Shown here piece by piece: positions 1 to 64,000 of a DNA stretch of 64,000 nt. Location of the stretch: NCBI RefSeq assembly GCF_039654945.1, contig NW_027361679.1:105958001-106022000 (forward strand), read 5' to 3'. The DNA is from Dendrobates tinctorius. Lineage: Eukaryota. A program made the translations under genes and the position numbers. The notes under the pieces are model-generated. The model did not search any database. It was not told the origin of the DNA and saw only the letters and a list, made by a program, of their open reading frames with translations. How positions within the stretch are numbered: the stretch's first letter is position 1; every line of letters begins with the position of its first letter.

Positions 1-59
1 CGAAAAAAAATTCCTTCAATAACATGTTTGATGGATTGTCTAGTGGAAACACCCATATA

Positions 60-212
60 GTATTGTTATTTATATAGCGCCATTAATTCCATGGTGCTGT
101 ACATGACAAGGGGATACATTCAAAGTACTAGATATCGTTTACCCCCAAAAAAAATTACAATGACAGACTGTTACAGGGGGAGAGGACCTTGTCCTTACAG
201 ACTTTCATTCTG
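60..212 (-). mobile_element. LINE (L2-like) or SINE 3' tail fragment
   Basis: The reverse complement ends TGTACAGCACCATGGAATTAATGGCGCTATATAAATAA. Confidence 0.5.
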
Positions 213-3200
213 TGGGAGAATGGGAAAGAGACAGAAGGTGGTGGGGGGGGGGGCAGCCCGTGTGGTGGTGTAGAAGTCACATCTCGACCACCACACTCTC
301 CAATTGACATCTCTGGAAATGCAGCTGAAATGTCAAAATCTCTAGCTTCAGTTATAGAAAATACATGGACTCCTTTTAAATGTCATCGTCTAACCAGTTC
401 AGTATTAGTAGGTGAGGGCTTGTCAGAATATTGCCCAGGAACACCAGGCTTCAGTAGTTGCGAGTCCTGTCCCCATGATCTTCAACATTATCTTGCTATG
501 GCTCTTCCAGACATGATTTCATCAAGAAGATTTAGCCTTCATAATACAGAGACAGGGTACAATACCGCCTAAGCGTTCAACCTCTGCTACTCAGACTTTC
601 TATCTGCGTAGTGACTGCCTCTAGACTGAAGATAATGGTGGTAGTAGCCGGAGCATTTAAAACAGTCATGAAGCTGCCATAACAACTTAAAACAGAAATT
701 TTTACCGACATACCCCCAAAAAAAAAATTTTGGGGGGGAAAAAAATAGAGTGCTGGATATAACGAGAGTGACAGACTGCAAAAAAAGAATTTAGGCCTAA
801 AATGCCTCAATTTTTGGCACATGGATGTATGAGGCGTGTCAGAGATAGACCGCACTGTAAAATGTGGCCTTTTTTTAATTTTAATTTTTTTTTTTTAAAA
901 TAATGCAACATAGTGCTGTATATAACTGGAGTACCAGACACCAAAACATTGGAGTACCGGCCTGAAATCCCCAAATTTTTATCACACGGACGTATGAGGC
1001 GTGTCACAGATATACCGCACTGTAAAATACCACCAGGCCTGTCTCCACATGGGCCACAGATCGCCTCCAGTCCTGGCGGCTGATGCCGCTGCGGAAAGAC
1101 ATACTCCTTCTTTGCATGGTACCAGGTAAGGGTGTCTCTCCTTCTTGGTTCCACCCATTCATGGGTGGGGTAACTTCCTGCTGCTCCACCCGATTCTTCT
1201 GGTCAGACTGGGAGGGCGATCGGTTCATCTTCTTCACTCGCACCCATTTATCATGAGCATTCTTCACAGGGGGATGCGGCCTTCTTTCCTTTCGTGCCAA
1301 ATTTCCTTCATGACACCCACAAAGGCGGCACCGTCCCTCATTGTCTCCTTGCCAGTGTTCGGCACCATCTTAAAGTCACTGTCAGCCGCCATCTTTGACT
1401 CTTTCACGGCAGTTAACAACTCGCAATCACTGTCAGTCCCTCGTCCAATTCCAATTGGGAAAGGTTCCGGGAATGCCATCTCTGCTGCTCCCACCCCGGT
1501 CTTAGACCCCGGATCCTTCTCTGGTAGTCTTAGGGTTTCAGGGCTGCGGGGTTCCATCCTGCCGGCTGCGCCAAATGTAACAAGGTGGCACAGGGTGGTA
1601 GTCATGGGCAAGTTCACTAGGTCACAGTCACTGAGCACCCTAGCCCCTTGCACATGAAAAGACAGTTCTAATCCCAGTCCCACGTCACAGTTGATTGCAC
1701 AAAAATATTGCAACTTTTGTAGTTTTCATAATAGTCTTGGTCACCTATGCCAATACAGGCAGAGCATGGGTTGGACCGCTTGTGGCTAAATCCACCTTTC
1801 AAATTAAAGTACTTTAGTCACTGACTGGAGCACATTTCTGTGCAACAGGCATTTTGCTGCTATTATTGTGTGTCTCCACTAGACAGAAAACTTCAAATAT
1901 GTACCCCAGAAATAAATGGCAAATGCTTATAACTGTATGTTGTTTTTATTTCTATTACTATTTCTAATTTACACACACTTGAATTATTCTGAAAGACAAA
2001 AACTTAGAGATATTAAGAATGAGTGATACGCCAATGTCAGACATTAAAAGTGAGATTCCTCACTATTGGTAGGGAAATAACCAATATTAGGTTTTTAATG
2101 AAACACTGCTGTATATTGTTTGATAAGTGTTTTCAATCTGAAGTCCTCAAATAACCCAAACAGGTCACAATTTAAGGATATCTCTTAGGGAGAGCAAACA
2201 ATTCCTGATGCATGGAGAATAATAAAATCACCTTGAAAAACAAAGGAAATCCTGAGACATGTACTGTAATAGGTAATAGTCCTTGAGGACTGGAGTACTT
2301 ACCGTAAATCAAGGTTAGAGACTTTCATGGTTATGTGCAGACTATAAAGACTTTGCCCACAAAGAAGCTCGTTTTGGGTGAAGGAATAGACTGATTCAAG
2401 CAGAGTTTCAGTCTAAACATGCAGTGGAGAAGATTATCCTTGGTAGGTACCTACCAAGCAATTTTAAGGGGGGAAAAAAAAAAAAAAAAGTGTAATGTAA
2501 TAAGACAGAGGCTAATGTGTGAATAGCTCGAACTTCATGTTCAATTTTAATATATTTTTTTAAGAAATAAATTCTCATTGTGACAAAAAAAAAAAAAATA
2601 AGGTTTTCCTATCCATTATAATTTTGAAGAAAATCTTAAGATTTTCAAAATGTTCCCTTTTATTTTGTCTAATGACTTCAGTCTTCTCATCACACAAGTT
2701 TTTTTCTATAAAACTACCCAACCTTAGAGTATCTGCATACATATTATAATAACATCTGAACCTTCCAACATTGGCAGGATCAGCTGATAATCTAATGTGT
2801 ATTGGGATCTTCCGACTCTTCCCTGACAGATCATATCAAGGGAAAGGAGGATCAGAGTGTCCTATTTCAGACTGCCAATCTTTGTTCTCTCAGAAGAAAA
2901 GCTGCCACCAAAGAAGTCTGGTAACAGCTCTCTCCTAAAGGACATCAGAGCTTTTGGCCAAGCCTGTTTATCAGAAGTCAGGAGAGATAGCTTTCAGGCA
3001 ATGGCTATCTATTGTGTATGGGGCTTTACTGTTACTTTCAGAAAAAAAGTCCTCCACTAATTACAAATGTGGCTTGGAGAGCAATTAACTTCTAATTTCT
3101 GCTTTCTAACCCTTATCACGTATCATTACTTTTATTTTCCTCCTTAGCTCCAGTGTGTTTCTTCAGAATTGCTGCAGAACGAAGATGGTGGGACTATCCT

Positions 3201-3379
3201 ACTGTGCTAGTTGCCAAAACACTCTGCATCGTGCAGTCTGCCCTCAATGCCCATGAAGTATCCATTGGCACAACTCTAGGCAATACAGCGCTATGGAAGA
3301 TAAATCATGGGCTAGCTTCCCAACATCTCTGTATGATTATCTGTACTCAGCTAGCACAGTGGTGAGTACGGAATACAGA

Positions 3380-5712
3380 TGTCACGATAAATGACTGACC
3401 AGGTATGAAACAACCCACCAGTAGGATGGTCACCAACCACACAAGGGAACACAATTACAAAGGTGGGCCCTGCGATAGGGAACGCGGAATGGACACCTCC
3501 TATACTCTTAAGGATATGCCCTGGACTATCCTGATGTCCCTATACAGCTTCTTTCAAACCGTCGCCGAGCAGGATACCTTAGCCCTCGCTTACCCTGCAC
3601 CTATCCCTAATTAGGGAATTGGCTAGTGCAGACACTGGTCCCATCACTGCACTAATACAACACCAAGGGTAGATATGACAAACAAGGTAAAGACAAAACA
3701 CTTAGGTTTCTGCTGTAAAGCACCGCACAGCAGGATCACGACGCCAGATACACCATGAACAGCTGAGGCACCACTGCTCCCAGCAAGCTCCTTCTCCCAG
3801 CGTGGTCACTGCAGAATAACCTCTAACACCGATGGTCAGCTGATTCATCAGGTGACCCTTTGAAGGAAGGTGGGAGTGGTCACCACCTGCATCAGCAAAC
3901 TCAACAGCCATGTAGTTACACCAGCGACCACCGTGGGGAAAAACTGACATTAACACCCGATGGCCTGAAAGGAAAAAAGTTTATATGTGAGAATCCAGTC
4001 TGCCACAGATCCAAGAATGGATCATGACAGTTGATCCCCTTTACTGGTGAGGTCCGGTCTTGAGGGTCCAGAGGCCCCTCATTAAACAACCTATGATGAG
4101 GACACCTCGATCCTCCAGAGTTCACCTCGGCAGTCACCTGACCCTCAGGTTTATGGCGAATGCAGTGCGATCGAGATGACCAACATGTAGGCTCTGGAGG
4201 TGCCACAAATCTCCAGAGCGCCGACCTGTGGAATGAGTTGTGTACGTGCATTACTGGGGGGCAACTCCAGCAGATAAGTCTCTGGGCCAAGAATGGCAGA
4301 CACCCGATATGGCCCAATCATCCGATAACTGCAGACCCCAGCAGCACACTTCCACCAGATGTTTTTGGTGGACACCCACACAAGTCTGAACCTGAACGTT
4401 TATTTTCAAGCATGTGTGTCACAAGATGGTAAACTCATTACAGAACTGACAGAGGCGTCCCCCTGTGTCGTCACTCACACCCCCACTATGCACAGAGGGA
4501 ACCACCACTCTCCTCTGACCCCCTCCTCTTATGAGGACTCCGACTCACCGGGTTAGCTTGTGGTGAGGGTTGAGACTTGCCCCTACTCCCTGGCAGCACC
4601 TCTGCTGCCCCCACTGGAGGAGAAGGGGTAGGTTGTAGAAAGACGGTAGAGATAGTAGCTCCTGGGCAGCAGTCCTTACACGACTGACCCCAGGTCGCCA
4701 TTTCCCTGGACCACCAATCTATGACTGGGTTGTGTTTTTTCAACCAAGGGTGTCCTAAGACCATGGGAGTTGACATACCCTCCAAGACGTAGCACGAAAG
4801 GAACTCTTCATGACAAGCCCCTATACATAGGTGTATATTTTCTAACGACCTGGGTCACCTTCCCCTGGCTGAGTGGGACAGAGTCAATGGCCTGGACGCT
4901 TAGGGGGTCTCGCTAGCATCCTACACCTTAGGCCATGCTTCTGGACAAAGTGAAAATCCACCAGATTGACACCTGCTCCACAAGTACCAGTATATCCTCA
5001 GTTATCCTGCCAACCAACACTTCAGCAGACAAGGTACACTGAGGGGAAATGGAGGAAATATACACTCCCTGGTCACCTCCATCCACATGACCAGGGGGAC
5101 GCGACTTCTTAGATGGTACAGATAATTTGGCGTGTGCTGGGCAGACCCCGATAAAGTGCCCAGTCTGTCCACAGTAAAAACATGCCCCCACACCACGACG
5201 AACTGCAGGCAACACCGTTTGGGAATCAACTCTTCCCACCTGCATGGGCTCGTCCGACTGCACCACTGTGTCCTTCTCCCTAGCAAGGACTAGAGGGGAC
5301 ACATTTGGTGTAAGCCTCTCCCTCAAGCGTCTATCCACCCAGATGGCAAGGGACATGGCATCCTCCAATGACCTGGTGGTGGCGTACTGCACCAGAGTAT
5401 CCTGCAACTTTGGGGACAGACCCTGCACAAAATGACTCCTAAGGGTAGGGTCATTCCACCACATGTCAGTGGCCCACCTCCTGAACAGTACTCCTCAACT
5501 AGCCGACGCCCTTGCTTGATCTGATGCATCAGGTGACCCTTTGAAGGAAGGAGGGAGTGGTCACCACCTGCATCAGCAAACTCAACAGCCATGTAGTTAC
5601 ACCAGCGGCCACCGGGGGGAAAGACTGATATTAACCCCCAATGGCCTGAAATGAAAAAAAGTTTATATTTGAGAATCCAGATCTTCCACGGATCCAAGGA
5701 TGGATCATGACA
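3380..5712 (-). mobile_element. Doubly deleted Gypsy LTR element 'E0'
   Basis: Complete LTR 3380-4029 (TGTCAC...CATGACA) and truncated LTR about 5521-5712. TSD ACAGA at 3375-3379 and 5713-5717. Retains gag C-terminus (CFYCGQTGHFIGVC), protease remnant (VLGHPWLKKHNPVIDW) and integrase C-terminus (VWVSTKNI, IGPYRV). No RT. Confidence 0.88.
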
Positions 5713-6001
5713 ACAGATCAGATGGAGAAAGTTGTAGGGGAGGCATTTTAGCTGTATAGTAGGGGAAGAAATCGGAAGGCACCTCGGGGAAGGGGGGACT
5801 CCATGGTCGTGCTACTTACAGCTCATTAAGTGACAAGTATTTACAACAAAATGAATTTAATACTTTTGTTCTGGTGATAGTTCACATGCATAGTCATTGC
5901 CTTGGCATTGCAGATATTTTTTTGAATCATCAGGACACATGTTTTACTTTATAATGACCTGTTACTTATCATAGCATTTGTGCTTAGATAGGAGGTACAG
6001 T

Positions 6002-6993
6002 TGTAGGAGGAGCAGTCCCCGCTGTGTACCCAGGCCTGAACCAAGGAGACTGTCACCAAGGTTCCTAGGGAGATTGTTTCCGAGGGACATAATAAGGGGA
6101 CAGAACACAAAGTTCTAGAAAGGTTGGGGGTGGAGCCAGTATAAAAGGGGCTGAGGACGCCAGGAGAGGGCAGTCGAAGGAGAAAGGAAGGTAGAGGGAG
6201 CCAGAGCCAAGAGAGGAGAGCAGCGTCTGGAGAGACTGAAGGGAGACGGCACCGAGCAGTCCCGCAGAGAGACACCGTCCATCTGTCCCCGCTCCTAGCA
6301 GCCACCACCGCCCAACTCAAGCCCGCGGCTGCCGCCACTCCAGTCTGTGGTCGTGGCCTGTCCGCTCCCGCCCGTGGCCGTTGCTACTTCAGTCCAGCCC
6401 ACGGTTGCGAGGTGGCCGTTGCCAACCGCAGCCACCACCGCCTGACTCAAGCCCGCGGTCACGGCCTGTCCGCTGCCACCCGCGGCTTGGCTTCGGCCTG
6501 TTCGCCACCACCTGCGGCAGCCGCTGACCGTTGCCAGCTTGTGGCTGCGGCCTACGGTCCCTGGGCAACGCCGTACAGCCTTCGCCGGGAGGCGCAATGC
6601 AGAGGAACTCTTCAGGGGCCTGCTGTTCCCCCACTTCACCTGGGCGTAGGAACGCACAAAGTCTCCGCCAGATCCTTGTCGGCTGGGCCCAGCGGCTGAT
6701 ACACCGAAGCTTCATCGACCATCAATCTGCCGGACATCAGAGAGGATAAGTGACACATTGTAGTTTATACCCAGGACCCGTAGTCGGCCATACCGCGGCC
6801 CTATAGTGACCGGTCTTTGCCAAGTTAGTTGTGTTCGTGTTACCAGTGTATTCTTGTCTTGATCCCTGCGAGGATAACTATTGTTAGCTTGTTTGGTTGC
6901 TCGAGATAGATGCCTATAGGGGCTATCTATAAAAGTTACACCTTACGGTCATCCCGTCTCCTCACTGCATCCCGCGTACCTGTGATTACTACA
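6002..6993 (+). mobile_element. Probable solo LTR
   Basis: Ends TGTAG...CTACA. Flanks CAGT/TAGT (3 of 4 match). TATAAAA near 6140. GC-rich island in an AT-rich context. Confidence 0.5.
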
Positions 6994-7769
6994 TAGTCAC
7001 AAAACAATGCATGCACACATGATGCAGCCATAAAATGTTGGTTTATATTATCTCCTATTTGGTACATTTTATTTAAATTAAAAACATTTTTTGAGCTGTT
7101 TTTATATTGAATGCACAACCATAGGATTTGTTCCTTCATTTCACAGCACTTTGTTCCGTCTTTTAAAATGGTTGTGTAAATAAAAGGAAAAACTTTAATT
7201 ATTTACATGCTTCTTATTTGCTACCTTAATATGGTGAAATATTGGTAACAAAAAGCTTTCAGGATGTATACACAGTATAATGCCCCCATAGTTCTCTTAT
7301 ATGCAATATAATGAACCCCTAGATACACTATACACCACATGAGCCCACAGCTCCCTTATACACAATATGAGGAGCCAACAGTCCCCCCATATTCATATAA
7401 TATCCCCACTGTTCCCCAAACTGTCTAACACCCTTCCAGTGTGTGCGCTCCTTTAGACCGGGTTTATTTCTAGCTCTGCATATTTTTTCCTCTGTTGAGG
7501 TTCCCGGCTGGAGCTGCACCTTTTCCTTAATCACACCTGGCTGGCGCTCCTTTTTGGACTGTCTCACTTATCACCCAAACTGTATAATGACCCCAACAGT
7601 AGCCCCCAAACTGTATTATGGCTCCATAATAGTCTCCCACACTACATGAAGGCCCCCCACAGTATCAACTTATAATGGCCCCACAGTAGCCCACCCCTAT
7701 ATGAAAGCCCCATGAAGTCCATCACAGTAGCACCTACAACACTGTATGGACCAAAAAGTGGATACAGAG

Positions 7770-8400
7770 TATCCTGAACACACCACTCACAAAGAGATAT
7801 ATCATATAAAAAATAAATTGTATTAAGTTAATTCATATCATAGACAAACAAGATACAAGTAAGAGGAGGGAATGTTTACCCAAGTGAAATACACACAAAT
7901 ACAGGAATAAAGGAATGGATACAGGTAATGGTAAAGTGCAAAAATATATCAGCATATATCCACCTAGACCCATAGTGGTCTGTAAAGTGCAAAGTGCTAT
8001 ATAGAGGAAAAAATCCCCAAGCTGGTAATCACATACCCATTTAATCACCTGTTCACAGAATTCCTGGAGTCCGCCACACATTTCACCTTTTTTGCTTTTT
8101 CAAGGAAATTGTGTGTGTCATGACTTGAGACCTGTTTGATTTATATAGTAAACCCACCCAGTCATGGGCCAATCCTCCGTCGCCTACATCACCGCCGCCC
8201 CCGGGTCTCAGGTGCAGCCGCTTTCAGCACTCAATTGAGGCGTGCATGGAGGAAAACCCCCCTGATGACGTCATATCCGCATGCCACAAATGATAGAGGC
8301 CGTCGGCAAGAAGGAGGAGACTCAGGTGTGGTGCACGTGCGCGTTGCCATCTTTTTGTAGCCCGATCACCATACTTTCAGAGACTATATCTGAAGAGGCA
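7770..8400 (-). mobile_element. Possible Penelope-like 3' remnant
   Basis: Minus-strand CCTTGAAAAAGC...GTGAAATGTGT at 8105-8076 resembles a decayed PLE hammerhead tail. Boundaries are unclear. Confidence 0.25.
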
Positions 8401-9989
8401 AAACCTTTTACTTGCCGCGCCTGCAGCACATATTAAATGCAGGAATCTGGGAAAGTACCGCTGCAGTGTAGAAAGGGCCCTATAATTAACGCCATATGCA
8501 AAAGATAACATTAGAAATCGCCTAAAAGGTGAAGCACAGCAATAAAGAGCACACTCCATAACAGGTTAGTAGTGAAACATTAACCTATTCAGAAAATTTG
8601 CAGGTTGGTGACAAAGGACTCTTTTTGGAATTAAGAAACAGAGATGGGGGTGTTTTCCCTGTGGGAATTGTCTGGCATGTAATTTACATAATATTATTAG
8701 GACAAAAACCTTTACAACCACCGACGGTACCCGAGAATACACACTCTCTCACTATAACTCATTTAGAATATTTTGATCACTGATATTCTTAAGATAAAAG
8801 TGTCCTAATCGGTCAGTGTCCCCCAGGATATTTATGCCCATCACATATAGCGAACACATGCGGAATCACCGCATCCTACACATAGACTGGGTTATTTATT
8901 TTGTGGATACGGAGTGTCTCTGCAAGATAAATAGAGATGCTGCGATCGATAAAGACGCACCGCGTGTCTGTAATTTTGGGTTCTTCCCCAAATCTAGTGA
9001 AGCATCTGTTAGGCGTCGGATTCCTGCAGCTGCACAGCAGGAATCCAGAGCCATACATCCTGCGGTCTCCCTTTCCGACCGCTCAGGGACCTGCACAGCA
9101 ATCTCGGCGATCCAGGTGCCCTGCTCAGACCAGCTCTCTGGGTCTGGAAGTTGCTGCCACCTCTGGACCAGCAATGGTAGCGCAACCTGCTTTGCAGGAA
9201 ACCACTCCAGAGGCTAAGTCCTCTCGCCGCGCTACTGGGCACGCCCACGAGACGATCTCCCAGTGGAGATCGGGGGTCACATGCTCAGGTCCTTGTCCTG
9301 ATCTGACTGGCCCATCTCAGAGGTCTGGAAAGTCCCGGAAGTGCATGGCTATAAAAGGCCCACATGGCCGCTCGCCCATGCACTAGTATAGGCTATACTT
9401 CCTATGTGTGAATGGTGACGGATGTATGATTCTGCTGACTGACTCATTTGAAACCCTTTCCGTCTGATATTACGCATGTGGATAGGGAACTAGAAAGATA
9501 GTCAGCACCAGTCAGTGGCAAGCTATAGGCCACAGTGCATACCGCACCTCTGCACTAGCGTCCGATGGTGTCACGCCTCACGGCACTATCGTATAGCGGC
9601 AGTAGTTACCGCCGCGCTGCAGTTAGCAGCACTTACCGGCGTCCGCGGTTGCGATGCCGCACGGTAGGTCAAGACGGACACCCACCTCTGTCTTGGGCCA
9701 TGTCCTGTGACCATATACCGTGTGTGCACGCCAGCTGAGACCTGTGAAGCTAACAGGCTCGGTGTTTATGCTTTAGGGCCTCTGTGTGTTTAACAGAGTC
9801 CACTCTGTGCACCCCGGGTGACGTTTAACCCGAGCGCAGTATGCCGCCATATAAGCGAGTCCGCCTTTGCTCAGCAGCGGTTGTTGCACCTACTGCATGG
9901 TGGACCCCAGGTTTCAAACGCACTTCCTATTTATATTTAGTGCGTTTCGCCGTCCCTAACATTATACTAGAGCCAGGGTCTGGCTAGTA

Positions 9990-12900
9990 ATGACGGACCT
10001 GCTGCATTCGGCAGCAGGAGAGCAGGTTGGCAGCTATCGAGAGCTCCACCTCAGCTGCGAATGCTATGGTAGTCGTTGCTCAGGTAGTCGCAGAGGCTGT
10101 CTCGCGCGTGCCCACACTCACGCCTATACCGACAATATCTCGCCTCCTGCTCCCCGACAAGTTTTCGGGTGACAGCGCCACCTGTAGGGGATTCGTGAGT
10201 CAGTGCTCTATCCAGCTTGAGTTACTAGTTGCACGGTTCCCTACAGAGCGGGCTAAGGTGGGGTTTATTGTTTCTCTTATCTGGCAGGGCAAAAGAGTGG
10301 GCTACGCCATTGTGGGATCCCGTGGTTCATGGGGCTACTCAGTTCCTTGCAGCTCTGAAGCAGATATTTTTGGGACCATGGATCACGCACGACACCTCTC
10401 TCCAATTATTGGCCCAAACACAGGGGTCTCTCTCAGTCAGCCATTATGCCGTCCGATTCCGGCCATTGGCTTCCGAACTGGATTGGCCCGATAAAGCACT
10501 CATCCCTGTCTTTTGGAGAGGGTTAGCAGAGCATATCAAAGATGCTCTAGCAGTCAGAGAGGTCCCCACAAGTCTGGAGGAAGTGATTGCCATCTCCACC
10601 CGCATTGGTCTCCGGTTTACGGAGCGCGGGCTGGAACGTGCGCAATCCAGACGAAGGGTTAACTTGGCTCCCACCTTCACCGAGCCGCTAAGATCTTCCT
10701 CTCAGGAGCTACATCCTCCGAACCTATGGAGGTGTCTCGCACCGGCTCCAAGCCACGTCCGGTGCGAAGCTCCGCACGTTGTTACCAGTGCCGGCTGTTT
10801 GGTCACTCGGCTAGCACGTGTCCTCTGCGGTTGGAAAAACGATCACGTCCAGTGGTCATAGGTGGTGGCCAGACAAATATGAAACCCTTTTCTCCCAAAC
10901 CGGTATTCCGAGGGACATTAGATAGTGGGGCCTCCACCTGGGAGGTAAAGGTTACCATGGATTCCGGGGCTGAGGGGAACTTTATGTCCCCGACCTTCGC
11001 CCAGAAACACGCTATTCCACTGGTGTTACTGCCCCAAACTCTGACCATCAGGGTGGTTAATGGTGCACCTTTACCATCTCAGGTGACCCACCAGACAGCC
11101 CCACTCGGGCTCTCAATCTCACCCTCTCATCGTGAGATTCTGTCCTTGTTCATTTTGCCAGATGGCATCGACCAGGTGCTTCTCGGAGTTCCCTGGCTCT
11201 GTTGTCACTCCCCTCATATTGATTGGGCTTCAGGGAATATACTGGGTTGGAGCAAGGACTGTGAGGGAAGGTACGTGAAGGGCAGTGTTCAGGTAGCTTC
11301 CACTGAAGTGCCCGCGGATCTCTCCGCGCTTCCTAAACCTTACCACCAGTACGCGGACGTCTCCTCTAAAAAATCTGCATAGACGCTCCCGCCGCACCGT
11401 CCTTACGATTGCCCGATAGATCTTCTGCCAGGCACAGAACCTCCTAGAGGCTGTGTGTATCCGCTGTCACTCCCTGAGACAGATGCTATGTCTCAATATA
11501 TCCGGGAGAACCTGGCCAGAAGTTTTATCAGAAAGTCAGTGTCGCCGGCTGGTGCAGGGTTCTTCTTCATGCAGAAGAAGAGCGGAGAGTTACGTCCCTG
11601 CATTGACTACAGAGGTCTCAACGCCATTACAGTTAAAAACAAATAACCTCTCCCGTTGATCTCTGAGCTATTTGACAGGTTGCGAGGGGCCCGGATCTTT
11701 ACGAAATTAGATCTACGGGGGGCGTACAACCTGATCCGCATTCGCGAAGGAGACAAGTGGAAGACAGCCTTTAATACCAGGGATGGCCACTATGAATATC
11801 TGGTCATGCCCTTCGGCCTTTGTAATGCGTCTGCTGTCTTCCAGGATTTCGTCAATGACGTCTTCCGCGATATGCTCTCCACCTCGGTGGTGGTCTATCT
11901 GGATGATATCCTCATCTTCTCGCCAGATTTGACCTCCCACCGGAGAGACGTCTGCTGGGTCTTCGACCGTCTTCGGGTGAACTCTCTTTTCACCAAGCTG
12001 GGGAAGTGCCAGTTTGAGCAGGAGTCCTTGCCGTTCCAGGGCGACATCATCTCAGTCCAGGGGTTGGCTATGGATCCGGCCAAACTGCAAGCGGTAATGG
12101 ACTGGTAGGAACCACACTCAAAGTGGTGCAGCGCTTTCTAGGGTTTGTCAACTATTACCTCCAGTTCATACCTCACTTCTCCACACTGGTAGCTCCTTTG
12201 GTTGCTCTCACAAAGAAAGGAGCTAATCCTAACGCTTGGTCTGAACAGGTCTCCAAGGCCTTCTCGTCTCTAAAATCCCATTTTGCTGGCGCTCCCATCT
12301 TACACCGTCCTGATGTGGATAAACCGTTTATCCTGGAGGTGGATGCCTCTTCCGTCGGTGCAGGAGCAGTCCTTTTCCAGAAGGATGCTCAAGGTCGGAA
12401 GCATCCCTGCTTCTTCTCTAAGACCTTCTCACCGGCGGAGAAGAATTACTCCATTGGGGACAGGGAGCTTTTAGCAATGAAGTTGGCCTTTTCCGAGTGG
12501 AGACATCTCCTGGAGGGAGCCCGGTTTCCCTTCCAGGTGTATACGGATCATAAAAATCTGGTCTATTTACAAACGGCCCAGCCGCTTGAACTCTCGTCAA
12601 GCTAGGTGGTCGCTCTTCTTCTCCCGCTTCCGCTTCACCTTGCACTACCTCTCTGGAGACAAGAACGTCCATGCGGATGCTCTCTTGCACTCGGTGGTCT
12701 CAGCGGAGGAAGGGGAGGCTGAGCCACGGTTAATTCTCCCTCCGCAGAGTTTTACGACCGTGGCTCCAGTTGCTCTCGAATCATTGCCACCGGGCAAGAC
12801 CTTCGTGCCTCCTCATCTACGGCCGGAGGTTCTCGCCTGGGCGCACGCGTCCAGGGTGGGTGGTCACTTTGGCAATAAGCGGATCACAGAACTCCTGGCA

Positions 12901-14033
12901 AGGTCGTATTGGTGGCCGCACAAGACTCGAGACACTAAGGAATACATACAAGCATGCGTCTCGTGTGCACGGAACAGGTCCTCTAGACAGAGGCCGGCTG
13001 GGTTATTGTACCCTTTGCCGGTGGCGGATAGACCTTGGGAGATGGTTGGCATGGATTTTGTGGTTGGCCTGCCCAAGTCTGGTGGCAGTACGGTCATCTG
13101 GGTGGTCACTGACCATTTTTCTAAAATGGTGCATCTGGTGCCACTTGCACGGTTGCCTTCTGCTCATGGTCTTGCCACACTGTTAATAAAACATGTATTC
13201 CGTCTGCATGGCATGCCGGACAAAATTGTCAGTGATCGAGGTCCCCAGTTTGCGTCCCGGTTTTGGAGGGAGTTCTGCAGCCTACTCAGCATTGAGCTAA
13301 ACCTGTCCTCCGCTTACCATCCCGAGACGAACGGCTTGGTTGAGAGAGCCAACCAAACCTTGGTCACGTACCTGCGGCATTTCGTCTCTGCCAGGTAGGA
13401 TGACTGGGCACCCTTGCTACCATGGGCTGAATTTGCCCTGAATAATGCAGTGGCTGATTCCACTGGTCAGACGCCGTTCCTTCTAAATTACGGCCAGCAT
13501 CCGCACGTCCCTGTCCCGATGCCAGTGTCCTCCGCTATCTCCAGGGTGGCAGACAGGGCAGTGGAGGCTTGCGACATTTGGGATCGCACTCATAATGCAA
13601 TTCGTGCCTCTAAAGAGAGAATGAGGGCATCCGCTGGCTCTCTGCTCGAAACATCAAGCTGCGGGCCGAGTCCTCCAAGTTCGCGCCGCAATACATCGGA
13701 CCTTTTAAGGTTCTCGAGCGAATCAGCTCGGTGGTCTACCGCCTGGCTCTTCCTCCACATTTAGCCATTTCTGATGTTTTTCATGTGTCCCTTCTCAAAC
13801 CTGTTCACATGGCCCGTCTCTCTGAGTCATCTGCCGGGTCATCAGACTTGTCTTCGGACGAGTTTGAGGTTAACGCCATTGTGGGAGGCAGGATTGAGCG
13901 TGGCAAAAAGTTTTTATTTGGTGGACTGGAAGGGTCATGGTCCAGAGGCCCGGACCTGGGAACCTGTGGAGAACATCCACGCTCCACTCCTGATCGCAGC
14001 CTTTGAGCGTAGCGAGGCTCAGAGGGAGGGCAA
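9990..14033 (+). pseudogene. E1 gag-pol pseudogene
   Basis: Gag LPDKFSGD and CCHC knuckle CYQCRLFGHSASTC, protease MDSGAEGNF, RT YLDD, RNase H VDASSVG, integrase H-H-C-C plus SDRGPQF and ERANQTL, chromodomain EFEVNAI..YLVDWKGHGPEARTWEP. In-frame stops near 11380, 11644, 12106 and 13396, plus several frameshifts. Confidence 0.93.
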
Positions 14034-14038
14034 TGTTA

Positions 14039-14438
14039 GGCTAGTTTCACACTAGCATTTATGAGCGCAGCGACAGCCTGCGCACGGCCGCCGCTAAGCC
14101 CCACCCCCTGCCACCACAGTAGCTCCGCCCACCGGCACATGACGCTGCATGCGCCCCCTATCTTTATCACTGGGGCACAGGCTGTGCACAGTATGCGTTT
14201 GGCAGCGCATGCGTCCTTTTGACGGTGCGCCAAACGCAACCTGCTGCAGTTTGGTTGCGTCGGCGCACCGTCAACAAGGCGCATGCGCCGCCAAACGCAT
14301 ACTGCGCACGGCCTGCGCCCCCTGTGATAAAGATAGGGGACGCAGGGTGCATGCAGCGTCATGCACCGGAGCTACCGGCGGAGGCGCGGCTTAGCGTCGG
14401 CCGTCGCTGCGCTCATAAACGCTAGTGTGAAACTAGCC
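14039..14438. mobile_element. PIF/Harbinger-type (Tourist-like) MITE inserted in the E1 3' LTR
   Basis: TIR GGCTAGTTTCACACTAGC / GCTAGTGTGAAACTAGCC, TTA TSD, internally palindromic, absent from the 5' LTR. Confidence 0.92.
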
Positions 14439-15683
14439 TTAGGCGTCAGATACCTGCAGCTGCACAGCAGGAATCCAGAGCCATACATCCTGCGGTCTCC
14501 CATTCCTTTCCGACCGCTCAGGGACCTGCACAGCAATCTCGGCGATCCAGGTGCCCTGCTCAGACCAGCTCTCTGGGTCTGGATGTTGCTGTCACCTATG
14601 GACCAGCAATGGTAGTGCAACCTGCTTTGCAGGAAACCACTCCAGAGGCTAAGTCCTCTCGCAGCGCTACTGGGCACGCCCACGAGACGATCTCCCAGTG
14701 GAGATCGGGGGTCACATGCTCAGGTCCTTGTCCTGGTCTGATTGGCCCATCTCAGAGGTCTGGAAAGTCCCGGAAGTGCATGACTATAAAAGGCCCACAT
14801 GGCCGCTCGCCCATGCGCTAGTATAGGCTATACTTGCTATGTGTGAATGGTGACGGATGTATGATTCTGGTGACTAACTCATTTGAAACCCCTTCCCTCT
14901 GATATTACGCATGTGGATAGGGAACTAGAAAGATAGTCAGCACGAGTCAGTGGCAAGCTATAGGCCACAGTGCATACTGCACCTCTGCACTAGCGTTCGA
15001 TGGTGTCACAGCACTATCGTATAGCGGCAGTAGTTACCGCCACGCTGCAGTTAACAGCACTTACCGGCGGTTGCGACGCTGCACGGTAGGTCAAGACGGA
15101 CACTGACCTCTGTCTTGGGCCGTGTCCTGTGACCATATACCATGTGTGCACGCCAGCTGAGACCTGTGAAGCTAACAGGCTCGGCGTTTATGCTTTAGGG
15201 CCTCTGTGAGTTTAACAGAGTCCGCTCTGCGCACCCCGGGTGACGTTTAACCTGAGCGCAGTATACCGCCATATAAGCGAGTCCGCCATTGCTCATCAGC
15301 GGTTGTTGCACCTACTGCACAGTGGACCCCGGGCGGCGAACGCACTTCCTATTATTTATATTTAGTGCGTTCCGCCGTCACTAACAGCATCATAGTAATC
15401 TTAGTGTATGCAATCTTTTGTCTTTGCAGTAATAGAAATGCTTTAAAACATTCTCTCTCTTATTATTCTAGCATTTGGCAAATATTAATATTTATGGTAA
15501 TGGTACTTGACCAAAAAAGGGGAAAGGTTTATTCTGATTTCATGTCAGATATTGAGAAAAACATGCGTGTGTCTTTTTATGTAGTGTATGTAAACTTCTG
15601 GTTTCAACTGTAGGTAAATTTGATCATGTTTATGATGTTTTTGTTTTAACATGGCACACAATGTACCATTATTTTCATGGTAC

Positions 15684-16394
15684 TGTGGTGTAGTAACCAC
15701 TGTGTCCACTAGGGGGCGCTGTGTGGATATCCCAGGAGAAAGGATGAATGGCAGAATACTGAATGGCCATTATGTATCTCAAATCTCAAAGTGGGTGGCT
15801 TTGAGATGGAGACTTATGTGTGTGTTGATCAGCAGTGATACTGCTGAGGTGCTGCTTTAATGTGTCAGGGAGAAGTCTTCAGGTAACTAGGGAGATGGGC
15901 GGGCCAGTTACCTACAAACCCACCCAAGGGGTGTGTTTATGAGTGTCATAATAAAGTATATGTGTGTGAATGCTTGAAGGACCTGTGATGAGGTCATAGC
16001 CATGTGACCCGCTGGGCGTGACTACGGACCATATAAGGTAACCAGAGTAGGTCACGAGAGAGAGCGCATGGATCTGATTGGACCATGTGGAAGGTCCCGA
16101 CAGGCCTATGTGGAGGAAGGTGTGCTACCTTCCTGAAGACCACGTGCTGAGGCTGCTGACCCGGTGAGGCCTATGTGTATTGGCTGTATATGAGGACGGA
16201 TAAGCCTCCTGTGTTTTGCTGAGGCTCCAGGACAGAGTCTGAAATCATGGACACTTATGCTTGCTTTTGCCTGAGCTAAAGGCTATTCATTATGTGCTGC
16301 TTTATGGGTTATGAAGCAATAAACCCTATGAACTTTTAAAGGAACGTGCCTCCTGATTGACTCCCGTGGCTCCTGAGTGAGTTGAATCCCTACA
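15684..16394 (+). mobile_element. Solo LTR with a 4-bp TSD
   Basis: TGTGG...CTACA, TSD GTAC on both sides, AATAAA near 16318. Confidence 0.75.
15706..15719 (+). promoter_or_regulatory. CTCF consensus motif inside the solo LTR
   Basis: CCACTAGGGGGCGC matches the CTCF core consensus. Confidence 0.55.
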
Positions 16395-16755
16395 GTACCT
16401 ACATATTGCTGCTTACTTTTATCATGGACTACACTGTTAATGTTTTGTTTTTGACTTCTAGATTTATATCCAATGGTCTCTCCTATGCAGCACTTCATCT
16501 GGAGTTTCTTATTGGGCAATGTACCATCTCAGCCATTGTACGTTCTACTTGTACAGAAATCTGGTCCCGCCTTCAGAATTCCGTTATGCCCGACCTCTAA
16601 CGAGAAGACTGGCTGCACGTTTGGAATCGGTACCTTATGTAATGGCTGCTGATGAAACCAAGTAGAGGACTTGACCACCGGCGGCGAATTTAAAATTATC
16701 GGCTATCACGCACAAGGCTATTGTTGGAGTTTGCCTTTGGAATCCTATGTGCAAA

Positions 16756-17012
16756 TACTTATGTCCCCCCCTAAAAAATTGAGAAAAGTATTCAAGCAGT
16801 GATACCTTTTATTACAAGTAATCTAGCCTGATGAAGGGGCCTTTTGAGCCCTGAAAGCTTGCTTGCAAATATAATTTCTCTGGTTAGCCAATTAAGGTAT
16901 AACTGCTTGAATACTTTTCTCAATTTTTTTTTTTTTTGGGGGACATAAGTATTTACATCTATTATTCTGGCTAACACAGTACCACAATATTATTTTGTAT
17001 TGTACATCGTAA
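16756..17012 (+). mobile_element. Short Penelope-like / retrozyme-like fold-back insertion
   Basis: 16-bp direct repeat GAATCCTATGTGCAAA at 16740-16755 and 17013-17028. Inverted arms about 16753-16808 and 16894-16954. Hammerhead core in the loop. Confidence 0.78.
16825..16863 (+). ncRNA. Minimal type I hammerhead ribozyme (Penelope-type)
   Basis: AGC-CTGATGA-A-GGGGC-cttttga-GCCCT-GAAA-GCTT-GCT. Both core boxes are present, with a 5-bp stem II, a palindromic AAGCTT stem III and a 3-bp stem I. Confidence 0.68.
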
Positions 17013-18186
17013 GAATCCTATGTGCAAAAGAGTGGATGTCAGCCATCCAATTAAGTGAAGCTAATGTAAATGGTGTGATTATGGTCTGTGTGATCCTTCA
17101 CAGTTTCACAAGGATCCCTGACTGTCCAAAAAATGATGCTGATGAGGGAGAATATAGGAATAATAGCTGACCTACAACACATGTTGTCAGCCTTTTGGCC
17201 TTAAAGTGCGGGACATATTCATAAATTATTTTGTTTCACCAGAGGGATATACTCCTTGGCAAGACTATGATGTGTCTATGTTATAATAGCCTTTGTTTAC
17301 TTTATTTCGAGAAAAAACTGTTAATATGTACAAAGTGTATGATGTGTTATGAATGAGTCACCGAAGGAGGAAAAAACAAAAATATACGCTAAGTCCAGAA
17401 AACCGGAGAGGTTGGTCGCTATCGGATTGCAGACCCCTGATCCTATTCACACAACTAACAGTAGCCGTGGGGGGTTCCTACGGTGCCCTAGACCCCTCGT
17501 TCACAGCCGGAGAACTATATAAGCCTAAAGAAAGAAAGGGGAAATCTAAACTTCCCCAGAGCAGACCCCAAAGCAATAGACAGCCCCCAACATGTATTGT
17601 CGGTGAAAAGCATATGAAAACACAAACACAGACAGAAAGACAGGTTGAGCAAATGATGGGGCCCAACTAACTAAATAGGAAAGGACAGAAAAGATGCTGG
17701 CTGCAATTCGCAAAAATACTGCCAAAATAATGTCCAACACGTCTGATAGAAAAAAGGCCCTGAAGTCAGTAGACTTCAAAAACACTATATCAGCACTCAG
17801 GTATATTCTGAAGACTGAGCAAAAGATCAACTTGACCAGAGACAAAAATGGAGCTCAGCCTGTACCAACAAGGGCAGGCAGAACACAAACACTAAGTAAA
17901 CAGACAATATCTCATGGAAAAATAGGAGAGCAAATACTTAGCTTTCAGAAGACAGGTACTCAACTGGTTTGCAAGAGCTCAGAGCAGAATGGATCACCAG
18001 CACCCCTGTAGGGCGTCGGCTGCCTTATATCCACTCAGTGATTCCGGGTGTCCAATCAGGCTCCACCTGTTCAGATGACAGGTTCTTCCCAACCCAATTA
18101 ATTTCACTACCTCTCTTCATCAGCAGAGGGAGTTCATCAGACATCAACGGTGAAGGGGAAAATGAACTCACAACAGCACCTCCCCC

Positions 18187-21002
18187 TTGAGGAGGGGTCA
18201 CCGAACCCTCATCCACGCCACCAGGACAATCAGGATGGGCCCGATGAAAAGCACGAACCAATCTTTCGGCATGAATATCGGATGCAGGGACCCAAGAATT
18301 ATCCTCTTGGCCATAACCCTTCCATTTAACAAATACTGGAGTCTCCGTCTAGCCAGGCGAGAATCCAGTATCTTCTCAACCTCATATTCCACATTACCTT
18401 CCACCAATACAGGGTCAGGAGGTGCCACCACAGGAACTACTGGCTCAACAAACCTCTTTAATAGAGACTTATGAAACACGTTATGGATCTTAAATGTAAC
18501 AGGAAGAGCCAATCGAAAAGAGACAGGATTAAGAATCTCCAAAATCTTGTAAGGTCCAATAAATCTAGGTTTAAACTTTGGAGAAGCCACCTTCATAGAG
18601 ATATTCTTTGATGACAACCAAACCATATCACCCACCTTAAACTGGGGACCAATGGTCCTATGACTGTTGGAAAACCGCTGGGCCATTTCCTGGGAGAGAG
18701 ACAACTTATCCACCACTTGGTCCCAGATCTGGTGCATTCTCTCCACCACAGTGTCAACACCTGGGCAGGCAGAAGACTCCACCTGCCCTGAAGAGAATCG
18801 AGGATGAAACCCAAAGTTACAAAAAAAAAGGTGACATCAAAGTGGCAGAACTAGCTCTATTATTTAAAGCAAATTCGGCCAAGGGCAAAAATGAAACCCA
18901 ATCATCCTGATCAGCAGAAATAAAACATCTCAAAAACGACTCCAAAGTCTGGTTTGTTCTCTCCGTCTACCCATTGGTCTGAGGGTGAAACGCAGAGGAA
19001 AAGGCAACTGAATTCCCAGCTGGGAACAGAAAGTCCTCCAAAATCTAGAAATAAACTGAACTCCTCTGTCAGATACAATGTTCTCAGGAATCCCGTGCAA
19101 GCGAACCACCTGTTGCAAAAATAAGGGCACCAACTCTGAGGAAGATGGCAACTTAGGGAGTGGTACAAGATGGACCATCTTAGAGAATCTATCACAAATC
19201 ACCCAAATAACAGTCATTTTCTGAGAGACAGGCATATCAGAGATAAAATCCATTGAAATATGGGTCCATGGCCTCCTGGGCACCGGCAAAGGCATCAGCA
19301 ACCCACTAGAGCGAGAACAAGGTTTAGACCGGGAGCAAGTACCACAGGACTGCACAAAACTCCTGACATCACGAGACAAGGCGGGCCACCAAAAAGACCG
19401 ACTCACCAAATCTTTAGTACCAAAAATACCTGGATGACCAGCCAATGCAGAGCAATGAGCTTCAGACATCACTCTCTTCCTCCACTGGTCAGGAACATAC
19501 AATTTTCCAATGGGACAACGCTCAGGTTTGTCCTCCTGAAACTCTTCCAGAGCACGTCTCAAATAGGGCGAGATGGCAGAAAGAACTACCCCCTCACCTA
19601 AGATGGTAGCAGGCTTGGTCACAACAGGAGAATCAGCAAAGAAACTCCTAGAGAGGGCGTCTGCCTTGACATTCTTAGTGCCCGGAAGAAAAGAGACCAC
19701 AAAATCAAAACGTGTGAAAAACAAGGCCCACCTAGCCTGTCTAGGATTCAAGCGTTTGGCCGACTCCAGGTAAATCAAATTCTTGTGGTCAGTAAGGACC
19801 ACAACTTGATGTTTAGCTCCCTCCAACAATGTCTCCACTCCTCAAATTCCCATTTCATGGCCAACAGTTCCCGATTCCCCACATCATAGTTACGTTCAGA
19901 TGGGGAGAACTTCAGGAAAAGAAAGCACAGGGATTCATCTTAGATGTTACCGGATCTTTTTGGGACAAAACAGCTCCTGCACCAATCTCAGAAGCGTCCA
20001 CCTCTACCTGAAATGGGAGTGAGACATCAGGTTGCCGCAAAACCGGAGCAGAAGTGAACCTTCGCTTCAGCTCCTGAAAGGAAGAAACAGCCTCCGGAGA
20101 CCAATTCAACACATCAGCACCCTTCTTAGTCAAATCAGTCAATGGTTTGGCAATACCAGAAAAATTAGCTATAAATTTACGATAAAAATTAGCAAAACCC
20201 AAAAACTTCTGGAGGGCCTTCAAAGAAGTGGGCTGAACCCAATCATAAATGGCCTGTACCTCGGCTGGGTCCATTTCAATAGTTGACGGAGACAAAATAA
20301 ATCCCAAAAATGAAATCCTCTGTACCCCAAAAAGGCATTTCGATCCCTTGACATACAGGGAATTATCCCTCAAAATCCGGAACACAGTCCGAACATGTTC
20401 CACATGAGAGTCCCAATCCTTGGAAAAGATCAAAATATCATCCAGATAGATGATCAAAAATTTATCCACAAAGTCTCGGAAAATATCATTCATGAAGCAC
20501 TGGAAGACAGAAGGGGCATTAGTGAGCCCAAAAGGCATCACCAGGTACTCAAAATGTCCCTCTGGCGTATTAAACGCCGTCTTCCATTCATCCCCATGCT
20601 TACTGCGAATAAGATTATACGCCCCCCTGAGGTCAAGCTTGGTAAACCAGCAAGCACCTTTAACTCTAGAGAATAGATCAGAAATCAGGAGTAACGGATA
20701 CTGATATTTAACAGTAATTTTGTTGAGGGAACGATAGTCAATACAAGGCCTTAATGAACCATCCTTCTTGGCCACGAAAAAAAAACCAGCACCTAAGGTG
20801 AAGAGGATGGTCTAATATGACCCTTCTCCAACGACTCCTTAATATAGGATCGCATGGCCTCGTGCTCGGGTACAGATAAATTGAAAAGTCGACCCTTGGG
20901 AAATTTACACCCAGGGCTTAGCTCAATTGCACAGTCATAACTCCTATGAGGAGGCAAAGACGCAGACTCATTCTCACTAAATACATCATAAAAATCAGCC
21001 AA
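18187..21002 (-). pseudogene. E2 pol (RT, RNase H, integrase, chromodomain), frameshifted
   Basis: [26 protein letters not shown], the GPY motif FIGPYKI, and chromodomain YEVEKILDSR, spread over several ORF fragments. Confidence 0.92.
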
Positions 21003-21020
21003 ATAGTCAGGAACATCATG

Positions 21021-22226
21021 CTACTGGGGAGAGGTGGAGAAAACAGGAGCATCACTAAAGGCACACCGACAACCCCAACTCACCACAGACACAGATTTCC
21101 AATCCAAAACTGGATTATGGATTTGTATCCAGGGAAACCCCAGAACAATGCTATCATGCAGATTATGCAACACCAAGAATCTGCAATTTTCTTGATGATC
21201 TGGGGCGACCCGCATTACCACCTGGGTCCAAAACTGAGCTTTATTCTTCACCAAAGGAGTAGCATCAATACCCCTCAAAGGGATAGGCGTCCGCAGAGGT
21301 GTCATAGGAAATCCACAACGTTTAGCAAAATCCAAGTCCATCAGGTTCAGAGCTGCTCCCGAATGCACAAAAGCCTTAGCGGAAAATGTGGACAGGGAGG
21401 AGATCAGAGTAATGGCTAGAAGAAACTTAGGTTGAACACTGCCCACAGCAAATGTGTGTGCAAAACGTTTCTCTTGTTTAGGGCAGAGAGAAATAATATG
21501 CGAGTCATCTCCACAGAAAAAACACAACTTATTACGCCTTCTGAACTCCTGACGTTGCGCCCTAGACAAAACTCTATCACATTGCATAGGTTCAGACATT
21601 TGTTCAACAGGTGGCAACACCTCTCGTGCAGTTTTGCGTTCGCGCAAACGCCGATCAACCTGAATGGCTAATGACATAGAATCATCAAGACCAGAGGGAA
21701 CAGGAAATCCCACCATAGTATCTTTTACGGTTTCTGACAAACCCTTCTGAAAGAGAGCTGCCAAGGCACCATCATTCCAAGTAGTAAGGACCGCCCACTT
21801 TCGGAATTTTTGACAGTACAACTCTGCAGAATCCTGACCCTGGCTCAATGCCAACAGGGCCTTTTCAGCCTGATCAATAGCATTACATTCATCATACAAC
21901 AGCCCTAAGGCTTGAAAAAATGCGTTCACATTAGCTAGAATAGGATCATCAGGTTTCAAAGAAAACGCCCAATCCTGAGGATCGCCGCGCAGCAAAGAGA
22001 TGACAATTTTAACCTGCTGCGCGGAGCTCCCTGATGAGTTAGGCTTCAAGGCAAAAAATAATTTACAATTATTCTTAAAGTTCAAAAATTTAGACCGATC
22101 CCCAAAAAACACATCAGGAGTAGGGATCTTTGATTCAGCAACATGTGAATGAGCAAGATAGGTGGAAATTCCCCGCACTTCAGCAGCGAGCTGCTCCACA
22201 CGATCAGACAATTGCTTCATCTCCAT
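21021..22226 (-). pseudogene. E2 gag plus protease ORF (401 aa)
   Basis: PDVFFGDRSKF, CFFCGDDSHIISLC knuckle, and protease motif FVHSGA (catalytic D changed to H). Confidence 0.9.
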
Positions 22227-23634
22227 TGAGAAGAAAAAAATTCCCCCTACAGCCTCAAAGACATAGAGGAAAAAATATACACAAAAAAAAATTCCTTTTT
22301 TTTTTTTTTTTTTTTTACAATTCTTTCCTGCTATTGAGTACCCTAGAATCTGCGGTATGGCTGGTGATTCTGTTATGAATGAGTCACCGAAGGAGGAAAA
22401 AACAAAAATACAAGCTAAGTCCAGAAAACTGGAGAGGTTGGTAGCTATCGGATTGCAGACCCCTGATCCTATTCACACAACTAACAGTAGCCGTGGGGGG
22501 GTTCCTACGGTGCCCTAGACCCCTCGTTCACAGCCAGAGAACTAAATAAGCCTAAAGAAAGAAAGGGGAAATCTAAACTGCCCCAGAGCAGACCCCAAAG
22601 CAATAGACAGCCCCCAACATGTATTGTCGGTGAAAAGCAGATGAAAACACAAACACAGACAGAAAGACAGGTTGAGCAAACGATGGGGCCCAACTAACTA
22701 AATAGGAAAGGACAGAAAAGATGCTGACTGCAATCTGCAAAAATACTGCCAAAATAATGTCCAACACGTCTGATAGAAAAAAGGCCCTGAAGTCAGTAGA
22801 CTTCAAAAACACTATATCAGCACTCAGGTATATTCTGAAGACTGAGCAAAAGATCAACTTGACCAGAGACAAAAATGGAGCTCAGCCTGTACCAACAAGG
22901 GCAGGCAGAACACAAACACTAAGTAAACAGACAATATCTCATGGAAAAATAAGAGAGCAAATACTTAGCCTTCAGAAGACAGGTACTGAACTGGTTTGCA
23001 AGAGCTCAGAGCAGAAAGGATCACCAGCACCCCTGTAGGGCGTCGGCTGCCTTATATCCACTCAGTGATTCCGGGTGTCCAATCAGGCTCCACCTGTTCA
23101 GATGACAGGTTCTTCCCAACCCAATTAATTTCACTACCTCTCTTCACCAGCAGAGGGAGTTCATCAGACATCAACGGTGAAGGGGAAAATGAACTCACAA
23201 CAATGATGCCTATTTATGTGAAAAACTATACCCTCTATATCTGAAGCATAGAGTATACATTCAAAAACACAAAACTCACACACTTAACTAACATTTTAAC
23301 TTCAAACAAGTGTCATTTTTATCAAAAACAGCCATATTAAAATCATATGGCAAATTAAGGAATTATTTGTGGGCTCTGTCTTGGGACAAGGTATTGGCCA
23401 CTTGGGTAAGGGTAGGTAAGCTCATGTGGAATTTAGTATTGCATATGGCTAAACCTCCCAGAATGGCCATGTTGAACATTCCCATGTTGAGACCATTCTC
23501 CTACAGTGGGTAAGTACAAGTGGCCATATTGGGCAGGTACAGCTGGATTTGGGAAGTTTAATTGTGGTGCTTATAATTGGAGGCGTTGGTAAGGTGTTTG
23601 CTGTGGATGAGGTGATGGGATCCATGGGAGAGGT

Positions 23635-23676
23635 GGACCAGTAGAAGCGCAAACCAGCGTGAAACGTTCGTTGTCT
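23635..23676 (+). ncRNA. Degenerate hammerhead-like motif in a probable Penelope tail
   Basis: GGAC-CAGTAGA-AGCGC-aaacca-GCGT-GAAA-CGTTCGTT-GTCT. Stems are retained, but the CTGANGA box has 2 mismatches. Confidence 0.4.
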
Positions 23677-23977
23677 GTCATTTTTCTCTTTATGGAATTA
23701 CTGCACCTGTTGCCACGCTGCTGGCACTTTTGCAATTTTTTGTCAACTGTCCAATAGAATAAAAATTAAAAAGGACTGAATTTTCTTCAAAAAGAAGGGT
23801 GAGCTCTGACTTTCTTTTTATATACGTTATAGTAAAGCTCCAATTATTTCCTGTCTTGGCAGCGCTCTTTATTGGAAAGTAGAGGCAGCAATATCAATAA
23901 CAGGTACCTTTAAAGGGGTTGTCCGGGCTTTTCACATAATCTCAGTACATATCTGGGCTGCAGAATTATGACATTAA

Positions 23978-24919
23978 GGCTGAGTTCACACGTGGCTTTT
24001 TTTCGCGTTTCCGCGGCGGTTTTAACTGCGTGATTTTGCCAGGAAAACGCGAAAAATAAGCATCCCATGCATTCCTATGGGATTCCGCAATGCTGTGCTA
24101 ATGCTGCGGTTTTTACCGCGGCGGAATCGCTTTGTGGTAAAAACCGCAGCATGCTCATTAATTTGCGGAATCGCGGCGATCCCGCACCCATAGGAATGCA
24201 TTGTTCCACTTACTTCCCGCATGTGGCTGTGCACACCATGCGGAAAGTAAGAAGAACAATTGCGGATGGTACCCACGGTCCGGAGGAGAGGAGACTGTCC
24301 TCCAGGCTTTGGGTACCATATCCCTGTAAAAAATAGAATTTAAAATAAAAAATATTGTTATTCTTACCTTCCGGCGTCCCGCGCAGCATTCCCGCCTCTC
24401 TCCACGCTCCCGGTCCCAGTAAGCCTTTGCGAAAATGCCCGCGATGGCGTCCGTTCTCGCGGGATCGCGAAGTCTGGCGGTCATTCGCGCGACGTCATCG
24501 CGAATTACCATGAGACATCGCGATCCCGCGAGAACGGACGTCATCGCGGGCATTTTCGCAAAGGATTACTGGGAACGGATGCGCGGGATGTCGGAAGGTA
24601 AGAATAACACCATTTTTTATTTTTTTTTACATTCTATCTTTTACTACTGATGCCGCATAGGCGGCCTCAGTAGAAAAAAGTTGGTCACACTTGTCAAACA
24701 CTGTGTTTGACGAGTGTGACCAACCTGTCAATCAGGTCTCCAAGCGATGCTACAGATCGCTTGGAAAACGCTAGCATTTTGCAAGCTAAATACGCTTGCA
24801 AAATGCTAGTTTTTCCGCGGGAAAATCGCGGGAATTTAAAATGCGATTTTCCTGCGGAATGGAATTCTGGAATTCTCGCAGTAATTTCCGCGAGAGTTCC
24901 GTTACGTGTGCACTTAGCC
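23978..24919. mobile_element. Harbinger-type MITE nested in the left arm of the T2 MITE
   Basis: GGCTGAGTTCACACGT...ACGTGTGCACTTAGCC with TAA TSD. The empty site is visible in the opposite arm. Internal palindrome about 24340-24620. Confidence 0.88.
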
Positions 24920-25382
24920 TAAGTAATTTACTTTCTGTCACTAGTTTGCATGGTTTTCTAGATATTCTGAACAGAACATCCAAGGGGGGTGTGTTATGGC
25001 ATTGAAATGAGAACTAGTCGTAACCTCCTACTCTACTCCAAACATGCCCTCTATAGCAACAACCCCACCCTCCATAGCTCCAGGCCCTCCCCGTCCACAT
25101 GAAGAAGCCCTCCTCACACAGTAACGAATCCTCCCCCTCTATCAGCCTCACTACAGAGAGCAGCTGCTCCTCCCCCAGACACACACAGTTATCTATATCT
25201 ATGGAAAGTGAAACCAGTGACGAGGAGGGAAAATCGTCCTGTATTCTAATCTGCACAGGGGATTTCAGTCACTGATGTAATCTGTTGTGTGACAAAGCCT
25301 CTGCTGTGTGAATGAGACAGCTCTGTGTCACTGATGTCTTCACACAGCAGCAGATTTGGTGCAGTGTATGTGTGAGCACTGT

Positions 25383-26101
25383 TGTCACGCTTACCGCCTC
25401 TCTCGGCCCCGCCGGCTCCACGCTCTCCACCCCCACCTCACGCGCGGCTCCTGCTGTCGCCTCCCTGTCGGGCTCAGCGTCGCCCGTGGCCTCCGGGAGC
25501 GCCCGCCACCTTCGGCACGCCCCTGCAGCGGGCGCGCGCTCGCCTGCACTTCTGCCGTCGGGTCCGCGCTCTGTCCCGGTGGTCTACCCGCGGTGCATGC
25601 GTGCCTCGCACCCCTGCTCTCAGTACAGGCCAAGCCCATCCTTCTCTCCGCCTCCCTGACCCTGCTGACCGGACCCGGAACTCAGGTCTCCATAAGAGGC
25701 AGCCTCTTCCTCGGAATCACTGCCTGATCGTCACTTGTGACTCTCTGTGACTCCGGCTCCCTGTCTGCCTGTCATTTCCTGTGCTCCTTGCTTTATCTGG
25801 TCCTTGTGTTTCCCCAGCTCCCGCCATCTCGTGTCCCCTTCCAGCCTGTGTCTCCGTCTGACCCGTGTCTCACCGTTCCTGAGTTCCAGTCCTACCGGTT
25901 CCGGTCCAGCGCCTTCATCTGCCTGCCTGCCAGTTCTCTTGTCGTGCCTCCGGCCCTCTCGGGTACCAGCTGCCGTGGTGAGTAGTTTCCCCTGGGCCTG
26001 TCCCTAACGCTCCCTGTATAGGGGGTGGTCCACCTGGCCCGCTCGCCCAGGGGAGGTTCGCTTGCCACGGTCCAGTGGGTTCTCCCTTGGGAACCATCAC
26101 A
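25383..26101. mobile_element. Solo LTR nested in the T2 MITE
   Basis: TGTCAC...CATCACA, TSD ACTGT at 25378-25382 and 26102-26106, CpG-rich. Confidence 0.85.
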
Positions 26102-27090
26102 ACTGTGTCTCTAATGACACAAATACTGATGGGAGCAGCCTGTCCAATCAGCAGCTGTAACAGTGTGAAGTGTTGGGGGGTGTATGTATGTATTGTGCTG
26201 CTTTCACAAATACAGGATCACTGCTGTGTTCTTTCAAATGCTGGAATGATGATAAAGATGAGTGCTGGTGCAGTTTACTGCCAGCCAATGAGTGGGCAGT
26301 GGGTGGTGCTGGTCACTGGAGCTTGCTGGGAGTTTGGTGGAGCTTCGCACCTACACTGCACCAACTCTCATTCACACAGCAGAGGTTTTGTCACAGAACA
26401 GATTACATCAGTGACTGCCATCCCCTATGCAGATTATAATACAGGACAATTTTCCCTCCTCACTAGTTTCACTTTCCAAAGATCACTGTTCAGCGTGTGT
26501 CTGGGGGAGGAGCAGCTGGGTGGTCTGCTCTCTGCAGTGAGGCTGCTAGAGGGGGAGGATTTGTTACTGTGTGATGAGGGCTTCTTCATGTGGATGGGGA
26601 GGGCCTGTAGCTATGGAGGGTGGGGTTGTTGCTATAGAGGGAATGTTTGGAGTAGAGTAGGAGGTTACGACTAGTTCTCATTTCAATACCATAACACCCC
26701 CCCCCCTTGGACGTTCTGTTCAGAATATCTAGAAAACCGTGCAAACTAGTGACAGAAAGTAAATTACTTATTGTCATAATTCTGCAGCCCAGATATGTAC
26801 TGAGATTATGTGAAAAGCCCGGACAACCCCTTTAACACTGGTGAAAAAGCTTTCAAATTGGTGCTTCAACTCTTCTGTGATTAAATAAAATTATTTGCTT
26901 ACAATATTTACCTGAGGGCCAAGTTTTCTACAAGACAAATTCAACTAGACCGTAACCAAATATTACCAACATATACAGTAGTGATAATACCACTACCCTA
27001 ATTATTAATCCGAACCAGTGTGGTATGACTAACATTACTACCATACAGCGACCATTCAATGGTCTGTTCCACACCGGTGCTCTGCAGAGG

Positions 27091-27312
27091 GCATAGTGAA
27101 GAAACAGATGGGGCACTCACTACTTAGCATTTAATTCTTTATTTGCGGATCCTCATGGAAAACATTGCTTACTGTTCAGAAGAAGAGTGGTCGCTACACG
27201 AAATAGCTGTAAGCTAAGCTTGTCTCGTCAATCTGTTTTCCATGAAGAATCACAAATGAAGCACTACATGTTGCGCTAAGTGATGAGTCCCCCATCTGTT
27301 ACTTTGCTATGC
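27091..27312 (+). mobile_element. Old Penelope-like fold-back tail with a degenerate hammerhead
   Basis: Imperfect inverted arms about 27091-27164 and 27234-27312. The loop contains CAGAAGA-AGAGTGG-tcg-CTACAC-GAAA-TAGCTGTAA. Confidence 0.5.
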
Positions 27313-27733
27313 GTAAGTGAACTTTTTCTATGGTAAGCACCACTGAGGCTGTCTTATACAGCTTATCTATTTGGTGTATTTATACACATATCGATTAACT
27401 ACTGCATCCATATGGGTATACTCTACTGGTTTTTACCAATGGCTGATTGTAGTGATTTATTTTCCCTTTTCCATTTGGCCCAGACCACCATGACCACTTC
27501 TTCCATCCATAACACATCCTTACAAAATGCATCACAGATACATCTTTGACTTACAGCTTCACATGCACAATCTTCACATTCATACATCTCTAGACAAGCC
27601 ATGTAGTGCTATAACCAGGCTCCGCCCACAGGAGAGCAGGAGAATCCTCTGGTAGGCCCCTATGAAGGAGTAAAAATGAGTAGTGCTATTATATTGCAGG
27701 AAAAGATATAATCTAATCATTTGTTAAACAAGC

Positions 27734-28281
27734 TGTAAAACTGCTAAGATGTTGTAGTGTGCAACCTCCACCAGGAGGTGCTGGTGGGGGAAAAAGGTTG
27801 CACTAACAGTGGAGCACCACAACGCCACAACACAGGTGCCATTAGGTGGCAGATGAGAAGTCAGACAGATCGGGTCAGTAAGCGATAGGAAACTAAGTAC
27901 CAGAGGACACAGCAATACACGTGGTCAGAAATGTCAGAGCCGATTGGGAGCAGGAAGGCCAGAGACAGAAGACAGACAAACAGGTCAGAGGGCAAGCCGG
28001 GTCAAATACCAAGGGGTCACAATACAGAGAGCAAGCACTAAGACGAGCGTAGTCACAGGGGAGCGCAGGAACAGGACCTAGGAAAACGGGCAGAGGACAA
28101 ATCAGGGTATAACGGGGTCAGCCGCTCAAGCCCGAGGCAGGAACTATAACTGACGCTGCCTGCAGGTAGCAGTGGACTGAGCTAGCCAAAAAGATCCCAA
28201 AATGAGGCAGGGAGAGTTAACCTCCGCATGACCAGACACAGAGAAGATAACCAGAAACAAACCCCAACCTGGATCATGACA
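27734..28281. mobile_element. Solo LTR (same GGATCATGACA terminus as E0)
   Basis: TG...CA ends, TSD CAAGC at 27729-27733 and 28282-28286. Confidence 0.72.
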
Positions 28282-28659
28282 CAAGCTAGTCAAATTAATA
28301 TTACATATAAGCAAAAGTAAATAGTAAATTTGTGTACTAAGGTCATGTTAATTTTTGCATGTAGCTGAACAGTGGGCCCCAAGAATTAATAGAAATCACA
28401 GGCCTCCATAGCAAAAGTCCTATCACGGCACATAGGAGCGGTCACAGTAGGACACACAGGCAGACATACCGCCGATGCAGCTTCACAGGGTCCCAGAAGG
28501 AGAGGGGGCCTGATCAGCTGCGGAAATGTCTCATAGAGCCATCAGAAGGAAGGGGGCCCATACCTGAGTCTTTTGCCGTCAGATAGGTAGGGGCATTCAC
28601 TCTGCAGAAAATGTTAGAAGGGGCCTCCTTCCTCTCCTTCTAGTTGACACTACCGCTGG

Positions 28660-31270
28660 CTCTATGATGCAGGAATCCAGTGTTCATGGACACTCCCCTG
28701 GCTTCTCAGCGTCATTCAGGCACAGGCAGGATGACAGGCCTGGTAAGTATGGCTGACGATCTATACCAATTCTGCCTCCTCCCTGCCTCTGGCAGAGGAG
28801 AGGTGAAGGATGCAGGTGGAGACCTAAGCAGAGGTGGAGGTGCCAGAATCAGTGGAGAGGAGGAAGTGTTAGAAACAGAGGTTTATTCCGCAAGCCTTGG
28901 GGATTCCGAGACTTGTGGTGGAGCCCCTTGATTGCCTGTCCCCACAGATACTGGAGTCACCCATTGCCCAGTCAGCGAGATGTAATTCCCCTGCCCGTGT
29001 TTGCTTGTCCAGGTGATAGTGGTCAAATGCACCCTGGAAAATATAGACTTTTTCAGGGAACGCGTGATGTTGTCAGCGACATGCTGGTGCAGCGCAGGCA
29101 CAGCTTTCTGACAAGTAATGGCGACAGGGCAACTGGTACTGGGGGACTGTGATGGCCATCAACTTTCGGAAACCATCTGTATCCACCAGATGGAAAGGCA
29201 GTATTTCCGTGGCTAACAGATTCTAGATGCTAGAGTTCAAGCTCTTAGCTTCGGCATGTGTAGGAGGAAAAATTATTTTACGTGCCCACAACTGTGGGAT
29301 TGAGGGCTGGCTGCTGTGCTGAGAGGGTGGAGTAGGGTGAACAGGGCAAACTGCTGGACTGTGAGTGAGGTGCAGGGGGAATTTTTTATTTTTTTGGATT
29401 GAGAAAGATGTGGTGTGCTCAGTGAAACAAAAGCAGCAGTCTTGTCCACTTCCATAACAGAAGACAGACTCTCACTAACCTCGACTGTAGGGGATAAATA
29501 AGTGGAGATTCTGCAGATGGAGACCTGTGTGAGAACATTTGGCACTGTGATGGAGGAGTGAGAAGCTGCACATGGGGTTGATGGGACAACCAGTGGCTGG
29601 AGAGGCCAAAGACAAAGGCATGTTGATCGTGCATGTGCCAGTTCATGCATGTAGTAATCAAATTATTGCAGATTTTACCTCTATTGTGTAGTTTTTTACA
29701 AAGTTGACAGATAACGTTGTAGACTCATGACTGGTGCTAGCCACAGTTGTGGTGGAGAATGCCATGCTTGTTGTGGTTGAATCACTGCATGTCTGTGTGG
29801 CAAGCCGCAACATAACCTCATCGTCTTTCTTCACCTCCTCTGCTAAGCTACTCAGCTGCGTTCCTCTGGGTTCACATCAAGTGGGATCTAAACCTCCTCA
29901 TCATCCTCTCTGTTCTCCCACTCCTCGCCCTGAAAGTCACCCTCCGCCTCTATTCCTGCCCTGACAGCACAGTACAACCCGCGTGCGCCCCTGGTATCTG
30001 AGTGTCATTGGTATCGCCTCCCCTCCGGTGGTTAACGTCTGGTGAAGAGGGTCTGGATTGTGCTTTGACCCTACTTTGTCCTGCCCTGGATCCAACAGGA
30101 AAAAATGTTGGACATCTGTGCAGATGCTTTCCACCTCTGGATCCTGTGAATCTTTGGAACAGGCCTTTGATGCCCATGGAATGTGTGAACAGCTCTGCAG
30201 AGTGGCCCATCTGTGGTTTCTCACAGTCAGTTGAGCAGTTGGAAATTTGTGACGTGGGGGAAACAAGGGTGATTGGGGTGACATCTCTGAGGATTGTACT
30301 GTGTGATTTTAAGGTGGAGGAAGAAGAGGAGAGGCCACTTGAGGCAGTGCTTGCCATCCACTGGAGCACATGCTTTTTCTGGCCCTCATCCACAAGGCAT
30401 ACCACTGCGCAGCTACCAAAGAAAGGGAGTCGAGTAGCCCATCCAGAAGCAGATGTTGTCAGTTGTCTTTGGATAGGACGACACAGTGTTTGTTCAGTTG
30501 AACTTTAAGTAACATTAACACCTAATCCACGAACACGTCGAACACCAAGCCTATTCCTCTTTCCACCACAACCTTGCTTTTTCCCACTCATGTTGTATGT
30601 ACCCTTCCCCTCTTTTAATCAGATGTTTCACAATCTTAGGTCCAGACCTGTCAGTTACTTGTCACTAAATGAACAATCAGTATTTATTTTCTCAGATAGT
30701 GTGCCTGAACAACACTTATAGCCCTAACAATTTTGATTAGCAAATGGGGCCTACTGGCTGAACCCCAATAATAGGCCTAATGATTTTGACTATCAAATGG
30801 GGCCTCCTGATTCCTGACTCCAACAATTTTAGCCCAAATGATTTGGATTAGCAAATGGGGCCTCGTGGCTACACCCCAATATTAGACCCAACGATTTTGA
30901 TTAGCAAATGGGGCCCCTTGATTCCTGACTGCAACACAGTTTTAGCCCAAATGATTTGGATTAGCAAATGGGGCTGCCGGAATGTACACACAATCAGTTA
31001 TCAAAACAAAAATTACACTCCGCCGCTCCTCTGACCTATACACACCACCTCCCCTCATAAAACATGTCTCCCCTGCTCATCATACAACAACACTATCCTA
31101 GAAAAACTAAAATGACAGCATTAGTGGAATTACGATAATTTACCAATCTTTGACCGAATTTTGCCAACTGAGGAAAAATGCTCAGGAAACCAAACACGAA
31201 TCCGAATGTGCTATGTTTGTGCCGAATCTAAGATTGGAGAACATTTTTCAAACAAGTTCGCTCATCTCTA
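28660..31270 (-). mobile_element. hAT (Ac-like) DNA transposon relic with a transposase pseudogene
   Basis: TIR TAGAGATGAGCGAAC ending at 31270. BED-finger remnant CQLCKK...MNWHMHDQH near 29620-29715. Catalytic-region motif VHLTTITWTSKHGQGNYISLTGQWV near 28950-29040. Truncated at the 3' end. Confidence 0.82.
30720..30975. repeat. Five tandem subterminal repeats (about 52 and 58 bp, alternating) of the hAT element
   Basis: Core GATTAGCAAATGGGGC repeated five times with two alternating spacer types. Confidence 0.85.
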
Positions 31271-31908
31271 GTTGTGAAACTTAACTCATGCGAAAATTGG
31301 TCAGGGAGTTTATCACATCAAACCCCTCTTGCACCCCGTTAGTTACATTACATTAGCTACTTTATTGGAAAACTGCTGCACTGTCACATTCAGAAACAGT
31401 GCAGTCATTCCTCATTAAAGAACCCTCAGTACAGGGTTTGGTAAGTGGCTACAGGTGGGGAAGGGAGGTTGATGTGATGACTGATGTTAATGTGAGGGAG
31501 CACCAGGGCCGTAGTCATAGCTGAGGCTAATGGCTCTTGCGCACCCTGGTCTCCCATCACATATAAAGAATGTCCTTTAATCAGTGTACTTGCCCCTCTC
31601 TGCTCTCTGCACCTTCAGGGTCTCCTCTGAGCTGCTGCAGCGCTCTTCCATACAATTGTACACAAACAGAGACACAGTCCAGTTGCAACTTAAAATGCAG
31701 AACTTTACTTTTTCCTTGTCGCAGCACATCCTTGTCAGACGCAACATCAGCATAGGATTCCATACAGTCCACATTCTCCGCTTTCCCTGAACTTCTCCTA
31801 CGGCCTTCAGTACGTGCCTGGGTCGTACCGCCTCTTGCGGTAATGCAGCATCCTCCCTGTTCAGACTTTCTATGCTTAGGAGTTCCCACGTCCGTTTCGC
31901 CCCAGGTA

Positions 31909-32217
31909 GGCTAGTTTCACACTAGCTTATTTTCCACGCAGCGCTCGGCGCCGCTAAGCCCCGCCCCCTGCCGGCTCCCTGCCAGCCCCATCCGGTCATC
32001 GCCGCCTACTATCGCACACGGCTGCATGTGATCTGCGCACCCTATCTTCTAGCGCACGGTCTGCGCACCCTATGCTAAAGATAGGGTGCTCAGATCGCAT
32101 GCAGCCGTGTGCGATAGTAGGTGGCGATGATCGGATGGGGCGGGCAGGGAGCCGGCAGGGGGCGGGGCTTAGCGGCGCCGAGCGCTGCGTGGAAAATAAG
32201 CTAGTGTGAAACTAGCC
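31909..32217. mobile_element. Harbinger-type MITE, near-perfect 309-bp palindrome
   Basis: Same TIR as 14039-14438 (GGCTAGTTTCACACTAGC). Flanks GTA/ATA. Confidence 0.88.
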
Positions 32218-32492
32218 ATACAGCATCAGCTCATGCAGTAAACTGCCACATTATAGAGTCACCTGCATCCCCGTACTGGTTTGGCCTCAGCTGTAGTCTC
32301 TATTCCACCACTGCTGTCACACTGCTGCTCAGGCTGTACTTCTGGCCCACTGGGCCCTGGATGGCTGGGTTCCTGGCTTTGTATGTTACGGAGCTACCGG
32401 GTAGCTCGGGCACTAAACTCCACCCGAGCTCTCCTCTCCCCCATAACAACATTATATATCCCTATGCACATAGCAGAACATATATATATATA

Positions 32493-32536
<44 letters not shown>

Positions 32537-32537
<1 letters not shown>

Positions 32538-32707
32538 CAAATTAATCGGGACAAAGCATTTTTTTAAGTAAAATCGTAAGTTGGTTACCAGTCAGTGATT
32601 CAAACCAGTTTTAACTGCTTTGAACAGGAGTGAGTGCCTGTTGAATCACTGACTGGTAACCAACTTACAATTTTACTTAAAAAAATGCTTTGTCCCAATT
32701 AATTTGC
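32537..32707. mobile_element. Short fold-back element between (TA)n microsatellites
   Basis: Inverted arms of about 67 bp: GCAAATTAATCGGGACAAAG...GATTCAA / TTGAATC...CAATTAATTTGC. (TA)n at 32480-32536 and 32720-32750. Confidence 0.75.
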
Positions 32708-32716
32708 ACAGCACTG

Positions 32717-32751
<35 letters not shown>

Positions 32752-32767
32752 TTTTTTTTTTACTCAT

Positions 32768-32900
32768 AGATTGTAAGCTTGCGAGCAGGGCCCTCATTCC
32801 TCTTGGTATTTGTTATAATCTATGTGATTATTGTTATGCTGTAAGGTCTATTGTCTGTACAAATCCCCTCCGAAATGTACAGTGCTATTATTATTATAAA
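32768..32900 (+). mobile_element. LINE (L2-like) or SINE 3' tail fragment
   Basis: TAGATTGTAAGCTTGCGAGCAGGGCC...TGTACAGTGCT followed by (ATT)n. A similar sequence lies in reverse orientation at about 60-212. Confidence 0.55.
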
Positions 32901-32902
32901 TA

Positions 32903-34318
32903 GGAATCAAATTTATTAACCAATGGAGGCCTGGATTTGGAGTCCCACACAAAATTAAAGTGGAATGTTGAGACTGTGTGGACCCCATCTGGAATGTAAT
33001 GTCCTTAAAACAAGTCAAAATGATGCTCAGTAATGTGTGTGGCCTCCACGTGCCTGTATGACCTCTCTACAACGTCTGGGCATGCTCCTAATGAGGCGGC
33101 AGATGGTGTCCTGAGGGATTGCCTCCCAGACCTGGACTAAAGCATCTGCCAAATCGTGGACAGTCTTTGGTGCAAAGTGACGTTGAATGGAGCGAGACAT
33201 GATGTCCAAGATGTGCTCAATCGGATTCAGGTTTGGGGAACGGGCCAGTCCATAGCTTCAACGCCTTCATCTTGCAGGAACTGCTGACACACTCCAGCCA
33301 CATGAGGTCTTGCATTGTCCTGCATTAGGAGGAACCCAGGGCCAATCGCACCAGCATATGGTCTCACAAGGGGTCTGAAGATCTCATCTCAGTACCTAAA
33401 GGCAGTCAGGCTACCTCTGGCGAGCACATGGAGGGCTGTGCGGCCCTCCAAAGAAATGCCACCCCAGACCATTACTGACCCACTGCCAAACGGGTCATGT
33501 TGAAGGATGTTGCAGGCAGCAGATCGCTCTCCACGGCGTCTCCAGACTCTGTCACATGTGCTCAGTGTGAACCTGGTTTCATCTCTGAAGAGAACAGGGT
33601 GCCAGTGGCGAATTTGCCAATCCTGGTGTTCTGTGGCAAATGTCAAGCATCCTGCACGGTGTTGGGCTGTGAGCACAACCCCCATCTGTGGACGTCGGGC
33701 ACTCAGACCATCCTCATGGAGTTGGTTTCTAACCGTTTGTGCAGACACATGCACATTTGTGGCCTGCTGGAGGTCATTGTGCAGAGCTCTGGCAGTGCTA
33801 CTCCTTTTCCTCCTTGCACAAAGGCTGAGGTAGCGGTCCTGCTGCTGAGTTATTGCCCTCCTACGGCCCCCTCCAAATCTCTTGGTGTTCTAGCCTGTCT
33901 CTTGGTAGCGCCTCCAGCCTCTGAACACTACGCTGACAGACACAGCAAACCTTCTTGACACAGCTTGCATTGATGTGCCATCCTGGATGAGCTGCACTAC
34001 CTGAGCCACTTGTGTGGGTTGTAGAGTCCGTCTCATGCTACCACGAGTGTGAAAGCACAACCAACATTCAAAAGTGACCAAAACATCAGCCAGAAAGCAT
34101 TGGTACTGAGATGTGGTCTGTGGTCCCCACCTGCAGAGCCACTCATTTATTGAGGTTGGCTTGATAATTTTGCCAATAATTTCCATCTGTTGTCTATTCC
34201 ATTTGCACAACAGCATGTGAAATTGATTGTCAATCAGTGTTGCTTCCTAAGTGGACAGTTTGATTTACTTGGAGATATATTCTGTTGTTTAAGTGTTCCC
34301 TTTATTTTTTGAGTAGTG
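32903..34318 (-). mobile_element. Tc1-like transposon with a transposase pseudogene (about 34036-33027). One end is truncated
   Basis: End TA-CACTACTCAAAAAATAAAGGGAACAC. Peptides [40 protein letters not shown](I), LIRSMPRRC..ARGGHTHY. Frameshifted. Confidence 0.92.
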
Positions 34319-34427
34319 TATATACACACACCTGTGCAAAGTGTATATATGTATCTATTTGTACTGTGGTTTTCTGCGTATATATGTGTGTATATACACA
34401 CTGATAACCACAGTACAATATATAGAG

Positions 34428-34434
<7 letters not shown>

Positions 34435-34474
<40 letters not shown>
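34435..34474. repeat. (TA)n microsatellite (another at 43171-43214)
   Basis: Read directly from the sequence. Confidence 0.95.
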
Positions 34475-34477
<3 letters not shown>

Positions 34478-35008
34478 GTGTACTAATATCTGAGCCACTG
34501 TAGACAGTAGGTGTAAAGGTAAATATCACTTAACAGGGTTTCCTGGGAGTAGACAAATCGCCGGTGCAGCTGTGTTGGGCCCAGAGGTGGAATGAGGCCG
34601 GCTGACACCAGTGAATATTTCATCTCGATGTAACATTATTTTGACATAGTTTTGAAGGCTGAAGGAAGACCTTATGTCCATCTAGTTCAGCCTATTTTTA
34701 GTGCAGCTGAATCCTCTGATGCACATTCAGCTGAAAAATATTGCAGTGCAAGGAATCCGCCAGCTCCCTGCGCTGCAGTACACGCTGCAGGCCAATTTGC
34801 AGCCAGCAGCTGACATCGGCGTGCTTATGTCTGGGGGCATATGGCAGTGACTTCATGCATGATGGTGGGGACGCCTAAGTCAGCTGGTGGCTTCTGCGCT
34901 GGTTACAGAAGAGAATGCTGCCTGGCATGGGAGGGGAGAAAGGTGAGTAGAATCATTTTTTTCTCATGTGTTGCAGTGGAACAAGACAAATTCTGAGATG
35001 AAGGGGCA

Positions 35009-35901
35009 TGTCGCGCTATGCATGGCATTCCTGCATGGTGTAATCTTCCACCTCCGTGCAAGGATGCCGGTTTACTCACTGCCCCGGCCTGGTTCCCAGC
35101 ATACTCCTATACTCCTGCTTCCTCTGTGCACATTGCCCTGTGTCCCAGCGGCTTGCCTAGGGTAAGCATGGGCACGCTCCCCTGTTCTTAAAGGGGCAGT
35201 ACGAGCACATGGTAAATGCTCCCAGTAACAGCTGGGAGGCATTTAATTAAATGTATGTTCACTTGCAAGGTGTCTCCCTGCCAATAGCTGGAAGACATCT
35301 TGTATGAAAGACACCCTCCCCAATAGGGAGGTGCCTGAGCAACCCCTATAGTTTTGTGTTAGGTGGCTGGTTTGTACACAACTGTAAGTTGCCAGGTCCA
35401 CCATCTCTAGTCTGCTAATATAAAGTCTATAGTATCCAGTATCCTGTTAGTCCTCTGCTATTAGTCATTTCCTGTGACTGCTTCGGTGGTGTATGTATCC
35501 CAAAACCGTGTCTGCAGTAGCGGTACCCCATGGCAGCATCAGCGAAACCTGTCTGCCACCCTGGTGGCTCAGTTCCCAGGCCAGAACTCTGAACTTGTCC
35601 CTGTGGCCTTCCTGACTGCACAGTGAGAACCTGTCCCAGTAGCCGTCCTTTCGGCACAGTCTGAACTTGTCACAAGTAGTCATTCTGCCCTATCGACAAT
35701 CTGAAGTAACATATCTGCCCTTTGGGTTAAGCAGCTACTGCCAGACGCTGCCTGGGAGTAGCACCTGACAGTTTCATGCCACACAAGTCTGACCTCACCA
35801 CTAGAAGCTCCAGCGAACACCAAAGAAGCTGCTTAGGGACGCCTCCAGGGTAGCTGGCACAGTGGGTCCACAAATCACATGCGCCACCTTGAAGTGTGAC
35901 A
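35009..35901. mobile_element. Solo LTR inserted at the start of a minisatellite
   Basis: TGTCGC...GTGACA, flanks GGGCA/GAGCA (4 of 5 match). Confidence 0.68.
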
Positions 35902-36385
35902 GAGCATAAAATGGAGCACACTATCCAAGGAACGGGACCAGGTTGGGGCACATTATACCAGGAATGGGACCAGGATGGAGCACATTATCGAAGGAACGAG
36001 ACCAGGATGGGGCACATTACACCAGAAAGGGGCCCGGATGGGGCACGTTATTCCAGGAAGGGGACCAGGATGGTGCCCATTCTACCCCAGGAAGGAAACC
36101 AGGGTGGGGCACATTCTATCCCAGGACTAAAACCAGGATTGGGCACATTCTATCCCAGGAATGAAGCCAGGATGGGGCACATTCTATCTCAGGAATGAAA
36201 CCAAGCTGGGTCATGTTTTATCCCAGAAAGGAAATCAAGATGGGAGATGTTATTCTAAAAAGGCCGTGTTGGTAGACATTATCTATGTAAGAGGCTCAGG
36301 AAGAAGGACATTAGTACTGGAAAGGAGCCTAGGATGAGGGACATTATACCTGAAAGGGGCCAGGATGAGGAACATCATTATATGG
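35902..36385. repeat. Minisatellite with a 30-31 bp unit
   Basis: About 15 diverging copies of GGACCAGGATGGGGCACATTATACCAGGAA. Confidence 0.9.
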
Positions 36386-36579
36386 GGGGCAAACAATATG
36401 TGTTTATAGGATATAAAACGCTACAAGGGCACATACATCTGACCAACACGCAGGTGGGGGCTGAGATCCAAATTTTGCTAAGTAGCTGATTGCATACGCT
36501 CCCACCCCCTAATTCATTAAAAGATCCTGATAACGTCATAATTAATTAGGGGGTAGACGAAGATGTTATCAGGGGCTTA

Positions 36580-36986
36580 AGGCCCTTTTACATTTAGCGA
36601 TGCACCAGCGATCCAACCAGCGATCCGACACGGTCAGGATCGCTGGTGCATCGCTAAATGATCGCTAGTGAGCTTTCATACAGAAAGATCTCACAGCGAT
36701 GCAGCAGCGACGCAGCGCACGATACTTACCTTTCACACACAGCGATCCTGGCGTCCTCCCGCCCGCCTCCACGCGTCACTCGTCGTCACAGCAGGAAGTC
36801 TCAGCAGGAAGCAGACGACGAGAAATGGAGCTGGACATTCTCGCGCGATCAGCGACGGACAGCGGGGGAGCCGGTCGTTGGTAAGTATCACACATAGCGA
36901 TATCGCTAGCAATATCGCTATAACGTCACAAAACCAGTGACGTTTTAGCGATATTGCTAGCGATATTGCTTAGTGTAAAACCCCCT
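36580..36986. mobile_element. Harbinger-type MITE
   Basis: Imperfect TIR (TTTTACA..AGC / GCT..TGTAAAA), TTA TSD, internal AGCGAT repeats. Confidence 0.72.
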
Positions 36987-37032
36987 TTAGAATGAATCTG
37001 TGTTGGGGGATTGGACACAGGACAGTGACTAA

Positions 37033-37364
37033 GTCTATGTGCACACATTCAGGATTTGCAGCAGTAAAATTCTGCTATAAATCCTAACGTGTTGGCAGGA
37101 AAAATTGCATAAAACACATGCTTTTATCGTGTTTTTTTATGTGCGTTTTTGTTGCGTATTTTTCCCCACTCATTAGTACGGGATAAATACGCTGCCAAGT
37201 ATTTGACATTATTTTAATCTGCTGTTAATCTGCAAGGAAGAAAAAAAACAAGTACATGACACTTCAGAAATATCATTCACTTTGCTTTTATTGTAAAACG
37301 CTGCATATTTTCCACAAATTTGTGAGGGGAAAAGCAACAAAAACGCAATGTCTGCACATAGTCT
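37033..37364. mobile_element. Older Harbinger-type MITE (TGTGCACAC family)
   Basis: CTATGTGCACACATT...AATGTCTGCACATAG, preceded by TAA. Confidence 0.6.
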
Positions 37365-37502
37365 TTAAATAAATTGGGGGAGAGTAAGAGTGACTGATCA
37401 ATTTATTTATATTTATTGGGTGCCAGATACTATAGTAAATGGGGGGCACAGTGATGGCTGATCAGTTTATATTTTGATTGGCACGTGGCTAATATACATT
37501 AA

Positions 37503-37824
37503 GGGTATGTGCACACACTGCAGATTCACCTGCGGGTTTTTTCCTGCGGAACCGCAGGTAAAACTGCAGGTAAAGTGACCTGCGGTTTGGCCTGCGGTTT
37601 GACACCTGGACAATGGAATAGGTGGCAAACCGCAGCAGAATCCGCAGAAACAATTGACATGCTGCGGAAAAAAACCCGCAGCTTTTCCGCAGGTAAAAAA
37701 CCGCAGCGTGAGCACTGCAGTTTTTAAAACCCATAGGCTAACATGGTAAAGTACCATGTCTGCGGAAATGCTGCAGTTCTGCAGGGCCAAAACCGCAGCA
37801 AAACCGCAGCGTGTGCACATACCC
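37503..37824. mobile_element. Harbinger-type MITE
   Basis: GGGTATGTGCACAC...GTGTGCACATACCC, TAA TSD, TGCGG/CCGCA subterminal repeats. Confidence 0.9.
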
Positions 37825-40800
37825 TAATAGTGTAGTACATATTTAGACCCATGAAAGCGCTTACAGTGCAAAATGGCTGTAATCCTCCAACTACTCCACC
37901 TCTTCTCCCCTGCAGCTATGTGTTTATCTGCTCTTAAATAAAGAGCAAATGGCCAGTATGGTGAGTGCTGCCTTTTCTCTTCCCAGGACATTAGTACATA
38001 GTTGTAGTCAGGGGTACAGCATGGGAGACAAATGTGTGTACACAATATATGAGACCTTGTTATTTTCAGGGCTGCGGTGATGAGTGTGACAAGATGGGTT
38101 GTGGCTGGAAGATGTGGACATGAAGGTCTGACCATATGGAGAAGAAACAAGAAAAAATGGCTCTGATCAGACGAGACATCAGCAGTCATTGGATGTAATA
38201 ATTTATTCTTTACACTGTGTGGTTTGGAGTAATTCTGTTATTTGTAAAACAACCTCCCTTGGGCCACATTCTCGCATTCATGTGAAATGTCTGTGTGCGC
38301 AAATTTTTTTTATTGAACAGTACACAGACTCAGTTTCATGGGTCCATCCAAAACATCCATGAAAGTCACATATACCGAGAACGAGATCTGCGAAACTCAG
38401 AGCATGTCCTTTTCTGGTTTGCTTTTGAGGATCAGAATAACACACTCAATGGGGCTGTGTGCTGCCAAGAAAAAAAAAATCAGGCAGCACCCCGACACGT
38501 CACATGGGTACAGGAATATAGCCATATATATATAGTACAGTCTTAGTATATAATGTACTTTCTTAAATAGAGCGCCATCCCTTAGTATAGTGTTTGTTCT
38601 TGTTATACATTCCGCCATCCTTAATTCATTTCCTTTTTCTGGAAAACACCATCTCTTGTTACGCAAAATCCTCTCTATGGTGCCGTCCTCTAATACGTAG
38701 CATCCTCTGATCTGTGGAGTGCCATCCAATATTACATAGTATCTCTTGTCATCTGCAGCACCATCCCTTACACTGAGCATTCTCATTTTTGTTATTCACA
38801 GCTCCCCTTTGTTTGCCCTTAGTGTTCTCACCCACTGTGATGCCAATTACATAGGTCCCATAAGTATGATTCCTCAAGAATACCTCCACACAGTATAATG
38901 AATGACCACATGCAGAATATCCTCACATTCCTCCACAGTATGATGGCACCAAACTCCACAGAAAAGAAGGATACCCTACAGCTTCCCATATATTATGATA
39001 GTCACCAGAGCTCCCCACAAAGCACGATGGCCCCCAATAGCCCCCACACATGGTATGATGTCCACCACAGCCCCCAAACAGTAAGGGATCATTCACAACC
39101 CACAGTATGATATCAACATAGTATGATGTCCCCCACAACCTCTCATTCAGTACAAGGGCCACACATTGTATAAAGTCTACTAAAAGCCCCATACAGTATG
39201 TCTACCACAGCACTACACAGTGTATAATATTCCACACAGAGACTACAGTACACCAAATATATTGCCTATAAAAGCCCACCACACAATATGATGTCCATCA
39301 AAGCCCCCCACACATGCCATCTGCAGCCTCCTTCATAGCAGGATAGTCTCCACAACATCATTCTGCCACCCAATGTTCCCTGCGTGACACCAACCTCCAG
39401 TAGGCTGGAAGTAGCTGGTGTCCCTATTGGAAAAAGTGGCAGAGCATGTAGACAGTAGCTGATAAAATAGGGCACCAATTGAGAAGTTTTGTTTCTCACA
39501 TTGATATGGGAGAAGCAGTGATAAACAGTGATGGGCAAACCCCTGGCTGTTCAGGCCAGACGAATAGGTAAGAAAAAAAAGTTTTGCTTGGGTACCAGAA
39601 CAGTGCCCAAACTGGACCATATTAACATACATGGGGGGGCCTGAACATCTATTGTTTGCCACACTCATGTACACGACAGCGTGGCAAACACCGCCTCTGA
39701 TTGGCAGCAAGATCATTACTGCCTGTCAGAGCTGCGGTTTGCTGTTCCCACGCTGTCAGATGACAGTGTGCCCATAACTGGGACTACCACTTCCATCAAC
39801 CTACTCCTGCTGCTACTGATAACAGCAAGAGCAGGTGCCAGCTGATTGGAGTATAAGTATATATAAAAAAAAAGTGGGATCCCCTGTATTTTTGATAATC
39901 AGCCAGGCAAAACCAACAGGTGCAGGCTGCAATGCCCAGCTGTCAGCTTTACTACAACAGGTTATTAAGAACAGAGGTGTCCCCATGCGGTGTTTTTATT
40001 TTAAATTAATTTTTAAAATAATGCTGTGGGGGGTCTCTCCTATTTTAGACAAGCAGCCAAGCTAAAACTGTGGGCTGGAATTCTCAGGCTGGTAAGGGGC
40101 CATGGATATTGCCCTCTCACCCCCAGACAACATCCATGGCCCCTTAAAAGCCTGAGAATACCAGCCCCCAGCTGTCCACTTTACCTTGGCCAGTTTTAAA
40201 AATTGGGGATGGACAGATTGCTAGATTAAAAATGTGGGGATACCCCTTCTTGATAACCAGCCATGGTAAAGCTGACAGCTGTCAGTCAGTTTTGCTGTCC
40301 TGGTCATCAAAAACACAGGGGAGCCTGTGCTTTGTTTTTTTAATTTATTGCCGTTCGCAACGTACTACTATGAGACAATGCCTCTGTGACCAGAGGTAAA
40401 CCTTTTACTTCCAGTCACAGCTGCAGGTTTACGCTGTTATTGACAGTGTGGGTACCACAGCGCTCTGGACCAGCTATAATGATCTTACTGCTGATCAGAG
40501 TCGCCGGTCTCTCTTTTGTCATGCAGATGACAACACAAGAAACATCTGGTGTTTAGTGTACCAAACTTTAACAGTAACAGACTTCCTGCAGAAATCTGTT
40601 TTTGGGGTCCGTGCCTGAACAGTAGGCGTTCGGTACAGCCACTGAACTTTACACTGTGTGCAGAATTATTAGGCAAATGAGTATTTTGATCACATCATCC
40701 TTTTTATACATGTTGTCCTACTCCAAGCTGTATAGGCTTGAATGCCAACTGCCAATTATGTAAATCAGGTGATTTGCATCTCTGTAATGAGGAGGGGTGT

Positions 40801-40862
40801 GGTCTAATGAACCCTATATAAGGTGTGCTTAATTGTTCGGCAACTTCCTTTCCTTTGACAAA

Positions 40863-41877
40863 ATGGGTCAGAAGAGAGATTTGATGGACTCTGAAAAGTA
40901 AAAAATTGTGAGATGTCTTGCAGAGGGATGCAGCAGTCTTGAAATTGCCAAACTTTTGAAGTGTGATCACCGAACAATCAAGCGTTTCATGGCAAATATC
41001 CAACAGGGTCGCAAGAAGAGTGTTGGTAAAAAAAGACGCAAAATAACTGCCCATGAATTGAGGAAAATCAAGCGTGAAGCTGCCAAGATGCCATTTGCCA
41101 CCAGTTTTGCCATATTTCAGAGCTGCAACGTTACTGGAGTATCAAAAAGCTCAAGGTGTGCCTTACTCAGGGATATGGCCAAGCTAAGGAAGGCTGAAAA
41201 ACGACCACCTTTCAACAAGAAACACAAGATAAAATGTCAAGACTGGGCCAAGAAATATCTTAAGACTGATTTTTCTAAGGTTTTATGGACTGATGAAATG
41301 AGAGTAACTCTTGATGGGCCAGAAGGATGGGCCCGAGGCTGGATCAGTAAAGGGCAGAGAGCTCCACTCCGACTCAGACGCCAGCAAGGTGGAGGTGGGG
41401 TACTGGTATGGGCTGGTATCAAAGATGAACTTGTGGTACCTTTTCGGGTTGAGGATGGAGTGAAGCTCAAATCCCAGACCTACTGCCAGTTTCTGGAAGA
41501 CACCTTCTTCAAGCAGTGGTACAGGAAGAATTCGGCATTGTTCAAGAAAAACATGATTTTAATGCAGGACAATGCTCCATCACATGCATCCAAATACTCC
41601 ACAGCGTGGCTGGCCAATAAAGGTCTAAAAGAAGAAAAAAATAATGACATGGCCCCCTTGTTCACCTGATCTGAACCCCATAGAGAACCTGTGGTCCCTC
41701 AAAAAATGTGAGATCTACAGGGAGGGAAAACAGTACACCTCTTGGAACAGTGTCTGGGAGGCTGTGGTGGCTGCTGCACGCAATGTTGATCGTAAACAGA
41801 TCAAGCACCTGACAGAATCTATGGCTGGAAGGCTTTTGAGTGTCATCGTAAAGAAAGGTGGCTATATTGGTCACTGA
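40863..41877 (+). pseudogene. Tc1 DD34E transposase pseudogene
   Basis: MGQKRDL start, WTDE, QDNAPSH and SPDLNPIENLW motifs. Premature TAA at 40899 and a frameshift in the A-run near 41635-41641. Confidence 0.93.
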
Positions 41878-41995
41878 TTTTTTTTGTTTTTGAATGTCAG
41901 AAATGTTTATTTCTATATTTTGTGTTATATTGGTTTACCTGGTGAAAATAAACAAGTGAAATGGGTATATATTTGGCTTTTATTAAGTTGCCTAA

Positions 41996-42346
41996 GGGTG
42001 TGTGCACACGCTGCGGATTCTGCTGCGGTTCCGCAGCGGATTTGGCCCTGCGGATCCGCAGCAGTTTCTGCTACGGTGTACAGTACCATTATTCCCTATG
42101 GGAAATGGAAACCGCTGTGCAGATGCTGCGGAGTTTTCCACGCAGATTTTCTGCGGTTTCTAAACCGCAGAAAAGAATTGACATGTCAATTCTGAGGATT
42201 CCGCAGCGGTTTACCATCTCCTCCATTGTGGAGATGGTAAACCGCAGGATAATCCGCAGGTCTTTTAACCTGCGGATTTATTCTGCGGATTTTGAAAATC
42301 CGCGCGGATCAATCCGCAGCAGATTCCGCAGCGTGTGCACACAGCC
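41996..42346. mobile_element. Harbinger-type MITE nested in the right end of the Tc1
   Basis: GGGTGTGTGCACACGCTGCGG...CCGCAGCGTGTGCACACAGCC, TAA TSD. Confidence 0.92.
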
Positions 42347-42649
42347 TAATAATTCTGCACTGTAATAGTTACCTGCACAAACAGAGATCATCCTAAGATA
42401 GCCAAATCTAAAATAAAAACCCACTCCAACTTCCAAAAATATTAAGCTTTGATATCTGAGTCTTTTGGGTTGATTGAGAACATAGTTGTTATTCAATAAT
42501 AAAAAGAATCCTCTCAAATACAACTTGCCTAATAATTCTGCACACGGTGTACTGTTCAGGTTTGCTCATCTCTAGTGATAAGCATTACAAAAGATATGAA
42601 TCCACTGCCCCCCACACATCTCAAATTTGTGTAATAAGTGAAAACTTCA

Positions 42650-43165
42650 TAGTAGTATAAAAAATTTTATTTAATGAAAAACTAAATTGGTCAATACAAA
42701 TGCATACAAAAATACCCATGTACTCTGGCTTAAAAAGCAGACAGTGAATCAATTAACACAAGTTGCATATGAACCTTATCTGAATACAGTAACATAACAA
42801 AAGTGCAATAATAATAATGCCATAGCAGATTTCAGCCATGTGCCTTAGCATAAAAAGCTTTAATTTTTTTTTTTTACAAACTTAGGCATCGTTTGCATCC
42901 ACATTTTGCAGCAACAGTCTCCCAAATAAAGTTGCTGACCATGTGCTATAATCCAAGATCCCAGTTATGTCACTGGTGTCTGCTGGTTGCTTCCTTGTGA
43001 TGCATCCGGCGCTGAAGTGGCTTCTCTTTAACAGAAGCCATCATACAGATGTGTACAGTTCCCAAAACCAAAAAGGAATGGTTTCTTTCGAACTATGGGC
43101 CCATGCATACATCAAATGCATGAAGCAATGCAATTGTGTGGTATTTAATGTTACATGATTATAAT

Positions 43166-43223
<58 letters not shown>

Positions 43224-44740
43224 ACACAGAAATTCTCAGAAGAGTACAGTCAGCGATAAAGATCAAGTTTAAGGCACATTAGCACATAATGTTCAAGAAT
43301 TCACTTTAGATATACGACAGCATTTCCCATCCAATAATACTGTAAAAAGGGTCACATTTAAACAGTAACGTACATTTGTGCTTCACAGCAAAAAAATATC
43401 CCACTTCATTGACCTCACACCACCTTCTTTACAGAGTAAGAGCTCACTTTGGTGAATACAAGTCATAAGGCATTTGATGTTTTTTGGTGTTTATATATGA
43501 TATACAGCTCTGGCAAAAATTAAGAAACCACCACATCAAATCCCTGTCATGGCCAGCCCAATCTCCAGACCTGAACCCCACTGAAAACCTCTGGAATGTA
43601 ATCCAGAGGAAGATGGATAGTCACAAGCCATCAAACAAAGAACTGCTTACATTTTTGTACAAGGAATGGCATAAAGTCACCCAAAAGCAGTGTGAAAGAC
43701 TGGTGGAAAGCATGTCAAGACGCATGAAAGCTGTGATTACAAATCAGGGTTATTCCACAAAATATTGATTTCTAAACTCTTCCTGAGTTAAAACATTAAT
43801 ATTGTTGTTTCTAAATGATTATGAACTTGTTTTCTTAGCATTATTTGAGGTCTGCAAGCACTGCATTTTTTGGCTATTTTGACCATTTCTCATTTTTGGA
43901 AAATACAAAAATTTAGTACTTGGAAATTCGAAGAAATGTTGTCAGTAGATTATAGACTAAAAGCAATTTACATTTTACTCAAAAATATACCTATAAAGAG
44001 AAAAATCAGACAAACTGAACATTTTGCAGTGGTCTCTTAATTTTTGCCAGAGCTGTACATTGCCTTCACTGAGCACTTTTATGCAATTCTTCATCAAGAT
44101 GTCATTTCATAAAATGTCCATCAAATAAGGTTTCCTTGACATGCATGACTGAGGTAAGAGTCTAGCGCCATAATGGTTTGGCTGCATGAAATGGCTCAGT
44201 AGGTTCCTCTCCCTCTGACAACATATTTTGAGAAATCTTGGTATAATCAGATTGTCTCAGCCACAAAACAAAGATCATGTCTAGTTTATCACGTCCTGCA
44301 TAATATGGAATTTTCCCCTAGACAAGCAGTGTTAGTAGGGATTAATGTAGCAAAAGATAAAATAGTTTTAAGGTCTCAAATATAAGGCAACAGCTCTTTG
44401 GTACAAAACGTTAAAGCCACCCAATGTGCAGATGATTAGAATCTTACACCCCTGGCCTTCAGTGACCAGAGAATCACTAGTGGCTACTGGATAGTCTCTC
44501 CAATCGAGTCCCCTCCACGTTATTCATTTCCGGGACCCTCGCCATGTATGGACTGAGTTGGAAGCTCAGTTTAATGAGAGAGATCCTGAACTGCAGGAAG
44601 ACCGCCCCCACTCCTGAATTGGCCTTCAGTCTCATCACACTCCCAGATGCAATGAGCCATCCTTATGGAAGGAAGGGAGCACACTCATTTTTTGCAATAA
44701 TTTCTTCAAGTGAAATGTAGATACAATTCTGCACCATCCT
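42650..44740 (-). other. Probable ARRDC2 3' UTR, with a candidate AATAAA at 42671-42666
   Basis: Mostly unique AT-rich sequence after the stop codon. Plus-strand TTTATT at 42666-42671. The 3' end is not confirmed. Confidence 0.45.
43505..44055 (+). mobile_element. Internally deleted Tc1 element
   Basis: TA-CAGCTCTGGCAAAAATTAAGA...TCTTAATTTTTGCCAGAGCTG-TA. Keeps the transposase C-terminus WPAQSPDLNPTENLW...GYSTKY. Confidence 0.92.
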
Positions 44741-49775
<5,035 letters not shown>

Positions 49776-51307
49776 GATCAAAGGGGGTGTGGCTGAACGG
49801 GGCACACCCAACAGGAGGAGGGGCTACAGGTTGCCTTGTGCAAAACAAGCGAGCACACACACACACACACACACCCTGCCGTCAGCCTTGGTGCTGTCCT
49901 GGACCTGCAGCTTCAGCAGCCCTGCATGACCGGTCCAGCCTGTACCGTGTACACCGGGTACTGCAGGGAAAGGTCAGCCAGTGGCTGATGCCGGCTGCCC
50001 CACACACACGGTACTATGTGGCATCCGTGTGCCGCATCAGCGTGACACCTACCAGCGACTGAGAGAAGCGTGGTTCCCGGACACCCAGGCGACAATGATG
50101 AGCGATGGATTCAGCATCCGCTGTCTACATAGTGTGTAATATAAAGAATAATAAATGGGAAGAGGGAGGCTAAGTGCCAGATTCGCTCATCTTATCAATG
50201 CGCCATTTCTGTGGCAGCTGAGGGCTGACGTTCTTAGCGCGAGAGAGGGGGCCAATATCCCCTGACCCCTTACCAGGCTATTAATATTTATAAGGGGATA
50301 TATCATTTTTTACAGTTACTAATAGCTTGGGAACTAGATTAGTAACATCAGCCCCCAGCCGTGAGCTTTCCATCTGGTCATGAAAATTACATGGGAGCGC
50401 ACGCCATTTTTCTAAACATTTTATTTTTCACAGGAGGGACACAGTGGGTACTGAATGCAACTCCCATCATTGTCACCTGGTCCAGCTGAACTTAGGGAGA
50501 CCAGGCAACAATGATGCGAGCGGTCTTCAGCACCTGGAACCAGCACGAACTGTCCAGCTTTTTCCCAGTCACCGATACGTGTCACACTGATGACATACAG
50601 ATGTCGTCCGTGTGCGAGACATTTTGCGGTTCGTTCTGCTTATGATAGACATGTCAGCGTGTTTTGTGCATGGAAACGCACTGACATGTACAGGCTCATT
50701 CACTTGAATGGGTCTATGTGTGTAAGTGTCTCCGGTAGATGTGAAAACTGTCACCACACGTACCGGAGACACTGACTTGTGAAGGAGGCCTAATTCGGGT
50801 GTTTCCAAAATCCTTATTTCTATAAGAAATCCACTTGGCTGTTCATGGAAGTTTTTCAAGCTTTATTCCCCTTCTGGCTACCTTCCCACAATGAGCTTTT
50901 GGTGAGTTTTTCATGTTGCAGATTTGCCAAGTGTCCTTAGCGGAACCGGCCCGATTCTCTCGCATGAGAGAACATATGGCAGTGTAAGCGCACCCGTACA
51001 CTGTATTCTCCCTCACTGCAAGTACACTACAGTCTCGAACCACATTCAGCTTGTAGAATACAACTTTCATGACATTTCTATTTTACAGCCTAAGGCCAGG
51101 GTCACACCAGCATAGATTCTCTCTTCCATGAGAATCGGATTGATTATGTTATTGATCATGTTAATGACACTCTGATCAGAGTTTCACCCAAATGTCACCT
51201 TAGTGTGATCCCATACTCTCGGCTGACAGAATCGTAACACAGGTGTGGAGAACAAGATTTCTCCATTGTGAGTCTGCAGAAATCTGACTGCAGGCGTTTC
51301 TCTACAT

Positions 51308-51491
51308 CAGTGTTTCTCAACTCCAGTTCTCAAGACCCGGCAACAGGTCAAGTTTTCAGGATATCCTTAGTATTGGATGGGTGATAATTTCAAAAAGTTT
51401 TCAAGCATTAAGCCCATCACCTATGCAGTACTATGAAAATCCTGAAAACATGACCTGTTGGTGGGTCTTCAGGACTAGAGTTGAGAAACCC
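51308..51491. mobile_element. hAT (Charlie-like) MITE
   Basis: CAGTGTTTCTCAACTCCAGT...ACTAGAGTTGAGAAACCCT, palindromic. An older relative lies at about 2127-2298. Confidence 0.75.
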
Positions 51492-51763
51492 TCCTCTTTA
51501 TAGTTATTACTATATTGCTACCTGTTAGAACCTTATTAGACAGCCATGTGTTTAGAACGTCCAGACCTTGTGAAAAGTGGTTTTCTAGAAGGTTGGTGTC
51601 ACGGGTTTACGGCGACAGAGGAGCCAGAAGATCACAGCGTAAGATTTCTCCTACTTCTGTACTGTTTAGAAGCACTTCGCCTTCATATTAAACTGTGGTT
51701 TATTTTAGTGGTGCAGGGGTTAATCTGCTTTGTTGAGAGCTACCGGAAGCTTTCCTGCATTAA

Positions 51764-52248
51764 AGGGAATCTGTCACCTCAGTTTGGCGCAGTATTTAAA
51801 TGACTTGGGTCTGGTCTGATAGGCAGTGTTTCAAATCCTTTCCTCCACCCCATCTTGGCCACTGTCCACAATATTTCTGTGAAATTCCGTACATGGCCTC
51901 CATATTATGCGCATGTGCATGGCAATCTGGACTCGCGCATGCGCAGTATGCTTTGCCTAACTGCAGGTAAAGCTGAAAAGCATTAGTGCGCATGTGCCGG
52001 TGAACTATATCCCGGAACACAGCGAAATACTTCCGGGACATAGTTCACTGGCGCACTAATGCTTTTCGGCTTTGCCCAGTTGGGCAAAGCATACTGCGCG
52101 TGCGCGAGTCCAGATTGCAATGCGCATATGGAGGCCAAGTAGGGAAATTCACAGAAATATAGTGGCCAAGGAGGGGTGGAGGAAAGGACCCAAAACACTG
52201 CCCATCGGTCATTTAAATACCACGCCAAAAGGAGGTGACAGATTCCCT
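51764..52248. mobile_element. T2/Kolobok-type palindromic MITE
   Basis: TTAA-AGGGAATCTGTCACCTC...GAGGTGACAGATTCCCT-TTAA. Confidence 0.92.
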
Positions 52249-53189
52249 TTAAGGTTCTCAGCTGTTCACTGTATGCTACTCCCCTCTCCTATATATTCTG
52301 GGCCCTGGCAAGGACTCCTAGCCAGATATAGCTTCATGCTGCTTGGCTAGGAGATGGAAATAAACTCACAGGAAGCGATTAAATCTCAAAATGGCTGAGA
52401 ACATTTGTATTCATTATTGTACCCCCATACATGGGTGGTAAACTCTAAATTATACAGATAGATAAATATATAGACTTGCAGTTGTCCCAACCTTTTTGAG
52501 ATGTGCTGCTGCCATTAATTTCTAAATGTCATTTTTTTCCCAAACAAAATGGGAAAATCTCTAACTTTCGCCTTCTGATCTGTGTTCCACTGTGAATAAA
52601 ATATGGCTAGAATAGATTTCCTAATCAGTGCATTCGTGCTTTCTGCGCATTTTACAGAATCAACGTGGCTTGTACCATTGTAGCTATAAAAAGGTCACGT
52701 GTCATCTCTTCTGAAACCAGTTTTATTTAGTCTGTTAAGTTAGTCATAACCTTACCTGACATGAATGAGTTCTGGCTGCAGGCAGTATTTCCTTGAAATG
52801 CTATATATAGCCATACAGACAATGACACACTGCATTACAGTCTAATTGAAACTGTGCCAAATAATTCATAATAAAAGCTAATTGTTGTGTCATTAACTGG
52901 CTTTTTTACGAGGAAATCAAGAACTGTAAATCCTAATTTCTTTCTTAGCATTACATGGCCAGCAGTTCAGTCTTAACATTCTCAAAAGCTTTACGAAAAA
53001 AGCCGTATTCCCACCATAAAAACCAGTGCTCAACCAGCGTGAAATAGGTATCTCTAAGGGAAAAGCAAGTTACTATATAATTATTATGCAATACATTTTC
53101 AGTAAAGGGAACCTGTCAGCAGGATTGTGCACAGTAACCTACAGTGTCAGGTCGGTGCCTCATGGGCTCTGCCTATGTAACATTCAAGC

Positions 53190-54143
53190 AATATCTCCAC
53201 TCCATTCGCACTGTGCCTCAGATGTAGTTTTTGACCATATATGGGATACTGCTGTACTCAGGGGAAATTGCACAACAAATTTTGGTGTCCATTTTCTCCT
53301 GTTACCCTTGGGAAAATAAAAAAAAATTTGGGTCTAAAGTAAAATTTTTGTGAAAAAAAAGTTAAATGTTCATTTTATTCCTTCCACATTGCAATTTTTT
53401 TTGTGAAGCACCTGAAGGGTTAATAAACTTCTTGATTGTGGTTTTGAGCACCTTAGGTGGTGCAGTTTCTAGAATGGTGTCACTTTTTGCTATGTGAGGT
53501 GGTCCATAAAAGAATGGTTTTGTAAATTTTGTTGAAAAATGAGAAATCGCTGGTCAACTTTTGACCCTTCTAACAAAAATAAATTTTGCTTCCAAAATTG
53601 TGCTGATGTAAAGTAGACATGTGGGAAATGTTACTTATTAACTATTTTGTATCACATAACTCTCTGGAGTAAGGTAATAAAAATTAAGTTTGAAAATGGC
53701 AAAATCATCGCTGGCAGAGCAGGGGAAAATGATGAGAGCTGTCTTCAGCACCCGGCGCCAGGGAACAGCGCTTACTGTACTGCTGCTTCTCAGGCGCTGG
53801 GACACGTCACACAGATGACATCCCAGTGTGTCATCCGTGTGCAGGACTTTTTGCGACCTGTGCTGCCGGTAAAAAACAGACATGTCTACATGTGGGTCAC
53901 ACAGACATGTGCACATCAACGTAGATTTCAATGTGGCCACATGTGTCAGTATCTCAGGTACATGTGAAAACTGTCACCACATGTACCGGAGACACGGACT
54001 AGTGAAAAAGCCCTCAGAATCAGTGTGATATGTTGAAGCATTGCAGAGTTATTACTTCATAAAGTGACACTGGTCAGAATTGTAAAATTTGGCCTGGTCA
54101 GGAAGGTGAAAACAGGCATTGGGGGGGTGGGTGACGGAGTTAA
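53190..54143 (-). mobile_element. piggyBac-like fragment interrupted by a Harbinger-like remnant
   Basis: Similar to 48290-48600 in reverse. Ends GAG-TTAA near 54143. The stretch 53745-54012 resembles 50530-50790. Confidence 0.45.
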
Positions 54144-54405
54144 AGGGGTCTGCTGCATCCTGTTTGCACATAGTTTCTGTGACTTTAGCTGAAAAATACC
54201 ATTTTCCTTTTGATATGTTTATAATTTAATTTTCTAGGAATTATTTTAAAGTTCTTTTTATTTCTTTGGCTGTGCTTATGAAGAAACTACTGCATGTAGC
54301 AATTTGTTTCATATACAGCTCGGTCTGTGAAAAAAACACACATAGGAACAGCACAATAGAACACCACTGGTCAGAGTGCTGCCCATGTGTGTTAAGCCTG
54401 TGTAA

Positions 54406-54757
54406 GGGTGTGTGCACATGTTGCGGATTCTGCTGCGCATCCACAGTGGAATTGGCCCTACGGATCCGCAGCAGTTTCTGCTGCGTTGTACAGTACCCTT
54501 TTACTCTATGGGAAATGAAATCCGCAGTGCACACAGTGCAGAATTTTCCACGCGGATTTGCTGCGGTTTCAAATCCGCAGCATGTCAATTCTTTGTGCGG
54601 AATCCGCTGCGGTTTGGCACCTGCTCCAATGCGGGTGTCAAACCGCAGAAAATCTGAAATTAAACCGCAGCTCTTTTGACCTGTGGTTGTACCTGCGGAT
54701 TTAGACAAATCGGCGCGGAAAATTCCGCAGCAGAATCCGCAACGTGTGCACACACCC
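54406..54757. mobile_element. Harbinger-type MITE (same family as 41996-42346)
   Basis: GGGTGTGTGCACA...TGTGCACACACCC, TAA TSD. Confidence 0.92.
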
Positions 54758-54947
54758 TAATAAATCACTCAGGAATAATTGGTTAAACTCTAAAAACCAA
54801 AACAGACTGACGATTCTTGTACAGACTAGGTATTGAGACACCGCAGTCCCTAGTGTTGCCCGAAGGAACAGAAATACCCTAACTACAAACTAGGAGATGG
54901 CAATTCGGCCCTAAAACTGCCTAAATGGCTGTCAAGTTGCTTCACGT

Positions 54948-55562
54948 TCATCCTAAAGAACCAGAGGCCTGATTCCTGACCTTTCTCATAATCATCCTTA
55001 CCCCAAGAGGTGTGACCTTGCATACAGCCCCAGACCAAGGAAGATTGACAATCATCTTGTGTTTCTTCCATTTTCTAATAATTGTGCCAGTAGTTGTTGC
55101 CTTCTCACCAAGCTGCTTGCCTATGGTCCTGTAGCCCATCCCAGCCTTGTGCAGGTCTATAATTTTGTCCCTGGTGTCCTTAGGCAGCTCTTTGGTCTTG
55201 GCCATGTTGGAGAGGTTGGAGTGTGATTTAGTGTGTGGACAGCTGTCTTTTATACAGATAACAAGTTCAAACGGGTGCAATAAATACAGGTACTGATTGC
55301 AGAGTAGGAGGGATTCTTAAAAAAAAGGTCTGTGAGCCAGAATTCTTGCTGATTGGTAGGTGATCAAATACTTATTTCATGCAATAAAATGGAATTTAAT
55401 TATTTAAAAATCATACATGCAATGCAATTTTCTGGTTTTTATTTTTAGATTCTGTTTCTCACAGGTGAAGTGTAGCTACGATAAAAATTACAGATCTCTC
55501 CATTCTTTGTAGGTGGGAAAACTTGAAAAATCGGAAGTATCATATACTTATTTTCCCCACTG
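54948..55562 (-). mobile_element. 5' fragment of a Tc1-like element
   Basis: End CAGTGGGGAAAATAAGTAT. N-terminal transposase [33 protein letters not shown] from 55205. Confidence 0.88.
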
Positions 55563-56599
55563 TGTATCACAGCCAAAAAGTTGTGATCGTACTTCTCAAT
55601 CCCTAACACAAACACACCTCCCAAAAGCCCAGAGAAAGGGTGCTGGGGGACTTCCTTTTATGATGAAAACATGAGCGCTTTGAAGTTTATGTTGGCACAT
55701 GCGGCCTGCTGCCTGGAAACTCTACTTTCTTTTAAACGTACAAGATTATTGATATGATTTGAATACCTTCCATGCTGGTATTTGCTATTACTGCACATAT
55801 ACATACATAGTCAGCATCATATCAACAAGTAAAGATTTACATCCAGGTACCCCTTATAGGTGACGACATCTTATCTGATTGAGTCGTTTCTTTTTGTCTC
55901 CATCATGTTCAGACGCTATGATGACTTTTTACATCCACAGCTCTTCTCTCCAGATTCCTTCTTCTCGAGCCTTTTGCAGGAAATTCCGACACAGTGCCCT
56001 TAAAAATAAGTGTCATTATGCCCTCTGTGTAAAAATATCTCTCCATTCGATGCCCTAAATAAGTCTCCAATGGTATATGGCCTCCACACTGTCCGACTTA
56101 ATGATCTATAACCGCCACTCTGTCTTGCATTGTCAGATATGACTGCCACACTGTCCGCCTTCATAAACCATGGCCTATACCATGGTTGTCCCCGCTCTAG
56201 TTTTCCCTTACACTCTATTTTTCCACACCACTCTCTCCATACTGTGCCCCCATATCACACTGTCCCCTAATCATAACCATTCTGTGTCCCCTTGTCAAAC
56301 TATGCCCTCATACTGCTCACTATGTTGTCCTCTCCAAATTGTAATCCCTCTTCACTGTCCCCCTACACAGTGTGATGGTCACCACAGCAACCCAAACAGT
56401 ACGATATCCACAACAGCCTCCTAATATACAATATGATGGCCACCACAGCCCCCCATGAGATATAATGTACACCACAGCCCCCAATATACAGTATGATTTC
56501 CAGCACAGCCCCTTATAAAATATAACTAATAAAGTAGCACTCTGTAGCACCATAGTATGCAAACATGAAATATATGAAATTTTAATTACATTACTGGTC

Positions 56600-57365
56600 T
56601 TGAAAATAGGAAAATTAACAATACTTAGCGCATAAATTGACCTATTCATGTGTACCTGGCAGCTACTATAAGGTGATTCTCTCGGCTGGAACCTGCCTAA
56701 TGTGAATCCTCTCATGGGCTTATGATCGATTACATTTATATGGGATGGAAGGATACTGCTGTGATTAAAACCACCAGAGGCTGATGGTTGGAGTGCTTGG
56801 TCAGAGAGCCTATGTATACAGACCTCAATTTTTTTTTTTTTCATATTTTCTAGAGCAGTAATGCAATTTAAATTTCATGTTTTCATGCTATAGAGCTACA
56901 GAGTTCCACTTTATTTGTTGGTTATATATGGAGATGGCTACTTTTAGTATGCACCTGAACACACCTGTGTTCTGTTTAGGAAGTGACTGTCTTTTGATAT
57001 TTGTATTCATAGCGTCTCTGACCGAGCACTCCACCCACCTCTGGCTGGTTTTAATCACAGCAGGATCCTTCCTTCCCATATAAATGTAGGCTATCAGCCA
57101 ATGAAAGGAGTCACATTAAGTTAGGTCCTAGCTGACAGAATAGCCTTATCGCGGCTGCCGGGTACACATGAATTGGCCAATTTATATGCAAAGTATTCAA
57201 ATTTAAAAAAAAATAAAATATATTTTCTAGAGCAGTATTGTAATTTAAATTTCATAGATTTCATGTCTGCATGTATATCGCTACAGAGTTCTACTTTATT
57301 TGTTGGTTATATATGGAGATGGCTACATACCTGTTTTCTATTTGCAAATGTCAGTCTTTTGATAA
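56600..57365. repeat. Old fold-back element with an internal direct duplication
   Basis: About 56605-56815 is the inverse of about 57015-57210. About 56843-57000 is repeated at about 57220-57365. Confidence 0.65.
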
Positions 57366-57384
57366 CCTTATAAAATATAGTCAC

Positions 57385-57726
57385 TACAGCCCCTATACAG
57401 TATGATGTCCTCAACAGTCCACTATACAGCATGGTCACCAAAGCCGCCTTTACAGTGTCTTCATAGCCTTCAGTATAATGTCTCCCACAATCTCCTATAC
57501 ATTATGATGTCCCCCATAGCTCGCATATAGTATGACGCTCCCTATACAGTATGGTGCCCTTCATAGCCCCAGTATAATGTCATCCACAGCCCCCTATACA
57601 ATATGATGCTCTCCAAATATCGTATATAGTATGATGTCCCCACAGCTCCCAGTATAATGTTCCTCACAGTCTCCCATATAATATGATGTGCACCACAGCC
57701 CCTCTATCGTATGTCCACAGGCAGCC
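57385..57726. repeat. Degenerate tandem repeat (CCCCACAGTATGATG-like). Similar tracts at about 7270-7750, 38870-39320, 56380-56520 and 63750-63930
   Basis: Recurrent CAGTATGATGTCCCC..ACAGCCCC units of about 27-30 bp. Confidence 0.7.
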
Positions 57727-58572
57727 CATGTTGTTAGGGCTGGCGGAACGCACCAAGTTATAAATAATAGTAGGTGCGTTCGCAGCCCGGGGTCTACCGT
57801 GCAGAGGTGGTACACTACTGCTAGGTAATGGCGGAAGAATAGAGCGGCGTGAAAACAGTCACACGTGGGTTACATCACCCAGTGTGAACAGAAGCGAACT
57901 CTGTTGACTCACAGAGCCGCACAGTCGCTGAACGCAAATACTGGAGCCTGTTTAGCTCACAGAGCCCGGCCAAAAAGCGCACAGAAAGCGGCCACAGAAC
58001 TCTACCCCAAGGACACGAGGTTAGAGTTCCTCTAGGCCCTCTGAGCACACGGCGTCGCTGCCGCGAATGCCGCTGGCTATGGAGTGTGGAGCACGTGCAC
58101 TGAGGCGTGCCGAGTCACTGATGGGTACTAATGCCTGACTCCGACTCTGCCCTACCTACACCTAAGCCTGGGCGCTAGCAGGCTAGGCTGCACAACACAT
58201 GCGTACCAAGGGTAGGGGTTTCATAATGAGTCAGTCACCAGAGACATTCATACGTGCATACATCACTCACTCCTCACAGTCTGAAAACCCAGTGTATCCT
58301 AGCGCATGGCTGAGCGGCCAGGCAAACCTTTTATAGCCGCGAGCGTCCGGGACCTTCCTGGCTTCTCGGATGGGCCAATCCGAACAGGACCTAAGCACGT
58401 GACCTTCGATCTCCAATGGGAGATCACTCCACAGGCATGCTCAGTGGCCCGACATGAGGACTTAGTCCCTGGAGAATCTCGCTGCTGAGCAGCCTGCATT
58501 GCCATAGCTGTGCCAGAGGTGGCAGCAGCAAGCAAACCCACGGAGGTGGTCTGGGCAGAGCGCCGGGACCGA

Positions 58573-61500
58573 CTAGTTTGCTGAGCAACCTCCTCTGCGG
58601 CTGGGGAGGAATGGGAGACCGCCGGGAGCAGGGCTCGGGATTCCCACTGTGCAGCAACAGGAACCTGACCGCCTAACATTACCCCCCCTCCTAGGGCCCC
58701 CCCTCTCCGAGCCTCGCACCGCTTGAATTCCGCAATGAGAAGTGGAGCGTGGAAGTTCTCCACCGGCTCCCAGGACCGAGTCTATGGACCATGACCCTTC
58801 CAATCCACCAAATAAAAAACTTTTTGCCCCGCATCATCTTGCAACCCACAATGGCATTGACCTCAAACTCATCAGATGACAGGTCTGATGTCCCGGCAGA
58901 TGGCTCTGAAAACCGGGACATTTGAACCGGCTTAAGGAGGGACACATGAAACGTGTGAGAAATAGCCAAGTGTGGTGGAAGGGCCAGGCGGTAGACCACA
59001 GGATTGATCTGCTCGAGGACCTTGAAAGGGCCAATATAGCGCAGTGCGAACTTAGCGGATTTAGCCCGCAGCCTGATGTTTCGGGCAGAAAGCCACACTA
59101 AGTTGCCTGGGGCGAAGGTCAGAGCAGGACGCCTGTGTGCGTCAGCGGAGGCCCTCATTCTCTCCTTGGAGGCCCGGATAGCATCCTGCGTGCGAACCCA
59201 AATTTCATGTGCCTCCACCGCCCAGTCTGCCACCCTAGAGTCGGTGGATGACACGGGCATGGGCACGGGGACGCGCGGATGCTGGCCGTAATATAAGAGG
59301 AATGGGGTCTGACAGGTGGAGTCGGCCACAGCGTTGTTCAAAGTGAACTCCGCCCATGGCAGCAAGGATGCTCAGTCATCATGCCTGGCCGAGACAAAAT
59401 GTTGCAGATATGTCACCAGGGTCTGGTTGGCTCTCTCAACCAACCCATTCGTCTCGGGATGATAGGCCGAGGAGAGATTTAGCTCGATGCTGAGCAGAGA
59501 ACAGAGCTCTCTCCAGAACCGAGATGCAAACTGAGGGCCTCAGTTGCTGACAATCTTATCCGGCATGCCGTGCAGGCAGAAGACATGTTTATTAAACAAC
59601 GCTGCCAGGTCCCGTGCAGAAGGCAGCCGCGAGAGTGGCACCAGATGCACCATCTTGGAGAAATGATCGGTGACCACAAAAATTACGGTGCTGCCACTGG
59701 ACTTGGGCAGACCCACCACAAAGTCCATACAAACCATCTCCCAGGGTCTGTCTGCTATTGGCAGGGGATAGAGTAACCCAGCGGGCCGCTGCCGAGAGGA
59801 CCGATTCTGAGCGCAAGAGACACACGCCTGAATATAGTCCCTGACGTCACGGGCCATATGCAGCCACCAGTACGTCCTTGCCAGGAGATCAGAGGTCCGT
59901 TTGGTCCCAAAATGTCCCCCCACCCTAGACGAATGAGCCCAAGAGAGGACCTCCGGTCGCAGATGGGCAGGGACAAAAGTGTTGCCCAGAGGTACCGACT
60001 CGAGAGCAACCGGAGCCACGGTCCTCAGGCTCTCCGATGGGACTATCAGCCGAGGCTCCTCCTCCTCCGATGACACCACGGAGCGAGAAAGAGCGTCAGC
60101 CCGGACGTTCTTCTCCCCGGAGAGAAAATGCAGGGTGAAATGGAATTGGGAGAAGAACAAGGACCATCTGGCATGGCGAGAATTCAGCCGCTGGGCTGTC
60201 TGTAGATAGACCAATTTTTTGTGGTCGGTGAACACCTGGAAAGGGTGGAGAGCCCCCTCCAGGAGGTGTCTCCACCCCGAGAAGGCCAGCTTCATTGCTA
60301 ACAACTCCCTGTCCCCAATGGAATAATTCCTCTCCGCCGGTGTGAAGGTCTTAGAGAAGCAGCATGGGTGCTTCCGACCATACGAGTCCTTCTGGAACAG
60401 GACCGCTCCAGCACCGACGGAATAGGCATCCACCTCCAGAATGAAGGGCTTATCTACATCGGGGCGATGTAGAATGGGAGCGCTAGCGAAGTGGGATTTA
60501 ATAGAAGCGAAGGCATTGGAGACAGTTTCCGACCACAGTTTGGGGTCTGCACCCTTCTTGGTGAGGGCTACCAAGGGTGCTACCAAAGTTGAGAAATGGG
60601 GAATGAATTGGCAATAGTAATTTATGAACCCCATAAAGCGCTGCACCGCTTTGAGAGAATGGGGTTGTTGCCAATCCATCACCGCCTGTAGTTTGGCAGG
60701 ATCCATGGCCAAACCCTGGGCAGAGATGATGTAGCCAAGGAAAGGCAAGGACTCCTGCTCAAACACATATTTCTCCAACTTGGCATAAAGGGAGTTTGCC
60801 CGCAGGAGATCGAAAACTTTGCAAACATCTCTCCGGTGGGAGTCAATATCTGGAGAGTAAATGAGAATATCGTCCAGATACACTACTACAGAGGTGGTAA
60901 GCATATCCCGGAAGATATCGTTCACAAAGTCTTGGAAGACGGCTGGAGCATTACATAGCCGGAAGGGCATCACCAGGTATTCATAGTGCCCGTCTCTGGT
61001 GTTAAATGCCGTCTTCCATTCGTCCCCATCACTGATGCGAATCAGGTTATAGGCTCCCCGCAGATCAAGCTTAGTAAACACTCTCGCTCCCCATAGCCCA
61101 TCAAACAGTTCTGATATCAGGGGCAGAGGATATTTGTTCTTAACTGTTATGGCGTTAAGACCCCTGTAATTGATGCACGGACGTAATTCTCCTTTCTTCT
61201 TTTGGACAAAGAAGAATCCCGCTCCTGCCAGGGACACCGACTTCCTAATGAATCCTCTTGCCAGATTCTCCCTGATATACTGAGACATGGCCTCTGTCTC
61301 TGGGAGAGATAGGGGGTAGACTCGACCCCGAGGAGGCTCAGCACTGGGCAAGAGGTCAATAGGACAGTCGTAAGGGCGGTGAGGCGGAAGGGTCTCTGCC
61401 GCCTTCTTGGAAGAAATGTCTGCATACTGCTGATACGGCTTGGGAAGCGAGGAGAGATCTGTGGAAACCTCAGGAGGTAGCGACCTGTACGCAGTCCCTC

Positions 61501-61933
61501 AGACACCTACCCTCGCAGGACTTGCTCCGAGGATTTTTCCCGAGTACCACTCTATATGAGAGTGAAATCGTAGCCAGGGAACCCCTAGGAGGACCTGGTC
61601 GATACCTTCGGGCATAACAAGAAGAGACAGCATCTCCTGATGAGGAGACAGTGAGAGCCTCAGTGGAGCCATCTGGTGGGTGATTTGGGATGGGAGTGTC
61701 GCACCATTCACCACTCTGACAGTGACTGGTTGAGGTAGCAGGACCAGGGGAATTGCGTGTTGTTGGGCGAAGGCAGACGACATGAAATTGCTCCCCGCCC
61801 CAGAGTCCACGCAAACCTCCACAATCAGAGTGGAAGAATTGAACTCTAACACCCCTTTAAACAGGAGCTTGGAGGAGAAAGTCACTGTGTCTAGTAGGCC
61901 CCCTCCGATAACCACTAGACGTGAGCGTTTCCC
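58573..61933 (-). pseudogene. E3 pol (PR, RT, RH, IN, chromodomain)
   Basis: Protease VDSGAGSNF. A 603-aa RT-RH-IN ORF at 59540-61351 with YLDD. YIGPFKV and chromodomain EFEVNAIV. Interrupted by stops and frameshifts. Confidence 0.93.
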
Positions 61934-62800
61934 GACCACTGTGGGCACTGGTTAGCAAAGTGCCCAGTCTGCCGACAACAGAAACAGACTGGAGATACCC
62001 GTGCAGGCCGGGACTTGGACCCCGTGCGGGACACCTCCATGGCCTCTGGAGGCTCGTGCGGCTGTTCGGGAGATTCCAGCAGTCTAGCAAAGTTTGGAGC
62101 CAACCTATATCGTTGGCTGGACTTGGAGCGCTCCAGCCCTCGCTCGGTGAAGCGAATGTTAATTCAGGTGGAGACTGTAATGAGCTCCTCCAAAGTGGTG
62201 GGCACCTCCCTGGTAGCCAGGGCGTCTTTGACATGATCAGCCAGGCCTCTCCAGAATATAAGTATGCAAACCTTATCTGGCCACTCCAGCTCGGAGGCCA
62301 GAGTTCTGAAGAGGATGGCATACTGGCTGACCAGAGACGGACCCTGGGTTAGGGCCAGCAACTGAAGTGCGGTGTCATACGTGACCCGAGGTCCCAGGAA
62401 CACCTGCTTCAGAGTGAGCAGAAAATGGGTGGCACTCTGTACCAGGGGATCCCCACGCTCCCACAGCAGGGTGGCCCACTCCAAAGCCCTGCCCGACAGG
62501 AGGGAGATGATAAATCCCACCTTGGCCCGCTCAGAGGGAAATCGTGTGGCTGGCAACTCCAGGTGAATGGAGCACCGACTCACGAACCCCTGCATGATGC
62601 ACTATCACCCGAGAACTTCTCGGCAGCGGGAGGCGAGACAAGGTCGGGGCAGGGCTGGCCGTGGAGACACGGGCGACAGCCTCTGTAGCTGCTTGAACAG
62701 CGACCGAGGCAACATCCGCAGCTGAGGTGGAACGCTCTAGCGCTGCCAACCTACCCTCCAGCTGCTGGATGTACCTGTGCAGTCGTTGTTCGTCCGCCAT
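61915..62800 (-). pseudogene. E3 gag (frameshifted), ends CFCCRQTGHFANQCPQWSGNAHV*
   Basis: ORF fragments 62531-62800, 62164-62595 and 61915-62103. Homologous to E1 gag, with a CCHC knuckle. Confidence 0.9.
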
Positions 62801-63933
62801 TACTAGCCAGACCCTGGCACTAGGATAATGTTAGGGTTGGCGGAACGCACCAAATTATAAATAGTAGGTGCGTTCACAGCCCGGGGTCCACTGTGCAGAG
62901 GTGGTACACTGCTGCTAGATAATGGCGGAACAATAGAGCGGCATGAAAACAGTCACACATGGGTTACATCACCCAGTGTGAACAGGAGCGAACTCTGTTG
63001 ACTCACAGAGCCGCACAGCCGCTGAACGCAAATATGGGAGCCTGTTTAGCTCACAGAGCCCGGCGAAAAAGCGCACAGAAAGCGGCCACAGAACTCCACC
63101 CCAAGGACACGGGGTTAGAGTTCCTCTAGGCCCTCTGAGCACACGGCATCGCTGCCGCGAACGCCGCTATAGACGCTGGCTACGGAGTGTGGAGCACGTG
63201 CACTGAGGCGTGCCGAGACACTGATGGGGACTAATACCTGACTCCGACTCTACCTACAACTAAGCCTGGGGACTAGCAGGCTAGGCTGCACAACACATGC
63301 GGGGGTTTCATAATGAGTCAGTCACCAGAGACATTCATACGTGCATACATCACTCACTCCTCATAGTCTGAAAATACAGTGTATCCTAGTGCATGGCCGA
63401 GCGGCCATGCAAACCTTTTATAGCCGTGAGCGTCCGGGACCTTCCTGGCTTCTCGGATGGGCCAATCTGAACAGGAGCAGGACCTGAGCACGTGACCTTC
63501 GATCTCCAATGGGAGATCACTCCATGGGCATGCTCAGTGGCCCGACAGGAGGACTTAGTCCCTGGAGAATCTCGCTGCTGAGCAGCCTGCATTGCCATAG
63601 CTGTGCCAGAGGTGGCAGCAGCAAGCAAACCCACAGAGGTGGTCTGGGCAGAGTACCGGGACCGACGAGCTTGCTGAGCAACCTCCTCTGCGGCTGGGGA
63701 GGAAAGGGAGACCGCCGGGAGCAACAGGAACCCGATGCCTAACACATGTTATGTCCCCCCATATATTTCCCCACAGCTATCCCTTAGTTCCCACAGCCAC
63801 CCTTTTGTGTATACGTCCCCACAGCCAGCCTCACTTGTATATCTCCCCATAGTTAGCCACATGTTTACACATCAAGACAGCCAGTTCCACAGTATTTGTC
63901 CTCACAACCAGCCCCATGTTAATATGTCCCCAC

Positions 63934-64000
63934 TAGTGATGGGCGAACGTGCTCGGATAGCGCGTTATCCGAGCATGCTCGGTTGTTATCCGAGTATCTT
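63934..64000 (+). mobile_element. Left end of a hAT-type MITE, running off the window
   Basis: TAGTGATGGGCGAAC terminus, similar to those at 39526 and 31270. Confidence 0.6.

Follow-up and report, generated by a model that had tools for sequence, protein, structure and literature searches.

Paired changes between the predicted RNA 5' end and the primer-binding site in a chromodomain retrotransposon family of Dendrobates tinctorius

The window analysed here (a stretch of 64,000 nucleotides of the Dendrobates tinctorius genome) contains a decayed LTR retrotransposon, E1, in which the site for primer binding (PBS) complements an 11-nt segment of its own LTR, R1-11, as well as a sister copy, E3, in which one pair of this duplex differs on both sides. 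The question raised by this locus is whether such a paired difference reflects a functional coupling between the two arms, as expected from an element that primes reverse transcription with its own RNA, or merely the decay of two individual copies.

Anatomy of E1 and of its R:PBS duplex

E1 displayed the features of a Ty3/gypsy element (Table 1), with TG...CA LTRs, a 5-bp TSD, a PPT, the domain order PR-RT-RH-IN and no env. Pfam matches to gag, protease, RT, RNase H, integrase, SH3_Tf2-1 and Chromo were found in separate frames, and the copy is therefore decayed; a zinc-knuckle match in Gag was weak. In line with a chromovirus, a chromodomain (PF00385, E=1.7e-7, 13765-14055) was located at the integrase C-terminus. 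The MITE inserted in the 3' LTR ends in perfect inverted repeats of 18 bp, is accompanied by a duplicated TTA, and is presumably Harbinger-like, judging by its TSD. Elsewhere in the window, an ORF on the reverse strand (49088-49711) matched Arrestin_N (E=1.5e-11), possibly a host exon or a retrocopy, and Tc1/mariner-type transposase fragments were present at 33389-33889 (-) and 40902-41669 (+). Rfam and ARAGORN searches of the window returned no matches.

Table 1. Positions, within the window, of the elements and features discussed in the text.
Feature	Position	Strand	Remarks
E1, decayed chromodomain Ty3/gypsy LTR retrotransposon	9007..15386	+	TG...CA termini, TSD, Pfam domains
TSD of E1	9002-9006 and 15387-15391		GCATC, perfect duplication
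E1 5' LTR	9007..9961	+	94% identity to 3' LTR, MITE excluded
E1 TATA box (TATAAAA)	9350..9356	+	30 nt upstream of primer segment, a spacing common to 117/131 related loci
E1 R1-11, predicted RNA 5' end and self-primer	9380..9390	+	start placed by TATA spacing
U5 arm of predicted third, crossing helix	9902..9907	+	pairs with 9976-9981
Terminal U5 stem-loop	9917..9946	+	9917-9924 with 9939-9946; loop-closing pair T:A in E1, C:G in E3
E1 PBS	9963..9973	+	complementary to R1-11, without TGG
Arm downstream of PBS	9976..9981	+	also in competing local hairpin
E1 gag-pol region	9990..14033	+	pieces in several frames, chromodomain last
E1 PPT	~14021-14030	+	inside gag-pol region
E1 3' LTR	14034..15386	+	R1-11 copy at 14815-14825
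MITE, 400 bp	14039-14438		inserted in E1 3' LTR
E2, distant family	22360..23056	-	TATA 23056; 9-nt segment 23028-23020 complementary to PBS 22368-22360
E3, sister subfamily of E1	57732..63744	-	TSD ACATG
E3 R1-11	63392-63382	-	3' LTR copy 58305-58295
E3 PBS	62827-62817	-	

The R segment of E1, GCACTAGTATA, is located 30 nt downstream of the TATA box and has a counterpart in the 3' LTR, GCGCTAGTATA, the TATA box of which is at 14785. On the basis of this spacing, transcription would start at 9380. The PBS, TATACTAGAGC, begins one base past the terminal CA of the LTR and pairs with R1-11 at 10 of 11 positions; the coordinates and the pairing given for E1 in the earlier note all held on recheck. 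Within the 955-nt LTR, 9380 was the sole site matching the PBS at 10 or more of the 11 positions, and a site of this quality was found anywhere in only 16 of 2000 shuffled E1 LTRs. A splice-assembled primer was also considered and is unnecessary, the R:PBS match being contiguous.

The difference first noticed between the two copies, T:A in E1 and G:C in E3, was confirmed and concerns pair 8. As had also been remarked, U5 has diverged between the duplex arms: from R12 to a point 80 nt short of the PBS, E1 and E3 are 62% identical (54% on average after shuffling). Identity was 80% over the final 80 nt; in U3 it was 75%, and in the 300 nt that directly follow the PBS it was 72%. The sole mismatch of E1 is at pair 3, a CpG site at which E1 differs from the family state, and the change on the R side is restricted to its 5' LTR. 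At the same pair, E3 has A:T, which looks compensatory but is most likely a double CpG decay, because the 3' LTR of E3, like that of E1, has G there. As E3 pair 3 illustrates, a single pair compared between two copies is not enough to demonstrate coupling.

Covariation of the duplex across the lineage

The possibility that the E1/E3 difference was copy-specific decay, put forward in the earlier note as what would overturn its reading, was tested copy by copy. Pair 8 was T:A in all 24 anchored E1-like loci (30 fetched) and G:C in 25 of 26 anchored E3-like loci (30 fetched), while genome-wide matches to the E3-type LTR had G at this position in 846 of 877 cases and another base in 31. The pair-8 change is thus fixed between the subfamilies.

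For the lineage as a whole, 200 loci were fetched, from which one without a PBS anchor and 21 duplicates (same place or identical local sequence) were dropped. Among the remaining 178, which were partly chosen for PBS variants and are hence enriched for them, 140 could be anchored at R independently of the PBS and 38 could not; R1-6 served as the anchor and exhibited no covariation. In these 140 loci, R carried the complement of the minor PBS allele in 20/21 cases at pair 7, 42/42 at pair 8, 9/10 at pair 9 and 11/11 at pair 11. R7-11 was perfectly paired with its own PBS in 104 of these loci, whereas 1000 shuffles of PBSs across copies gave 30 on average and never more than 42; 660 of 700 cells were paired in register, versus at most 273 of 700 when the register was slid by 1-3. 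Because shuffles ignore relatedness, trees were added. When the tree was built from the LTR interior without the duplex (127 tips), the minimum numbers of changes at pairs 7, 8, 9 and 11 were 5, 3, 2 and 1; a gag tree (140 tips) gave 5, 5, 4 and 4. The LTR tree thus implies at least four paired changes and perhaps as many as about 11, four being the safe minimum, as recombination or weak branches can inflate the count.

The position of the R arm was fixed relative to the TATA box. In a blind scan, 131 of the 178 loci had a site upstream of the PBS matching at 10 or more of 11 positions; 121 of these sites were 27-33 nt downstream of a TATA-like word, 117 of them at exactly 30 (background 1.6%). 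The base preceding R1 paired in 0/144 loci. In the subset ordered by place, 22 of 30 loci were anchored, with 17 perfect duplexes, three at 10/11 and two at 9/11. One clade (5 loci) kept a C opposite T at pair 11, and primer length may accordingly vary. The R:PBS covariation is real, and stronger than first noticed.

The same geometry, with letters differing from those of E1 and E3, was kept in two other families. A perfect 9-bp match at TATA+28 was found in 28 of 30 loci of the E2 family, and a perfect 11-bp R:PBS match at TATA+31 in 24 of 30 loci of a third family located outside the window (L121-L150). In all three families, the PBS adjoins the LTR end at 1-3 nt. The third family has a DUF4939 gag, with open frames of 1474 aa in some copies.

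The pattern of the LTR-PBS junction had 4,654 exact matches in the genome. Copies of the family are regularly spaced by ~5 kb at G000:C102:23623928-23639060 and G000:C15:21889925-21900109, possibly because neighbouring elements in tandem have LTRs in common, an arrangement described for Tf1/Tf2, or through local duplications. Copies of the pair-11 variant subfamily are clustered at G000:C3:269423-869765 (L250-L260), where a spacing of ~2.1 kb between some of them suggests internally deleted elements in a segmental array.

Self-priming and the alternatives to it

The fixed change at pair 8, together with the covariation of three more pairs, indicates that the R and PBS arms are functionally coupled. 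We consider it highly probable that, in the E1 family, the element's own RNA serves as the primer of reverse transcription, through self-priming of the Tf1/sushi type. From a mechanistic point of view, the transcript would start at 9380 and R1-11 would anneal to the PBS within a three-helix structure, an annealing strongly supported by the covariation; by analogy with Tf1, the RNase H of the element would then cut after about base 11, and the released R fragment would prime minus-strand DNA. An RNase H domain is present in E1 (Pfam).

In the predicted fold of 9380-10000, R was joined to the PBS in both the MFE and the centroid structures (z -4.2, 20 shuffles). Among 46 copies selected to be diverse, two-sided changes occurred in 6 of 11 pairs of the terminal U5 stem; one of these, a C:G/U:A pair (23 vs 21 copies), also separates E1 from E3. 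The bulge of the outer U5 stem shifts position between subfamilies. The covariation score of the whole named structure exceeded those of all 500 shuffles and all slid registers, although the structure was derived from the same sequences and these controls lean its way. As for the putative third helix, 97% of cells were paired, with zero two-sided changes, and its rival local hairpin is almost invariant. This 5-bp hairpin (9973-9985), which starts from the last PBS base and competes with the third helix, could act as a switch.

The earlier note had read the covariation as a sign of selection on the duplex, and had not named Tf1/sushi self-priming as the mechanism. The functional coupling that this implies is borne out by pairs 7, 8, 9 and 11; selection itself is only partly demonstrated, because a paired change could also be completed, with no second mutation needed, if the primer is copied into the PBS. 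Selection for priming probably maintains the pairing, and such copying may contribute. The strongest alternative, a variant of this main explanation, accepts self-priming and disputes only the word selection: R would mutate first, and the plus strand would then copy the primer into the PBS, so that paired changes were completed mainly by templating. Under the standard strand-transfer model, an altered primer could be written into the progeny PBS. In Tf1, the primer is copied into PBS DNA, and the PBS copy is retained in full at the 3' end of about half of the cDNA (PMC11042837). Thirteen elements that carry a variant in R7-11, and of which both LTRs were recovered, were informative in this respect (the second LTR was not recovered for five R7-11-discordant elements, L014, L057, L175, L301 and L310). 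Two of them, L056 and L292, carry the variant in both LTRs with the old PBS unchanged, which is the predicted first step, and one, L293, with an E3-type LTR, has T in both LTRs and a matching PBS; the repeated paired changes on the LTR tree point in the same direction. By contrast, nine of the 13 carried the variant in one LTR only, as expected of decay, the pattern of L049 was complex, and L293 may have arisen by recombination with a T:A subfamily. Moreover, no newly compensated rare state was seen: of 82 matches with the rare bases G or T at PBS position 4, 79 were examined, and the complementary R base was found in 0 of the 59 in which R was located. The U5 stem covaries as well and, since it is not copied from the primer, favours selection on RNA structure. 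The LTR and PBS tallies are thus compatible with the templated route, which we regard as possible but rather doubtful as the main source of the paired changes.

In L049/L268, an element of the E3 clade, the two LTRs disagree at R7, at R8 and at one further site close by, and the PBS agrees with the 3' LTR; this may result from conversion, recombination or repeated decay.

Much less probable is that the duplex has a structural role in the RNA leader (for circularisation, dimerisation, packaging or translation control), the primer being something else. Covariation does demonstrate pairing rather than priming, and the adjoining U5 stem is conserved too, but the partner sits exactly at the place of a PBS, 1-3 nt past the LTR end, in three families, pairing ends sharply at the predicted +1, and the LTR end is not followed by TGG. 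That the primer is a host tRNA, or a fragment of one, and the LTR match a by-product is more improbable still. tRNA priming is the default among LTR elements (PMC6317226), but none of the PBSs listed for the sampled loci begins with TGG, in a comparison confined to the PBS start, and the PBS differs by subfamily, tracking the R of the element itself rather than a fixed outside sequence. As to coincident decay in two copies, it does occur at E3 pair 3, and the rare PBS variants represent uncompensated decay, but the pair-8 states are fixed within their respective subfamilies, so that it is refuted for pair 8 and has a negligible chance of explaining the E1/E3 difference.

Relation to Tf1 and significance of the paired changes

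Self-priming by the element's own RNA has a known precedent. In the literature consulted, it has been demonstrated in Tf1 of fission yeast, vertebrate elements being only implicated, and Tf1/sushi self-priming is stated to extend to the latter (PMC6317226, PMC4600332). Self-priming and a 'pretzel' have already been reported for the vertebrate chromovirus group, with Butler 2001 cited as the source, and the available portions of PMC3601003 and PMC2864245 hold nothing contrary to self-priming. E1 shares with Tf1/Tf2 of Schizosaccharomyces pombe a chromodomain Ty3/gypsy organization, a 5' segment of 11 nt with complementarity to a PBS immediately past the 5' LTR, and flanking helices between PBS-adjacent and LTR sequence, which in E1 are predicted. 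It differs from them by its vertebrate host, a loop of ~580 nt between primer and PBS and thousands of decayed copies; the fission-yeast elements also lack the zinc knuckle weakly matched in the Gag of E1. Self-priming of Tf1 is experimental and that of E1 predicted from sequence; E1 very likely works like Tf1.

E1 is likely a member of the Tf1/sushi group. This was judged by features, none of which failed among those tested: the PBS lacks TGG and is complementary to an LTR segment at TATA+30. In its general anatomy, E1 corresponds to vertebrate chromoviruses. The nearest proteins to the pol of E3 were gypsy polyproteins of frogs (89-90%), Xenopus (59%) and fish (~52%), many with a chromodomain and several labelled Tf2-like. 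The best match in a PDB search was Ty3 Gag-Pol, which is uninformative on group membership.

R:PBS covariation is what a known mechanism, already proposed for this group, would be expected to leave behind, and as such is of low surprise. Our literature search found no report of subfamily-level covariation of this duplex in vertebrates, though Butler 2001 may contain one. A modest new angle is the templating question, which can be addressed by computation; the thousands of copies in this genome contain the intermediates for testing it. We put forward, as a tentative proposal, that the primer and PBS of vertebrate self-priming chromoviruses evolve in concert by this route, one mutation in R becoming a compensated pair in the next round; if true, templating gives each subfamily a private primer 'barcode'. 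A practical rule for annotation also emerges, namely that the start of the transcript can be predicted from the PBS. In a very large vertebrate family, both arms of the duplex have changed together at four positions, which offers strong comparative support for self-priming there.

Follow-up and report, generated by a model that had tools for sequence, protein, structure and literature searches.

Complementarity between the predicted transcript start and the primer-binding site of a fossil sushi-type chromovirus in Dendrobates tinctorius suggests self-primed reverse transcription in its active ancestors

The LTR retrotransposon E3, located on the minus strand of the 64-kb stretch of Dendrobates tinctorius DNA analysed here (the window), raises the question of how an element of this kind could have started its reverse transcription. 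As the original prediction had already pointed out, no tRNA-type primer-binding site (PBS; TGG...) is found beside its 5' LTR; the first TGG occurs ~20 nt downstream, inside the gag start region. According to that prediction, the site present there is a perfect 11-nt complement of the 5' end of the element's own transcript, and the family would prime reverse transcription in the manner of Tf1 of fission yeast. PMC7175516 and PMC4600332 describe that the Tf1 mRNA pairs through its first 11 bases with a site beside the 5' LTR and that RNase H cuts between bases 11 and 12, while PMC4600332 and PMC6317226, citing Butler et al. 2001 (J Mol Evol 52:260), implicate or describe self-priming in Tf1/sushi elements from fungi to vertebrates. 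The background given with the prediction agrees with these papers, both on the first 11 nt and RNase H of Tf1 (PMC7175516) and on the proposal for vertebrate sushi elements (PMC4600332, PMC6317226).

The complementarity itself proved to be exact. The minus strand reads GCACTAGGATA at 63392-63382, the reverse complement, over all 11 positions, of the PBS TATCCTAGTGC at 62827-62817, as predicted, and each of the two sequences occurs once in the window. The pairing stops at 11 nt, with no extension on either side. The 5' LTR ends in ...CCCTAACA at 62829 and is followed by a single spacer T (62828) between its terminal CA and the PBS. The two paired segments are separated by 554 nt, in keeping with the predicted loop of about 550 nt. 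The only TATAAA of the LTR lies within the TATAAAA at 63422-63416, whose first T stands at -30 from 63392, again as predicted, leaving 23 bases between TATAAAA and GCACTAGGATA; Pol II typically starts at about this distance from a TATA box. The base preceding GCACTAGGATA is T, which gives a pyrimidine at -1 and G at +1. Judged by its distance from the TATA box, position 63392 is thus the predicted transcript start of E3, and the RNA would begin with the 11 nt of 63392-63382, the proposed self-primer. When the E3 LTR was shuffled with its dinucleotides preserved, a match of at least 11 nt to a site starting at most 4 nt from the LTR end was obtained in 9 of 20,000 shuffles (p ~4.5e-4). The analytic expectation for such a match is 9e-4 anywhere in the LTR and ~1.5e-5 if a position 20-35 nt after the TATA box is also required.

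The borders of E3 were set by direct repeats together with the LTR-LTR alignment. The 5' LTR (62829-63744, minus strand, TGTTAGG...CCTAACA) is 916 nt and the 3' LTR (57732-58678) 947 nt long, the latter carrying its copy of the 11-mer as GCGCTAGGATA at 58305-58295. The element is flanked by the target-site duplication ACATG, found at 63745-63749 on the 5' side and again after the 3' LTR at 57731-57727, and the polypurine tract GGAGGGGGGGTAA (58679-58691) directly precedes the 3' LTR. The internal region (58679-62800) was delimited from ORFs, Pfam matches and alignment and consists of several ORF pieces covering gag, protease, reverse transcriptase, RNase H, integrase and a chromodomain remnant; the gag start codon (ATG at 62800) and the first codons (62784-62800) begin 16 nt past the PBS. 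Along the minus strand the Pfam matches follow the order Retrotrans_gag, aspartyl protease, RVT_1, RNase H, integrase and SH3_Tf2-1, and in gag the matches to Ty3_capsid and to the PEG10/RTL-type DUF4939 remain just below the Pfam cut-offs (28.3 versus 29 bits for DUF4939). The alignment with the chromodomain-bearing relative P0010 reaches the Chromo region of that protein (956-1005), where E3 is frameshifted. The closest proteins are from Ranitomeya imitator (90% identity), followed by other frogs (56-74%) and many fish chromoviruses (~50%); 'Gypsy retrotransposon integrase-like protein 1' and 'Transposon Tf2-9 polyprotein' are among the names of the nearest ones. Domain content and these names suggest a sushi-type Ty3/gypsy chromovirus placed with the Tf1/sushi group. 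As judged from its broken ORFs and from LTRs that differ by 6.5% over their aligned positions, E3 is an old, dead copy, so that any statement on the use of self-priming applies to its active ancestors. Neither AATAAA nor ATTAAA is present in the E3 LTR (62829-63744, minus strand), whose sequence therefore gives no position for the R/U5 border or the poly(A) site. Two other pairs of direct repeats in the window, 41993-42355/54403-54766 (78%) and 3840-4029/5521-5712 (92%), may belong to other repeats or elements.

Two further elements in the window have the same arrangement. E1 (9007-15386, plus strand, target-site duplication GCATC) is 73% identical to E3 and has TATAAAA at 9350, the start site GCACTAGTATA at 9380-9390 and the PBS TATACTAGAGC at 9963-9973. 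It differs from E3 in a compensatory manner at two partnered positions, with T for G at position 8 of the start site and A for C at position 4 of the PBS, and one mismatch is left, at position 3/9. E2 (17345-23202, minus strand, LTRs at 23202-22371 and 18175-17345) represents a third family, with LTRs unrelated to those of E3; its start site GCTGGTGAT at 23028-23020 follows GATATAAGG, and its PBS ATCACCAGC at 22368-22360 begins 2 nt past the LTR.

Relatives outside the window were taken from contigs encoding the nearest proteins; their LTRs were defined by self-comparison, and the reverse complement of the sequence downstream of each LTR was then sought within that LTR. Eight elements, from four other frogs and a cichlid, were obtained in this way. 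Three are from R. imitator, two of them with the start site GCGCTAGTATT, facing the PBS AATACTAGCGC at locus L001 and the PBS AATACTAGCAC, with one CpG-type mismatch, at L003, and the third (L007) with GGCTTCCTGT and ACAGGAAGCC. Phyllobates terribilis contributes one element with GCCCGAGCAA and TTGCTCGGGC (L002) and, on the minus strand of the same locus, a second family with GTCGGTGAAA and TTTCACCGAC but no recognisable TATA box. The start site and PBS are GCCTGATCTT and AAGATCAGGC in Mixophyes fleayi (L004), GCTGAGCATA and TATGCTCAGC in Ascaphus truei (L005), and GCCTGAGTAT and ATACTCAGGC in the cichlid Maylandia zebra (L006). All ten elements besides E3 thus show a pairing of 9-11 nt between the PBS and their own LTR, with letters that differ. 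The spacer between the terminal CA of the LTR and the PBS is 1-2 nt in all eleven elements, none of which has a PBS starting with TGG. A TATA-like box with its first T at -27 to -31 accompanies 10 of the 11 start contexts (in nine of these the box is clearly TATA-like and lies at -28 to -31), and the start-site G follows a pyrimidine in every one of them. The R-U5 length, 564 nt in E3, ranges from 374 to 1733 nt in the relatives, the longest being that of M. fleayi, and the PBS lies 3-25 nt ahead of the gag ATG across these elements. In a cross-pairing control, each of the 10 PBSs tested matched its own LTR better than that of any other element, off-diagonal matches being 6-9 nt long.

Some of these loci have further peculiarities. 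Sushi-type tandem arrays with shared LTRs (LTR-internal-LTR-internal-LTR) are present at L004 11156-31564, L005 7970-18969 and L002 7225-20262, with three units at 99.9% identity in M. fleayi and two units each in A. truei and P. terribilis. At L001, ~0.8 kb of another LTR-like sequence (TGTTATG...CACAACA, ~7583-8380) is inserted in the R. imitator 5' LTR inside the start-site 11-mer, after its third base and with the short duplication ATGCG. Directly after the PBS, the stretch 62784-62816 of E3 (minus strand, CCAGGGTCTGGCTAGTAATGGCGGAC), which includes the gag start codon and is predicted to form a small hairpin, is almost invariant in E1 (9974-9998) and at L001 (~9006-9035), although the elements are 73-79% identical overall.

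Variation within the family of E3 was assessed from assembled, unphased contigs of four public runs matching 62500-63800 with a likeness of at least 88%. Because they extend over U3 in addition to R-U5, these contigs carry no information on starts or expression. At 63385, position 8 of the start site, T accounts for 81-99% of the family contig depth, in contrast to G in E3, and at 62824, position 4 of the PBS, A accounts for 94-98%, in contrast to C in E3. As far as unphased contigs can tell, the two positions form a compensatory pair, and E3 would therefore represent a minority lineage altered on both sides. The covariation of start site and PBS that the original prediction had proposed as a check is accordingly seen at two levels, within the family of E3 at 63385 and 62824, and across elements, where the pairing is kept with different letters in 10 relatives and each PBS tracks its own LTR. 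The summed contig depth over the LTR in run X10, likely a DNA run, reaches the order of 1e5. This figure is not a copy number, yet it makes it probable that the genome contains very many repeats of the E3 family or of its LTR.

Position 3 of the start site behaves differently. At 63390, ~95% of the family contig depth has G, as opposed to A in E3, and no majority variant is listed in the family contigs at 62819, its partner in the PBS, so that position 3 is probably a G.U wobble in most family members (the contigs being unphased). Since both the 3' LTR copy GCGCTAGGATA and this ~95% of depth carry G, E3 probably owes its full 11/11 pairing to a CpG to CpA change (G>A) that occurred in the 5' LTR after insertion and turned the G.U wobble into an A-U pair. 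Both E3 (63390/58303) and E1 (9382/14817) have A in the 5' LTR and G in the 3' LTR at this CpG site; the joint chance of this, estimated post hoc from CpG decay rates, is ~0.7%. A mechanistic reading of the shared difference was dropped in favour of CpG decay, because the LTRs of a new copy should match, because G stands at this position in the 5' and the 3' LTR alike in the R. imitator copies, and because 24-28% of the LTR CpGs differ between the two LTRs of E3 and of E1. The common pattern is probably a coincidence at a mutational hot spot.

In the 593-nt leader of E3 (63392-62800), the duplex between the 5' end and the PBS is part of both the predicted minimum free energy (MFE) structure and the centroid (z = -2.8); with 25 nt of downstream sequence added, the predicted MFE structure of E3 is without it. 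Among the 10 leaders refolded with 25 nt downstream, the duplex is predicted in nine, including the 1.7-kb one, with E3 as the exception. Furthermore, U5 of E3 contains a predicted hairpin (62843-62875, minus strand) with a 9-bp stem, GAACGCACC/GGTGCGTTC, and a 15-nt loop, which ends 14 nt before the LTR end (z = -2.8 to -3.6). The R. imitator copies retain it, as does E1 (9923-9954), whose two LTRs both have U-A in place of one C-G pair, a compensatory change. No comparable hairpin was seen in U5 of the distant relatives, and the idea of a general family feature was dropped; the hairpin is limited to the group of E3, E1 and R. imitator. By analogy it is a possible counterpart of the U5-IR stem-loop that Lin and Levin (1998) reportedly name in their title.

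Taken together, E3 is most probably the fossil of a sushi-type Ty3/gypsy chromovirus whose active ancestors began reverse transcription by self-priming of the Tf1 type, a reading to which we assign a probability of roughly 0.8. It is well supported because the same arrangement recurs with co-varying letters and because the family of E3 adds a compensatory pair of its own; the comparison thus upholds the original proposal, for the active ancestors of what is now a dead copy. The TATA box of the LTR would direct Pol II to start at G 63392, and the first 11 nt of the RNA (9-11 nt across elements) would anneal to the site 1 nt after U5. RNase H of the element would then cleave the RNA past the paired stretch, and the short RNA so released would prime minus-strand strong-stop DNA through U5 and R. 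Later plus-strand synthesis would copy the primer back into the PBS, so that start site and PBS would change together over generations. That the RNA really begins there, is cut by RNase H and then acts as primer is what we infer from sequence comparison.

The alternative that survives best, although it is unlikely, accepts the pairing as real and places the primer in trans, the 5' end of one packaged genome annealing to the PBS of its dimer partner without any 550-nt intramolecular loop. R-U5 lengths of 374-1733 nt in the relatives would mean very unequal loops for one conserved cis structure, and the conserved hairpin beside the PBS is confined to the closest relatives, both of which fit pairing between two molecules. 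On the other hand, the predicted folds close the loop in nine of the 10 refolded leaders, and in studies of Tf1 the pairing between 5' end and PBS is reportedly treated as intramolecular. A related and likewise unlikely idea is that the frog families use their primer in another way than Tf1, given loops of 0.4-1.7 kb and the probable G.U at position 3 in the family of E3; if true, this would fit priming from one packaged RNA to another, or an RNase H that accepts a looser substrate, rather than the compact 5' structure of Tf1.

It is improbable that the complementarity acts elsewhere than in priming, for example in controlling gag translation or in packaging or dimerisation, with a tRNA fragment or another small RNA as the real primer. 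A duplex 3-25 nt ahead of the gag ATG could indeed affect translation. However, in all eleven elements the site lies 1-2 nt past the terminal CA of the LTR, where a minus-strand primer must end to give correct LTR ends; the eleven sites differ, each following its own LTR, and no other candidate primer site is conserved. A tRNA-fragment primer would, moreover, require a different RNA for each of the eleven sites. No tRNA genes were found by ARAGORN in the window and loci L001-L005. Standard tRNA priming through the 3' CCA end is very improbable, as the 10 elements whose downstream sequence was read all lack TGG over the first ~14 nt past the LTR, and the downstream TGG of E3 is part of the conserved gag start region and is not kept in distant relatives. 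Chance is less probable still, for although short complementarities do occur, as the off-diagonal matches of the cross-pairing control illustrate, the shuffle value is low even before the TATA distance is required, and the arrangement is found in 10 more elements with different letters.

Self-priming from the element's own 5' end, the preferred reading, places E3 beside several known systems. Tf1, like Tf2 and Tj1 of fission yeasts, shares with E3 the Ty3/gypsy chromovirus type, the lack of a tRNA PBS, the 11 nt and the position of the site beside U5. In contrast to Tf1, E3 is described here by its sequence signatures, and its R-U5 is 564 nt long, with up to 1733 nt in the relatives; the whole LTR of Tf1 is only ~0.36 kb. 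The pairing also differs from the 11 nt of Tf1 in the more distant frog and fish relatives, where it comprises 9-10 nt. For the vertebrate Tf1/sushi group, with sushi-ichi of pufferfish and its relatives, self-priming has been proposed from complementarity between PBS and 5' end (Butler et al. 2001, as cited in PMC4600332 and PMC6317226), as is done here for E3. Many fish proteins of the same domain make-up, chromodomain included, share ~50% identity with the pol of E3, and the cichlid relative carries the same signature, whereas the frog families have 11-mers of their own. The Amn-san chromoviruses of Xenopus (Silurana) tropicalis, which belong, like E3, to the vertebrate chromovirus lineage, are the most abundant and most transcribed LTR elements in frogs and mostly have a chromodomain (PMC4131045); PBS or priming is not mentioned in that paper. 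The Tcn1-clade chromoviruses of mosses and fungi have predicted self-priming and no tRNA PBS and cluster with Tf1/sushi (PMC6317226, PMC2864245), but their hosts are different and their relationship to E3 is only distant.

Self-priming is a known property of the Tf1/sushi group, including its vertebrate members, and is expected in the lineage of E3; knowledge of the mechanism itself is unchanged. What may be new, in detail though not in kind, is the record of it in frogs together with the series of natural compensatory changes. These changes, which extend across anurans, Ascaphus and poison frogs included, and to one cichlid, contribute comparative evidence for priming by the own 5' end in vertebrate sushi-type chromoviruses. 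The comparison also suggests a rule for annotation, namely a site of 9-11 nt, 1-2 nt past the LTR, that pairs with a site ~30 nt after the TATA box of the LTR, and this rule would predict where transcription starts and where U3 borders on R in these elements, which are very abundant in frogs.
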